Shown here piece after piece: positions 1 to 64,000 of a DNA stretch of 64,000 bases. A program made the position numbers and the translations under genes. The notes below the pieces were generated by a model. It ran no database searches. It worked only from the letters and a program-made list of their open reading frames with translations, and was not told the DNA's origin. This DNA is from Leucoraja erinacea (lineage: Eukaryota). The stretch spans positions 1-64,000 of the forward strand of contig NW_026576459.1 in the NCBI RefSeq assembly GCF_028641065.1, read 5' to 3'. How positions within the stretch are numbered: the stretch's first letter is position 1; every line of letters starts with the position of its first letter.

Positions 1-1014
1 TGAAATCATTAGACAAAGTCAGCATGGATATACGAAAGGTAAATCATGTCTGACGAATCTTGAATTTTTCGAGGATGTAACTAGTAGCGTGGATAGGGGA
101 GAACCAGTGGATGTGGTGTATCTGGACTTCCAGAAGGCTTTCGACAAGGTCCCACATAAGAGATTAGTATACAAACTTACAGCACACGGCATTGGGGGTT
201 CAGTATTGATGTGGGTAGAGAACTGGCTGGCAGACAGGAAGCAAAGAGTAGGAGTAAACGGGTCCTTTTCAGAATGGCAGGCAGTGACTAGTGGGGTACC
301 ACAAGGCTCAGTGCTGGGACTCCAGCTATTTACAATATATATTAATGATTTGGGTGAGGGAATTGAATGCAACATCTCCAAGTTTGCGGATGACACGAAG
401 CTGGGGGGCAGTGTTAGCTGTGAGGAGGATGCTAGGAGACTGCAATGTGACTTGGATAGGTTGGGTGAGTGGGCAAATGCATGGCAGATGCAGTATAATG
501 TGGATAAATGTGAGGTTATCCACTTTGGTGGCAAAAACAGGAAAGCAGACTATTATCTGAATGGTGGCCGATTAGGAAGGGGGGAGATGCAATGAGACCT
601 GGGTGTCATGGTACATCAGTCATTGAAAGTAGGCATGCAGGTGCAGCAGGCAGTGAAGAAAGCAAATGGTAAGTTAGCATTCATAGCAAAAGGATTTGAG
701 TATAGGAGCAGGGAGGTTCTACTGCAGTTGTACAGGGCCTTGGTGAGACCACACCTGGAGTATTGCATACAGTTTTTGGTCTCCTAATCTGGGGGAAAGA
801 CATTATTGCCATAGAGTGAGTACAGATAAGGTTCACCAGACTGATTGCTGGGATGGCAGGACTTTCATATGAAGAAAGACTGGATAGACTTGGCTTGTTC
901 TCGCTAGAATTTATAAGATTGAGGGGGGATCTTATAGAAACTTACAAAATTCTTAGGGGGTTGGACAAGCTAGATGCAAGAAGATTGTTCCCGATGTTGG
1001 GGAAGTCCAGAACA
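1..1014 (+). mobile_element. CR1 LINE, RT/3' fragment (frameshifted)
   Basis: [22 protein letters not shown] and KFADD motifs in ORF 89-595. Confidence 0.95.
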
Positions 1015-1689
1015 ATTGGAATTGATATATCTAATGCATTTTAGATTTCTCGAACGTGTTACTTTTAAAAAAGTAACGTTTCCACAAACATATACCCCTT
1101 TGTTAATGTCATGGTTTGATGATTCTCAATTCAAATCAAAATGAAATATACGTCAAAATGAGAATGCATACTTTCAAAATACTCTGATCCCACCCCCCGT
1201 GCAACACATAATTTGTATAACTTTGCAAAGTCAGGAAATGTTATGATTATTTCTTCTCCCTTTTTACAACTACAAACAAAAAAAAAAGCACTTGAAATTA
1301 TAACACAATTAAAAGTCAAATTGTCTGTACCGTGGAAGGCACTGGCGTCGATCTGGGGGTGGGGTGGGGGGGGGGGGAGATGGGGAATATATCCCACCCA
1401 CTTTTTGAGGTGGGGAATGGCCTGTATTATTATTCCCCAGTTTTTGGAGGACGAGCAATAACAAAAATAATAATCACCTGCTCCTATCTCTCATGAGGGC
1501 TCTGCATTATCTTAAAAATACTTCAAACAAAAACCATTGAAATCATACTTTACAATGCACTAAAACATGATTTTAATACATCAAATTTCATAAAGTCCCA
1601 ACCGTGGGAGGGGGGGCTCCCCCGTCCTACAACCTCCCCCCAATGCTTCAAAATCAAGTGGTCGAGTTTTATTGCCATATATACTCAAG

Positions 1690-1985
1690 AATAGAAATAT
1701 AGAAAATAGGTGCAGGAATAGGCCTTACGCCCTATCGAGCCAGCACTGCCATTCAATATGATCATGGCTATTCATCTAAAATCAGTACCCCTTTCCTGTT
1801 TATTCCCCATATCCCCTGATTTTGCTAGCTGCAACAGCTAAATGTAACTCTCTCTGGAAAACATCCAGTGAATTGGCCTCCACTGCCTTCTGTGGCAGAG
1901 AATTCCACAGATTCACAACTCTCTGGGTGAAGAAAGTTTGTCCTCATCTCTGAACTCCCCCAACATCGGGAACACTTTTCCTGCA
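1690..1985 (-). mobile_element. CR1 3' end fragment
   Basis: Reverse complement of the CR1 tail with ATAGAA-type repeats. Confidence 0.85.
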
Positions 1986-2088
1986 GTTACAGTGTGAAAA
2001 TCCTGCAGACAAGCAGGATGCCTTCTCCATCCATCCCCATTTGAAGGCCACTATATTCCACCGCTTCTACCCAGTGTTTGGTACCTAC

Positions 2089-2235
2089 TTCCAGCAGCCA
2101 CTGGTTGTCCTCCAGGATGAACCGAGCCGCAGCCTGGTCTATGCCGGTCACCAGGGTGAATTGGGCGCAGAGACTCTCACGGCAGCGGCACAATGCCTCA
2201 GACGGCCCGGGACTCTTGCACTGAGACTGCTCCAT
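2089..2235 (-). CDS. TDP2: TDP2-like first coding exon (N-terminal UBA-like domain), copy A
   Basis: Kozak GGCCATGG; 49 codons ending ...RESLCAQFTLVTGIDQAAARFILEDNQWLLE; phase-0 donor GAA|GTAGGT; CpG-rich context. The p47/NSFL1C-type UBA is a less likely alternative. Confidence 0.65.
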
Positions 2236-2493
2236 GGCCGGAGCTGCAGCGAGCGACTCGCCAGCCCGGCAAACACTCGCCAGCCCCGGCTCCCCGTCCG
2301 CATCTGCCCCCCTCCGCTGCTTCTGCTTCCATCCATCCCTCCCTCCCTCATCCTCGGCTCTCCAACACCCACGACCAGGTTGTTCAGAGCACAGCAGCTG
2401 CAGCCCCCGGTTCCGCGGCCCGTGTCCATTTCTCTGGACTCCATCTGCCGTGATTCTCAGTCTGAAAAAGGATCTCGACCCGAAACGTCACTC

Positions 2494-2965
2494 TGTAGCG
2501 GGACCTATTGGCTAAACTGTGTATTAGAGAAATTAGTGTCTGAAGAAGGGTTTCGGCCCGAAACGTTGCCTTTTTCCTTCGCTCCATAGATGTTGCTGCA
2601 CCCGCTGAGTTTCTCCAGCACTTTTGTGTAACCTGTGTATTAGAAAACCGTCGTCAGAGGCCGGGTCTGTCACGTGACAGGGTTGGCGCGCGGGCTTTTG
2701 GCAGTTGGTGATTGACGGTTGGCAGTTGGCGGTTGGTGTTTGACGGTTGACAGTTGACAGTTGACGGTTGGTGATTGACAGTTGACGGTTGGCGGTTGGT
2801 GTTTGAAGGTTGACAGTTGACAGTTGACAGTTGACGGTTGACCAGCTGATGTTCTTCGCGTTAACAAGAGCTCAGAAACGGTTTTCCCTCGACCAGATAC
2901 CCGTGCAGTTTCAATGTTGTTTTTACAATAAAACTATTTGACTCTACCCGTGTGGTCTCGCTACA
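2494..2965 (+). mobile_element. Gypsy-type LTR containing a GAC(A/G)GTT heptamer array and a nested Penelope-type repeat
   Basis: TGTAGCG...CGCTACA termini; AATAAA near 3' end; nested insert 2529-2632 with 12-bp TSD CTGTGTATTAGA. Confidence 0.8.
2540..2567 (+). ncRNA. Minimal hammerhead ribozyme motif in Penelope-type repeat
   Basis: CTGAAGA-A-GGGT(TTCG)GCCC-GAAAC-GTT. Confidence 0.6.
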
Positions 2966-3008
2966 ACCTATTCCTTCTCTCCAACACATGCTGCCTGTCC
3001 CGCTACAT

Positions 3009-3400
3009 TGGTCACCCCGTCGGCCCTAACGTTTACGGACCCGCTGTTATGGACGCAGCCGATGACCTCGACGCCAACCCGGCCCAGCAAAACGTCAAGG
3101 CCTCAAGCATGGATCCTGCAAATCCAGGCCCAGTTTCAGGTCGGACACAGTTACATTGCCGCCGGTTTAACCAGGTATTTCTACATGGATCAAGGAACCT
3201 CTCCTTACCTCTAACAAGCGCCGGCCGAAGACAAGTACGAGGGCCTCCAGGATCCTGCACATGGACGGCCTCGGTGTGAACTGATGAACGAAATGTTGTC
3301 GCTGATGGACGGTGACCGGCCTCGTCTTGTCTTTGACCAGGCGTTCGGCAGCGACCCCCTTCACCGGCCCCCCTGCAAGTCGCCGAGGGAGAGGACGAGC
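3009..3400 (+). mobile_element. Gypsy PBS (tRNA-Trp-like) and decayed gag
   Basis: TGGTCACCCCGTCG vs TGGTGACCCCGACG; peptides RPQAWILQIQAQF and MNEMLSLMDGDRP. Confidence 0.7.
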
Positions 3401-4574
3401 TGTGACAAGACAAGCAGCAACATAGCGACGCTTCCATCAGCCGGGTATCTGCGGCTCCACCATTCATTCCACCGACAACACAACGATGCAACCGGCAGCA
3501 GCGGATACCGGTAAGTGTCTGACAGTCTTGGTCCTCATTCCTACCAAAGATTAGGAATGTTCACCCTGAGGGAGTTTCCGCGACCGCTGGGCACCGAGTG
3601 GGGGTTGAATGTATCCTGGACAAGGATTGTAATATACTTGTTTAGTAGCTGCTTAGCATATTTGTTTGTCTTGTATTATGGTGGTGTTTTGTTTTACTGT
3701 ATTGGAAATACTATTTTCATATTTGAATAAATATTTTTGATTAAAAAAATATTAAAAAAAGATTAGGAATGTTACAACATTTTAAGATTAAACAAACCAA
3801 GCCTGTCATTTATTCCATCATATAAAGTTGAAAAAGGACTTTAATTTGACACCTAATTCACTTTCATATTTTAAGTATTAAAACAGTTATGGCCATTTGC
3901 ATACTGGGAAATTAGCATCTTGTCCCCTATTGCTTTTCCATTCACTTAACACAAAAGCTGTGATCGAGGACAGTCAAAAGCCCATAACTTTATTAAAAAT
4001 TAACAGAACTGTGAAATGTTCAGTTATTATAGATTGAAGCATTCTGGAAACAAGCATCCTTACTTGGATGGCCTGAAATTAAAGTATATAATTAGTTAAT
4101 TACCTAATTAAGTAGCATGATTCGGGAGGGGCTGCTTGTTTTGTGCGGTTTTTCACTTGCGCGCGTTAGTTCAGCGCTGACCACCGTTGTGGGCAGATGT
4201 GTCTGGAGAACCTGTATACTGGATATCGAACTTTTGTATAAAGATCTGTTGAAAACTCCAGTAGTCGTTTCTCAGACCACTAAAAGCTAATTACAAAATT
4301 ACCCGTTGTGACGGAAATAGTAATAAACGCCCAGACTGTCTTGAAAATTGAAAAATGTAATATTCTCAAGATCAGAACTTTAATATTATTGTAACATTAA
4401 AACGAATAGTAAATACCCAACAAAAAATTCATATTCATCAGTCATCAAATCAATTAAATTCATCTAAATTAAATTACTAGATCTAAACATCTATCCCATT
4501 CTTAAGAAAAGGCTACAAATAATTGTCGGAGGATTATTTGTTGTATGTGACGGATGGTAGGGTGGAAGGTGAGG

Positions 4575-5125
4575 ACAAATAATTCTCCGACATTTTCGCC
4601 ACCTCCAACAGGATCCCACCACTGGCCACATCTTCCCATCTCCTCCCCTGTCTGCTTTTCGCAGAGACCGCTCCCTCCCGAACTCCCTGGTCAATTCGTC
4701 CCTTCCCACCCGAACCACCGCCTCTCCTGGCACTTTCCCTTGCAACCGCAGGAAATGCTACACTTATCACTTTACCTCCCCACTTGACTCCATTCAAGGA
4801 CCCAAGCAGTCTTTCCAGGTGAGACAGAGGTTCACCTGCAACTTCCCCAACCTCATCTGTTGCACCCTCTGCTATAGATGTCAGCTGCTCTACATCGGTG
4901 AGACCAAGTGTAGGCTTGGCGATCGCTTTGCCCAATACCTCCACTCGGTTCGCAATAACGAAACCTGATGTCCTGGTGGCTCAGCACTTCAACTCCCCCT
5001 CCCATTCCCAATCCCTGACCTTTGTGTCCTGGGCCTCCTCCATGGCCAGAGTGAGGCCCGCCATAAATTGGAGGAGCAGCACCTCATATTTCGCTTGGGC
5101 AGTTTGCACCCCAGCGGTATGTTCA
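4575..5125 (+). mobile_element. Penelope-like element, GIY-YIG endonuclease remnant
   Basis: Encodes CQLLYIGETKCRLGDRFA. Confidence 0.85.
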
Positions 5126-5127
5126 CC

Positions 5128-5689
5128 TTATCCGCAGGATCCCCATTTATCCTCAATGGAGTGTACGTCCTCGGATGATGTGCCCTCCTAAAGTCCATGA
5201 TCAGCTCCTTCGTTTTTTTGATGTTCAAGAGGAGGCTGTTATCTTGGCACCAGAGTGCCAGACCAGCCACCTCCTCCCGGTAGGCCTTCTCGTCGTTGTC
5301 TGAGATCAGGCCCACCACCATAGTGTCATCAGCAAACTTAATTATTGAGTTGGAGCTGAACCTAGACACACAGTCATGTGTGTACAGGGAGTACAATAGG
5401 AGGCTGAGGACGCAACCCTGGGGCGATCCTGTGCTCAGGGTGAGGGACTTTGATGTATTCCCTCCCATCTTGACTACCTGGGGCCTGGCGGTGAGAAAGT
5501 CCAGGACCCAGGCACACAGGGAGGTGTTGAGCCCCAATTCCATTAGCTTCCCGGCCAGTCTGGTGGGGACTATCGTGTTGAAGGCTGAACTGTAGCCTAT
5601 GAACAGCATCCTCATGTAACCCCCTTTCTGGCTGTCCAGATGGGAGAGAGCGGTGTGCAAGACCTGGGAGACCGCATCGTCTGTGGATC
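5128..5689 (-). mobile_element. Rex1/Babar LINE RT fragment
   Basis: [29 protein letters not shown]. Confidence 0.9.
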
Positions 5690-5977
5690 TGTACATTCCA
5701 GCATCTGATACTTTGACCCTCTTCAGTTTAAGCGAGGCATTTCCATGGGGAAACTCTTCCCGAAAGTGTTCCATCCTCCCTCGATAAGCCTCGTCCTGCA
5801 CCTCAGCTCCGTCCTGGCCGCTGGTGTATAAATGTACCGGTGATCCCGGGCTCGATGTAAACCATCGGACCTCCAGAGCGTCCAGTGATGTATCTGGTAC
5901 CTTCTGACATTCCAATAGGGCATCTTCACCCACCATGGCCACCACCGGATGGTCCGGCACAATCACAGAGAACTCCT
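5690..5977 (-). pseudogene. Truncated butyrophilin IgV exon (paralogue), fused in frame to Rex1 RT
   Basis: About 98% identical to the first 288 nt of the IgV exon at 12423; CAG acceptor; cut before the second Cys. Confidence 0.9.
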
Positions 5978-6496
5978 CTGGAACTTCAGCTTTTTACGTT
6001 GGCGACTTGTGTAACTTTTCGAGGGTAGAGTGGTAGTTAAGCAAAAGCAGGTACATTTCCATTTTACAGTTGCCAATTCTTCCAAAAATCATATTAGAAT
6101 AAAGTCACAATCTCTCTCGCTCGAATGCTCCAAATGGGGGATTTGAACCCACGACCATCTGACCCAGGACTTTGTTAACAGCGACTCTACTGACAATCGG
6201 AACTCATCCCACACATCGACTGAGGCAGTGAAGTAGCACAATATTCACGGGAAGGTGTATGTGATGGTCGCGTAGATGGTGCCATTACCTACCCATGGTC
6301 ACCGCATGAACAAGCAACAGCACAAAGATGCAGCCTGCTCCCTTCATCGTTGAAAGAATCCCTTCCTTGGTTTCACCTGGAAACTGAACATCGAGATAAT
6401 GTTTAAATGGGTAGCACTACCGCACTGAAATTAAGTCCATGAACTAACTCTATGCATTCTATGTTTAATATATTTTTATTAGAAGCATGTATACAA

Positions 6497-6780
6497 ATAG
6501 AAACATAGAAACATAGAAATTAGGTGCAGGAGTAGGCCATTCGGCCCTTCGAGCCTGCACCGCCATTCAATATGATCATGGCTGATCATCCAACTCAGTA
6601 TCCCGTACCTGCCTTCTCTCCATACCCCCTGATCCCCTTAGCCACAAGGGCCACATCTAACTCCCTCTTAAATATAGCCAATGAACTGGCCTCAACTACC
6701 CTCTGTGGCAGAGAGTTCCAGAGATTCACCACTCTCTGTGTGAAAAAAGTTCTTCTCATCTCGGTTTTAAAGGATTTCCC
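6497..6780 (-). mobile_element. CR1 3' end
   Basis: FFTQRVVNLWNSLP; ATAGAAAC tail repeats. Confidence 0.9.
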
Positions 6781-7185
6781 CAACGTAAATATATTGTCAC
6801 AGTAATATAATATAAAAAACGATTCGCCTGTTACAGAAAAGGTTTGTGGGTGAGGTACCGGATGGATTGCTGTTTGAGACAGCCTGCGTTGGGGAACTGG
6901 TTCAGTACCGTCCTGAGTTTCTGGTCAACGTGACTCCTTTCACTGGCTGCTCTAACCTGACATCTGCTCCCATGAAACACGCCTTCCTTTGAGTTTGAAA
7001 CCAGATAAATGTTCCACACTAATACTCTTCGCAAATATGCAACCTCTCAACAGCAAAAACAACACGTCGCACCTTTTCTGGGCAGTGATGGTCCAAAGTC
7101 TGGCTTGTTCCTTTTATTAAAGAGAACTGATAAAGATTCAGGCTGAAATCATAAAGGAATCCAAAGGAGTCCAAAGGGCTTTTAC

Positions 7186-7261
7186 TGTCATTAACAATCA
7201 CAGGACTGTGGGGAGGCAGTGAGACGATGAACAACCAAAGTTGGGAATAAGGTAGGGACAT
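7186..7261 (-). CDS. Possible leader exon of the minus-strand butyrophilin paralogue
   Basis: MSLPYSQLWLFIVSLPPHSPVIVND, 76 nt, phase 1, weak donor GTAAAA. Confidence 0.3.
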
Positions 7262-7404
7262 TTCTATACTTTTAACTTGTTTCCTATAACTGTGGCCATA
7301 CTGACCAATGTGGACATTAGAACCATCTGAAGTTATGTGCAACTCTGTATTAATGCCATTAAACTGTCTCATGGTGTGTCGTTAAAGAATCACCAAAACA
7401 GGAG

Positions 7405-7800
7405 AGTCGACAAAGAAGTCAGTGGATGTTATTTACTTGGATTATCAGAAGGATTTTGATAATGTGCCACACGCGAGGCTGCTAAACAGGATTGGAGCTC
7501 CTAGTATTTGAAGCAAGGTTCCAGCATGGATAGTAGATTGGTTGACGGGCAGATTCAACGAGTGAGAATAAAGGGGGGACATTTCTGGTTGGCTGCTGGT
7601 GAATAGTGGTGTTCCACGGGGGTTGGTGTAGGGGCTTCATGTGTTAATGGTCTGGATGGGAGAATTGGTGACTTTGTGGACAAATTTGCAGACGGGATGA
7701 AAAGAGGTGGAGGGGGCTGTTGTGTAGAGGAAGCATGGAGGCTGCAGAATGACGTGGACAGGTTGGGAGAGTGGGCAAAGAAGTGGAAAATGGAATACAG
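7405..7800 (+). mobile_element. Degenerate CR1 RT fragment
   Basis: DKFADG...LQNDVDRLGEWAKKW. Confidence 0.75.
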
Positions 7801-7956
7801 CGGGTTGTTGTGTTTGACTGAGAGTTCACAGTCTAAAATATCCGTTCCCCGCCACTCCCTGGTACTGATAAGGACAAGCGCAGTGAACTGGGCGGCACGG
7901 TGGCGCAACGGCAAAGCTGCTGCCTTCTTCTTCTTGCGAATGGCATGCACAGCCTA

Positions 7957-8184
7957 ATGTCCCTGTCCCACTTAGGAAACCTGAACGGAAACCTCTGGAG
8001 ACTTTGCGCCCCACCCAAGGTTTCCGTGCGGTTCCCGGGGGGTTTTGTCAGTCACCCTACCTGCTTCCACTACCTGCAACCTCCGGCAACCAACTGCAAC
8101 CTCCGGGAACCGCACGGAAACCTTGAGTGGGGCGCAAAGTCTCCAGAGGTTTCCGTTCAGATCTCCTAAGTGGGACAGGGGCAT
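7957..8184. mobile_element. Palindromic MITE with TA TSD
   Basis: About 85-bp inverted arms ATGTCCCTGTCCCACTTAGG... / ...CCTAAGTGGGACAGGGGCAT. Confidence 0.9.
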
Positions 8185-8241
8185 TAAAGTTGTAGGACAA
8201 CTAGTTCTATTTGATCTTATTTGATTGTGCACGCCGGAGTC

Positions 8242-8294
8242 ATTGCATTGGTCGAAACAGGGCGGACCACGTGAAGATTGCAATCTCCCACCCC
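8242..8294 (-). ncRNA. HDV/CPEB3-like self-cleaving ribozyme (predicted)
   Basis: GGGGTGG GAG ATTGCA ATC TTCACGT GGT CCGCCCT GT TTCGA CCAA TGCAAT folds as P1/P2/P3/L3/J4/2. Confidence 0.8.
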
Positions 8295-9004
8295 AGTTGC
8301 TGCCTCACAGAGACCCGGGTTCGATCCTGACTACGGGTGTTGTTTGTACGAAGTTTGTACGTTCTCCCCGCGACCGCGTGTGGTTTCTCCGAGTGCTCCG
8401 GTATTTTCCCACAATCCAAAGACGTGCAGGTTTGTAGATAATTGGCATCATGAAAATGTGTAAATTCTCCCTAGTCTGCAGGGTCGTGCTGGTGTACACG
8501 GTGATCTCTGGTCGTCGCGGACATGGTGGGCTGAAGGGGCCGTTTCCATGCTGTATCTCGAAAGTACAATCTAAAGTCTCTCCATTGGGCACGTGGTGTA
8601 TGGAAGTAACTGAATTATTTTATTTTCATATTAATGATATTTGGAAACTCTCCAGGAATATTCTTTATGCCCTATAACATCACAGTGTCAAACAATGTAA
8701 AATGCCCCCATTCGCTGTGGAAAGTATTCCCCGGACACTGTGGGAGCAACGTTCATGATTGCAACAACCACTTCAGTCCACGTACAGATCTTGTGTATGA
8801 GAGATATTACATAATCTTGTGTTAGAAAGTTCCCCTACTAGTCCTACTGTTCCCGCCTACATTCTATCTGTGTCCCATCCCCTCCCTCGACATCAGTCTG
8901 AAGAAAGGTCTCGACCATAAACGTCACCTATTCCATCTCTCCATAGATGCTACCTGTCCCGCTGAGTTACTCCAGCATTTTGTGTCTATCTTCCACTGTC
9001 CGAG

Positions 9005-9455
9005 ATCTCTCCTCACCCCCCCCCCCAGCTCTCTCCTCACCCCCCCCCAGCTCTCTCCTCCCCCCCCCCAGCTCTCTCGCCCTCACTCCCCCCCCCAGCT
9101 CTCTCTCACCCCCCCAGCTCTCTTCACCCCCCCCACCCACCCCTCTCCCTCTCCCCCCCCTCCCTCCTCACCTCCCCCCCCCAGCTCTCTCTCCCCCCCC
9201 CCAGCTCTCTCCCCCCTCCCCCCCCCCCCCAGCTCCCCCCCCCCCCCCCCCCCCCCCAGCTCTCCCTCTCCCCCCCCCCCCCCCTCCCCCCCCCCCCCCC
9301 ACCTCCCCCCTCTCCCTCCCCCCCCACCCCCCTCCCCCCCCCCCACCCCCCCCCCCTCCCCCTCCTCCCCCCCCTCCCCCTCCCCCCCCCCTCCCTCCCC
9401 CCCCCCCCCCCCTCCCCAGCTTTTTCTCATACACCCCCCCCCCCCCCCCCCCCTT
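9005..9455. repeat. C-rich low-complexity tract
   Basis: Poly-C and CCCCCCAGCTCTCT units. Confidence 0.95.
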
Positions 9456-9851
9456 GTCTCTCCTCCCCGGCTGTTTCCTGGCAGGAACGGTGAAAATTGG
9501 CTCAATGATCTGCCTTTGCTGAAACAAATTGTAAAGTCCATTTAGGTAAAATATCTTTGCAAACTCCTACCAAAGCTAATAATGCTACCAATGCACATGG
9601 AACAAATCCCAGGTAAAATGTCAGTCCTGGAATTAAGCAGTGCAATTTTGGTGAGTGATATTTCAGTTTGTGTATGTTTTTGCTAATCTCGATAACTGAT
9701 TTATTGTGAATGGATGTACCAGTTAAAATAACAGCAAATTAAATCCTTACTATGAATAATATTCATGTCAATACTCTAGTGATGCTCCTTTTATTCAATG
9801 TTAATCAGCTTTCTCCCTTCAAGTCAAACTGTGCCGTGATTTCATCCCAAG

Positions 9852-9906
9852 ATGAAGGGAAGACACAGGATTGTACTGATCCTACTTCTCCAGACAGCAA
9901 TGATGG
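9852..9906 (+). CDS. Butyrophilin-like gene, signal peptide exon
   Basis: MKGRHRIVLILLLQTAMM+G, phase-1 donor GTAAGC, acceptor at 9823. Confidence 0.7.
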
Positions 9907-10369
9907 GTAAGCTGTGGAATAGTCACTGCAACAGTCAATCGTGCCTTGTTCAGTAGTTTGCACACTCGGTCTAGTCTTGCATGAGTTGAGACTGGGCGGA
10001 AACGGAACAGTCAGCAGCCGCATGGGTCAAGTCGGACATGGTGGATTCAAAGCCCTTGCTGAGCCATGAGCACAGCTTTAGGCTGATGATGCTGCTCTGT
10101 TTTAGCTACTGTCTTTAGTTGTGATGAAACTGTTGACCAGAAGAGCATGTCCCCTGAAGAGGAACGTGTTCGGCTGCCTGAATATTGTTTGTCCTTCAGC
10201 AGTGTCACTGAAAGCAAATATCTTGTCGATATCACGTTGCTGCCTGTGTGAGCTTGTACATTTGGCTTCCTGCATCACAACCGTGATGACACTTCCCTTG
10301 GCACCAAATGTCTACTGACGCCTGTTGGGATGTGCTCAGGTTGGCAAATACTCTTCCATTTCTATATTC

Positions 10370-10895
10370 TTACCTGGATAGGTCAGGTGTGGTATATGGA
10401 TAGGCCAGGTGTGTTACATACATAGAGCATACAGAGCAGGTGTGTTACATGGATAGGACAGGTGTGTTACATGGAGGGCAGGTGTGTTACATGGATAGGA
10501 CAGGTGTGTTACATGGATAGGACAGGTGTGTTACATGGATAGGACAGGTGTGTGTTACATATAGGACAGGTGTGTTACATTGATAGGACAGGTGTGTTAC
10601 ATGGATAGGACAGGTGTGTTACATGGATGCGACAGGTGTGGTACATGGATTGGACAGGTGTGTTACATGGATAGGACAGGTGTGTTACATGGATAGGACA
10701 GGTGTGTTACATGGGTAGGACAGGTGTGTTACATGGATAGGACAGGTGTGGTACATGGATAGGACAGGTGTGTTACATGGATAGGACAGGTGTGTTACAT
10801 GGATAGGACAGGTGTGTTACATGGATAGGATAGGTGTGTGGTAGGACAGGTGTGTTACATGGATAGGACAGGTGTGGTACATGGATTGGACAGGT
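10370..10895 (+). repeat. 22-bp minisatellite GGATAGGACAGGTGTGTTACAT, running into a CR1 tail (to ~11020)
   Basis: More than 20 tandem units. Confidence 0.95.
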
Positions 10896-12422
10896 TTGGA
10901 GGGATATTGACCAAAGGCGGGCAGGTGAGACTAGTGTAGCTGGGACATGTTGGCAAGTGTGGGCAAGTTGGGATGAATGACCTGTTTCCACACAGTATCA
11001 CTCTACGACTCTATGACTCTAATTATATGCTGGCCATTTCCAATTGAACAGTCGCACCAACCATTTCCCTACCTCTCCCAATCTGCTCTCTCCATGAAGG
11101 ATCTATTTGCATTATTATACTGTCTGTTTCCATGGCATTCAGCAGCCTCTACTCCACAGCTCCATGTGGCGTGTGTTACTGCAGAGTGTGGACACATCAG
11201 GCCTGTACTTGCCATTCACACACTAGCTGGCATTTCCCGTTTCCGATTTCCACCATCCACAGGATTCTTTCCTCTCATTATCACCACAGTTCCAGCACTT
11301 AAAGCTGGGAAGAGACCGCATGCCTCCCAATTCACCATTTATCTCCTAAATATTTAAACCTCACATCACACTGATGATCAGTTCTTATCTGGGTTACCCA
11401 GTTCTCAATATCCTGCGTGAATCTTCAGTTAACAGATTCAAATTGACTTCAAGGAAAGAGAATCCAACTGTCCATGCAAACCTGTCTGCCATGTGTACTC
11501 AGTCATGTGTAGAGAGTCTGTATCTTGGTGGGGGAATGTTGGCCGGGACCCTGGGAGAACTCCTTGCTCATTAAATAATGTTCTGAGCTGTTCCATTCCA
11601 CCACAAATGTTGGATTCAGAGTATATTGAACCAGACCCCACCTGCAACGGTCACTGAAGTGTCAGCTCATATTGTGAGCTCTGCTACTGAAGTGACTCTC
11701 AAGTGGAGGAGAAGTCAGGCTTTCATTGGGTTTACAAAGTCATGAATGATTTGAAGTGAATCCAGAAACATTTCTTGTTCAGTGTTTGTGGCTGCATTCG
11801 AATCACAATTGTGTTTAAATATGAATCTGTGTTTAAACAATTTCCACTCTGAAATGGCATTAATTTACAAGACATGGGCATTACTGGCAATGCCAGCATT
11901 TAATGCCCATCTCCATTTGCCTCTGAACCAAGTTGACGGGGGGGGATTATGGATCAAAGTGTACAACATTGCTGCGTGTCTGGGGAATACACGCACTCAC
12001 AGACTGGGGAAGGGCAGCAGATTTGTTCTTTAAAGGACATTTTTCAACCTGCTTGATTCCTTGGTGTGTGGGAGAGTGAAGGCAGTGTATTCTGTGTACC
12101 CCTGACCTGTTTAATTGGTGGGAAAGGAAAGTACACAAGAATATATGGCTATTGAACTGCAGAGGCGAGTTTATACCGAAGGCAGACACAAAATGCTGGA
12201 ACAACTCACTGGGTCAGGCAGAGGAATAGTTGACGTTTCAGGTTGAAAATATATGACAGCAGCTTTCATTATGTATTGATTCTTTCATATGAGCAATATG
12301 TCCAGACCAATGATATTTGGAAGAGTTCCAAACTATAACAAAATAATCACATTTACTTTCTTGAAATCGCCAGAACGAAAGATTCTACAAATATTCTGAA
12401 GTTTAACCATTGTATTTTCTAG

Positions 12423-12770
12423 AGGAGTTCTATGTGATTGTGCCGGACTATCCGGTGGTGGCCATGGTGGGTGAAGATGCCCTATTGGAATGTCAGAAGG
12501 TACCGGATACATCACTGGACGCTCTGGAGGTCCGATGGTTTACATCGAGCCCGGGATCACCGGTACATTTATACACCAGCGGCCAGGACGGAGCTGAGGT
12601 GCAGGACGAGGCTTATCGAGGGAGGACGGAACTCTTTCGGGAAGAGTTTCCCCATGGAAATGCCTCGCTTAAACTGAAGAGGGTCAAAGTATCAGATGCT
12701 GGAATGTACACGTGTTCCATCAGCACCCCCACGTCCCGTCAGCAGGAGGCGCTGCGGCTGCAGGTTGAAG
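12423..12770 (+). CDS. Butyrophilin-like gene, IgV exon
   Basis: 348 nt, phase 1-1; [34 protein letters not shown]. Confidence 0.95.
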
Positions 12771-13039
12771 GTGAGTCCCTCTGGTTTACATCAAGGTTTA
12801 CACCAGGAATATCAGTAAGCAGCCCCTCACACTGGCATTTTACTGGGAAGTTCAAGGGTTATTGACAATGTAGATCGCTGCCTCGGCACAGGCTGTGAGT
12901 GACAGTGCCCGGAACGGAATGGCAACGGTGAGGTTGTGTGTAGGAAGGAACTGCAGATGCAGGTTTACACCGAATGTAGACACAAAATGCTGGAGTAACT
13001 CAGCGGGACAGGCAGCTTGTGTAGAGAGAAGGAATGGGT

Positions 13040-13067
13040 GACGTTTCGGCTCGAGACCCTTCTTCAG
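13040..13067 (-). ncRNA. Hammerhead motif (stem II mismatch) in Penelope-type repeat 12935-13200
   Basis: CTGAAGAAGGGTCTCGAGCCGAAACGTC. Confidence 0.45.
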
Positions 13068-13383
13068 TCTGGGAATCATGGGAGAGGGAGTGTAGAGATA
13101 TGGAAGGGTAAGGTGTGAAAAAGAGAAATCAAAGGGGACGCGGTTCAAGGAGAATGTAGAACGGATGATTGTTAGCTGAAGGGGAAGGTGACAACGAGGT
13201 GATGGGCAGTAACGTGGGGGTACCCGGTGACCCATCCGTTGGTGTTCCCACCGTTGCTGTTTCTGTAGCTCTTCAGGCCCCGGCATCATCTGCTGCTCAC
13301 TGACCCAGCACACGGACGGAAAGCCCTTTCGTGGCGAGATACATGTGTAACAATCATGTTTACCGATTACATCCTGATTGTAG

Positions 13384-13668
13384 GATTTGGTCTCCGGCCC
13401 TGGATCCGCTTGGAGGAAAGCACCACACAAGGAGTACGTGTGGTGTGTAAGTCGGATGGATGGTTTCCCAAGCCGGAGATACGGTGGCTGGATGGGAGTG
13501 GACAAGATGTAACAGAACGGTCTGACACATTGTTTACTGAGGACCCCAGCGGGATGTTCACTGTCCACAGTCACATTGATGTCACAAGTGATTCTGTGAA
13601 CAGGTATTCCTGTTACATACGGAGTAAAATACTGGGGAAAACACAAGAGGCCCATCTCCAGATATCAG
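13384..13668 (+). CDS. Butyrophilin-like gene, IgC exon
   Basis: 285 nt, phase 1-1; VCKSDGWFPKPEIRW...YSCYI. Confidence 0.95.
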
Positions 13669-13914
13669 GTATGTGGGAACCTGGGAAACATTCAACAAAA
13701 GCGAGTTCTGAACGAACTTTCACTGCGCTAAAGGCATTAACGTTTGCGTGGACCCACCAGCACTGCACTGGTCTGGTCTCATTCCCATGGAGCAGCTTTT
13801 CTTGTTTGAGCCCAGATGGTCTCTCACTGCAGAACTATCTGAGACCACAAATAGACACAAAGTGCTGGAATTATTCAGCGGGTCAGGGAGAATCTCTGGT
13901 GAAAAAGGATGGGT

Positions 13915-13942
13915 GACGTTTCGGGTTGGAACCCTTCTTCAG
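13915..13942 (-). ncRNA. Minimal hammerhead motif with intact core
   Basis: CTGAAGA-A-GGGT(TCCA)ACCC-GAAAC-GTC. Confidence 0.6.
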
Positions 13943-14484
13943 AGATGCCGCTGAGATACTCCAGCATTTTGTGAATAAACCAGCATCTGCAGTTCCTTCC
14001 TACACATTTTATCTGTGGCCACACCTGTCCACTGTCTCCTCTCCACCCCCCTCCATCACATCTGTTTCCAGATCTTTGGCCACTTCTCCACTTTGCGCTG
14101 CCACTGATATCTAACTGTCCATACACCAAACACATTAACATGACCAGACACATTGACCACTTTGCAAAGTGTATGCCTTCTTTCACAAGGCACGACATCA
14201 ATATAAACACTCATAGCCGATGATTTAATTCACCCGTGTAATCTCCATTAGATCGGCATTGAGTTTACTGTGTATAAACGAGATTTAAATGTTTAGAATA
14301 ACAGCCCCGTGTCTGCGGTGCTGTAGTAGCAGGCATGAAAAATCTGAATCTGACTTTCTTCCCTCTAGAGATGCTGCCTGACCCATTGAGTTACTCCAGC
14401 ATTTTGTGTTTGTCTTTGGTTTAAACCAGCATGTGCAGTTCCTTCCTGTTGCTGTTACTAATCTATTTTCATTCACCTGTGTAG

Positions 14485-14604
14485 ATGAGTTCTTTCCTAA
14501 AACCAACCCTTGGCCGCTGGTTTTCTGGTTGTTTGTGGCCCTCGTGGTTACAGCTGCTGCTTTCAATATAATGTTGCACAGAAAAGAAGATAAAATGATT
14601 AAAG
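14485..14604 (+). CDS. Butyrophilin-like gene, transmembrane exon
   Basis: 120 nt, phase 1-1; DEFFPKTNPWPLVFWLFVALVVTAAAFNIMLHRK. Confidence 0.93.
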
Positions 14605-14719
14605 GTGAGAGCCAAGATATGGTGCCGTGTTATTGCATTCAGAAGGTTTATAAAACGTTTATATTTTGTACACAATTTAGCATTCACATAAACGTTAGAT
14701 TTGATCACAGCTCCATAGT

Positions 14720-17700
14720 TTGACACATCCCGCATGGTAGGCTGCTCTGGAATGTTAGATCGCATGGGATCCAAGGAGCGATAGCAGAATGGATAACAAA
14801 TTGGCTACATGGAAGGAAGCAGAGGGTGATGGTGGAAGGTTGCTTCTTAAACTGGAGGCCTGTGACTAGTGGTGTGCCTCAGGGTTCGGTGCTGGGCCCG
14901 TTACTGTTTGTCATCTACATCAATGAGATGAGAACATACAGGACAAGATTTACAAGTTTGCTGATGATACACAGTGATTTTGAAGATGGTTGTGAAAAAT
15001 TGCAGGATGTGGATCGATTGGCCAGGTACCCTGGGATGCAGACCATCAGGCCCCTCCCTCCCCCCCCACCTTCCGAGTTCTCCAACCAGTGATGACTGTC
15101 CCCCTGATTAAACCTTATCTCCGTATGGTTCATTGTCACATTCTCCTGGTTAACAATTATCTGATGTACTAGTGGCCAGAGGATCTGGGGTGACGGAGGA
15201 ACTGAAGGAAATCCACATTAGGCAGGAAATGGTGTTGGATAGACTGATGGGATTGAAGGCTGATAAATCCCCAGGGCCTGATGGTCTGCATCCCAGGTTA
15301 CTTAAGGAAGTGGCTCTAGAAATCGTGGATGCATTGGTGACAATTTTCCTATGTTCTATAGGCTCACGATCTGTTCCTGTGGATTAGAGGGTAGCTAATG
15401 TTATCCCACTTTTTAAGAAAGGCGGGAGAGAGAAAACAGGGAATTATAGACGTTAGCCTGACATCGGTGGTGGGGAAGAAGCTGGAGTGAATTATAAAAG
15501 ATGAAATAGCCGCACATTTGGATAGCAGTAACACGATCGGTCCGAGTCAGCATGGATTAACAAAGCTGAAATCATGTTTGATTAACCTTCTGGAAATTTT
15601 TTGAGGATGTAACTAGGAAAATGGACAAGGGAGAGCCAGTGGATGTAGTGTACCTGGACTTTCAGAAAGCATTTGATAATGTCCCATATAGGGGATTAGT
15701 GGGCAAAATTAGGGCACATGGTATTGGGGGTAGAGTGCTGACATGGATAGAAAATTGGTAGACAGGAAACAAAGAGTAGGGATTAACGGGTCCCTTTCAG
15801 AATGGCAGGCAGTGACTAGTGGGGTACCGCAAGGCTCGGTGCTGGGACCAGCAGTGACTAGTGGGGTACCGCAAGGCTCGGTGCTGGGGCCAGCAGTGAC
15901 TAGTGGGGTACCGCAAGGCTCGGTGCTGGGACCAGCAGTGACTAGTGGGGTACCGCAAGGCTCGGTGCTGGGACCAGCAGTGACTAGTGGGGTACCGCAA
16001 GGCTCGGTGCTGGGACCAGCAGTGACTAGGGGGGTACCGCAAGGCTGGGACCAGCAGTGACTAGTGGTACCGACCAGCAGTGACTAGTGGGGTACCGCAA
16101 GGCTCGGTGCTGGGACCAGCAGTGACTAGTGGGGTACCGCAAGGCTCGGTGCGACCAGCAGTGACTAGTGGGGTACCGCAAGGCTCGGTGCTGGGGCCAG
16201 CAGTGACTAGTGGGGTACCGCAAGGCTCAGTGCTGGGACCGCAGCTATTTACAATATACATCAATGATTTGGATGAAGGGATTCAAAGTAATATTAGCAA
16301 ATTTGCAGATGACACAAAGCTGGGTGGCAGTGTAAACTGTGAGGAGGATGCTATGAGAATGCAGGGTGACGGACAGGTTGGGGGAGGGGGCAGATGCATG
16401 GCAGATGCAGTTTAATGTGGATAAATGTGAGGTTATCCACTTTGGTAGCAAAAACAGGAAGGCAGATTATTATCTGAATGGTGTCAAGTTGGGAAAAGGG
16501 GAAGTACAACAGGGTCTGGGGGTCCTTGTTCATCAGTCCCTGAAAGTAAGCATGCAGGTACAGCAGGCAGTGAAGAAAGCCAATGACATGTTGGCCTATA
16601 TAACAAGAGGAGTCGAGTATAGGAGCAAAGAGGTCTTTCTGCAGTTGTACAAGGCCCTAGTGAGACCACACTTGGCGTATTGTGTGCAGTTTTGGTCCCT
16701 TAATTTGAGGAAGGACAATCTTGCCATTGAGGTAGTGCAGCGTAGGTTCACCAGGTTAATTCCCAGGATGGCGGGACTGTCATATGCTGAGAGAATGGAA
16801 CAGCTGGGCTTGTACACTCTGGAGTTTAGAAGGATGAGAGGGTATCTCATTGAAACATAATAGATTGTTAAGGATTTGAACACGCTAGAGGCAGGAAACA
16901 TGTTCCCGATGTTGGGGGAGTGCAGAACCAAGGGCTACAGTTTAAGAATAAGGTGTCGGCCATTTAGAATGGAGCCGATGAAACACTTTTTCTCACAGAG
17001 AGTGGTGAGTCTGTGGAATTCTCTGCCTCAGAGGGCAGTGGAGGCCAGTTCTCTGGATACTTTCAAGAGAGAGTTATTTAGGCGTCTTCAAGATAGCGGA
17101 GTCGGGGGATATGGGGAGAATGCAGGAACGGGGTAATGATTGGGGATGATCAGCTATGATCATATTGAATGGCGGTGCAGGCTCGAAGGGCCGAATGGCC
17201 TACTCCTGCACCTATTGTCATTGTCTATTGTCTATTCTACATTTTCCTTGAACTGCATCTCATTTTATCTCTCGTTTTCACACCTCACCCTTCCTTATCT
17301 CTCATTTCCTTCTCCCCTGACTCGCAGTTGGAAGAAGGGTCTCCAATGTTCGCTCAAATCTGGATCAGTTCCGGTGGACTGGAGGGGAGCCACTTTTTAA
17401 GAAAGGAGGGAGAGAGAAAATGGGGAATTATAGCCCAGTTAGCCTTACATCGGTAGTGGGGAAGATGCTGGAGTCGATTGTTAAAGATGTTATAGCAACC
17501 CTTTTGGAAAGCAGTGACTGGATCAGTCAAAGTCAGCATGGATTTATGAAGGGGAAATCATGCTTGACTAATCTTCTGGTATTTTTTGAGGATGTAACAA
17601 GTAGAATGGATAAGGGAGAGCCAGTAGATGTGGTGTATCTGGACTTTCACAAAGCTTTTGACAAGATCCAACACAAGAGATTAGTGCAAAATTAGAGCAC

Positions 17701-18985
17701 ATGGTATTGGGGGTAGGGTATTGACATGGATAGAGAACTGGTTGGCAGACAGGAAGTATAGAGTAGGAATTAATGGGTTCTTTTCAGAATGGCAGGCACT
17801 GGCTAATGGGGTGCCGCAAGGCTCGGTGCTGGGACCCCAGTTATTTACAATGTATATAAATGATTTAGACGAGGGAATTAAATGTGACATCTCCAAGTTT
17901 ACAGACGACACAAAGCTGGGTGGCAGTGCGAGCTGCGATGAGGATGATATAAGGGTGCAGGGTGACTTGGATAGGTTGAGTGAGTGGGCAGAGGCATGGC
18001 AGATGCAGTACAATGTGGATAAATGTGAGGTTATTCACTTTGGTGGCAATAAGAGGAAGGCAGATTATTGTCAGTATCATGTCAGATTATAAAAAAGGGG
18101 AGGTGCAACGAGACCTGGATGTGTTTGTACATCAGTCACTGAAAGTAAGCATGCAGGCACAACAGGCAGTGAAGAAAATTAATTGCATGTTGCCCTTCAT
18201 TGCAAGAGGATTTGAGTTTAGGAACAAGGAGATCCTACTGTTGTTGTACAGGGCCCTGGTGAGACCACACCTGGAGTATTGTGTGCAGTTTTGGTCTCCA
18301 AATTTGAGGAAGGACATTATTCCTATTGTGAGAGTGCAGCGTAGGTTCACCAGATTAATTCCCGGGATGGCGGGACTGATGTATGATGACAGAATGGGTT
18401 GACTGTTCAAGTTCAAGTGAGTTTATTGTCATGTGTCCCTGATAGGACAATGAAAGTCTTGCTTTGCTTCAGCACAACAGAACATAGTAGGCATTTACTA
18501 CAAAACAGATCAATGTGTCCATATACCATAATATAAATATATACACACATGAATAAATGATGGGCTTGTATTCACTGGAATTTAGTAGGATGGGAGGTGA
18601 TCTTATCGAAACATATAACATTCTTAAAAGATTGGACAGGCTAGATGCAGGAATTTTTTTCTCGATGTTGGGGGTGTCCAGAACCAGGCGTCACAGTTTA
18701 AGAATAAGGGGTGGGACATTTAGAACGGAAATGAGGAAAATAATTTACCCGGAGAGTTGTGAATCTGTGTAATTCTCTCCCACAGAAGGCAGTGGAGGCC
18801 AATTCATTGGATATTTTCAAGATAGTCGGATTTAGCTATTAGGGCTAAAGGAGTTAAGGGATATGTGGAAAAAGCTGGAACTGTGTACAGATGTTAGATG
18901 ATCAGCCATGATCATATTGAATGGCAGTGCTGGCTCAAAGGGCCGAATATCCTCTTCCTGCACCTAATTTGTTATGTTTCTATGA
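14720..18985 (+). mobile_element. Cluster of three CR1 fragments (14720-15025, 15170-17235, 17340-18985)
   Basis: Repeated RT motifs and CR1 3' tails. Confidence 0.92.
15809..16240 (+). repeat. 42-bp minisatellite made from a CR1 RT motif
   Basis: About 10 units encoding [14 protein letters not shown]. Confidence 0.95.
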
Positions 18986-19715
18986 CCCGAAACGTCACCC
19001 ATTCCTTCTCTCCAGAGATGCTGCCTGTCCCGCATTTACTCCAGCATTCTGTGTCTATCTTGAATCATGGAGGTGTCTTTGAAGTACAATGGCCGGTCAT
19101 GAAGTCAGAAGAGACAAGCTCTCTCCGAGCAACGACCAGGTCTTGTTGTTTGAGAAAAGGCTGATCAAGTATAAACATTAGCGTGAGAGTCCAAATGGCA
19201 CTGTTGTGTATTCCACATCGGTGTGACAAAACCCACAGGTTTACGACTGGGCCAACTGAAGGCTCCTCTGGTGGTTTCCTCAGCTCTGCACCACAGGGAC
19301 AGCTGGAGTTACGACTCGAGTTGTTGAACCTCAAAATTGAGACTGAGGCGAGAGGAGAAAACCTCAATGAGCCACAGCAGATGGTGCAGAAAGGAAGTAG
19401 GGAAATCCCTTTCACACAACCCATGTGAAGGCTGTGGGATTCACTGCCTAAAGGGTGGAGGAAGCAAGCCTCGGCACATGGGGAAGGTTATTGGAGGAAG
19501 TCTCGGTGTGCAGAGTCCTTGTGGACAGTTGCAGGTAGAGTTTATCTTCATCACCGTCTCCTCTGGCTCTGGTGAATGTGGGGTCCTTGTGCCCCACCTC
19601 CCAGCTCAGTATCTCAATCCAGAGGGCACCGTGTGAATTGTACCCTGTTTATGTACAACGTGGAACCTGCTGCCGGCCTCACTCACTGTCATGTTCCTGC
19701 TTCTTGTTTTTTCAG

Positions 19716-19742
19716 AACTGCAGCTGTTTCTCTCTATGGAAG
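19716..19742 (+). CDS. Butyrophilin-like gene, 27-nt cytoplasmic exon (ELQLFLSME)
   Basis: TTTTTTCAG|27 nt|GTAAGA, phase 1-1. Confidence 0.8.
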
Positions 19743-19946
19743 GTAAGATATTTCTGAGACAGCAGAGGAACGGGCCATTCGGCCCAAACTGTCTGATTAT
19801 GAGAAGCAATGATAGGATAGGTCAACACCTTATTTCCTACGTAGGTATCACAAGTAAGAGGTGATGAGGGCGATGTTTGCAGAGATCTGAGCAGTGATGT
19901 TTTAACACAGAGAATGGTTTTGTAATCTGAATCATGTTAGGTTGGT

Positions 19947-20569
19947 TGGCGGCGCGACTCACCCGTTGCAGCGGCCCCTACAGCCTGTCTGTCTTTTTTT
20001 TATTTTTTGTCTAGTTAAATGTAGTGTTTGGTGTTTTTTTAGTAATCTGTAAATCACTGTTATCAGAGAACGTGGTGCTGTCCAGCAGAGTGAGCCTGAA
20101 CGACCCGGGGGCTCGGGAGACTGCGGACGGATCTGCGGACTCACAGCGGTGGTGAACACTCCTGGGGCTCGGAGGCCCCAGCAACGCAAACAGGTCCGGT
20201 GGACTGTGACATCGGGAGCTCGCGTCTGGGAGGAGAGACGGAGCTCCCGCAACGCGACTTCTCCAGCCGGTGTCACGGGGTTGGAACAACCCGGACCGGG
20301 GACAGTACATCACCCGGCACGGCTTCATGGCCGTGGGACTCACCATCGCCCGTGGGGGTTCCAACCTTGTACTTTCAGACCGGGAAAAGCGCGGATGGCC
20401 GTGGGACTCTCAGCTGGGGCTTGGACACACGGGAACAGGGGAGAGAAAAGCATCTCACTGTGAGATGTTTGTGTGAATTTAATTATGTGTTTCTGTAAAC
20501 ACAGGCTGTGGAAACAACATTTCGTTTGAGTCTCACTGGGGCTCAAATGATAATAAATTTGTATTGTAT
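19947..20569 (+). mobile_element. GC-rich non-autonomous retroposon (same family as 50241 and 63620)
   Basis: GGCGGCGCGACTC head, stem-loop plus AATAAA/(TTGTA)n tail, 20-bp duplication at 20058 and 20570. Confidence 0.65.
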
Positions 20570-22090
20570 TGTTATCAGAGAACGTGGTGAATCTAGGCAG
20601 AGTGACCACACACAGAACAAAACATACAACATGGAACAGTACAGGAACAGATCCGTCAGACCACGGATAGACACAAAAAGCTGGAGTTACTCAGCGGGAC
20701 AGGCAGCATCTCTGGAGAGAATGAACCCATTCCTTTTCTCCAGAGATGCAGCCTGTCCACTGAGTAACTTCAGCTTTTTGTGTCTATCCTAGAATCTCCC
20801 ACTAGTGGAAACATCCTCTCCTCATCCACTCTATCCAGGCCTTTCACTATTCTGTACGTTTCAATGAGGTCCCCCCCTCATTCTTCTAAACTCCAGCGAG
20901 TACAGGCCCAGTGCCGACAAACGCTCATCATAGGTTAACCCACTCATTCCTGGGATCATTCTTGTAATTCTCCTCTGGACCCTCTCCAGATCCAGCACAT
21001 CCTCCCTCAGATATGGTGCCCAGAATTGCTCCAAATGCAGCCTGTCCAGTGCCTTATAGATCCTCAACATCACATCCCTAATGTTGTATTCTAGCCCTCT
21101 TGAGATAAATGTTAGCATTGCGTTTGCTTTCTTCACTATCGATTTGACTTGCAGAGTAACTTTGAGGGAATCCTGCACCAGCTCCCAACTTGCTTTGCAC
21201 CTCCCATTTCTGGATTCTCTCCCCATTTAGAAAATAGTCTGCGTCTTTATTCCTGCTACCAAAATGCATGACTCCACACTTTGCTGCACCACATTGCATC
21301 TGCCACTTATCTGCCCACTCTCCCAACCTGTCCAGGTTCTTCTGCAGAGTATCTACTTTCTCTACACTACCTGCCCCTCCACCTATTACCGTATCATCCA
21401 CAAACTTGGCCACAAAGCCTTCAAACCCCTCATCCAAATCAGTAATACACAACGTGAAGAGTATCGGCCCCAGCACCGACCCCTGTGGAACTCTGCTAGT
21501 CACTGGCAGCCAACCAGAAATATCCCCTTTATTGCCACTCTTTGCCTTCTGCCATCCAGCCAACCTGCTATCCATGTTGGTATCTGCCCTTTGATACCAT
21601 TCATCTTCCTGAGCAGCTTCACGTGTGGCATCTTATCAAAGGCTTTCTGAAAATCTAGATAAATAACATCCACAAACTCTCCTTTGTCTGTCCTGCTGTT
21701 TACTTCTACAAAGTATTCCTGCAGATTTTTTTTGTCTTTTTTTTTTTTTGTTTATTTTATTAGAAGTTAATACAGCACAAAACAGTACAGTGGCACCTAA
21801 TTTTAGGTGCCAACTATGTAATACCGTAATCCATTCTATGTACAACCTCTAGTTTTATGTTATAAGAAAAAAGTAAGCAGAACAAGAAAAAGAAAGCAAT
21901 AGAAAGGGGAAAAAGTGGAAAAATAGATGGTAGAGAGTAGAAAAACGTGAAGTGTGTATATAAAAAATAAAAAAAGGAAGAGAGAAAGAGGAAAGTAGAA
22001 ATAGAAGAGAAGGCCCCTTAAAAGAGAATTTTTCAAATCTGTATTCGGAGATGTAGCTCTATCCGCGTCATGAACTGAAATCGGCAATCC

Positions 22091-25000
22091 TTACGGCACC
22101 GCTGCATCACATGATTCCAAAAAGTCGATGAAAGGAGACCAACTCTTTAAGAATTGGTCATATTTATCTATTAGTCGGAGTCTCATTTCTTCAAGGCGTG
22201 CTATGTCCATCATATTCCTAATCCACATTTTAACAGTTGGTGTGGTTGTATTTTTCCAAAATTTAAGTATCAATTTCTTTCCAATTATTAACCCATAATT
22301 TAAAAAAACATTTTGATCTTTATTTAAATTGGTGTCTTCTCCTATTATTCCAAATATAATCCATTCCGTTTTGGGTTCTATTCTTGACTTGAAAATCTTT
22401 GTAAATATATCAAATATATCACTCCAAAATTTATTCAACTTTGTACATCCAACAAATGAGTGTGTTATATTAGCGTTTTGAAACAAACATTTATCGCATC
22501 TGGGAGAGACGTTTGGATAAAATTTATTCAACCTCGTTTTTGAATAATATAGTCTATGTAATAATTTGAATTGAATTAAATTATGTCTTGCATTGATAGA
22601 ACAGTTATGTGTATTCATCAAATATTTTTCCCATCTATCCTTCGAGATCTTTGTCATTAGCTCTTGTTCCCAATCTTCCCTTAATGCTTCTGTTGAGGGT
22701 GATTCTCTATTTAATATATTATTATAAAAGTATGATATTAATTTTTGTGAATCAGCCTTGATATTCATTGCTTCTTCTAAAGGATCTAAAAATATAGTTT
22801 GAAATCTATGTGTATGTTTCTTCATAAAGTCACATACCTGTATATATTTAAAATATTGATTATCCTTCAATTTAAATTTTAATTTTAATTGTTGAAATGA
22901 TAACAGTTTGCCCACTTCATACATGTCCCCTACTTTCCTAATCCCCAGTCTATCCCATTGTTGATATGTGTTGTTGATGAGAGAAGGTTTGAATGCGGGG
23001 TTGTTCAATAGTGGGGTTAGTACTGATAAATTATTTAATTTCAAGGATGCTTTTATTTGTTTCCAAATTCTTATTATATTGTGAATAATTGGGTTCTTCT
23101 TATATATTATACTATTCAATTTTATCGGTGAGAGCAGGATCGTTCCTATATCGTGCGGATAGCACTCCTCTTTCTCCATTCTTATCCACTCCAACTGCTG
23201 AGTGGAACTATCTAGCCAGTATATTATGTTCTTAATATGCACTGCCCAGTAGTAATATATAAAGTTAGGTAATGATAAACCCCCCACTTCTTTAGATTTG
23301 CACAAATGCTTTCGTTGAATTCTATGTGTTCTGTAGTCCCATATAAAAATTAGTGATAGTGGAATCTATTTTTTGAAAAAATATTTTGGAATATATATTG
23401 GGATTGCTTGAAACAAATATATTAATTGTGGTAAGAAAGTCATTTTTATAGCGTTAATTCTACCTATCAATGAGAGTGGAAGCGTTTTCCAAAATTTAAT
23501 CGTATCATTCAGTTTATTTAATAGTGGTATAAAATTGGCACTAAATAATGATTTGTGTCTTCTCGTAATTTGAATACCCAGGTACTTGAATTTTTCTGTT
23601 GCAATTTTGAAGGGGAATTTTAGTAAATGTCTCGAATCCTGTGGTTTTAAAGACATAATTTCGCTTTTATTCCAATTTATTCTGTATCCTGAAAAAGAGC
23701 CGAATTCCTCAATTAGTGTTAATAAGGTGGGTATACTCGTTTGTGTATTAGTAATATATAAAAGGATATCATCAGCGTATAATGAAATTTTATTCTTTGA
23801 GTCCTTGCTGTTATATCCGTGAATATTCGGGTGATTTCTAATCCTTTCGGCCAGCGGTTCTATCATAAGGGCAAATAGCAATGGTGATAAGGCACACCCT
23901 TGCCTATTACCCCTTGATAAGTAAAATTTTGGAGATAGCGTATTGTTAGTTAATATTCTTGCCGTAGGTCTATCATAAAGTAGTTTAATCCATCTGATAA
24001 AATTCTCTCCCATATTAAATTTTTGGAGTACCTTGTATAAATACTGCCATTCTACTTGATCAAATGCCTTCTCTGCATCCAACGTGACCACTGAGATATC
24101 TTCATTGTCCTTCTTATGAGAGTACATTATATTAAAAAGCCTTCTCAAATTATTAAATGATTGTCTTTTGGGTATAAATCCCGTTTGATCCGTATTTATT
24201 AAATTGTTAATATAATTATTTAGCCTTCTAGCTAGAATCTTTGCTAAAATTTTCTGATCCGTATTTAGAAGTGATATAGCTCTATAAGAACCAGGCTCAT
24301 CTAAATCTTTATCTTTTTTTGGTATAAGCGTTATTGTTGCTTCTGCTAGGGTTTCTGGTAGTTTATATTCAGTATAAGCCTGCGTGTATAAATTAAATAA
24401 TCTTGGTACAATAGACTCCTGAAATCTTTTATAAAATTCATTACTAAAGCCATCTGGTCCTGGGGTCTTCCCATTTTTCAATGAGTTTATTATTTGTTTT
24501 ATTTCTTCACTAGTAATCCGTGCTCCTAATTGCTCTTGTTCTAAACTATCCAATTTTGGGAGCTTGCAATTATCTAAAAAATTTGTAATTTTACTTACAT
24601 CTGTCTTTATTTTGGATGTGTATAAATTATGATAAAATTGGGCAAACCTCTTATTAATATCCTTAGGCAATGTTAGCAACTCACCATTGTCCGATTTAAT
24701 TTTTGTAATAGTTTTTTCCTTTTCTCGTTGCTTCAGTTGCCTCGCAAGCAGTTTATGTGGCTTATCCCCAAATTCGAAGTGTGCTTGTTTTGTAATTTGG
24801 AATAATCTTATTACTCTAGCCGATAATATTCTATTGACTTTATATTTCAGTAAAGTTATCTTATTATGTTTATTTATGGTTGGGTCAGTTGCATTGTCCC
24901 GTTCTAGTAATTTTATCTTCTGTTCTATCCGCTGAAGTTCTCTTTTATTTTCCTTATTTTGAAAACTTTGGTAAGAGATTATGACACCGCGAATATATGC

Positions 25001-25900
25001 CTTAAAGGTTTCCCATAATAGCGGTGCAGAAATACCCGGTGTGTCATTTATTTCGAAAAAAAGTTTTGTTTGTTCTTTTATATACTCATAACCCTGCGGG
25101 TTATTTAATATGTGTGCATTGAACCTCCAAAAAGGCTTTATACTCGGCATTCCCTCAATTTTAAGTATAAAAGTCAATGGTGAGTGATCAGAAATAATAC
25201 TATTATGATATGATGGTTTATTCGTATACGGGATCAATTTTGTGTCCAGTAAGAAATAGTCAATTCGCGAATAAGTTTTGTGAACTGATGAATAAAATGA
25301 GTATTCCCTACCACTTGGATTTGCTATTCTCCAAACATCAGCTATGTTATTATTTTTCATATAAGTATTTAAAAATTCACAGGTCTTGGTTTTAACAAGA
25401 CGCTTCCCTAGCTTTATTGATTTATCTAAATATGGATCTATAACACAATTGAAATCTCCCCCCATTATTATATTTTGAAAATTATGCTCTGCGATTAAAT
25501 CTATTATTTTCCTAAAAAATTGTGGGTTATCAAAATTAGGCGCGTAAATATTTATCATAGTTAATGGTGTATTGTAAATTTCTCCTGTGACTATAACATA
25601 TCTTCCCTCTTTATCAGATATGGAATTCTTTAATTTAAAAGGTATGCCCTTCCGAATTATAATGGCCGTGCCTCTTGCTTTAGAGGTGAATGAGGAGTAA
25701 TAGGTTTGACCTATCCAATTTGCCCTTAATCTGATCTGAGTTTGTTGTTTCAAATGTGTCTCTTGTAGGAACGCAATATCCATATTTAATGATTTTAATT
25801 GTGCCAGAATTTTACCTCTTTTAATTGGCTCATTCGCACCTCTGATGTTCCAACTACAGAAGGTGAGACCTCCGGTATTTATTCGACTATTATCTTGCAT
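22091..25900 (-). CDS. L1 ORF2 (APE endonuclease, RT, CCHC); one stop at 23366-23368
   Basis: WNIRG, LQETH, GDFN, SDH, QGCALSP, YADD, C-x2-C-x8-H-x4-C; both halves in the same frame. Confidence 0.95.
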
Positions 25901-26835
25901 TGGCTATTATTACCAGACTGTATGCTTCATGTGATGCAGCCAAGTACCTCAGAATCCCGAATCCAGAGTTGTCCTTCATAATTTCTACAGTAGTTCTACA
26001 TCTCCTGACATTATTAAACATAATTGAGGGGAAGAGAAAAACATAAAATAAAGTGTACATAAAAATGATTAAATCATGCAACACATAATTGTGAATAAAC
26101 AAAAAAAGTGAATGTAATTTATCAAAAAGGCGATAAATTACAAAAAAGCCACTTAAGGTAGCTAGATTTGTTTTAAATTTGACCTCCGTCGATGAAATTA
26201 TGCACTGGGCCCTATCCCCCTGTTAGAATTTGACCCAACGTTAGTCGGTTCCCTCTAATTGTTACCAAAATTATCATATCAGGTCATCGCTGAGCAGTTT
26301 AAAATAGAATAAAATAAAAGGGAAGGTAGAATATTTAGCTTAAAATAAAAATAATGATGGGTTAAAATACCTCATCAAAAATTACACTTTTCATTTACCT
26401 GTATGTTAGTTAATTCATTATTAGTATTTAGTAAATAAAATATATGTCTAACCTCCCCCCCCACCCTTCTTGCTATATAGTTAATCGTGTTAGTATAGGA
26501 CATTACGCCTTTAACGTTGGTTGAGTATATTGTGCGTAATTGGTTATTATTAGTTAGTTAGTATATATGTGTAAATAATAGGTCATATAGTGTGAAACAG
26601 ATGCCTCTTATCATGGCCATTTCAAAAGGCGACAGTCTCATAGTTTTCCGTGCTTCAGAATTTGGTGATGTGCTTGCAACCTTGAGAGTTCCTATGTGCT
26701 TTCAGTTCAGAAGATTAGTTCGGCCCGTGTTATTAAATAGCACATTCTTTGCAGATAAGACTGTCTGGTAACTGTCTGAAGGTTTCGAGTGGTTTAATTT
26801 GAACAGAAAAAAACGGTTTCCAGACAAAATGTCAA

Positions 26836-27933
26836 TTAATCTGATCCTGATTGAATTTTGTTTAAAATCTCCTCGGCGTATTTGCAGGCAGCGTCCGGGT
26901 CGGTAAATGAGCGTTGCTTGCCCTTAAAAGTAATTAGCATTTTTGCTGGATAGATCACGCCATAACGAACTTCAGAATGTCCATATAAAACACTGCTTGC
27001 AGTTTTAAACTCGCGTCTTTTTGCCAGAATTTCCCGAGGGTAATCCCTGTAGAATCTTACGATATTATCAGCGAATGTAAGATTTTCTCCATATTTTATC
27101 TTCTTTAATAGAGTTTCCACAGTTGAAATATCTAGAAACTTTACAATAATTTGCCTTGGTTTAGCATTATCGTGTTTTTGGAGGCGACCCACTCGATGAG
27201 CCAGATCTATCTTTGGTTTTTCAGGAAGTTTGAAAACATCTTTAAGTAGATTAGTAATAAAATCACGCATTTGAAGGCCGTGTTCGGCACCCTCTTTAAT
27301 TCCTACAAGTCTCAGATTTTGTCTCCTAGACCTGGCCTCTAAATCTTGACATTTCTCATTCAATTTATTTGTTAACTGCCAATTCGTATCGTGTTGTTTT
27401 TTCAGACCTGTTATCTCTTGGCTCATCTGTTCCATCTCACCCTCCATTTCTTCCATCAATTTTTCCGTGTCTGTTAATTGCTTCAGCAGGATGTCATGTT
27501 TGTTGTTGTACTCTCTCCGCATACTTTCCATTTCCTTCGCTGTGCTGGACTCCAAATCTTTAAACTGCTGTTTCAGGGCTACATAAAGCTCTTTTACTTC
27601 GCCACAGCTCTTATCAATTTTCATAGAAAGATTGCCCTCCATAGTGGAGAAGTTATTCTGAATTGTAGAATTCATTTTGGCAAATTGCTGCTGAAGATCT
27701 TTACTAATCTCTTTAAGAATCTTAGCTCTTACCGTTTCTTCCCAGCTTTTCATTTGTTTCTCCTTTGTATCACTTCTCGCAGCCATATCGCTTGTAGGTT
27801 GTTGAGGTTCCAGCTCCTCTTCCAAACTTTCAGACGAGAGTTCAGGGGTAGTTTCAAGCTCATCCAGAGCTTTTTGGAGCTGGAGACTGATTGTAGTTTT
27901 CTTGGGTCCTCTCTGACCTCTTCTCTTTCTCAT
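26836..27933 (-). CDS. L1 ORF1 (coiled coil, RRM, CTD), 365 aa
   Basis: LEARSRRQNLRLVGIKEG, AHR and YPAK motifs. Confidence 0.93.
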   Translation of the reverse strand: MRKRRGQRGPKKTTISLQLQKALDELETTPELSSESLEEELEPQQPTSDMAARSDTKEKQMKSWEETVRAKILKEISKDLQQQFAKMNSTIQNNFSTMEGNLSMKIDKSCGEVKELYVALKQQFKDLESSTAKEMESMRREYNNKHDILLKQLTDTEKLMEEMEGEMEQMSQEITGLKKQHDTNWQLTNKLNEKCQDLEARSRRQNLRLVGIKEGAEHGLQMRDFITNLLKDVFKLPEKPKIDLAHRVGRLQKHDNAKPRQIIVKFLDISTVETLLKKIKYGENLTFADNIVRFYRDYPREILAKRREFKTASSVLYGHSEVRYGVIYPAKMLITFKGKQRSFTDPDAACKYAEEILNKIQSGSD

Positions 27934-29994
27934 CCAGTTTTTATGATAAGATCGTTTTAAATCCCAAAACCACCAGTATCGTTTGATGGAGTCAGTACCC
28001 TTGACGTTCAGCAAACCTGATAAGAATTTTTAACTCGTTCCTGGTATGGGAGTCGACTTTAAACGCGATTTGTCTGGAGGAGAGCCCAGTGCAGCTGCCT
28101 TCACTGCTTCATAGCAGCCACCGGAAGTCTATTCCTGCAGATTTGTCAGACGAACCTCCCCTTCACAAAACAGTGCTGACTTTGACCTATTTTATCATGA
28201 ACCAAGTTCTCCATAAACTCAGCCTTTATAATGGAGTCTAAAATCTTACCAACCACCGTAGTCAGACTAACCGGCCTATAGTTCCCAATATTCTGCTTTG
28301 TTCCCTTCTTGTACAGTGGGGTAATATTGGCAAATTTCCAATTGTCTGGAACCACTCCTGACTCTAGTGATTCTTGAAATATCACAGATGCTATGTATTA
28401 TCTATCTATGTATTAATGCCTCCACAATCTCTAAAGCCACCTCTTTCAGAACCCTGGGGTACAGTCTATCCAGTCCAGGTGACTTATCCACCTTCAGCCC
28501 TTTCAGCTTCCCAAACACCTTCACCTTAGTAATAGCCACTGCACTAACTTCCACCCCCTGACTCTCTTGTATTTCAGGTACATTGCTGATGTCTTCCACT
28601 GTGAAGACTATTGCAGAAAGTTCTTTAACTCCTCTGTCATTTCTTTATTCTCCATTATCACGTATCCTGCATCGTTTTCTAGCTGTCCAACACACACACT
28701 TACATCTTTCTCACTGTTTGTATAACTGAAGAAACTCTTGCTATCCTCTTTTATATTAGTGTCTAACTTACCTTCCTATTTCATCTTTCCTCATCTTATT
28801 GACATTTTAGTTATATCCTGTTGTTCTTTAAAAAGCTTCCCAATCCTCTGGCTTCCCACTAATCTTTGCAATGTTATACACCTTCTTGTAGTTTTATACA
28901 GTCCTTCACTTCCCTTGTCAGCCACCGTCACCTCATTCTCCCCCTGGAATCTTTCTTCTTCTTTGGAATGAAACGATCCTGCATCTTCCAGATTATTCCC
29001 AGACATTCCAGCCATTACTGTTCAACTTTCATCCCTGCTCGTGTCCTTTTCCATTCAACTTTGGCCATCTTCTCCCTCATGCCTCCATAGTCCCCTTTGC
29101 CCAACTACAATACCGACACATCTGATTTCACCTTCTCCCTCTCAAATTGCAGGTTGAATCTTATCATATTGTGATCGCTACCTCCTAGTGGTCCCTTTAC
29201 CTCGAGTTCCCTTGTCAAATCCCGTTCATTACACAACACTAATCCAGAGTTTCATTTTTTGATGGTGGGCTTCATCACAAGCTGCTGTAAGAATCCATCT
29301 CAGTGGCATTCTAGAAATTCCCTTTCTTGGGGACATGTACCAACCTTCCTGCATATTGAAATCTCCCATCACCACCATCGTAATGCCTTTCTTACATGCC
29401 AATTGTATATTCTGATGTAACTTGTACCCTATATCCTGGTTACTGTTTGGGGGTCAGTAGATATCTCCCATTAGAGTCTTTTTACCCTTATAATTACTCA
29501 ACTCTATCCATAATGAGTCTACATCTACTGATCCCATGCCACCCATCGCAAGGGACTGAATTTCATTCCTTACCAACAGAGCTGCCTCACCCGCCTTGCC
29601 CACTTGTCTGTCTGTCTTTCCCATAGGAGGTATAACCCTGAATATTCAGCTCCCAGCTCCAATCCTCTTGCAGCCATATCTCTGTAATTCCCACAACATC
29701 ATGCCTACCAATCTGTAACTGTGCTACAAGCTCATCCACTTTATTTCTCATCCTACACACATTGAAATACAACACCTTTCATTCTGTATTCACCTCCCCT
29801 CCTCTCAAACCAATCCCAAAGTTACCTGACCTTACTCTCTTATCCCTTCTTTAACTTTCCGTCCTGTTATTTCTGGAGACTTCTGTAGCTTTTCTGCACT
29901 CTCTTTCCCTTTAACTCCACCCTTACACTTCCAATTTGTTACTCTCCACACCCCACTATTTGGTTTGAAGCTCTATCTACAGCCCTAGTTATAG

Positions 29995-30567
29995 ACAATA
30001 GGTACAGGAGTAGGCCATTCGGCCCTTCGAGCCAGCACCGCCATTCAATGTGATCATGGCTGATCATCCACAATCAGTACCCTGTTCCTGCCTTCTCCCC
30101 ATATCCCCTGACTCCGCTATCATTAAGAGCTCTATCGAACTCTCTCTTGAAAGCATCCAGAGAATTGGCCTCCACTGCCTTCCGTGGCAGAGAATTCCAC
30201 AGACTCACAACTCTCTGGGTGAAAACGTTTTTCCTCATCTCCGTTCTAAATGGCCTACCCCTTATTCTTAAACTGTGGCCCTTGGTTCTGGACTCCCCCA
30301 ACATCGGAACATGTTTTCTGCCTCTAGCGTGTCCAATCCCTTAATAATAATGTTTCAATAAGATCCCCTCTCATTCTTCTAAATTCCAGTGAATACAAGC
30401 CCAGCCGCTCCATTCTCTCAGCATATGACAGTCCCGCCATCCCGGGAATTAACCTGGTGAACCTACGCTGCACTCCCTCAATAGCAAGAATGTCCTTCCT
30501 CAAATTTGGAGACCAAAACTGCACACAATACTCCAGGTGTGGTGTCACCAGGGCCCTGTACAACTGA
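29995..30567 (-). mobile_element. CR1 3' fragment
   Basis: [12 protein letters not shown]; RVVSLWNSLP. Confidence 0.9.
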
Positions 30568-31084
30568 CATAGTGAGGGAGTAGCTACATGATTTATGAAG
30601 AAAAATAATAACATTTGAATTCTATAAATGTCTCTTTATGAAACATTCTAGATAATTGCTTTAGGAGTGGGTTATTTTATTTTCACTGTTGACTTCATTA
30701 TCTTGGAAGTGACGTGAATGAGAGTTTTTCCTGTTCAATTAAAACTGAAAGGACATAAAAAAGCTGTAAGATACCATTGGTTTAAATACATATGTTTTGC
30801 TTATTCAGTAAGACTGTACACATTGGGTAATCTGTGTAGAGCAGCTGAATATTATTATGCCTGTATATAATGAAACAGTTCACTGTTCATTAGATTGGCC
30901 ACTCGCTAATCCCTTTGTACCAATATTGTCAGAACAGATTATTGTATAAAATGCTGCACGTTCATATTGGATGTGACTAATGTAGTAACTTGTGATCAAA
31001 ATCCAGCTCGAGGCCATTTATTCTACAATGGGTATTATTGCTCTTGTATAACAGATATCATGTAGTGATGTGTACAGTTTGCCT

Positions 31085-31335
31085 GGAGTCAGGTCCCAGC
31101 CGGGTACAAGTGGAGTCTGGTCCCAGCCGGGTACAAGTGGAGTCTGGTCCCAGCCGGGTACAGGTGGAGTCTGGTCCCAGCCGGGTACAAGTGGAGTCTG
31201 GTCCCAGCCGGGTACAAGTGGAGTCTGGTCCCAGCCGGGTTCAGGTGGAGTCTGGTCCCAGCCGGGTACAGGTGGAGTCTGGTCCCAGCCGGGTACAGGT
31301 GGAGTCTGGTCCCAGCCGGGTACAGGTGGAGTCTA
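31085..31335 (+). repeat. 27-bp minisatellite GGAGTCTGGTCCCAGCCGGGTACA(A/G)GT
   Basis: 9 units. Confidence 0.95.
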
Positions 31336-31683
31336 TCCCGTCGGAACAGTTCCCTCCTTCCCCAATACTGGGGCCAACATCCCACAGATTCAAATCCACA
31401 TCTTCCACATCAGTGTTTGATCCATGCGAACAACTCTCTAATCCTCTCAACTCTGTGCCAATTTGCTCTGGGCTCAAGTAGCAATCCAGAGATGATTACC
31501 TTCTTGGTTCTGCTGTACAATTTGGTATCTAGCTGATCAAATTCAAGATTGAACCCAGGTCCCTGGAGCTGTGAAGAGCTGCGTCACTGTGCCCCCCTCT
31601 CTTTGTTCCTTGCTCCCCGCTGTCATTATTTTATGTCCAATTTTATTTGCAGTGTAAATGTGAAATATTCCTGTTTTGTGCAG

Positions 31684-31710
31684 GATACGAGGATGTGGAA
31701 CGAGATTGTG
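31684..31710 (+). CDS. Butyrophilin-like gene, 27-nt cytoplasmic exon (GYEDVERDC)
   Basis: TTTTGTGCAG|27 nt|GTAAGT, phase 1-1. Confidence 0.75.
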
Positions 31711-31799
31711 GTAAGTACAGGCTGATGTACAATACAATAAAACTCTCTGGTGTGTGTTATGTCAGCTAAAGCACAGATCATGAATGGTTCAATATAATG

Positions 31800-32960
31800 T
31801 ACAACTGTACAGCACAAGAACAGGCCATTCGGCCCACAATGTCTGTGCACAACATGGTGCGAAGACCAGCTCTTATCTGCCTGCACATGTTCCATATCCC
31901 TCCATTCCCTGTATATCCAGGTGTCTGTCTAAAATGCCACTATGGTATTTGCCTCCACCACTACATCCCAGGTACTCCCCACACTGTGAAAAACAACTTG
32001 CCCCACACACATCCTTTAACCTTTGCCCCTCTCACCTTAAAGTTATGTCCTCGAGTCTTTGATTATTTTCACCCTGGGGAAAAAGGTTCTGACTGTCCAC
32101 CTGTTCTATGTCTGTCATAATTTTATACACTTCTGCCTCAACTACCTCTTCCGACAGCTCGTTCCATAATCCCATCACCCTTTGTGTAAAAGAGTTCCCT
32201 CTCAGGTTCCTATTGAATCTCCCCCTTACATTAAACCTATCGTTGTTGATTCCCCTACTCTGGGGACGAGACTCTGTGTGTTTACCCGATCTATTCCTCT
32301 CACAATACTGCACACCTCTATACGATCACCCCTCATCCTCCTGCGCTATGAGGAATAAAGTCCTAGCCTGCTCAACCTCTCCCTATAGCTCAAGCCCTCG
32401 AGTCCTGGCAACATCCTCGTCAATCTTATCTGTATCCTTTACAGCTTGACAACGTATTTCCTCTAACATGGTGCCTAGAACTGAACACAACTATCCAAAT
32501 GTGGCATCACCAACGTCTTATATATCCGCAGCGTGACCTCCCAACTTCTATACTCAATACTGTGACTGATGAAGGCCAATGTGCTGAAACACTTTATGAC
32601 TACACTATCTACCTGTGACGCCACTTTCAAGGAACTATGTAACTGAACTCCTACATTAAGTTTGTATTTAATAACATCAATCATTCCTCAGCCCATCTGC
32701 CCAACCGATCAAGATCCTGCTGCAATTTTTGACGACCATCTTCACTATCCACAATACCACCCACGTTTGTGTCATCTACAAACTTGCTAATCATGCCATG
32801 TACATTCTCACCCAGATCATTGATATAAGCACAGAACCGTGAGGCTCACCACTAGTCACAGGCCTCTAGTCCGGTAAACAACCTTCCCTCATCACCCACT
32901 GCTTCCCTCCATGAAGCCAATGTTCTATCCAATTCACTATCTCTTCTTGGATCCAATGTG
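31800..32960 (-). mobile_element. CR1 3' fragments
   Basis: IEYRSWEV..PHLDSCVQF; FTQRVMGLWNEL. Confidence 0.85.
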
Positions 32961-33109
32961 CTTCAACCTCCCTCTGTTTCTACGCTTCTCGCCCCACCTT
33001 CAATTCTTATCAGATCCATCATTCTCATCCCTTTGTCTTCAGCTCATCACCTCCAGCCTCACTTCCTGTCTCCACCGTTCTCTCCCACACCTGGTCGTTC
33101 TACCAATCA

Positions 33110-33750
33110 CCCCCCCCTCCTCACCTGAACCCACCTGTCTTGCTCCACCCCCTCCCCTCACCTGAACCCACCTGTCTTGCTCCACCCCCTCCCCTCACCT
33201 GAACCCTCCTGTCTTGCTCCACTCCCTCCCCTCACCTGACCCCACCTGTCTTGCTCCACACCCCCCTCACCTGAACCCACCTGTCTTGCTCCACCCCCCC
33301 CTCACCTGAACCCACCTGTCTTGCTCCACCCCCTCCCCTCACCTGTACCCACCTGTCTTGCTACACCCCCTCCCCTCACCTGAACCCACGTGTCTTGCTC
33401 CACCACCTCCCCCTCACCTGAACCCACCTGTCTTGCTCCACCTCCTCCCCTCACCTGAACCCACCTGTCTTTCCCACCCCCTCCCCTCACCTGAACCCAC
33501 CTGTCTTGCTACACCCCCTCCCCTCACCTGAACCCACGTGTCTTGCTCCACCCCCTCCCCTCACCTGAACCCACCTGTCTTGCTACACCCCCTCCCCTCA
33601 CCTGAACCCACCTGTCTTGCTACACACCCCTCCCCCTCACCTGAACCCACGTGTCTTGCTCCACCACCTCCCCTCACCTGAACCCACCTGTCTTGCTCCA
33701 CCCCCTCCCCTCACCTGAACCCACGTGTCTTGCTCCACCACCTCCCCTCA
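33110..33750 (+). repeat. 37-bp minisatellite CACCTGAACCCACCTGTCTTGCTCCACCCCCTCCCCT
   Basis: About 17 units. Confidence 0.95.
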
Positions 33751-33906
33751 CCTCTACACAGATGCTGCTCTGCCCAATTTATTACACACACTGAGAGAGC
33801 ATTCCTAGTTTTGCCCGGTAAATATGTGTATGTTTGTGTGTATGTACACACACTCACACTCTTATACACCCACACACTCTCTCACACACAAGGTCACCGA
33901 CAAACT

Positions 33907-34138
33907 NNNNNNNNNNNNNNNNNNNNNNNNNNNNNNNNNNNNNNNNNNNNNNNNNNNNNNNNNNNNNNNNNNNNNNNNNNNNNNNNNNNNNNNNNNNNNN
34001 NNNNNNNNNNNNNNNNNNNNNNNNNNNNNNNNNNNNNNNNNNNNNNNNNNNNNNNNNNNNNNNNNNNNNNNNNNNNNNNNNNNNNNNNNNNNNNNNNNNN
34101 NNNNNNNNNNNNNNNNNNNNNNNNNNNNNNNNNNNNNN
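33907..34138. other. Assembly gap
   Basis: N run. Confidence 1.
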
Positions 34139-34546
34139 TGTATATGTATATTACGAGTAAAGTATTTTGCTGTACCCCTTCCCCTGTCTCTTTCTACGGA
34201 GGGGGCAGAGGGAAGCATGAGAATGAAGAAGTGTCCAGACCCTAGACGTGTTCTGTCATTTCCTTACACATGTGTTGCCTGACCCACGGACTTCCTCCAG
34301 CAGTTTGTTTTTATTTCTCACCGTTCACCCGCTTCCCGTCCACTTCCACCCCAATTAGGAAACTCCATTAAACATGTTTTAGTCCATGGGATGTTGGTGG
34401 GTGGGAAAACGCCGGGATATCGTCCAGTTATCCGCCCGCCTGTGCCTGAGGCCGAGCGGCCTCTCCCCCGGTCCCGGGGCCGCGCTGCCCGAGTCTCTCC
34501 CCCGACCCCTCACGGGGACTCTCTGATTGTCTGCTTCTCCCCCCAG

Positions 34547-37500
34547 TCTCCGTCACCTGGATGTGGAAACAGGGGAATCCGTGGCTCGAGGTGTCCTGTG
34601 ATCTCTAAGTGTGTGTGACGGACCGAGACCGTGTGTGCTCCCTGTCACCTGAGGTTTACTACTGGTGGTGTGTGCTGGGATCGTTCCATCTGACATTACT
34701 GGGGACTGTGGAGGTGTGGGTGTCAGTGTGTGGGTGTGTGGAGTGTGTGTGTGAGTCCTTGTGGTGTTGTTAGTTCACCTGTGTCTTGCAATTTTATCCT
34801 GTCACCCCTCATCCCAGTGTATATCACCCTGTGGAACCCTAGTGTCCTTGTCCTGGCAAAACCTCCCCTATAGCTCAAGCCCTCGAGTCTGGCAACATCC
34901 TCGTCAATCTTATCTGCATCCTTTAACAGCCTGACAACGTATTTCCTCTAACATGGTGCCTAAACTGAAACACAACTGTGAATTGTGCATCACCAACGTG
35001 CTTATATAGCTCTGTATGACGTGACCTCCCATGTTCCATACACTCCCTCATGTGATATCACCTATTACGGTACATGCACTTTATGAACACACCCTTTCTT
35101 ACCCTCCCATCTGTCTACTCTCTGACACATTGACTGATGCGGAAACTCCTACTGTGTTGTGTGTATTTAGTACACATCCAATCATTCTCACCCATCTGCC
35201 CAACCGAATCAAGATCCTGCTGCAATTTTTGTGTGACGCCACTTCACACAATCACACTATGTAACTGAACACCCACGAGTGTCATCTACAAATAATGCTA
35301 ATCATGCCATGTAACATTCCATGAGCAACAGAACCGTGAGGTGTCACCACAGTCACAGTGCCTCTAGTTGTTAAACAACCTTCCCCCTGCCAATGTTCTA
35401 TCCATTGACACCTATCTCTTCTTGGATCCCATGTTCTTCAACCTCCTCTCTGTTTCTTTCTCACCTGTTCCATTTCCTTAGCACAGACACGTCGTCTACC
35501 ACCAGTACGGCTTTCTCATCCAGTTTCACCTTTGTCATTTCTCACACGTGTGTTGCTCCACCTCACCTGAACACACCTTTATGTGCCTCCACCCCCTCCC
35601 CTCACCTGAACCCCCACCTATCTCTTCTTAGGATCCACCCCCCTCACCTGAACCCTCTGTTCTGACCTTGCTCCCCCCCCTCCCCTCACCTGAACCCACC
35701 CACCTGTCTTCTCCACCCCCTCCCCTCACCTCACTCAACCCACCCACTGTTCCTCCCCACCTTCGAACCCTCCACCCCCCCCTCACCTGAACCACCTTGT
35801 CCCCATCCCCCCACTGCCCCTACCCCCAGACCCACACTGTCCTTTGCTCACCACCCCCGACCTGACCTCCTTGCTCCACCTACCTGGACCGGACGTGTCT
35901 TTGCTCCACCCCCTCCCCTCACCTGAACCACCAGGAACCAACCCACCCCCCAGCCGGTGTGTGAGTGTGTGGCCGGGTCAGTGCTTCACCAGTCCAGGTA
36001 TTCCCGCCCTCCTGTATTCCCCACCCCCCTCCCTCACCTTCTGGCCCCCACCACCCCCTCACTGAACCCACCTGTCCCCCACCACCACCCCCTCACCTGA
36101 AACCCACCTGTCTTTCTCCACCCCCTCCCGTCCCTGAAACAGTGTCAGCTTGCTCCACCACCTCCCCTCAACATCCCTTCATACACAAATCGACACATTG
36201 TGTTCTGACCCTCCTTGCCCGTGATCCCCCTTAAATTGTGTATTTTGTGTTTGTGATCACTCACCTGATTCCCTGCTTTCCACCTACACACTCTCTCACA
36301 CCGTTTTTTCACTCCATTCTCGTCCACACACACACACACACACACAACACACACACCACACCTCACACGGACGCTATGTGTCTGTGTGAATGTGTGTGTG
36401 TGATTGTGTGTGTGTGTGTGTGTGTGATGTGGGTCGTGTGTGTGTGGTAGTGTGTGTGTGTGTGATGTGGGGACATCACCCCACAAAACACACATTCTAC
36501 ACACACAGATCACACACATGACAACCTCCGTGTGTGTGTCCACACACACACAGACAAACACCACCACACACCCCCCACAAAGCCCCACACACAGAAATAG
36601 CTGCACACTCACCGTGGGTGGTGTGTCCAGAACTGTGTGGTGCGTGTCTGTGGTGTGTGTGTGATACGTGTGTGTGTGATCTGGTGTGTGTGTGGTGTGT
36701 GTGTGCATTCTGTGTGGTGCAGATTCTGTGTGTGTGTGTGTGTGATTAAAATGTGTGTCTCCCTGTCTGTGGTGTGTGAAAGATAGTGTGTCCCTTGTGT
36801 GTTTCTGTGTGTGTGTGTGCGTGGACTGTCACCTGTGAGTGTACCGTGTGTACACACACCCCAACTGACACACAAGACCACAACAGGCAATTGTGTGTGT
36901 GATTCTGTGTACACCCGAATGTGTGGTCCTATCTTCCCCCCCAAAGGGAACACTGTCTGTGTGTGTGTGTGATTACATGGGAGAGTGAAGTGTGGAAAAT
37001 GAGTCCAATACCCCATGAAACCAACAGGACCCATCATACGACCAAGTTTACAAAGTGATACTGTGTGAACGCACGCCCTGCCGGCCGCTGTGTGACACAC
37101 CACACACTGCTCTGGAGGCCCAGTTACACAGTTTGCTTTTCCCAACCCACAACTCCGCCCACACTACCAAACATGGAGACATTACGACAGCAGAGTCTGG
37201 ACAAACACCCACACCCACAACAAACCCCCCTGAAGTGGTCGCCACTTACTCCGTAAGCTGCAGAGTGGGCCAGTGTGGAGAGGAAGAGATGGTTCAAGAG
37301 TCCCCCTGACCTTCACCGGAACGAGAGGGGCGACAGGGGAGGAGGGGGTTTGTTGGAGTCTGGAGCACGAGCGGGGAGTCTCAACCGGGCCCGGGGCCGG
37401 CCCAAGGCTCTCCCCCCCGTCAGCATATTAGGGGGATCTTCTGATCTCTCCTCTCCCCCAGCGAGCAGCATCCAGACGGACTTTCAAAACCCGGGATCCG

Positions 37501-38068
37501 GATGTCCTCGATGATGGAACAAGCCCGGACTGCCGAGTGTTATCTCCGTCACGTTGGAGGCCAGGAGGAGAGTTTAGAGAGGAAGCACTGGTCAGTCACC
37601 GATTCCGGAGAGACATTCCTGTCTCCCAGGAGGGAAACAGGAAGTCCGCGGCTGTAGCATTCACGGAGTATCTAAGAGCAAGAACGGAGGACAGGAGTGA
37701 GAGCAGAGGTCACACTCACAGATGGTGGGACACAGTGGAGTGAGTCTGGAGCATCGATCAGTGGGTGACATTGTTTCAGGCATTCATCTGGTGCCTCGAC
37801 GATCTGGTGGTGAGTAAATTGCCGTCCCATCCCACAGAAGGTGGGGGTTAGGAGCAGAGAGATGTACCAGATAGGAGCAACTGGATACTGGATTCGCTCG
37901 AGCACGACATAAGTCCAGTCTTATCCTTTTTCGAGGACACCAAGTCCCCATCTTCCACACCTTCACTGGGTATACATTCAACAGAGAAACTTTAATCCTT
38001 TCTTCAGGAATTGCGATTTTTTAAACCATTGGCTGAGAATCTGCTCAGGTTCCGCTCCGGGTGTGTAA
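34547..38068 (+). pseudogene. B30.2 (PRY/SPRY) terminal exon, fragmented or mis-assembled
   Basis: Acceptor CCCCAG, then VSVT[L]DVET..NPWLEVS; later DTKSHL.TFTG..EKL.PFF..WLRICSGSAPGV*; AATAAA at 38215. Confidence 0.75.
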
Positions 38069-38264
38069 AAGGGTCGGGTCCCGGGACCGGCGTCAGGAGC
38101 GGGGCTCAGGGGCTGTGGGGCAGAAACCCGGTGGACAACAGGTCGGCGCTGAACGAACGGCTCCCATTTAATTCCCAAATTCCGCGTCGTGAAACAAACC
38201 CCAGTGAGCGCGGAAATAAAACCAGGGGGAATGTAAATGTGGCCTTGCCGAGGCAGCATGAAGT

Positions 38265-38620
38265 GTAGATGTGTACAAAATCATGAGAGGAACAGATGGG
38301 GTAGATGCACAGAGTCTCTTGCCCAGAGTAGGGGAATCGAGGACCAGAGGACATAGGTTCAAGGTGAAGGGGATAAGATATCTGAGGGGTAACTTTTTCA
38401 CACAGGGTGGTGGGTGTATGGAACAAGCTGCCAGAGGAGGTAGTTGAGGCTGGGACTATCCAATCGTTTATGCAATATTTAGACAGGTACATAGATAGGA
38501 CAGATTTGGAGGGATATGGACCAAGCGCAGGCAAGTGGGACTAGTGTAGATGGGACATGTTGGCCGATGTGGGCAAGTTGGGCCGAAGGGCCTGTTTCCA
38601 TACTGTATCACTCTATGACT
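38265..38620 (+). mobile_element. CR1 3' end
   Basis: RVVGVWNKLPEEVVEAG-like coding remnant and tail. Confidence 0.85.
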
Positions 38621-38814
38621 AAGAGTCAATGGAAGGGAAGGTTGGTTTGCGCGATGGTCTGGGCTGTGTGCAGTTCTCAACTGTGACTCATCCCTCCTCT
38701 CCATAGATGCTGCCTGTCCCGCTGAGTTACTCCAGCATTCTGTGTCCTTCTTCAGTGTAAACCTGCATCTGCAGTTCCTTCCTACAGATAAAATGCTTTC
38801 TGCGGCGCAGTACT

Positions 38815-39280
38815 AGTGTGATAGTGTGGAAACAGGCCCTTCGGCCCAACTAGCCCATAGAAGCCAACATGCCCCATCTACCCTAGTCACAGAGTGATAC
38901 AGTGTGGAAACATGCCCTTCGGCCCAACTTGCCCACACTAGCCAACATGCCCCATCTACACTAGTCACAGAGTGATACAGTGTGGAAACATGCCCTTCGG
39001 CCCTACTTGCCCATACTAGCCAACAATGTTCCAGCTACACTAGTTACAGAGTGATACAGTGTGGAAACAGGCCCTTCGGCCCTATTTGCCCATACTAGCC
39101 AACAATGTTCCAGCTACACTAGTCACAGAGTGATACAGTGTGGAAACATGCCCTTCGGCCCTATTTGCCCATACTAGCCAACAATGTTCCAGCTACACTA
39201 GTTACAGAGTGATACAGTGTGGAAACAGGCCCTTCGGCCCTACTTGCCCACACCGGCCAACATGTCCCATCTACACTAGT
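38815..39280 (-). repeat. 78-79-bp tandem array of inverted CR1 3' termini
   Basis: 6 units, reverse complement of 38541-38620. Confidence 0.9.
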
Positions 39281-39479
39281 CTCAACAAAGCTCTTGTGGC
39301 GACCCCTGGTGGTGAGCCACGCACTGTACATAACCTTCGGCTCTGGGTAGACAATAGACAACAGGTGCAGGTCCAGGCCATTCGGCCCTTCATGTCCTGA
39401 CCAGAGGTGATGGTCACGGGTGCCCCTGGGGTTATTTAAGATGGTAATCACACGCGCGCACACGGGGTGGTGGGTTGTT

Positions 39480-39672
39480 ATATATTTTTATTTTTTATTA
39501 CACAAATACTTGTATTCAAAAACTACAAATAAAGATACAGTATTAACACAATCAAAGGCTGCCTATGTTGACAGTTCATCAAATTAATATGATGCCAACT
39601 TGATCAACAAACACTCGACCTCCCGCGGCGACCAGCATTCACGGACGGTCTCCAGAGTCCCCGTGGACACCT
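39480..39672 (-). mobile_element. Tx1/L1 3' fragment
   Basis: VSTGTLETVRECWSPREVEC followed by A-rich tail. Confidence 0.55.
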
Positions 39673-40017
39673 CGTGTGTGTTCCCTCTCCACACACTGAT
39701 GGTAACAACAGTGAGGTGAAGCTGCATCCTTCACTCTGCAACTGTGCTCTCTGCCAGCTTCCATCCGTTGCTGTATCCTCAGCCACTGGTCCCCCTCCTA
39801 GACACACACACACATATATAGTCAAGTCAAGAGAGTTTATTGTCATGTCTCCCAGATAGGACAATGAAATTCTTGCTTGCTGTAGCACAACAGAATATAG
39901 TAAGCATAAATACAGAACAGTTCAGTGTGTCTATATAGCATAGACCATATATACACACATAAATAAACAGATAAAGTACAATAGGCTGTTATAGTTCAGA
40001 GTTTGTTTGAGTTTAGT

Positions 40018-40700
40018 TTAATAGCCTGATGGCAGTGGAGAGATGAGTGTGTGGCCAGGATGGTGTGGGTCCTTGATGATGCTGCCAGCCTTTTTGAGGC
40101 AGCAACTGCGATAGATCCCTTCGATGGTGGGGAGGTCAGAGCCGATGATGTACTGGGCAGTGGTCACAACTTTCTGCATTCTTTTCCGCTCCTGGACGTT
40201 GAAGTTGCCGAACCAAGCCACAATGCAACTGGTCAGCATGCTCTCTACTGTGCACCAGTAGAAGTTAGAGAGATTCCTCCTTGACAAACCAACTCTCCGT
40301 AATCTTCTCAGGAAGTAGAGGTGCTGATATGCTTTCTTTACAATTGCATCAATGTGCTGGGACCAGGAAAGATCTTCAGAAATATGCACGCCCAGGAACT
40401 TCTTGACTCTTTCCACCATATAAACGGGATTGTGGGTCCCTATCCTACCCCTTCCAAAGCCCACAATCAGTTCCTTGGTGTTGCTGGTGTTGAGAGCCAG
40501 GTTATTGTGCTGGCACCATTTGGTGAATAGGTCGATCTCACTTCTATACTCTGACTCGTCCCCATCAGTGATTCGTCCCACAACAGTAGTGTCGTCGGCG
40601 AACTTGATGATGGAGTTCGCACTATGACTGTCTACACAGTCATGAGTATAGAGTGAGTACAGCAGGGGGCTGAGCACGCAGACTTGAGGTGCTCCCGTGT
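40018..40700 (-). mobile_element. Rex1/Babar RT 3' fragment
   Basis: GAPQVCVLSP, KFADD, FLGVHISEDLSW. Confidence 0.9.
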
Positions 40701-40861
40701 NNNNNNNNNNNNNNNNNNNNNNNNNNNNNNNNNNNNNNNNNNNNNNNNNNNNNNNNNNNNNNNNNNNNNNNNNNNNNNNNNNNNNNNNNNNNNNNNNNNN
40801 NNNNNNNNNNNNNNNNNNNNNNNNNNNNNNNNNNNNNNNNNNNNNNNNNNNNNNNNNNNNN
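40701..40861. other. Assembly gap
   Basis: N run. Confidence 1.
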
Positions 40862-40919
40862 GAAACACAAGTAAATATATATGTATACGCACACACACAG
40901 TCGCACAAACACATATTTA

Positions 40920-43900
40920 AACTAATGTGGCAGGGGGATGGGTACAAGAGCAGAGAGGCAGGGGGGTGTAAAATGAGGGTAGAAGAAAGAGGTAGCAAGG
41001 TGCAAAGTAAAAGTGGCTGGCAGACAAAACCAGGGCAAAAATCAAAAAGGGCCACTTCTCAACATAATTGTATAAGGGGTAAGAGAGTTGTAAGCCTGAA
41101 GGCTTTGTGTCTCAATGCAAGGAGTATTCGTAATAAGGTGAATGAGTTGAACGTGCAGATAGCCATTAATGATTATGATATAGTTCGGATCACGGAGACA
41201 TGGCTCCAGGGTGACCAAGGCTGGGAGCTGAACATCCAGGGATATTCAATATTCAGGAGGGATAGAGAGAAAGGAAAAGGAGGTGGGGTAGCATTGCTGG
41301 TTAGAGAGGAGATTAACGCAATGGAAAGGAAGGACATTAGTTTGGAGGATGTGGAATCGGTATGGGTAGAGCTGCGAAACACTAAGGGGCAGAAAACGCT
41401 GGTGGGTGTTGTGTACAGGCCACCTAACAGTAGTAGTGAAGTTGGAGATGGTATCAAACAGGAAATTAGAAATGCGTGCGACAAAGGCAATGCAGTTATA
41501 ATGGGTGACTTCAATCTACATATAGATTGGGTGAATCAAATTGACAGGGGTGCTGAGGAAGAGGATTTTTTGAAATGTATGCGGGATAGTTATCTAAATC
41601 AACATGTAGAGGAACCAACGAGAGAGCTGGCTATTTTAGACATAGTATTGAGTAATGAGGAAGGATTAGTTAGCAATCTTGTTGTACGTGCCCCCTTGGG
41701 CAAGAGTGACCATAATATGGTTGAGTTCATCATTAGGATGGAGAGTGACATTGTTAATTCAGAAACAATGGTTTTGAACTTAAAGAAAGGTAACTTTGAG
41801 GGTATGAGACGTGAATTGGCCAAGATTGACTGGCAATTAATTCTAAAAGGGTTGACGGTGGATATGCAATGGAAGACATTTAAATACTGCATGGATGAAC
41901 TACAAAAATTGTTCATCCCAGTTTGGCAAACGAATAAATCAGGGAAGGTAGTGCATCCGTGGATAACAAGGGAAATCAGGGATAGTATCAAAGCGAAGGA
42001 TGATGCGTACAAATTAGCCAGAAAAAGCAGCATATCGGACGACTGGGAGAAATTCAAAGACCAGCAGAGGAGGACAAAGGGCTTAATTAGGAAAGGGAAA
42101 ATAGATTATGAAAGAAAACTGGCAGGGAACATAAAAACTGACTGCAAAAGCTTTTATAGATATGCGAAAAGAAAAAGATTAGTTTAAACAAATGTAGGTC
42201 CCTTGCAGTCAGAAACAGGTGAATTGATCATGGGGAAAAAAGGACATGGCAGGCCAATTGAAAACTACTTTGGTTCTTTCTTCACGATGGAAGACATAAA
42301 TAATCTGCCGGAAATAGCAGGGGACCGGGGGCCAAATGAGTTGGAGGAACTGAGTGAAATCCAGGTTAGTCGGGAAGTGGTATTAGGTAAATTGAATGGA
42401 TTAAAGGCCAATAAATCCCCAGGGCCAGATAGGCTGCATCCCAGAGTGCTTAAGGAAGTAGCCCCAGAAATAGTGGATGCGTTAGTGATAATTTTTCAAA
42501 TTCTTTAGATGATGGAGCAGCTCCTGAGGATTGGAGGGTAGCTAATGTAACCCCACTTTTTAAAAAGGGAGGGAGAGAGAAAACGGGGAATTACAGACCA
42601 GATAGTCTAACATCGGTAGTGGGGAAACTGCTAGTCAGTTAATAAAGATGGGATAGCAGCACATTTGCAAAGTGGTGAAATCATTGGACAAAGTCAGCAT
42701 GGATTTATGAAAGGTAAATCATGTCTGACGAGTCTTATAGAATTTTTTGAGGATGTAACTAGTAGAGTGGACAAGGGAGAACCAGTGGATGTGTTATATC
42801 TGGACTTTCAGAAGGCTTTCGACAAGGTCCGACATAAGAGATTAGTATGCAAACTTAAAGCACACGGCATTCGGGGTTCAGTATTGATGTGGATAGAGAA
42901 CTGGCTAGCAGACAGGAAGCAAAGAGTAGGAGTAAACGGGTCCTTTTCAGAATGGCAGGCAGTGACTAGTGGGGTACCACAAGGCTCAGTGCTGGGACTC
43001 CAGCTATTTACAATATATATTAATGATTAGGACGAGGGAATTGAATGCAACATCTCCAAGTTTGCGGATGACACGAAGCTGGGGAGCAGTGTTAGCTGTG
43101 AGCAGGAGGCTAGGAGGCTGCTCGGTTACTTGGATAGGTTGGGTGAGTGGGCAAATGCAGGGCAGATGCAGTATAATCTGGATAAATGTGAGGTTATCCA
43201 CTTTGGTGGCAAAAACAGGAAAGCAGACTATTATCTGAATGGTGGCCGATTAGGAAAAGGGGGAGATGCAACGAGACTTGGGTGTCATGGTACATCAGTC
43301 ATTGAAAGTAGACTTTCCTGAAGCAGAAAGTCCAGCATCTGCACTTCCTTCTTGAACACATTGAAAGTAGGCATGCATGTGCAGCAGACAGTGAAGAAAG
43401 CAAATGGCATGTTAGCATTCATAGCAAAAGGATTTGAGTATAGGAGTAGGGAGGTTCTACTGCAGTTGTACAGGGCCTTGGTGAGACCACACCCGGAGTA
43501 TTGTGTACAGTTTTGGTCTCCTAATCTAAGGAAATACATTCTTGCCATAGAGGGAGTACAGAGAACGTTCACCAGACTGATTCCTCGGATGGCAGGACTT
43601 AAATATGCTGAAAGACTGGATAGACTCAGCTTGTACTCGCTTAGAAGATTGAGGGGGGATCTTATAGAAACTTACAAAATTCTTAAGGGGTTGGACAGGC
43701 TAGATGCAAGAAGATTGTTCCCGATGTTGGGGAAGTCCAGAACAAGGGGTCACAGTTTAAGGATAAGGGGGAAGTTTTTTAGGTCCGAGATGACAAAAAA
43801 GATTTTCACACAGAGAGTGGTGAATCTGTGGAATTCTCTGCCACAGAAAGTAGTTGAGGCCAGTTAATTGGCTATATTTAAGAGGGAGTTAGATGTGGCC

Positions 43901-44045
43901 CTTGTGGCTGGAGGGATCAGGGGATATAGAGAGAAGGCAGGTACAGGATACCGAGTTGGATGATCAGCCGTGATCATATTGAATGGCGGTGCAGGCTCGA
44001 AGGGCTGAATGGCCTACTCCTGCACCTATTTTCTATGTTTCTATG
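40920..44045 (+). mobile_element. CR1 ORF2 (EN+RT), near full length, disrupted
   Basis: NARSIRNK, ITETWL, YRPP, MGDFN, SDH and RT motifs; 3' tail. Confidence 0.95.
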
Positions 44046-45180
44046 ATTCCTATTAAATCGTTTCCCCTTCACCTTAAAACTGTCCTCTGTTCCTCGATTC
44101 ACCTACTCGGGGCATTGAAATTGATATATCTAATGCATTTTAGATTTCTCGAAAGTGTTACTTTAAAAAAAGTAACGTTTCCACAAACATATACCCCTTT
44201 ATTAATGTCATGGTTTGATGATTCTCAATTCAAATCAAAATGAAATATACGTCAAAATGAGAATGCATACTTTCAAAATACTCAGATTCCCCCCCCCGTG
44301 CAACACATAATTTGTATAACTTTGCAAAGTCAGGAAATGTTATGATTATTTCTTCTCCCTTTTTACAACTACAAACAAAAAAAAAGCACTTGAAATTATA
44401 ACACAATTAAAAGTCAAATTGTCTGTACCGTGGAAGGCACTGGCGTCGATCTGGGGGGGGGGGGGGGGAGATGGGGAATATATCCCCCCCACTTTTTGAG
44501 GTGGGGAATGGCCTGTATTATTATTCCCCAGTTTTTGGAGGTCGAGCAATAACAAAAATAATAATCACCTGCTCCTATCTCTCATGAGGGCTCTGCATTA
44601 TCTTAAAAATACTTCAAACAAAAACCATTGAAATCATACTTTACAATGCACTAAAACATGATTTTAATACATCAAATTTCATAAAGTCCCAACCGTGGGA
44701 TGGGGGGCTCCCCCGTCCTACAACCTCCCCCTCAATGCTTCAAAATCAAGTGATCGAGTTTTATTGCCATATATACTCAAGAATAGAAATATAGAAAATA
44801 GGTGCAGGAATAGGCCTTACGCCCTATCGAGCCAGCACTGCCATTCAATATGATCATGGCTATTCATCTAAAATCAGTACCCCTTTCCTGTTTTTTCCCC
44901 ATATCCCCTGATTTTGCTAGCTGCAACAGCTAAATGTAACTCTCTCTGGAAAACATCCAGTGAATTGGCCTCCACTGCCTTCTGTGGCAGAGAATTCCAC
45001 AGATTCACAACTCTCTGGGTGAAGAAAGTTTGTCCTCATCTCTGAACTCCCCCAACATCGGGAACACTTTTCCTGCAGTTACAGTGTGAAAATCCTGCAG
45101 ACAAGCAGGATGCCTTCTCCATCCATCCCCATTTGAAGGCCACTATATTCCACCGCTTCTATCCAGTGTTTGGTACCTAC

Positions 45181-45327
45181 TTCCAGCAGCCACTGGTTGT
45201 CCTCCAGGATGAACCGAGCCGCAGCCTGGTCTATGCCGGTCACCAGGGTGAATTGGGCGCAGAGACTCTCACGGCAGCGGCACAATGCCTCAGACGGCCC
45301 GGGACTCTTGCACTGAGACTGCTCCAT
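45181..45327 (-). CDS. TDP2: TDP2-like first coding exon, copy B
   Basis: Same 49-aa translation and donor as 2089-2235. Confidence 0.6.
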
Positions 45328-45585
45328 GGCCGGAGCTGCAGCGAGCGACTCGCCAGCCCGGCAAACACTCGCCAGCCCCGGCTCCCCGTCCGCATCTGCC
45401 CCCCTCCGCTGCTTCTGCTTCCATCCATCCATCCCTCCCTCATCCTCGGCTCTCCAACACCCACGACCAGGTTGTTCACAGCACAGCAGCTGCAGCCCCC
45501 GGTTCCGCGGCCCGTGTCCATTTCTCTGGACTCCATCTGCCGTGATTCTCAGTCTGAAAAAGGATCTCGACCCGAAACGTCACTC

Positions 45586-46480
45586 TGTAGCGGGACCTAT
45601 TGGCTAAACTGTGTATTAGAGAAATTAGTGTCTGAAGAAGGGTTTCGGCCCGAAACGTTGCCTTTTTCCTTCGCTCCATAGATGCTGCTGCACCCGCTGA
45701 GTTTCTCCAGCACTTTTGTGTAACCTGTGTATTAGAAAACCGTCGTCAGAGGCCGGGTCTGTCACGTGACAGGGTTGGCGCGCGGGCTTTTGGCAGTTGG
45801 TGATTGACGGTTGGCGGTTGGCGGTTGGTGTTTGACAGTTGACGGTTGGTGTTTGACGGTTGACAGTTGACAGTTGGTGTTTGAAGGTTGACAGTTGACA
45901 GTTGACGGTTGACGGTTGACCAGCTGATCCTCTTCGCGTTAACAAGAGCTCAGAAACGGTTTTCCCTCGACCAGATACCCGTGCAGTTTCAATGTTGTTT
46001 TTACAATAAAACTATTTGACTCTACCCGTGTGGTCTCGCTACAACCTATTCCTTCTCTCCAACACATGCTGCCTGTCCCGCTACATTGGTCACCCCGTCG
46101 GCCCTAACGTTTACGGACCCGCTGTTATGGACGCAGCCGATGACCTCGACGCCAACCCGGCCCAGCAAAACGTCAAGGCCTCAAGCATGGATCCTGCAAA
46201 TCCAGGCCCAGTTTCAGGTCGGACACAGTTACATTGCCGCCGGTTTAACCAGGTATTTCTACATGGATCAAGGAACCTCTCCTTACCTCTAACAAGCGCC
46301 GGCCGAAGGCAAGTACGAGGGCCTCCAGGATCCTGCACATGGACGGCCTCGGTGTGAACTGATGAACGAAATGTTGTCGCTGATGGACGGTGACCGGCCT
46401 CGTCTTGTCTTTGACCAGGCGTTCGGCAGCGACCCCCTTCACCGGCCCCCCTGCAAGTCGCCGAGGGAGAGGACGAGCTG
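45586..46480 (+). mobile_element. Gypsy LTR (45586-46043), PBS and gag remnant, copy B
   Basis: As copy A; LTR 14 bp shorter. Confidence 0.78.
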
Positions 46481-47209
46481 TGACAAGACAAGCAGCAACA
46501 TAGCGACGCTTCCATCAGCCGGGTATCTGCGGCTCCACCATTCATTCCACCGACAACACAACGATGCAACCGGCAGCAGCGGATACCGGTAAGTGTCTGA
46601 CAGTCTTGGTCCTCATTCCTACCAAAGATTAGGAATGTTCACCCTGAGGGAGTTTCCGCGACCGCTGGGCACCGAGTGGGGGTTGAATGTATCCTGGACA
46701 AGGATTGTAATATACTTGTTTAGTAGCTGCTTAGCATATTTGTTTGTCTTGTATTATGGTGGTGTTTTGTTTTACTGTATTGGAAATACTATTTTCATAT
46801 TTGAATAAATATTTTTGATTAAAAAAATATTAAAAAAATTAGGAATGTTACAACATTTTAAGATTTAAACAAACCAAGCCTGTCATTTATTCCATCATAT
46901 AAAGTTGAAAAAGGACTTTAATTTGACACCTAATTCACTTTCATATTTTAAGTATTAAAACAGTTATGGCCATTTTCATACTGGGAAATTAGCATCTTGT
47001 CCCCTATTGCTTTTCCATTCACTTAACACAAAAGCTGTGATCGAGGACAGTCAAAAGCCCATAACTTTATTAAAAATTAACAGAACTGTGAAATGTTCAG
47101 TTATTATAGATTGAAGCATTCTGGAAACAAGCATCCTTACTTGGATGGCCTGAAATTAAAGTATATAATTAGTTAATTACCTAACTAAGTAGCATGATTC
47201 GGGAGGGGG

Positions 47210-50200
47210 AGAATGGCCTCTCTCTGCTTAGGGAGAGCGAGGAGGTCATAGAAAGGAGGTACATACAGGTACCAACGACATAGGTAAAAAAAGAGAAGAG
47301 GTCCTGAAAGAAGAATTTAGGGAGTTAGGTAGAGAGTTAAGGAGAAGGACTGCAAAGGTAACAATCTCAGGATGACTGCCTGTGCCACGCGACAGTGAGA
47401 GTAGAAACGGAGCGAGGTGGAGGATAAATGAGTGGATGAGGGACTGGTGCAGTGGGTATGGATTCAAGTTTCTGGATCATTGGGACCACTTTTGGGGAAG
47501 GTGCGACCTGTACAGAAAGGACGGGTTGCACTTGAACCCGAGGGGGACCAATATCCTGCCGGGGAGATTTGCAAATGCTACTGGGGAGACTTTAAACTAG
47601 TATGGTTGGGGGGAGGGACTCAAATTGGGAAATCTAGCAGTCAGTGTGTAAGGCAGGAGGCAGAGAATGGTAGCATTCTGACCCAAAATGTAGGGGAGAG
47701 AGAAGAAGAAGAAAATAAACAGAGAATAAGAGAGGGTGCGTTTCTTAAATGTGTATATTTTAATGCTAGGAGCATTGTAAGAACGGTGGATGAACTTAGA
47801 GCCTGGATTGACACCTGGAAGTATGATGTTGTGGCGATCAGTGAAACATGGTTGCAGGAGGGCTGTGATTGGAAACTAAATATTCCAGGATTTCGTTGCT
47901 TCAGGTCTGATAGAATTGGAGGGGCAAGAGGAGGAGGTGTTGCATTGCTTATCAGGGAAGATATTACAGCAGTGCTTTGGCAGGATAGATTAGAGGGCTC
48001 GTCTAGGGAGGCTATTTGGGTGGAACTGAGAAATGGGAAAGGGGTAGAAACACTTATAGGGGTGTATTATAGACCGCCAAATGGGGAGCGAGAATTGGAA
48101 GCGCAAATATGTAAGGAGATTGCAGATATTAGTAGTAAGCACAAGGTAGTGATTGTGGGAGATTTCAATTTTCCACACATAGACTGGGAAACACATTCTG
48201 TAAATGGGCTGGATGGGTTGGAGTTTGTAAAATGTGTGCAGGATAGTTTTTTGCAGCAATACATAGAAGTACCTACTAGAGAAGGGGCAGTGCTGGACCT
48301 CCTGTTAGGAAATGAGACGGGTCAGGTGGCAGAGGTATGCGTTGGGGAACAGTTCGGGACCAGTGATCACAATACCATTAGTTTCAATATAATTATGGAG
48401 AGGGTCAGAACTGGACCTAGGGTTGAGATTTTTGATTGGAGAAAGGCTAACTTTGATGAGATGCGAGATGATTTAAAAGGAGTGAACTGGGACATTTTGT
48501 TTTATGGGAAAGATGTGGAAGAGAAATGGAGGACATTTAAAGGGGAAATTTTAAGAGTACAGAATCTTTATGTTCCTGTTCGGTTGAAAGGAAACAGTAA
48601 AAATTGGAAAGAGCCCTGGTTTTGAAGGGAAATTGGACATCTTGTTCGGAAAAAGAGGGAGATCTACAATAATTATAGGCAGCATGAAGTAAATGAGGTG
48701 CTTGAGGAGTATAAGGAATTAAGGGACAGAAGTTTAGGGGTAATATGAGGGGGGACTTCTTTACTCAGAGGGGTGGTAGCGGTGTGGAATGAGCTTCCAG
48801 TGGAAGTGGTGGAGGCAGGTTCATTGGTATCATTTAAAAATAAATTGGATAGGCATATGGATGAGAAGGGAATGGAGGGTTATGGTATGAGTGCAGGCAG
48901 GTGGGACTAAGGGGGAAAAAAAAAGTTGTTCGGCATGGACTTGTAGGGCCGAGATGGCCTGTTTCCGTGCTGTAATTGTTATATGGTTATATGGTTAATG
49001 TAAAAAGAATCTTAAAAAAGAAATTAGAAAAGCTAAAAGAAGATATGAGGTTGCTTTGGCAGGTAAGGTGAAAGTAAATCCAAAGGGTTTCTACAGCTAT
49101 ATTAATAGCAAAAAGATAACGAGGGATAAAATTGGTCCATTAAAGAGCCAGAGTGGACAGCTATCTGCAGAGCCAAAAGAGATGGGGGAGATATTGAACA
49201 ATTTTTTTTCTTCGGTATTCACCAAGGAGAAGGATATTGAATTATGTGAGGCAAGGGAAACTAGTAGAGTAGCTATGGATACTATGTGGTTCAAAGTAAA
49301 AGAAGTACTGACACTTTTAAAAAATATAAAAGTGGATAAGTCTCCAGGTCCTGACAGGATATTCCCTACGACATTGAGGGAAGTTAGTGTAGAAATAGCC
49401 GGGGCTAGGACAGAAATATTTCAAATGTCATTAGAAACGGGAATAGTCCCCGAGGATTGGCGTACTGCGCATGTTGTTCCATTGTTTAAAAAGGGTACTA
49501 AGAGTAAACCTAGCAATTATAGACCTGTTAGTTTGACTTCAGTGGTGGGCAAATTAATGGAAAAGATACTTAGAGATAATATATATAAGCATCTGGATAA
49601 ACAGGGTCTGATTAGGAACAGTCAACATGGATTTGTGCCTGGAAGGTCATGTTTGACTAATCTTCTTGAATTTTTTGAAGAGGTTACTAGGGAAATTGAC
49701 GAGGGTAAACCAGTGGATGTTGTCTATATTGGGCTTTAGTAAGGCCTTTGACAAGGTTCCTCATGGAAGGTTGGTTAAGAAGGTTCAACTGTTGGGTATA
49801 AATGCAGGAATAGCAAGATGGATTCAACAGTGGCTGAATGGGAGAAGCCAGAGGGTAATGGTGGATGGCTGTTTATCGGGTTGGAGGCAGGTGACTAGTG
49901 GGGTGCCTCAGGGATCTGTGTTGGGTCCTTTGTTGTTTGTCATGTACATCAATGATCTGGATGAAGGTGTGGTAAATTGGATTAGTAAGTATGCAGATGA
50001 TACCAAGATAGGGGGTGTTGTGGATAATGAAGAGGATTCCCAATGTTTACAGAGTGATTTAGGCCATATGGAAAAATGGGCTGAAAGATGGCAGACGGAG
50101 TTCAATGCTGATGAATGTGAGGTACAAATCAAAATAGGACGTACATGGTAAATGGTAGGGAATTGAAGAATACAGTTGAACAGAGGGATCTGGGTATAAC

Positions 50201-51776
50201 CGTGCATAGTTCCTTGAAGGTGGAATCTCATATAGATAGGGAGGCGGCGCGACTCTCGTCAGCAGCAGCCTCTGCAGCCCGTCCACGTTTTTATTATTTT
50301 TTGTCTATGTTTCTATGTAGTTTTGTTATTTTTTGTTGGGGGGGGGGGTGGGTGTGGGGGGGGGGGGGGGGGGGAGGGAGGGAGGGAGGGGAGGGGTTAA
50401 CTTTTAAATCTCTCCCTGCACGGGAGACCCGACCTTTTCTTGTCGGGTCTCCGTTGTCGTTGGGGCTGCAACGAGGAGCGGTCTCCAACAGGAAGACCGG
50501 GGACTCTGGTGTCGACGACTCACCTCACCGTCGCGGAGCTGGCCGAGTCCAGAGCGGGTGGAGCGGGTGGTGGAGCGCTGCTGCTGCTGCGGCCCGACCT
50601 CCGGAGATTCGGAGGCTGCAACTGCGGGCCTGGCGGACGGAGGCACCGGGAGCCCGCGGGTCCCTGGAGGGAGACCGCTTTTCAGGGCTCCCGCAACGGC
50701 GACTTCTCCCGCCCGAGTTGCGGGGTTGAAGAGCTCCTGGAGCGGGGCCTGACATCACCGCCCCGCACGGCTTGGAATGGTCGCGGGACTCTGTGAGCGC
50801 ACGCCGGGGGCTCCAACATCAAGACCCGGTGTGCGACCTTGTATTCCCGGCGTGGCTTTAATGGCCGCGGGACAATCGCCATCGCCAGCCGGGGGCTTTG
50901 ACTTTGACTCTGACATCGTGGGGGGGGGCGGAGAGTGCAGTGGAGAGATAAGTTTTTTTGGCCTTCCATCACAGCGATGTGATGGATGTTTATGTAAATT
51001 ATGTTGTGTCTCGGGTCTATTTGTTTGTAATGTATGGCTGCAGAAACGTCATTTCGTTTGGACCTCAAGGGGTCCAAATGACAATTAAATTGAATCTTGA
51101 ATCTTGAATCTTGGTAAAGAAAGCTTTTGGTATGCTAGCCTTTATAAATCAGAGCATTGAGTATAGAAACTGGGATGTAATGTTAACATTGTACAAGGCA
51201 TTGGTGAGACCAAATCTGGAGTATGGTGTACAATTTTGGTCGCCCAATTATAGGAAGGATGTCAACAAAATAGAGAGAGTACAGAGGAGATTTACTAGAA
51301 TGTTGCCTGCGTTTCAACAACTAAGTTACAGAGATAGGTTGAATAAGTTAGGTCTTTATTCTCTGGAGCGCAGAAGGTTAAGGGGGGACTTGATAGAGGT
51401 CTTTAAAATGATGAGAGGGATAGACAGAGTTGATGTGGACAAGCTTTTCCCTTTGAGAATAGGGAAGATTCAAACAAGAGGACATTACTTCAGAATTAAG
51501 GGACAGAAGTTTAGGGGTAATATGAGGGGGGACTTCTTTACTCAGAGAGTGGTAGCGGTGTGGAATGAGCTTCCAGTGGAAGTGGTGGAGGCAGGTTCAC
51601 TGGTATCATTTAAAAATAAATTGGATAGGCATATGGATGAGAAGGGAATGGAGGGTTATGGTATGAGTGCAGGCAGGTGGGACTAAGGGAAAAAAAAGTT
51701 GTTCGGCACGGACTTGTAGGGCCGAGATGGCCTGTTTCCATGCTGTAATTGATATATGGTTATATGGTTATATGGT
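47210..51776 (+). mobile_element. CR1 with ORF1 esterase remnant and ORF2, two nested insertions
   Basis: GTND and DGLHLN (SGNH-like); EN; KYADD; (TATATGGT)n tail. Confidence 0.93.
50241..51111 (+). mobile_element. GC-rich non-autonomous retroposon with (TGAATCT)n tail
   Basis: Interrupts CR1; head and tail resemble 19947-20569. Confidence 0.75.
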
Positions 51777-51799
51777 TTTTCAAATACCTCGAGTTACGA

Positions 51800-52452
51800 G
51801 TCTGAAGAAAGTGAAAGGTATGTTAGCATTCATAGCAAAAGGAGCAGGGAGGTTCTACTGCAGTTGCACAGGGTCTTGGTGAGACCACACCTGGAGTATT
51901 GCGTACAGTTTTGGTCTCCAAATCTGAGGAAGGACATTCTTGCCATAGAGGGAGTCCAGAGAAGGTTCACCAGACTGATTCCTGGGATGGCAGGACTTTA
52001 ATATGAAGAAAGACTGGATAGACTCGGCTTGTACTCGCTAGAATTTAGAAGATTGAGGGGGGATCTTATAGAAACTTACAAAATTCTTAACGGGTTGGAC
52101 AGGCTAGATGCAGGAAGATTGTTCCCGATGTTGGGGAAGTCCAGAACAAGGGGGTCACAGTTTAAGGATAAGAGGGAAATATTTTAGGACCGAGATGAGG
52201 AAAACTTTTTTTCACACAGAGAGTGGCGAATCTGTGGAACTCTCTGCCACAGAAGGTAGTTGAGGCCAGTTCATTGACTATATTTAAGAGGGAGTTAGAT
52301 GTGGCCCTTGTGACTAAAGTGATCAGGGGGTATGGAGAGAAGGCAAGTACGGGATACTGAGTTGGATGATCAGCCATGATCATATTGAATGGCGGTGCAG
52401 GCTCAAAGGGCCGAATGGCCTACTCCTGCAACTATTTTCTATGTTTCTATGT
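51800..52452 (+). mobile_element. CR1 3' fragment
   Basis: [13 protein letters not shown] and tail. Confidence 0.9.
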
Positions 52453-52641
52453 TTCCTGTCCAACACTGTTATCGTTCCTTCAGGTTTGTGAGCTATAATA
52501 TTCTTTTGTGGTTGATTTTGGTGGTGTTGCATTTATATAATGTTGGGGGTTTTTGGACACTTATGGTACACATTTCATGCCAAGCTGGACAAGGTTTCAG
52601 CGTTATTGCACAGGAGGCAGACATTCTGTCTTTCATTTTGT

Positions 52642-52983
52642 TTAAGAAGGAACTGCAGATGCTGGAAAATGGACGATACACAAAAATGCTGGAGAAAATC
52701 AGCCTGAAGAAGGGTTTTCGGCCAGTTCATTGGCTATATTTAAGAGGAAGTTAGATGTGGCCCTTGTGGCTAAGGGGATCAGGGGGTATGGAGAGAAGGC
52801 AAGTACGGGATACTGAGTTGGATGATCAGCCATGATCATATTGAATGGCGGTGCAGGCTCGAAGGGCCGAATGGCCTACTCCTGCACCTAATTTCTATGT
52901 TTCTATGAAACGTTGCCTATTTCCTTCGCTCCATAGATGTTGTTGCACCCACTGAGTTTCTCCAGCATTTGTGTCTACCACCA
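52642..52983 (+). mobile_element. Penelope-type insertion with inverted 5' piece; hammerhead split by a CR1 tail
   Basis: 14-bp TSD GTCTTTCATTTTGT at 52628 and 52984. Confidence 0.8.
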
Positions 52984-53021
52984 GTCTTTCATTTTGTCAC
53001 CTCTGAAAGGGGTATTTGTAT

Positions 53022-53910
53022 AGGGAGGTTTCACGGCAGTGGGGTCACGACCCATGCATGACCCGTACTGTTGCAACGCTACACCGTGGATTACACGCGA
53101 TGAACTGCAGGTAGGCACTTACAATTGTTTCCAGCGTAGAGGGCCCGTTAAAACCCACCGAAATTGTCAATTTTTGCGCTGTAAATAATGATGGAAATCG
53201 GGATAAGCGTGAGAGACATTTATCCTACTTCAGGATTCCAAAAGTGAGGAGAAATGACGGTAGATAGAAGCGAGAGCTGAAGGGACAACAACAGCCAGAG
53301 TGCTTGGCAAACATTGGCCGTTTTCTCACTGCATTTCATCAACTAAAGCATTATTTGTGTTTTTTCTTGATTCCTTTGGCATCTAAAAAGTTTCAGAAGT
53401 GATAAATCTGGTTGTAATTTTTTTAAATCGCCCATGGTTCTCAAGTGGGGTTTTACATACAAAATGAAAATGCCTCTGTAGCAAAATTTACAGCCAGATT
53501 TATCACTTCTGAGACTTTTTAGATACCAAAGAAATCAAGAAAAACTACAAATAATGCCTTACTGTTGATGAAATGCAGTGAGCAAACGCGATAATTCCCA
53601 ATATTTTCAATTCCGATATCTGCACGGCCAATGTTCACCAAGCACTTTAGCTGTTGTTGTCCCTTCAGCTCTCGCTTCTCTATACAGGTACCTTCATTTC
53701 GCTTCACGTTTGGAATGCTAAAGCTAAACCCCGACTTCCACAATTTTTTTCAGTGCAAATATTCACCATTTTGGCTGTTTTTAACAGGTAGGAAAGTACG
53801 TGTTTCTTGCATTAATAACATATACCAGAAGTGACTGATGTCTTCCAGTTGGATTTAGCGGCTCCGTGCGTCGAGCCCTGTGACCCAGTGACCTTACGTG
53901 CAACCCCCCT
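53022..53910. mobile_element. Non-autonomous DNA transposon with inverted THAP remnants (ISL2EU-like?)
   Basis: TIRs AGGG(A/G)GGTT(T/G)CACG, AT flanks; NIGRAD...YRVCSLHF. Confidence 0.7.
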
Positions 53911-53965
53911 ATAAAATGGACACTGGTCATTAACCAAACTTTTTCATGCACAGTTTCTCCTCCAA

Positions 53966-54282
53966 NNNNNNNNNNNNNNNNNNNNNNNNNNNNNNNNNNN
54001 NNNNNNNNNNNNNNNNNNNNNNNNNNNNNNNNNNNNNNNNNNNNNNNNNNNNNNNNNNNNNNNNNNNNNNNNNNNNNNNNNNNNNNNNNNNNNNNNNNNN
54101 NNNNNNNNNNNNNNNNNNNNNNNNNNNNNNNNNNNNNNNNNNNNNNNNNNNNNNNNNNNNNNNNNNNNNNNNNNNNNNNNNNNNNNNNNNNNNNNNNNNN
54201 NNNNNNNNNNNNNNNNNNNNNNNNNNNNNNNNNNNNNNNNNNNNNNNNNNNNNNNNNNNNNNNNNNNNNNNNNNNNNNNNNN
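53966..54282. other. Assembly gap
   Basis: N run. Confidence 1.
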
Positions 54283-55057
54283 GTGTAGAAATATACAAAC
54301 CTCAATTACTTCACCTAATTCTAGTTACAATAAAGTAATATTTTTGATTCCATGTTATTCTTCTTCTTGTATTGACAGTTTTTCTCATTCTCTACAAGTG
54401 GTAACAAATTTATTAAACCCTTTTTGTTATTATAAATCTCACTTGGGGCATGCTTTGGCCTTTTACAAGAGTTTAAGTACTTCATTTTGCATTTATGGAT
54501 ATTATCTCGTGCCTGTGTTATCATTACGTCTATTTTTTAATCCTATCCTTTCCAATAGTTCCAGCTTCCTTCACCAAAAAGAGTCCTGACCCAAAATGGC
54601 TCCTATCCATGTTCACAAGAGATGCTGCCTGACCTGCTGAGTTACTTCAGAACTGTCTTTTTAGCGAGCTGGCATTTGCAGTGGTGAAGAAAGGTGTCAA
54701 CCGAAAAAGGTCACAGATCTATGTTCTCCAAAGATGCTGCCTGACCTGCTGAGTTACTCCAGCACTTTGTGTCTATAAAATATGAGATTTGTACAAAAGT
54801 GAGTAATGATCTTAACTTGGATGATCAAAACATTAAATGCAAGAAGTATAAGTCAAGTCAAGTCACATTTATTTATATAGCATATTTAAAAAACAACTCT
54901 GGCTGGCCAAAGTGCTTTACATTTGTTATAAGAATAGTATAAACAAACAAACTACATACATATATACATGTAGCCCTCGCTCAGTGGACGTCGGGAAAGG
55001 CTTGGGAGTATACATACGTTTTTAGTCTTGACTTAAAGGAGTCGATGGAGGGGGCAG

Positions 55058-55968
55058 TATAAGGAATAAAGTGGACGAGCTTGAGGCTCAGTTAGAAACT
55101 GGCAAGTATGATGTTGTGGGAATTACTGCAAGAGGGCCAGGGCTGGGAACTGAATATTCAAGGGTATACCTCCTATCGAAAAGACAGACAGGTGCCCTGT
55201 TGGTGAGGAATGAAATTGAGTCCCTTGCAAGGGGTGACATTGAAACAGGAGATGTGGAGTCAGTATGGATAGAACTAAGGAATTGTAAGAGTAAAAAGAC
55301 CCTAATGGGACTAATCTACAGGCCCCCAAACAGTAGCCTGGATATAGGGTACAAGTTGAATCAGGAGTTAAAATTGGCATGTAGCAAAGGTAATGCTGTG
55401 GTTGTTATGGGAGATTTCAACATGCAGGTAGACTGGGGAAATCAGGTTGGTACTGGACCCCAAGAAAGGGACTTTGTAGAGTGCCTTTGTGATGGATTCT
55501 TAGAGCAGCTAGTATTGGAGCCTACCAGGGAGAAGGCAATACTGGATTTAATGTTATATAATGAACCGGATTTGATAAAGGAACTCGAGGTTAATGAGCC
55601 ATTAGGAGGTAGTGCCCATAACATGGTCAGGTTTAATCTACAATTGGAGAGGGAGAAGGGTAGATCGGAGGTGTCAGTGTTGCAGTTGAATAAAGAGGAC
55701 TATGGGGCCATGAGGGAGGAGCTGGCCAAAGTTGACCGGAAAGATACACTAGCATGGATGACAGTGGAACAAATGGCAGGTGTTTCTAGGAATAATACAG
55801 ATCATGCAGGATCAGTTCATTCCAAGGAGGAAGAAAGGTTCCAAGGGGAGTAAGGGACGACCATGGCTGACACGGGACGTCAGGGACAGTATAAAAATAA
55901 AAGAGAAGTACAACGTAGCAAAGATGAGCGGGAAGCAAGAGGATTGGGTAATGTTTAAAGAACAACAG
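55058..55968 (+). mobile_element. CR1 endonuclease fragment
   Basis: YRPPNS, MGDFN, PTREKAILDL. Confidence 0.9.
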
Positions 55969-57653
55969 AAGATATTGTCTATCAGTTTGGGTGGATTTAA
56001 GAAATACAAGGGATATAATTTGCAAGTGAGTATCGTCTAAAGAATATCTATTGCTAGTTGCACTGCAGGCAGAATACAAATTAAACTTTTGCTAAAAGTG
56101 GCACGCAATGATTTGAAACCATGTTAAGTTGTTTAGTTTAGAGATACAGCGCGGAAACATGCCCTTTGGCCCTCTAAGTCCGCACCGACCAGCGATTCCC
56201 GCACATTACTAGCTACCCTACACAGTCTAGGGACAAATTACATTTAGACCAAGCCAATTAACCTACAAACCTGCGCAAATATTAAACTCAACTTTCCCTG
56301 TAAACGGAGCTAACTACAATTACTTTAACCAGGGAACATGGCTATGTCAAGTGCTGGAGGCATTCAGCAGTTCAGGCACAATCTGCCTGACTGCAAGTGG
56401 AATGGACAGATGACACCTCAGGTCAGCAACTTTCCTCAGACTGATGAAAGAGAGTGAAAAGCGGCAGAGGCACGCAGGACAAAGCCAGCAAGTAAATGGG
56501 TGCTACATGTGGGGTGTAATTAGCCTCATATGGATGGAGTGAGGGACAAAGGCTCGAGGTGAAAGGGACAAAATGCCAAATAAGGAGAGTACTAGGAGAG
56601 TAATGGGTGGAAGGGAGAGAAGGAAATATGAGACTCCCGTTTGACAGCTGAGCGTACAGTGGAAGGGAAAGGACCAGTGTTAGTTAGTTAGTTAGTTAGT
56701 TCACCAGGGTGTGTTGGGGGGGGGGGTGAAGGGAAGTACACTCATCTCCCAACTCCTTGTCCCACATTTCCCTTTTACATTCCCACCCCACCTCACCCTG
56801 GTTTTACATTTCACAGCTCTTGTCCTTATCCAACACGTTTTATCAATTTCACCTTCAGCCTTTGTCACTTACTCCACCCATCTGCCCATCGCCCACTCAC
56901 CTGTATCCACCCATCACCAGTCAGGCAGTGCCCCTCCCTCACCTCATTTCCAGCTTTCTCCCGTATTTCAGCCTGAGGGCTCCGGACCCGATTAGTCATC
57001 TGTCCATTTCTTCAGATACTGCCTGACCCACCAAGTTCCTCCAGCACTGTTGTTTATGCTCAAGATTCCAGCGCCTTGAATTGAAAGAACCGTGAATACA
57101 AAATAATTCAAGATATTATGGAAACATGCCGTCTGGCCCACCTAGTCTGTACAATCCAACGATCATCCCGTACACTAGCACTATCCTACACACTAGGGGC
57201 AGTTTACTAAAACCAATTAACCAACAAATCTCCGAGTCTGATGAAGGGTTTCGGCCCAAAATGTTGCCTATTTCCTTCGCTCCATAGATGCTGCTGCACC
57301 CGCTGAGTTCCTCCAGCATTTTTGTGTACCTACTACAGATGCTGCCTGACCCATTGAGTTCCTCCAGCACTGCTTTTATTGCTAAAGATCCAGCATCCTG
57401 AATTGTAAAGCCCTTGACCATACATAAATAGAAAAACCCATTGTTAATCCAGGTATCCAGGATTTCCAGGTATTATTGGCTGATATTTTAGGTGGGGTGA
57501 GGGAAGAGATCCTGATGAGGAGAGCTCTGAACACATGTTATCCCGAATGAAAATAGTGCATGTTTAGATGAAAGCAGAATTTGGCACAAATATCTTTCAT
57601 CAATCTTCATTTGTATTTATTGTGTGTTTGAATCTTTTAACAACACTTCACAG

Positions 57654-58381
57654 GTTTTCAACAAGAAGAAAGAGTTTAAGACGGTCTACAGTTCAACGGA
57701 TAAAGCTGAGAAATCAGGTCTTTGAGGAAGATAATGACAAGTGCACGGACATAGTTGAGCAGACACTGCCTGCATTCCTGACTCCGTCAGCATCCTGTGT
57801 TGCACCAACTACCAGTGGGGAAACTGAGACCAGCCTGTCGTCTTTTGTTCCTAGAAATGGCAGATGTCCACTGGTTGTTATATCAGTGAACGATAGAAAG
57901 GCTGCAGAATCACATCAAAAGGATCAAGTGGCCTCTGCGAGCCAAGCTCTGCAGAATTTTGAATGTGTGGACTTGCTTCAGAAAGCAAATGACATCCAAC
58001 TACATCTGCAAAATGGAGCTGTGTTGGAATCGTTGACTCCTGCTGCTGGTGTCTTGCTCGTTCACAGCCCACATCATGAGCAAAGTGGGATGAAAAACAA
58101 TGTTGATGCCGCTGGTGAAAGCACAGAATCTATCTCCGCTAACTTGTAGCTGAATAATTGTCCAGCTGATGAGGAAGATTTAAATAGGTCTGCCTGCAAC
58201 CTCAGAACATCACGTAGGTTGATGCAGAAAAGAATTGATAGTCACAAATCCAGTTGTGTAAAGTTAAATGATAAGTACTCATTGAATGTTCAACGTGCCA
58301 CCACGGTGCAGGAATCCACCAAAACATCATTGCGCAAACCCATTGCCAGGGCAAAGAATAACCTACTTTCTTCTCCCAGTT
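57654..58381 (+). other. Unidentified large exon-like segment with one in-frame stop
   Basis: CACAG acceptor and GTAAGT donor; ORFs 57568-58149 and 58219-58434 are in the same frame. Confidence 0.5.
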
Positions 58382-58499
58382 GTAAGTATCGTCAAACAAA
58401 AGCTATAGAGAATGCTGGAAATGTTCTCAGTTAATATTTGTGGAGAGAGAAGCAATTTATTTAATGATTTATTTAATTATTAGGATAGCGATCCCTGAA

Positions 58500-60995
58500 A
58501 GACTACTGTGTGCTGATCTTCACAGAGACCTGGCTCAGCGCGCTGGTTCCCGATGGGGCTATGGACCTAACGGACAGGTCACTGCATCAGGCTGATAGAA
58601 CAAAGGACTCTGGTAAGAGCAAGGGTAGCGGGCTCTGCATCTACATCAATAATGACTGGTGCACCAACCACACTACAGTAGAGAGCTACTGTTCCCCAGA
58701 CCTGGAATACCTACTGCTTAAATGTAGGCCGTTTTACCTGCCTCGGGAGTTTACTGTGGTTATCATCATGGCCATATACATCCCACCACAGGCTAATGGT
58801 AACCTAGCACTAGCACAGCTGCACTCGGCCATCAGTAAGCAGCAGGATGCTCACCCCGACGGTGCCTTCATTGTTGCAGGGGATTTTAACCAGGTCGACC
58901 TACGAGCCACACTCCGCAAATTCCACCAGCATATGCAGTGCCCTACCAGGGGCTCAAACACACTGGATAAAGTGTACACCAACATCAAGGACACTTACAG
59001 AGCTCTCCCCTGCCCATCTCTGGGGCAATCCGATCGCCTCTCACTGTTTCTACTGCCTGCATACAAAACCCCTCATCCGCAAGACCAAACCTGCAATAAG
59101 GACGGTCAAAATATGGCCCGAGGATGCCACCCTACAACTCCAGGACTGCTTTGATCGCACAGACTGGGACCTGTTTGTACAACAGGCTACCAGTGGTACA
59201 GAGGTAGACTTGGAGGAGTACACATCCACTGTGCTCTCCTACATCAACTGCTGTGTGGAGACTGTCACAGTGGACAAGCAAATAAAGATGTTCCCAAACC
59301 GGAAGCCCTGGATGAACAAGGAGGTTCAGGATCTGCTAAGGGCACGCAACAATGCCTTTAAATCCAGGGACACTTCTGCCTACAGTGCGGCCAGGTCGAA
59401 CCTGAACAAAGGCATAAAAAAGGCCAAAGACATCCACAGGCAAAGGGTAGAAGAACACTTCAATACCACGGACACCAGAAGCATGTGGCAGGGTGTCAGG
59501 GACATCACTGACTACAAGAGCAGCCCCGCCTTCCCCCACGGTGATATCACACTGGCCAACGAACTAAACACCTTCTTTGCCCGGTTCGAAACTGGCAACA
59601 CCACCAGGAGTGGAATAACCCCGGCCATGGTGGAGGGACAGGCCTTAACACTGAGCACTCAGGAGGTACAGTGCGCTCTGCGTAGGATCAATCCACGCAA
59701 GGCTGCAGGCCCGGATGGAGTCCAGGGAAGGGTACTAAAGGACTGTGCTGTACAGCTGGCGGAGGTATTCACGAGAATCTTCAATCTGTCTCTATCTCTG
59801 GCAACGGTCCCCAAGTGCCTGAAAACAGCCACCATAGTGCCGGTGCCGAAAATGTCCAAAGTCACCAACCTGAACGACTACCGCCCGGTTGCCCTAACTC
59901 CAATCCCAATGAAATGCTTCGAAAGGCTGGTCCTCTCCCACATCAAATCCAGCATCCCTGCCTCACTGGACTCTCATCAATTTGCATACAGGGCAAATAG
60001 ATCAACAGAGGATGCCATCTCTCTGGCTCTTCACACTGTCCTGACTCACCTGGACAGACAGGGCACGTACGTGAGGATGCTCTTCATTGACTATAGCTCT
60101 GCATTCAATACGGTCATCCCCACCAAGCTCACCACCAAACTCCACCAGCTAGGCCTCAGCTCGCCGATATGCGATTGGATCCTGAACTTTCTGACGGAGC
60201 GACCGCAGGTAGTGAGACTGGACCCGCACCTGTCCTCCACTATCACCCTGAGCACTGGCACATCACAGGGCTGTGTACTAAGCCCCATGCTCTACTCCCT
60301 CTTCACTCACGACTGTGTTCATGCATTCGACACCAACACCATCGTCAACGGTGATGAAACTAAATACAGAGCGGAGGTGCAGAACCTGGCGGACTGGTGC
60401 ACACATAACAACTTCACTAAACACCTCCAAGATCAAGGAGCTGATTATTGACTTCAGGAGGTCCCATAATGGAGAATACGCCCCAATCTCCATTTACGGG
60501 GACAGTGTGGAGAGAGTGTCCAGCTTTAAATTTCTGGGCACTCACATTTCAGAGGACCTCACATGGTCCACCAACACCGCTGCGCTGGTCAAGAAGGCAC
60601 AGCAACGACTGTTCTTCCTGAGGACATTAAAAAAGACTGGTCTGCCCCAACAGCTGCTGACAACGTTTTACCGCTGCACAACAGAGAGCATATTAACGTA
60701 TGGCATCTCTGTGTGGTATCTCAGCTGCATGGAGGCGGAGAGGAGAGCTCTTCAGCGCGTCGTCCACAGAGCGCAGAGGATCATTGGGACAGAGCTACCA
60801 GCCTTGGAGGGCATCTACCACACACGGTGCCTCAGGAAGGCTGTCAGCATCCATAAAGGCTCATCACACCCCTGTAACGGTCTATTCGAACTACTTCCCT
60901 CCGGCAGGCATTACAAGGCCTTCTACGCCCGAACCTCCAGACTCAGAAACAGCTTTATTCCAAGAGCTATAGCGGCTCTGAACCGGCCCTGCTGA
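58500..60995 (+). mobile_element. Rex1/Babar LINE (EN+RT), frameshifted, FADD segment deleted
   Basis: FTETWL, AGDFN, NDYRPVALT, QGCVLSP; NTIV joins directly to NGDE. Confidence 0.93.
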
Positions 60996-60998
60996 GTA

Positions 60999-61035
<37 letters not shown>

Positions 61036-61036
61036 G

Positions 61037-61297
61037 AAATGAAATGAAATGAAATGATTCAATTTATTGTCATTGTCAGTGTACAGTACAGAGACAACGA
61101 AATGCATTTTTAGCATCTCCCTTGAAAGGGAGACACAGGGCGTCGCGGTGTGCCCGCGCCTGCCGCCGTACATTCCATTACAGGCAAAGGTGGGTGAAGT
61201 GTCTTGCCCAAGGACACAACGACAGTATGCACTCCAAGCGGGATTTGAACCGGCTACCTTCCGGTCACCAGCCGAACTCTTAGCCCATTGTGCTATC

Positions 61298-61299
<2 letters not shown>
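61037..61299 (-). mobile_element. tRNA-derived SINE inserted in (TTA)n microsatellite
   Basis: A box TAGCACAATGG, B box GGTTCAAATCC, (CATTT)n tail. Confidence 0.8.
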
Positions 61300-61343
<44 letters not shown>

Positions 61344-61578
61344 TGTCCTCGAACTGGAGAAACTAGTGGTGTTCTCTTTGTAGCAGTGAAAACTGGGGAT
61401 ATTTGATAGAGATGGACTGATAATGGATGTTTTAGATGGTACAATGAGAGGGGAAACTGCTCCCATTGTGGATGGTTCAATGACCCATGTTCGGTGGTGG
61501 GGTGAATGAGGCAGAGTGATTATGTTCTAGGCACTTGCCAATTAAAATGGCAGCTGGTGCCTAGGAAGAGTAGATAAG

Positions 61579-61616
<38 letters not shown>

Positions 61617-62235
61617 TCTCTGAAATTGAGTGGACAAGATACAAGAAATGGGCATATGTAACCACACACATTAGTGTCTACCCAGCGACTTAATTAGTCT
61701 TATTCTGTCGTGTCCTTGTGCTATATAGTGGATCACCACTGTTGTACATATTGTTACACTATTGGAGTGTTAAGTGTAAGTTGTGCAGTAGCACATGGAT
61801 TATTCAGCAATGGGCAATGGGCATTGCACTAGGTGTTACATTGTCTGGGTCTATGTACCACAGTCACAGGGTGTTGTACCCCCGATGTAGGGCACATTTT
61901 TCATATCTTTCAGGTAATTAGCACCCTAGCCACTAATTGGATGAGAATGGATAAGGGGAATATCTTCGGTACGCATGCAAGCTCACTCATAGAGACCTTC
62001 AGAGCTCTCCATTCATAAAGCTTCAACACACAGTCTTTTGATAATTATTTTCTCTATTGTAGATAGAAAACAGTAAGATATATCCAAGGTTTTTCAGACT
62101 TGTTACGGCAATCTTCTTCAAACTCCAGCTCATTACTTCAGATATTAGAAAGCTCCTCGTGTCTCCGTAACAATGACATGGCCGAAGGATTAGCCTTCTC
62201 CATCGTCTCTCCAAAACTAATCTAAAAACTAAACT

Positions 62236-62460
62236 TGTACGTAATCGAATTTTAGTCTCTTCTCCTCTGATATTCAGCCTTCTCGTCAGGCTTTCTGTGC
62301 AAAAGGTAGTCGAACTTCCATGATCCAGAAAAGCATATGTTTGCAACACTGCATTCATCTTGCTGTTCCTTACATGCACTGGTGAGATAGAAAAATGACG
62401 AGTTTCAACCCCGGCCCCAATATGAGCAGATGCTTGAGGCGAGGTGATAGCATTTCTAGT
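62236..62460 (-). mobile_element. BEL/Pao LTR retrotransposon protease fragment
   Basis: PVHV...TYAFLDHGSSTTFCTESL. Confidence 0.75.
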
Positions 62461-62466
62461 AGTTGG

Positions 62467-62541
62467 CTTCTTCTTCTTCTTCTTCTTCTCCTTCTCCTTC
62501 TCCTTCTCCTTCTCCTTCTCCTTCTCCTTCTCCTTCTCCTC
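62467..62541. repeat. (TTC)n/(TTCTCC)n microsatellite
   Basis: Direct. Confidence 0.95.
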
Positions 62542-63370
62542 TCCAGGGTGACCAAGGCTGGGAGCTGAACATCCAGGGATATTCAATATTCAGGAGGGAT
62601 AGAGAGAAAGGAAAAGGAGGTGGGGTAGCATTGCTGGTTAGAGAGGAGATTAACGCAATGCAAAGGAAGGACATTAGTTTGGAGGATGTGGAATCGGTAT
62701 GGGTAGAGCTGCGAAACACTAAGGGGCAGAAAACGCTGGTGGGTGTTGTGTACAGGCCGCCTAACAGTAGTAGTGAAGTTGGAGATGGTATCAAACAGGA
62801 AATTAGAAATGCGTGCGACAAAGGCAAAACAGTTATAATGGGTGACTTCAATCTACATATAGATTGGGTGAATCAAATTGGCAGGGGTGCTGAGGAAGAT
62901 GATTTCTTGGAATGTATGCGGGATAGTTATCTAAATCAACATGAAGAGGAACCAACGAGAGAGCAGGCTATTTTAGACTGGGTACTGAGTAATGAGGAAG
63001 GGTTAGTTAGCAATCTGTTGTACGTGCCCCCTTGGGCAAGAGTAACCATAATATGGTTGAGTTCTTCATTAGGATGGAGAGTGACATTGTTAATTCAGAA
63101 ACAATGGTTCTGAACTTAAAGAAAGGTAACTTTGAGGGTATGAGACGTGAATTGGCCAAGATTGACTGGCAATTAATTCTAAAAGGGTTGTCGATGGATA
63201 TGCAATGGAAGGCATTTAAAGACTGTATGGATGAACTACAAAAATTGTTCATCCCAGTTTGGTAAAAGAATAAATCAGGGAAGGTAGTGCATCCCTGGAT
63301 AACAAGGGAAATCAGGGATAGTATCAAAGCGAAGGATGATGCGTACAAATTAGCCAGAAAAAGCAGCATA
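62542..63370 (+). mobile_element. CR1 endonuclease fragment, near-identical to 41203-42030
   Basis: LQGDQGWELNIQGY... Confidence 0.92.
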
Positions 63371-63619
63371 CTTCTTGTCTTGAATTCTGAACTTTGATTC
63401 CCAAACAGTTAGTGGAGCATTCATTACTCCCTTATTATTTTTAGGTACATGTGTTTTCTCAAGCACTCATCTAAATAAAGGTGAAGGTTTTTGCATGCTA
63501 AATTTGTATTTAAGCAATGAGCAATCATTTTATCTTGTTCCCCACCAATCCTCCTCTTTCTGAACAGAGGCAAAGCTTTCTTCTTTCTAAACTTTCATTC
63601 CATTGTGGAAAATAAGTAG

Positions 63620-64000
63620 CTTTGCCTTGCAGCTGCGGCTCGCCTGCAGTCCGTTTGTCTTTTCTTTTTTTGTTTTCTTTTGTCCCGTTTTTACAGTGTA
63701 TTTCGGTTTATTTAGTTGTGTATGTGTGGGGGGGTGGGTGTAACATGTTTTTTGACTCTTCCTTCGGGGGGGATGCGACCTTTCTTGCCGTATCCCCCGT
63801 CTCCGTGTCCGTCTGCGCTGAGGCCTATCGCGGAGCTGGCGGCCTCCAACTGCGACTGACCTCGAGGCTGCGGAGGCAGAGCCAGGACTTGCCAACGCGA
63901 GGCTGGCCGACTTCGGGGCTGTGGTTACGACCTGACTTTGGAACCTCGAAGGCTCGGCCGCGGGCCAGTGGACGACATCGTTGGGAGCTCACAGGTGGTG
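63620..64000 (+). mobile_element. GC-rich retroposon, 5' part (related to 50241)
   Basis: GCAGC..GCC..TGCAG.CCGT head, T-rich tract, G-run. Confidence 0.55.

Follow-up and report, generated by a model that had tools for sequence, protein, structure and literature searches.

The insertion that starts at position 8294 on the minus strand of the skate DNA studied here (the window, a whole stretch of 64,000 nucleotides from Leucoraja erinacea) is best explained as a 139-nt copy, later split by a MITE, of a non-autonomous non-LTR retroposon that is very abundant, and its first 53 nt are best explained as a minimal, P4-less HDV-like ribozyme, predicted from the sequence, with a CPEB3-type core. We consider it probable that this putative ribozyme is active, or was so until recently, and that its self-cleavage defines the 5′ end of the element. 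A ribozyme-headed retroposon family had been proposed at this site in an initial sequence-only reading, and the proposal was supported in the present analysis: the fold is in register, the insertion is flanked by a target-site duplication (TSD), the family is of high copy number and RNA 5′ ends are found at G1, the first base of the head.

The candidate HDV-like (delta-type) ribozyme occupies positions 8242..8294 of the minus strand (53 nt), where the index i used below equals 8295 - coordinate, so that G1 is position 8294, with the cut predicted to fall between 8295 and 8294. From 8294 to 8242 the minus strand carries exactly the letters first quoted, and the register given by the sequence-only reading for P1, P2, P3, L3 and J4/2 held throughout when sequence and pairs were checked. 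The head threads onto the HDV-like nested double pseudoknot with zero indels, all proposed pairs were confirmed by script, and the helices follow the canonical HDV-like order, with 7/7 pairs in P1, 6/6 in P2, 3/3 in P3 and the C22-G37 pair of P1.1. All features of the head lie on the minus strand. The 5′ strand of P1, GGGGUGG (index 1-7, 8288..8294), forms all seven pairs with the 3′ strand CCGCCCU (index 30-36, 8259..8265), in the order GU, GC, GC, GC, UG, GC and GC, including the wobbles G1·U36 and U5·G32; the first of these, between 8294 and 8259, closes P1, and the predicted cut coincides with the 5′ end of the element. J1/2 is GAG (index 8-10, 8285-8287), and the 5′ strand of P2, AUUGCA (index 11-16, 8279..8284), forms six Watson-Crick pairs with the 3′ strand UGCAAU (index 48-53, 8242..8247). 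P3, AUC/GGU (index 17-19/27-29), is made of the pairs AU, UG and CG and encloses L3, UUCACGU (index 20-26), the two together spanning 8266..8278. G37 and U38 (8257..8258) are the P1.1 partners of C22 (8273) and U21 (8274), and P1.1 is accordingly composed of C22-G37 plus U21·U38, with one Watson-Crick pair. P4 had been described as vestigial, but is in fact missing altogether: the linker UUCGA (index 39-43, 8252..8256), 5 nt in length and not a helix, stands in its place. J4/2, CCAA in this copy (index 44-47, 8248..8251), has the candidate catalytic C44 (8251) as its first base, the position expected from the rule for HDV-like ribozymes (PMC10879173).

P2 is short and AU-rich, and is worth -2 kcal/mol alone. 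As calculated with an energy model that excludes pseudoknots, the plain minimum free energy (MFE) of the present copy is ordinary (z = +0.58), and its MFE structure prefers a competing hairpin that is favored by U18; with the letters of the family majority (C18 and G45), the MFE structure of the nested part is exactly P1 plus P3, at -12.4 kcal/mol.

The comparison with the CPEB3 ribozyme (RF00622) was made by eye, using the mouse 'cleaved' primer GTTCACGTCGCGGCC (PMC10274809 table 2) and the nucleotides U20, U21, C22, A23, G25, U26, G37 and U38 that are named in an NMR study (PMC4836649). Positions 1-38 are collinear and the named letters are shared through index 38: L3 UUCACGU is identical, both ribozymes have G37 and U38 as well as G1·U36, and in both P1.1 is C-G plus U·U. 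The match of L3 and the following GU to CPEB3, which the sequence-only reading had pointed out, is borne out by these two sources. In CPEB3, P1.1 is described as one G-C pair and a U-U pair, and the 4-nt J4/2 as C57, G58, A59 and A60 (PMC4836649). The majority of the skate family shares this CGAA, whereas the present copy has CCAA. Unlike CPEB3, the skate head lacks P4, and it has a longer J1/2 and a P2 of 6 bp; the skate element is multi-copy and mobile, while CPEB3 is a single conserved intronic locus in mammals, with a P4 hairpin. CGAA is also the J4/2 of HDV itself, and is therefore not specific to CPEB3. Relative to human CPEB3, P1 and P3 presumably differ by changes on both strands that preserve pairing.

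For an independent search of the window we used an HDV-type descriptor that required G1, a 7-bp P1 ending in U, a 3-bp P3 and a 7-8-nt L3 with C, and further a G after P1, a J4/2 of the form C-N-R-A and a P2 of at least 5 bp. The C-N-R-A form of J4/2 is that of published HDV-like descriptors. Over both strands of the whole window this descriptor, a check that the sequence-only reading had itself suggested, matched only 8294..8242, the site where the fold had been noted; a relaxed descriptor gave elsewhere in the window only AU/GU-rich, chance-like matches. In simulated windows with the same dinucleotide make-up (n=60), 0.083 descriptor matches were obtained per window, that is, per about 128 kb of strand. 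At this rate the fold alone could be due to chance in a large genome, while it is very unlikely that a chance match would start exactly where a TSD-flanked repeat starts.

Rfam was less informative. No match was obtained at the gathering threshold for the whole window, and at E up to 10 a stretch of 301 nt gave no relevant family, only weak and unrelated matches to a lncRNA and, at the MITE hairpin, to mir-769. When a 65-nt stretch was compared with 4,227 families, the sole match was RF02682, the HDV-like ribozyme of F. prausnitzii, with 11.1 bits (gathering 44) and E 3.2; the alignment starts at 8294 and spans the complete model, its P1 and P3 agreeing in register with those given above and its 20-nt P4 being replaced by 5 nt. 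RF00622 gave no match at E up to 10, and the comparison with the CPEB3 and HDV models, which the sequence-only reading had suggested as a check, gave no significant match. The score stays below the gathering threshold for HDV-like ribozymes, whose models contain P4 but are unable to score P2 or P1.1, and we take the RF02682 match as a weak pointer, not as membership. Searches of metagenome contigs with the exact 53-mer and with degenerate head patterns, and of viral contigs with the head pattern, gave 0 matches.

The head stands at the border of a well-delimited insertion. After removal of the MITE the element measures 139 nt (8294..8185 plus 7954..7926), and it lies between two copies of an 11-nt direct repeat, AGGCAGCAACT on the minus strand at its 5′ side (8295..8305) and AGGCAGCAGCT on the minus strand at its 3′ side (7915..7925), which are identical at 10/11 positions. 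It had been claimed that G1 directly adjoins the TSD, and this is true, since no spacer separates it from the 11-nt TSD at 8305..8295; the insertion, which has a TSD copy on either side and a repeat tail at its 3′ end, begins with G1. The letters of the TSD are the own sequence of a host SINE, which resumes beyond the second TSD copy. This host SINE (~7890-7925 and 8295-8480, plus strand), with the head GGCACGGTGGCGCA...GGTAGAGTTGCTGCCT, is extremely abundant in both species examined below, and its copy in the window misses 6 nt (CAGCGC) after 8307 relative to its family. It resembles the common cartilaginous-fish type.

The 5′ part of the element body (index 54-110, 8185..8241, minus strand) ends in the TA that was duplicated by the MITE, and the 3′ part (index 111-139, 7926..7954, minus strand) matches the family loose-end consensus except for 2 bases. 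Within the latter, on the same strand, are the 3′ arm of a body stem (7943-7952) and an (AAG)n tail (7926-7935) that adjoins the second TSD copy. The body stem is of 10 bp (index 60-69 with 113-122), is located just upstream of the tail and has a z of -2.2; as a plausible role, it could serve as the recognition hairpin for a LINE reverse transcriptase. Nested in the element is a palindromic MITE of 228 bp (7957..8184), with the TA target duplication at 8185-8186 and 7955-7956 and with arms of 87 nt that are 94% complementary. The MITE sits in the loop of the retroposon body stem, and its hairpin is the origin of the weak mir-769-like match in Rfam (18 bits, E 0.48).

In order to describe the family, public runs were aligned to 8180-8340 at an identity of at least 85%. 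The runs were X1 and X9, DNA contigs of organism A and of a second species (organism C), respectively, and X23 and X24, raw oligo-dT RNA runs of organism A. At this threshold 17,399 contigs from X1 and 14,081 from X9 were aligned. The summed depth drops about 50-fold from the 8288-8293 bin to the 8300-8305 bin, and similarity ends at 8294/8295; at the other side the depth continues as far as 8186 and breaks down at the MITE border, 8185. Beyond 8294 or 8295 the contigs run into AT-rich, heterogeneous sequence (agreement 0.35), indicating many independent insertions that share one 5′ end. The family that had been proposed from the single copy is therefore present, at high copy number in two species and with one uniform 5′ boundary at 8294/8295. 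Since family reads continue past 8185 into the letters found at 7954..7926, the MITE is a later insertion and the 3′ end of the family is fixed. In the DNA contigs, similarity was lost one base upstream of G1 in 105 cases and at G1 in 125, and from these losses at 8295 versus 8294 it follows that T precedes G1 more often than expected by chance; this excess of T at 8295 might reflect a preference for certain target sites, or else an extra base that is gained during integration.

A BLAST search for the element in the window gave no second copy. A 29-nt stretch on the minus strand at 9973-10000 is 79% similar to the part of the head from P1′ to P2′ (TCCGCCC...ATGCAA; E 0.39), and was rejected as a second ribozyme, as by eye it does not thread onto the fold and has no convincing upstream P1. 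It may be a decayed relative or a product of chance.

Compared with the family majority, the present copy has about 8 differences in 139 positions (~6%), two of them in the head, U18 for C18 and C45 for G45. In the majority P3 is ACC/GGU, with C18 (8277 A>G) in ~98%. Family variants, listed when they made up at least 5% as read from the summed depth, were found in the head at index 8, 18, 25, 32, 41, 42, 44 and 45, that is, at 6/19 unpaired versus 2/34 paired positions (Fisher p = 0.019), and both variants in helices preserve pairing, U18/C18 with G28 and G32/A32 with U5. No variant was listed in the 5′ strand of P1 or the 3′ strand of P2, the only one in the 3′ strand of P1 was G32>A at 8263, and index 8 in J1/2 varies from G to A. 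Places of insertion or deletion numbered 0 in the head versus 8 in the body (p = 0.006), and the body part at 8185..8241 contains 17 variable sites. The helices of the family are otherwise nearly invariant, and because of this near-invariance no true compensatory covariation is seen. C44 is kept in ~98% of the family depth, while the neighboring position 45 (8250) is G in 52%, U in 31%, A in 15% and C in less than 1%. A conserved C44 next to a free position 45 fits the C-N of the C-N-R-A form of J4/2.

The RNA runs indicated where transcripts of the family begin. In X23, 424 reads carry loose ends directly beyond 8294, and their consensus opens with 21 letters that are reverse-complementary to TATCAACGCAGAGTACATGGG, joined to G1. 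TATCAACGCAGAGTACATGGG corresponds to the 3′ portion of the SMART 5′ adapter, Clontech_5P (10.1101/2023.02.05.527185). As the consensus of a template-switch adapter is joined to G1, the cDNAs end, and the RNAs begin, at this base. The same adapter start at G1 was found in X24, less cleanly, and the adapter junction was absent in the DNA runs and in the other listed loose-end places. The reading of the adapter is a plurality consensus with an agreement of 0.41, in which reads with the adapter were not counted individually; from this agreement the adapter may be estimated to be present in roughly a quarter of the 424 X23 loose-end reads. A pile-up of read starts at G1 did not rise above the detection threshold, and both RNA libraries look unstranded. 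Strand invasion by the template-switch oligonucleotide at the GGGG run was considered and judged unlikely: the loose letters start with CCC, corresponding to three extra G before the four of the element, and invasion would be expected to give only the element's own Gs. In addition, several hundred RNA reads cross the 5′ junction into varied flanks, indicating that read-through precursors exist. RNA 5′ ends at G1 are accordingly observed in vivo, in X23 and less cleanly in X24.

An RNA 5′ end at the first base is also what any internally promoted SINE should give. The element might thus be a SINE-like retroposon of the ordinary kind, driven by a promoter inside it or upstream of it, with G1 as the transcription start and with a fold that is coincidental or has another role, and the lack of significance of the Rfam score agrees with this explanation. 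We nevertheless hold it to be unlikely. ARAGORN finds no tRNA, and there is no tRNA, 5S, 7SL or snRNA match in Rfam at E up to 10, for which reason a Pol III SINE with a tRNA-, 5S- or 7SL-derived head was rejected; A and B boxes are not seen by eye, GTTTCGACCAA having 3 mismatches to the B-box consensus. Furthermore, a full descriptor match exactly at +1 is very improbable by chance, the contrast of C44 with N45 and the bias of variants to unpaired sites fit a ribozyme, and the many RNA reads that span the 5′ junction into varied flanks point to read-through precursors. From the lack of a tRNA, 5S or 7SL head and the existence of co-transcript reads, we infer that the element is promoterless.

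A promoterless element could still carry a head that no longer cleaves. In such a case the head would derive from a genuine HDV-like ribozyme at the 5′ end of a LINE, its P4-less form being dead or very slow, and would persist as a structured 5′ module (e.g. for binding of the reverse transcriptase) or as a passenger. The absence of P4, the weakness of P2 and a P1.1 with one Watson-Crick pair are in line with such a loss, and the head could be conserved because the family is young and not because of selection. Minimal HDV-like ribozymes without P4 are, however, active and cleave in vitro (PMC10879173), CPEB3 is active with an equally weak P1.1 (PMC4836649), and a uniform end at G1 in thousands of copies, together with RNA ends at G1, needs some process that defines the end; a dead head is for these reasons distinctly unlikely. 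As for a pure chance resemblance within a repeat, free of any functional RNA structure, loose HDV motifs do have high false-positive rates and give many false positives in large genomes (PMC10879173; 0.083 per window here), but with the fold exactly at +1 of the element, L3 equal to CPEB3 at 7/7 and the majority J4/2 at 4/4, and the pattern of variation in the family, this is very improbable.

We therefore return to the self-cleaving head as the preferred reading, for which the following sequence of events is proposed. The element, without a recognizable promoter, would be transcribed inside longer host transcripts, and its head would fold into the double pseudoknot within the transcript. C44 and a bound Mg2+ would then catalyze the scission immediately 5′ of G1, which would leave an RNA starting exactly at the first base of the element. 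The 3′ stem and the (AAG)n tail would be recognized by a LINE reverse transcriptase, and target-primed reverse transcription by the LINE machinery would give rise to the 11-nt duplication. In this scheme the catalysis, the missing promoter, and the question of which LINE acts as partner, and how, are matters of inference.

An autonomous LINE with the same 3′ end was not found in the window, which was searched for (GAA)n tails and LINE ORFs. The window does contain an L1-like LINE at 22091-28014 on the minus strand, with an 844-aa ORF for endonuclease and reverse transcriptase (23366-25900); its ORF2 looks split, because the zf-RVT C-terminal part is in a separate 404-aa ORF (22091-23305), and in the ESM Atlas it is found among chordate clusters. 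At 40018-42187, 47432-48625, 55071-55853 and 58847-60451 there are several more LINE fragments that carry endonuclease and/or reverse transcriptase domains, one of them with an ALKBH8_N-like match; none has the 3′ end of the retroposon and none has an HDV-like motif upstream. A 325-aa ORF at 4989-5966 on the minus strand combines an immunoglobulin V-set domain (residues 5-92, E 2.8e-8) with a following RVT_1 fragment (E 2.4e-13), and may mark a place where a LINE fragment adjoins a V-type exon, or may be due to read-through by chance.

Among known retroposons, HDV-like ribozymes head R2, RTE, Baggins and L1Tc together with the derivatives R2 SIDEs and NARTc (PMC3414825, PMC3383444, PMC6765202), and the combination of a ribozyme with a LINE 3′ end in a non-autonomous element is known from R2 SIDEs (PMC3414825). 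The skate element resembles the R2 SIDEs of Drosophila and NARTc/SIDER of trypanosomatids (PMC3414825, PMC3383444, PMC4035085) in being short and non-coding, with a 5′ HDV-like ribozyme, here a predicted one, and a LINE 3′ end; in all of them G1 is the first base, and the RNA is released from co-transcripts, as is proposed for the skate element. It differs from R2 SIDEs in that it resides in a chordate genome at very high copy number and is dispersed in AT-rich sites instead of being specific to rDNA. Its head is also smaller, 53 nt without P4 as compared with ~184 nt in R2 and 77 nt in L1Tc. The role proposed for it, the 5′ processing of promoterless non-LTR elements from host transcripts, is the same as in the RTE, Baggins and R2 LINEs (PMC6765202), which in contrast to the non-autonomous skate element with its minimal head are autonomous and carry full-size ribozymes.

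In size (~50-55 nt) and architecture the head is similar to the drz-Mtgn/theta ribozymes (PMC10879173), with which it has in common the double pseudoknot, few nucleotides in place of P4 and the catalytic C as the first base of J4/2. Of the minimal HDV-like ribozymes, ~99% are reported to come from Caudoviricetes phages, in which they often lie at the 3′ ends of tRNAs (PMC10879173), whereas the skate head tops a eukaryotic retroposon and has a core of the CPEB3 type. In the literature we found no report of an HDV-like ribozyme in a SINE-like element of fish or shark. The skate element is, on these comparisons, a P4-less, vertebrate, high-copy variant among the known ribozyme-headed retroposons.

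A broader proposal would be that the CPEB3 ribozyme of mammals arose by exaptation from a copy of such a retroposon, the skate family being a surviving mobile relative of its ancestor, and that the P4-less HDV-like form is also natural and highly successful in eukaryotes; we regard this as doubtful, and any connection with the origin of CPEB3 in mammals as speculative. If the head cleaves, a minimal 53-nt ribozyme without P4 would have multiplied to very many copies in a genome of vertebrate type, and a promoterless retroposon could live on read-through transcription and self-cleavage. The family would then be a mobile candidate source of the CPEB3-type core, the origin of which outside mammals is unexplained, and its thousands of variants of one small ribozyme would constitute a natural data set.
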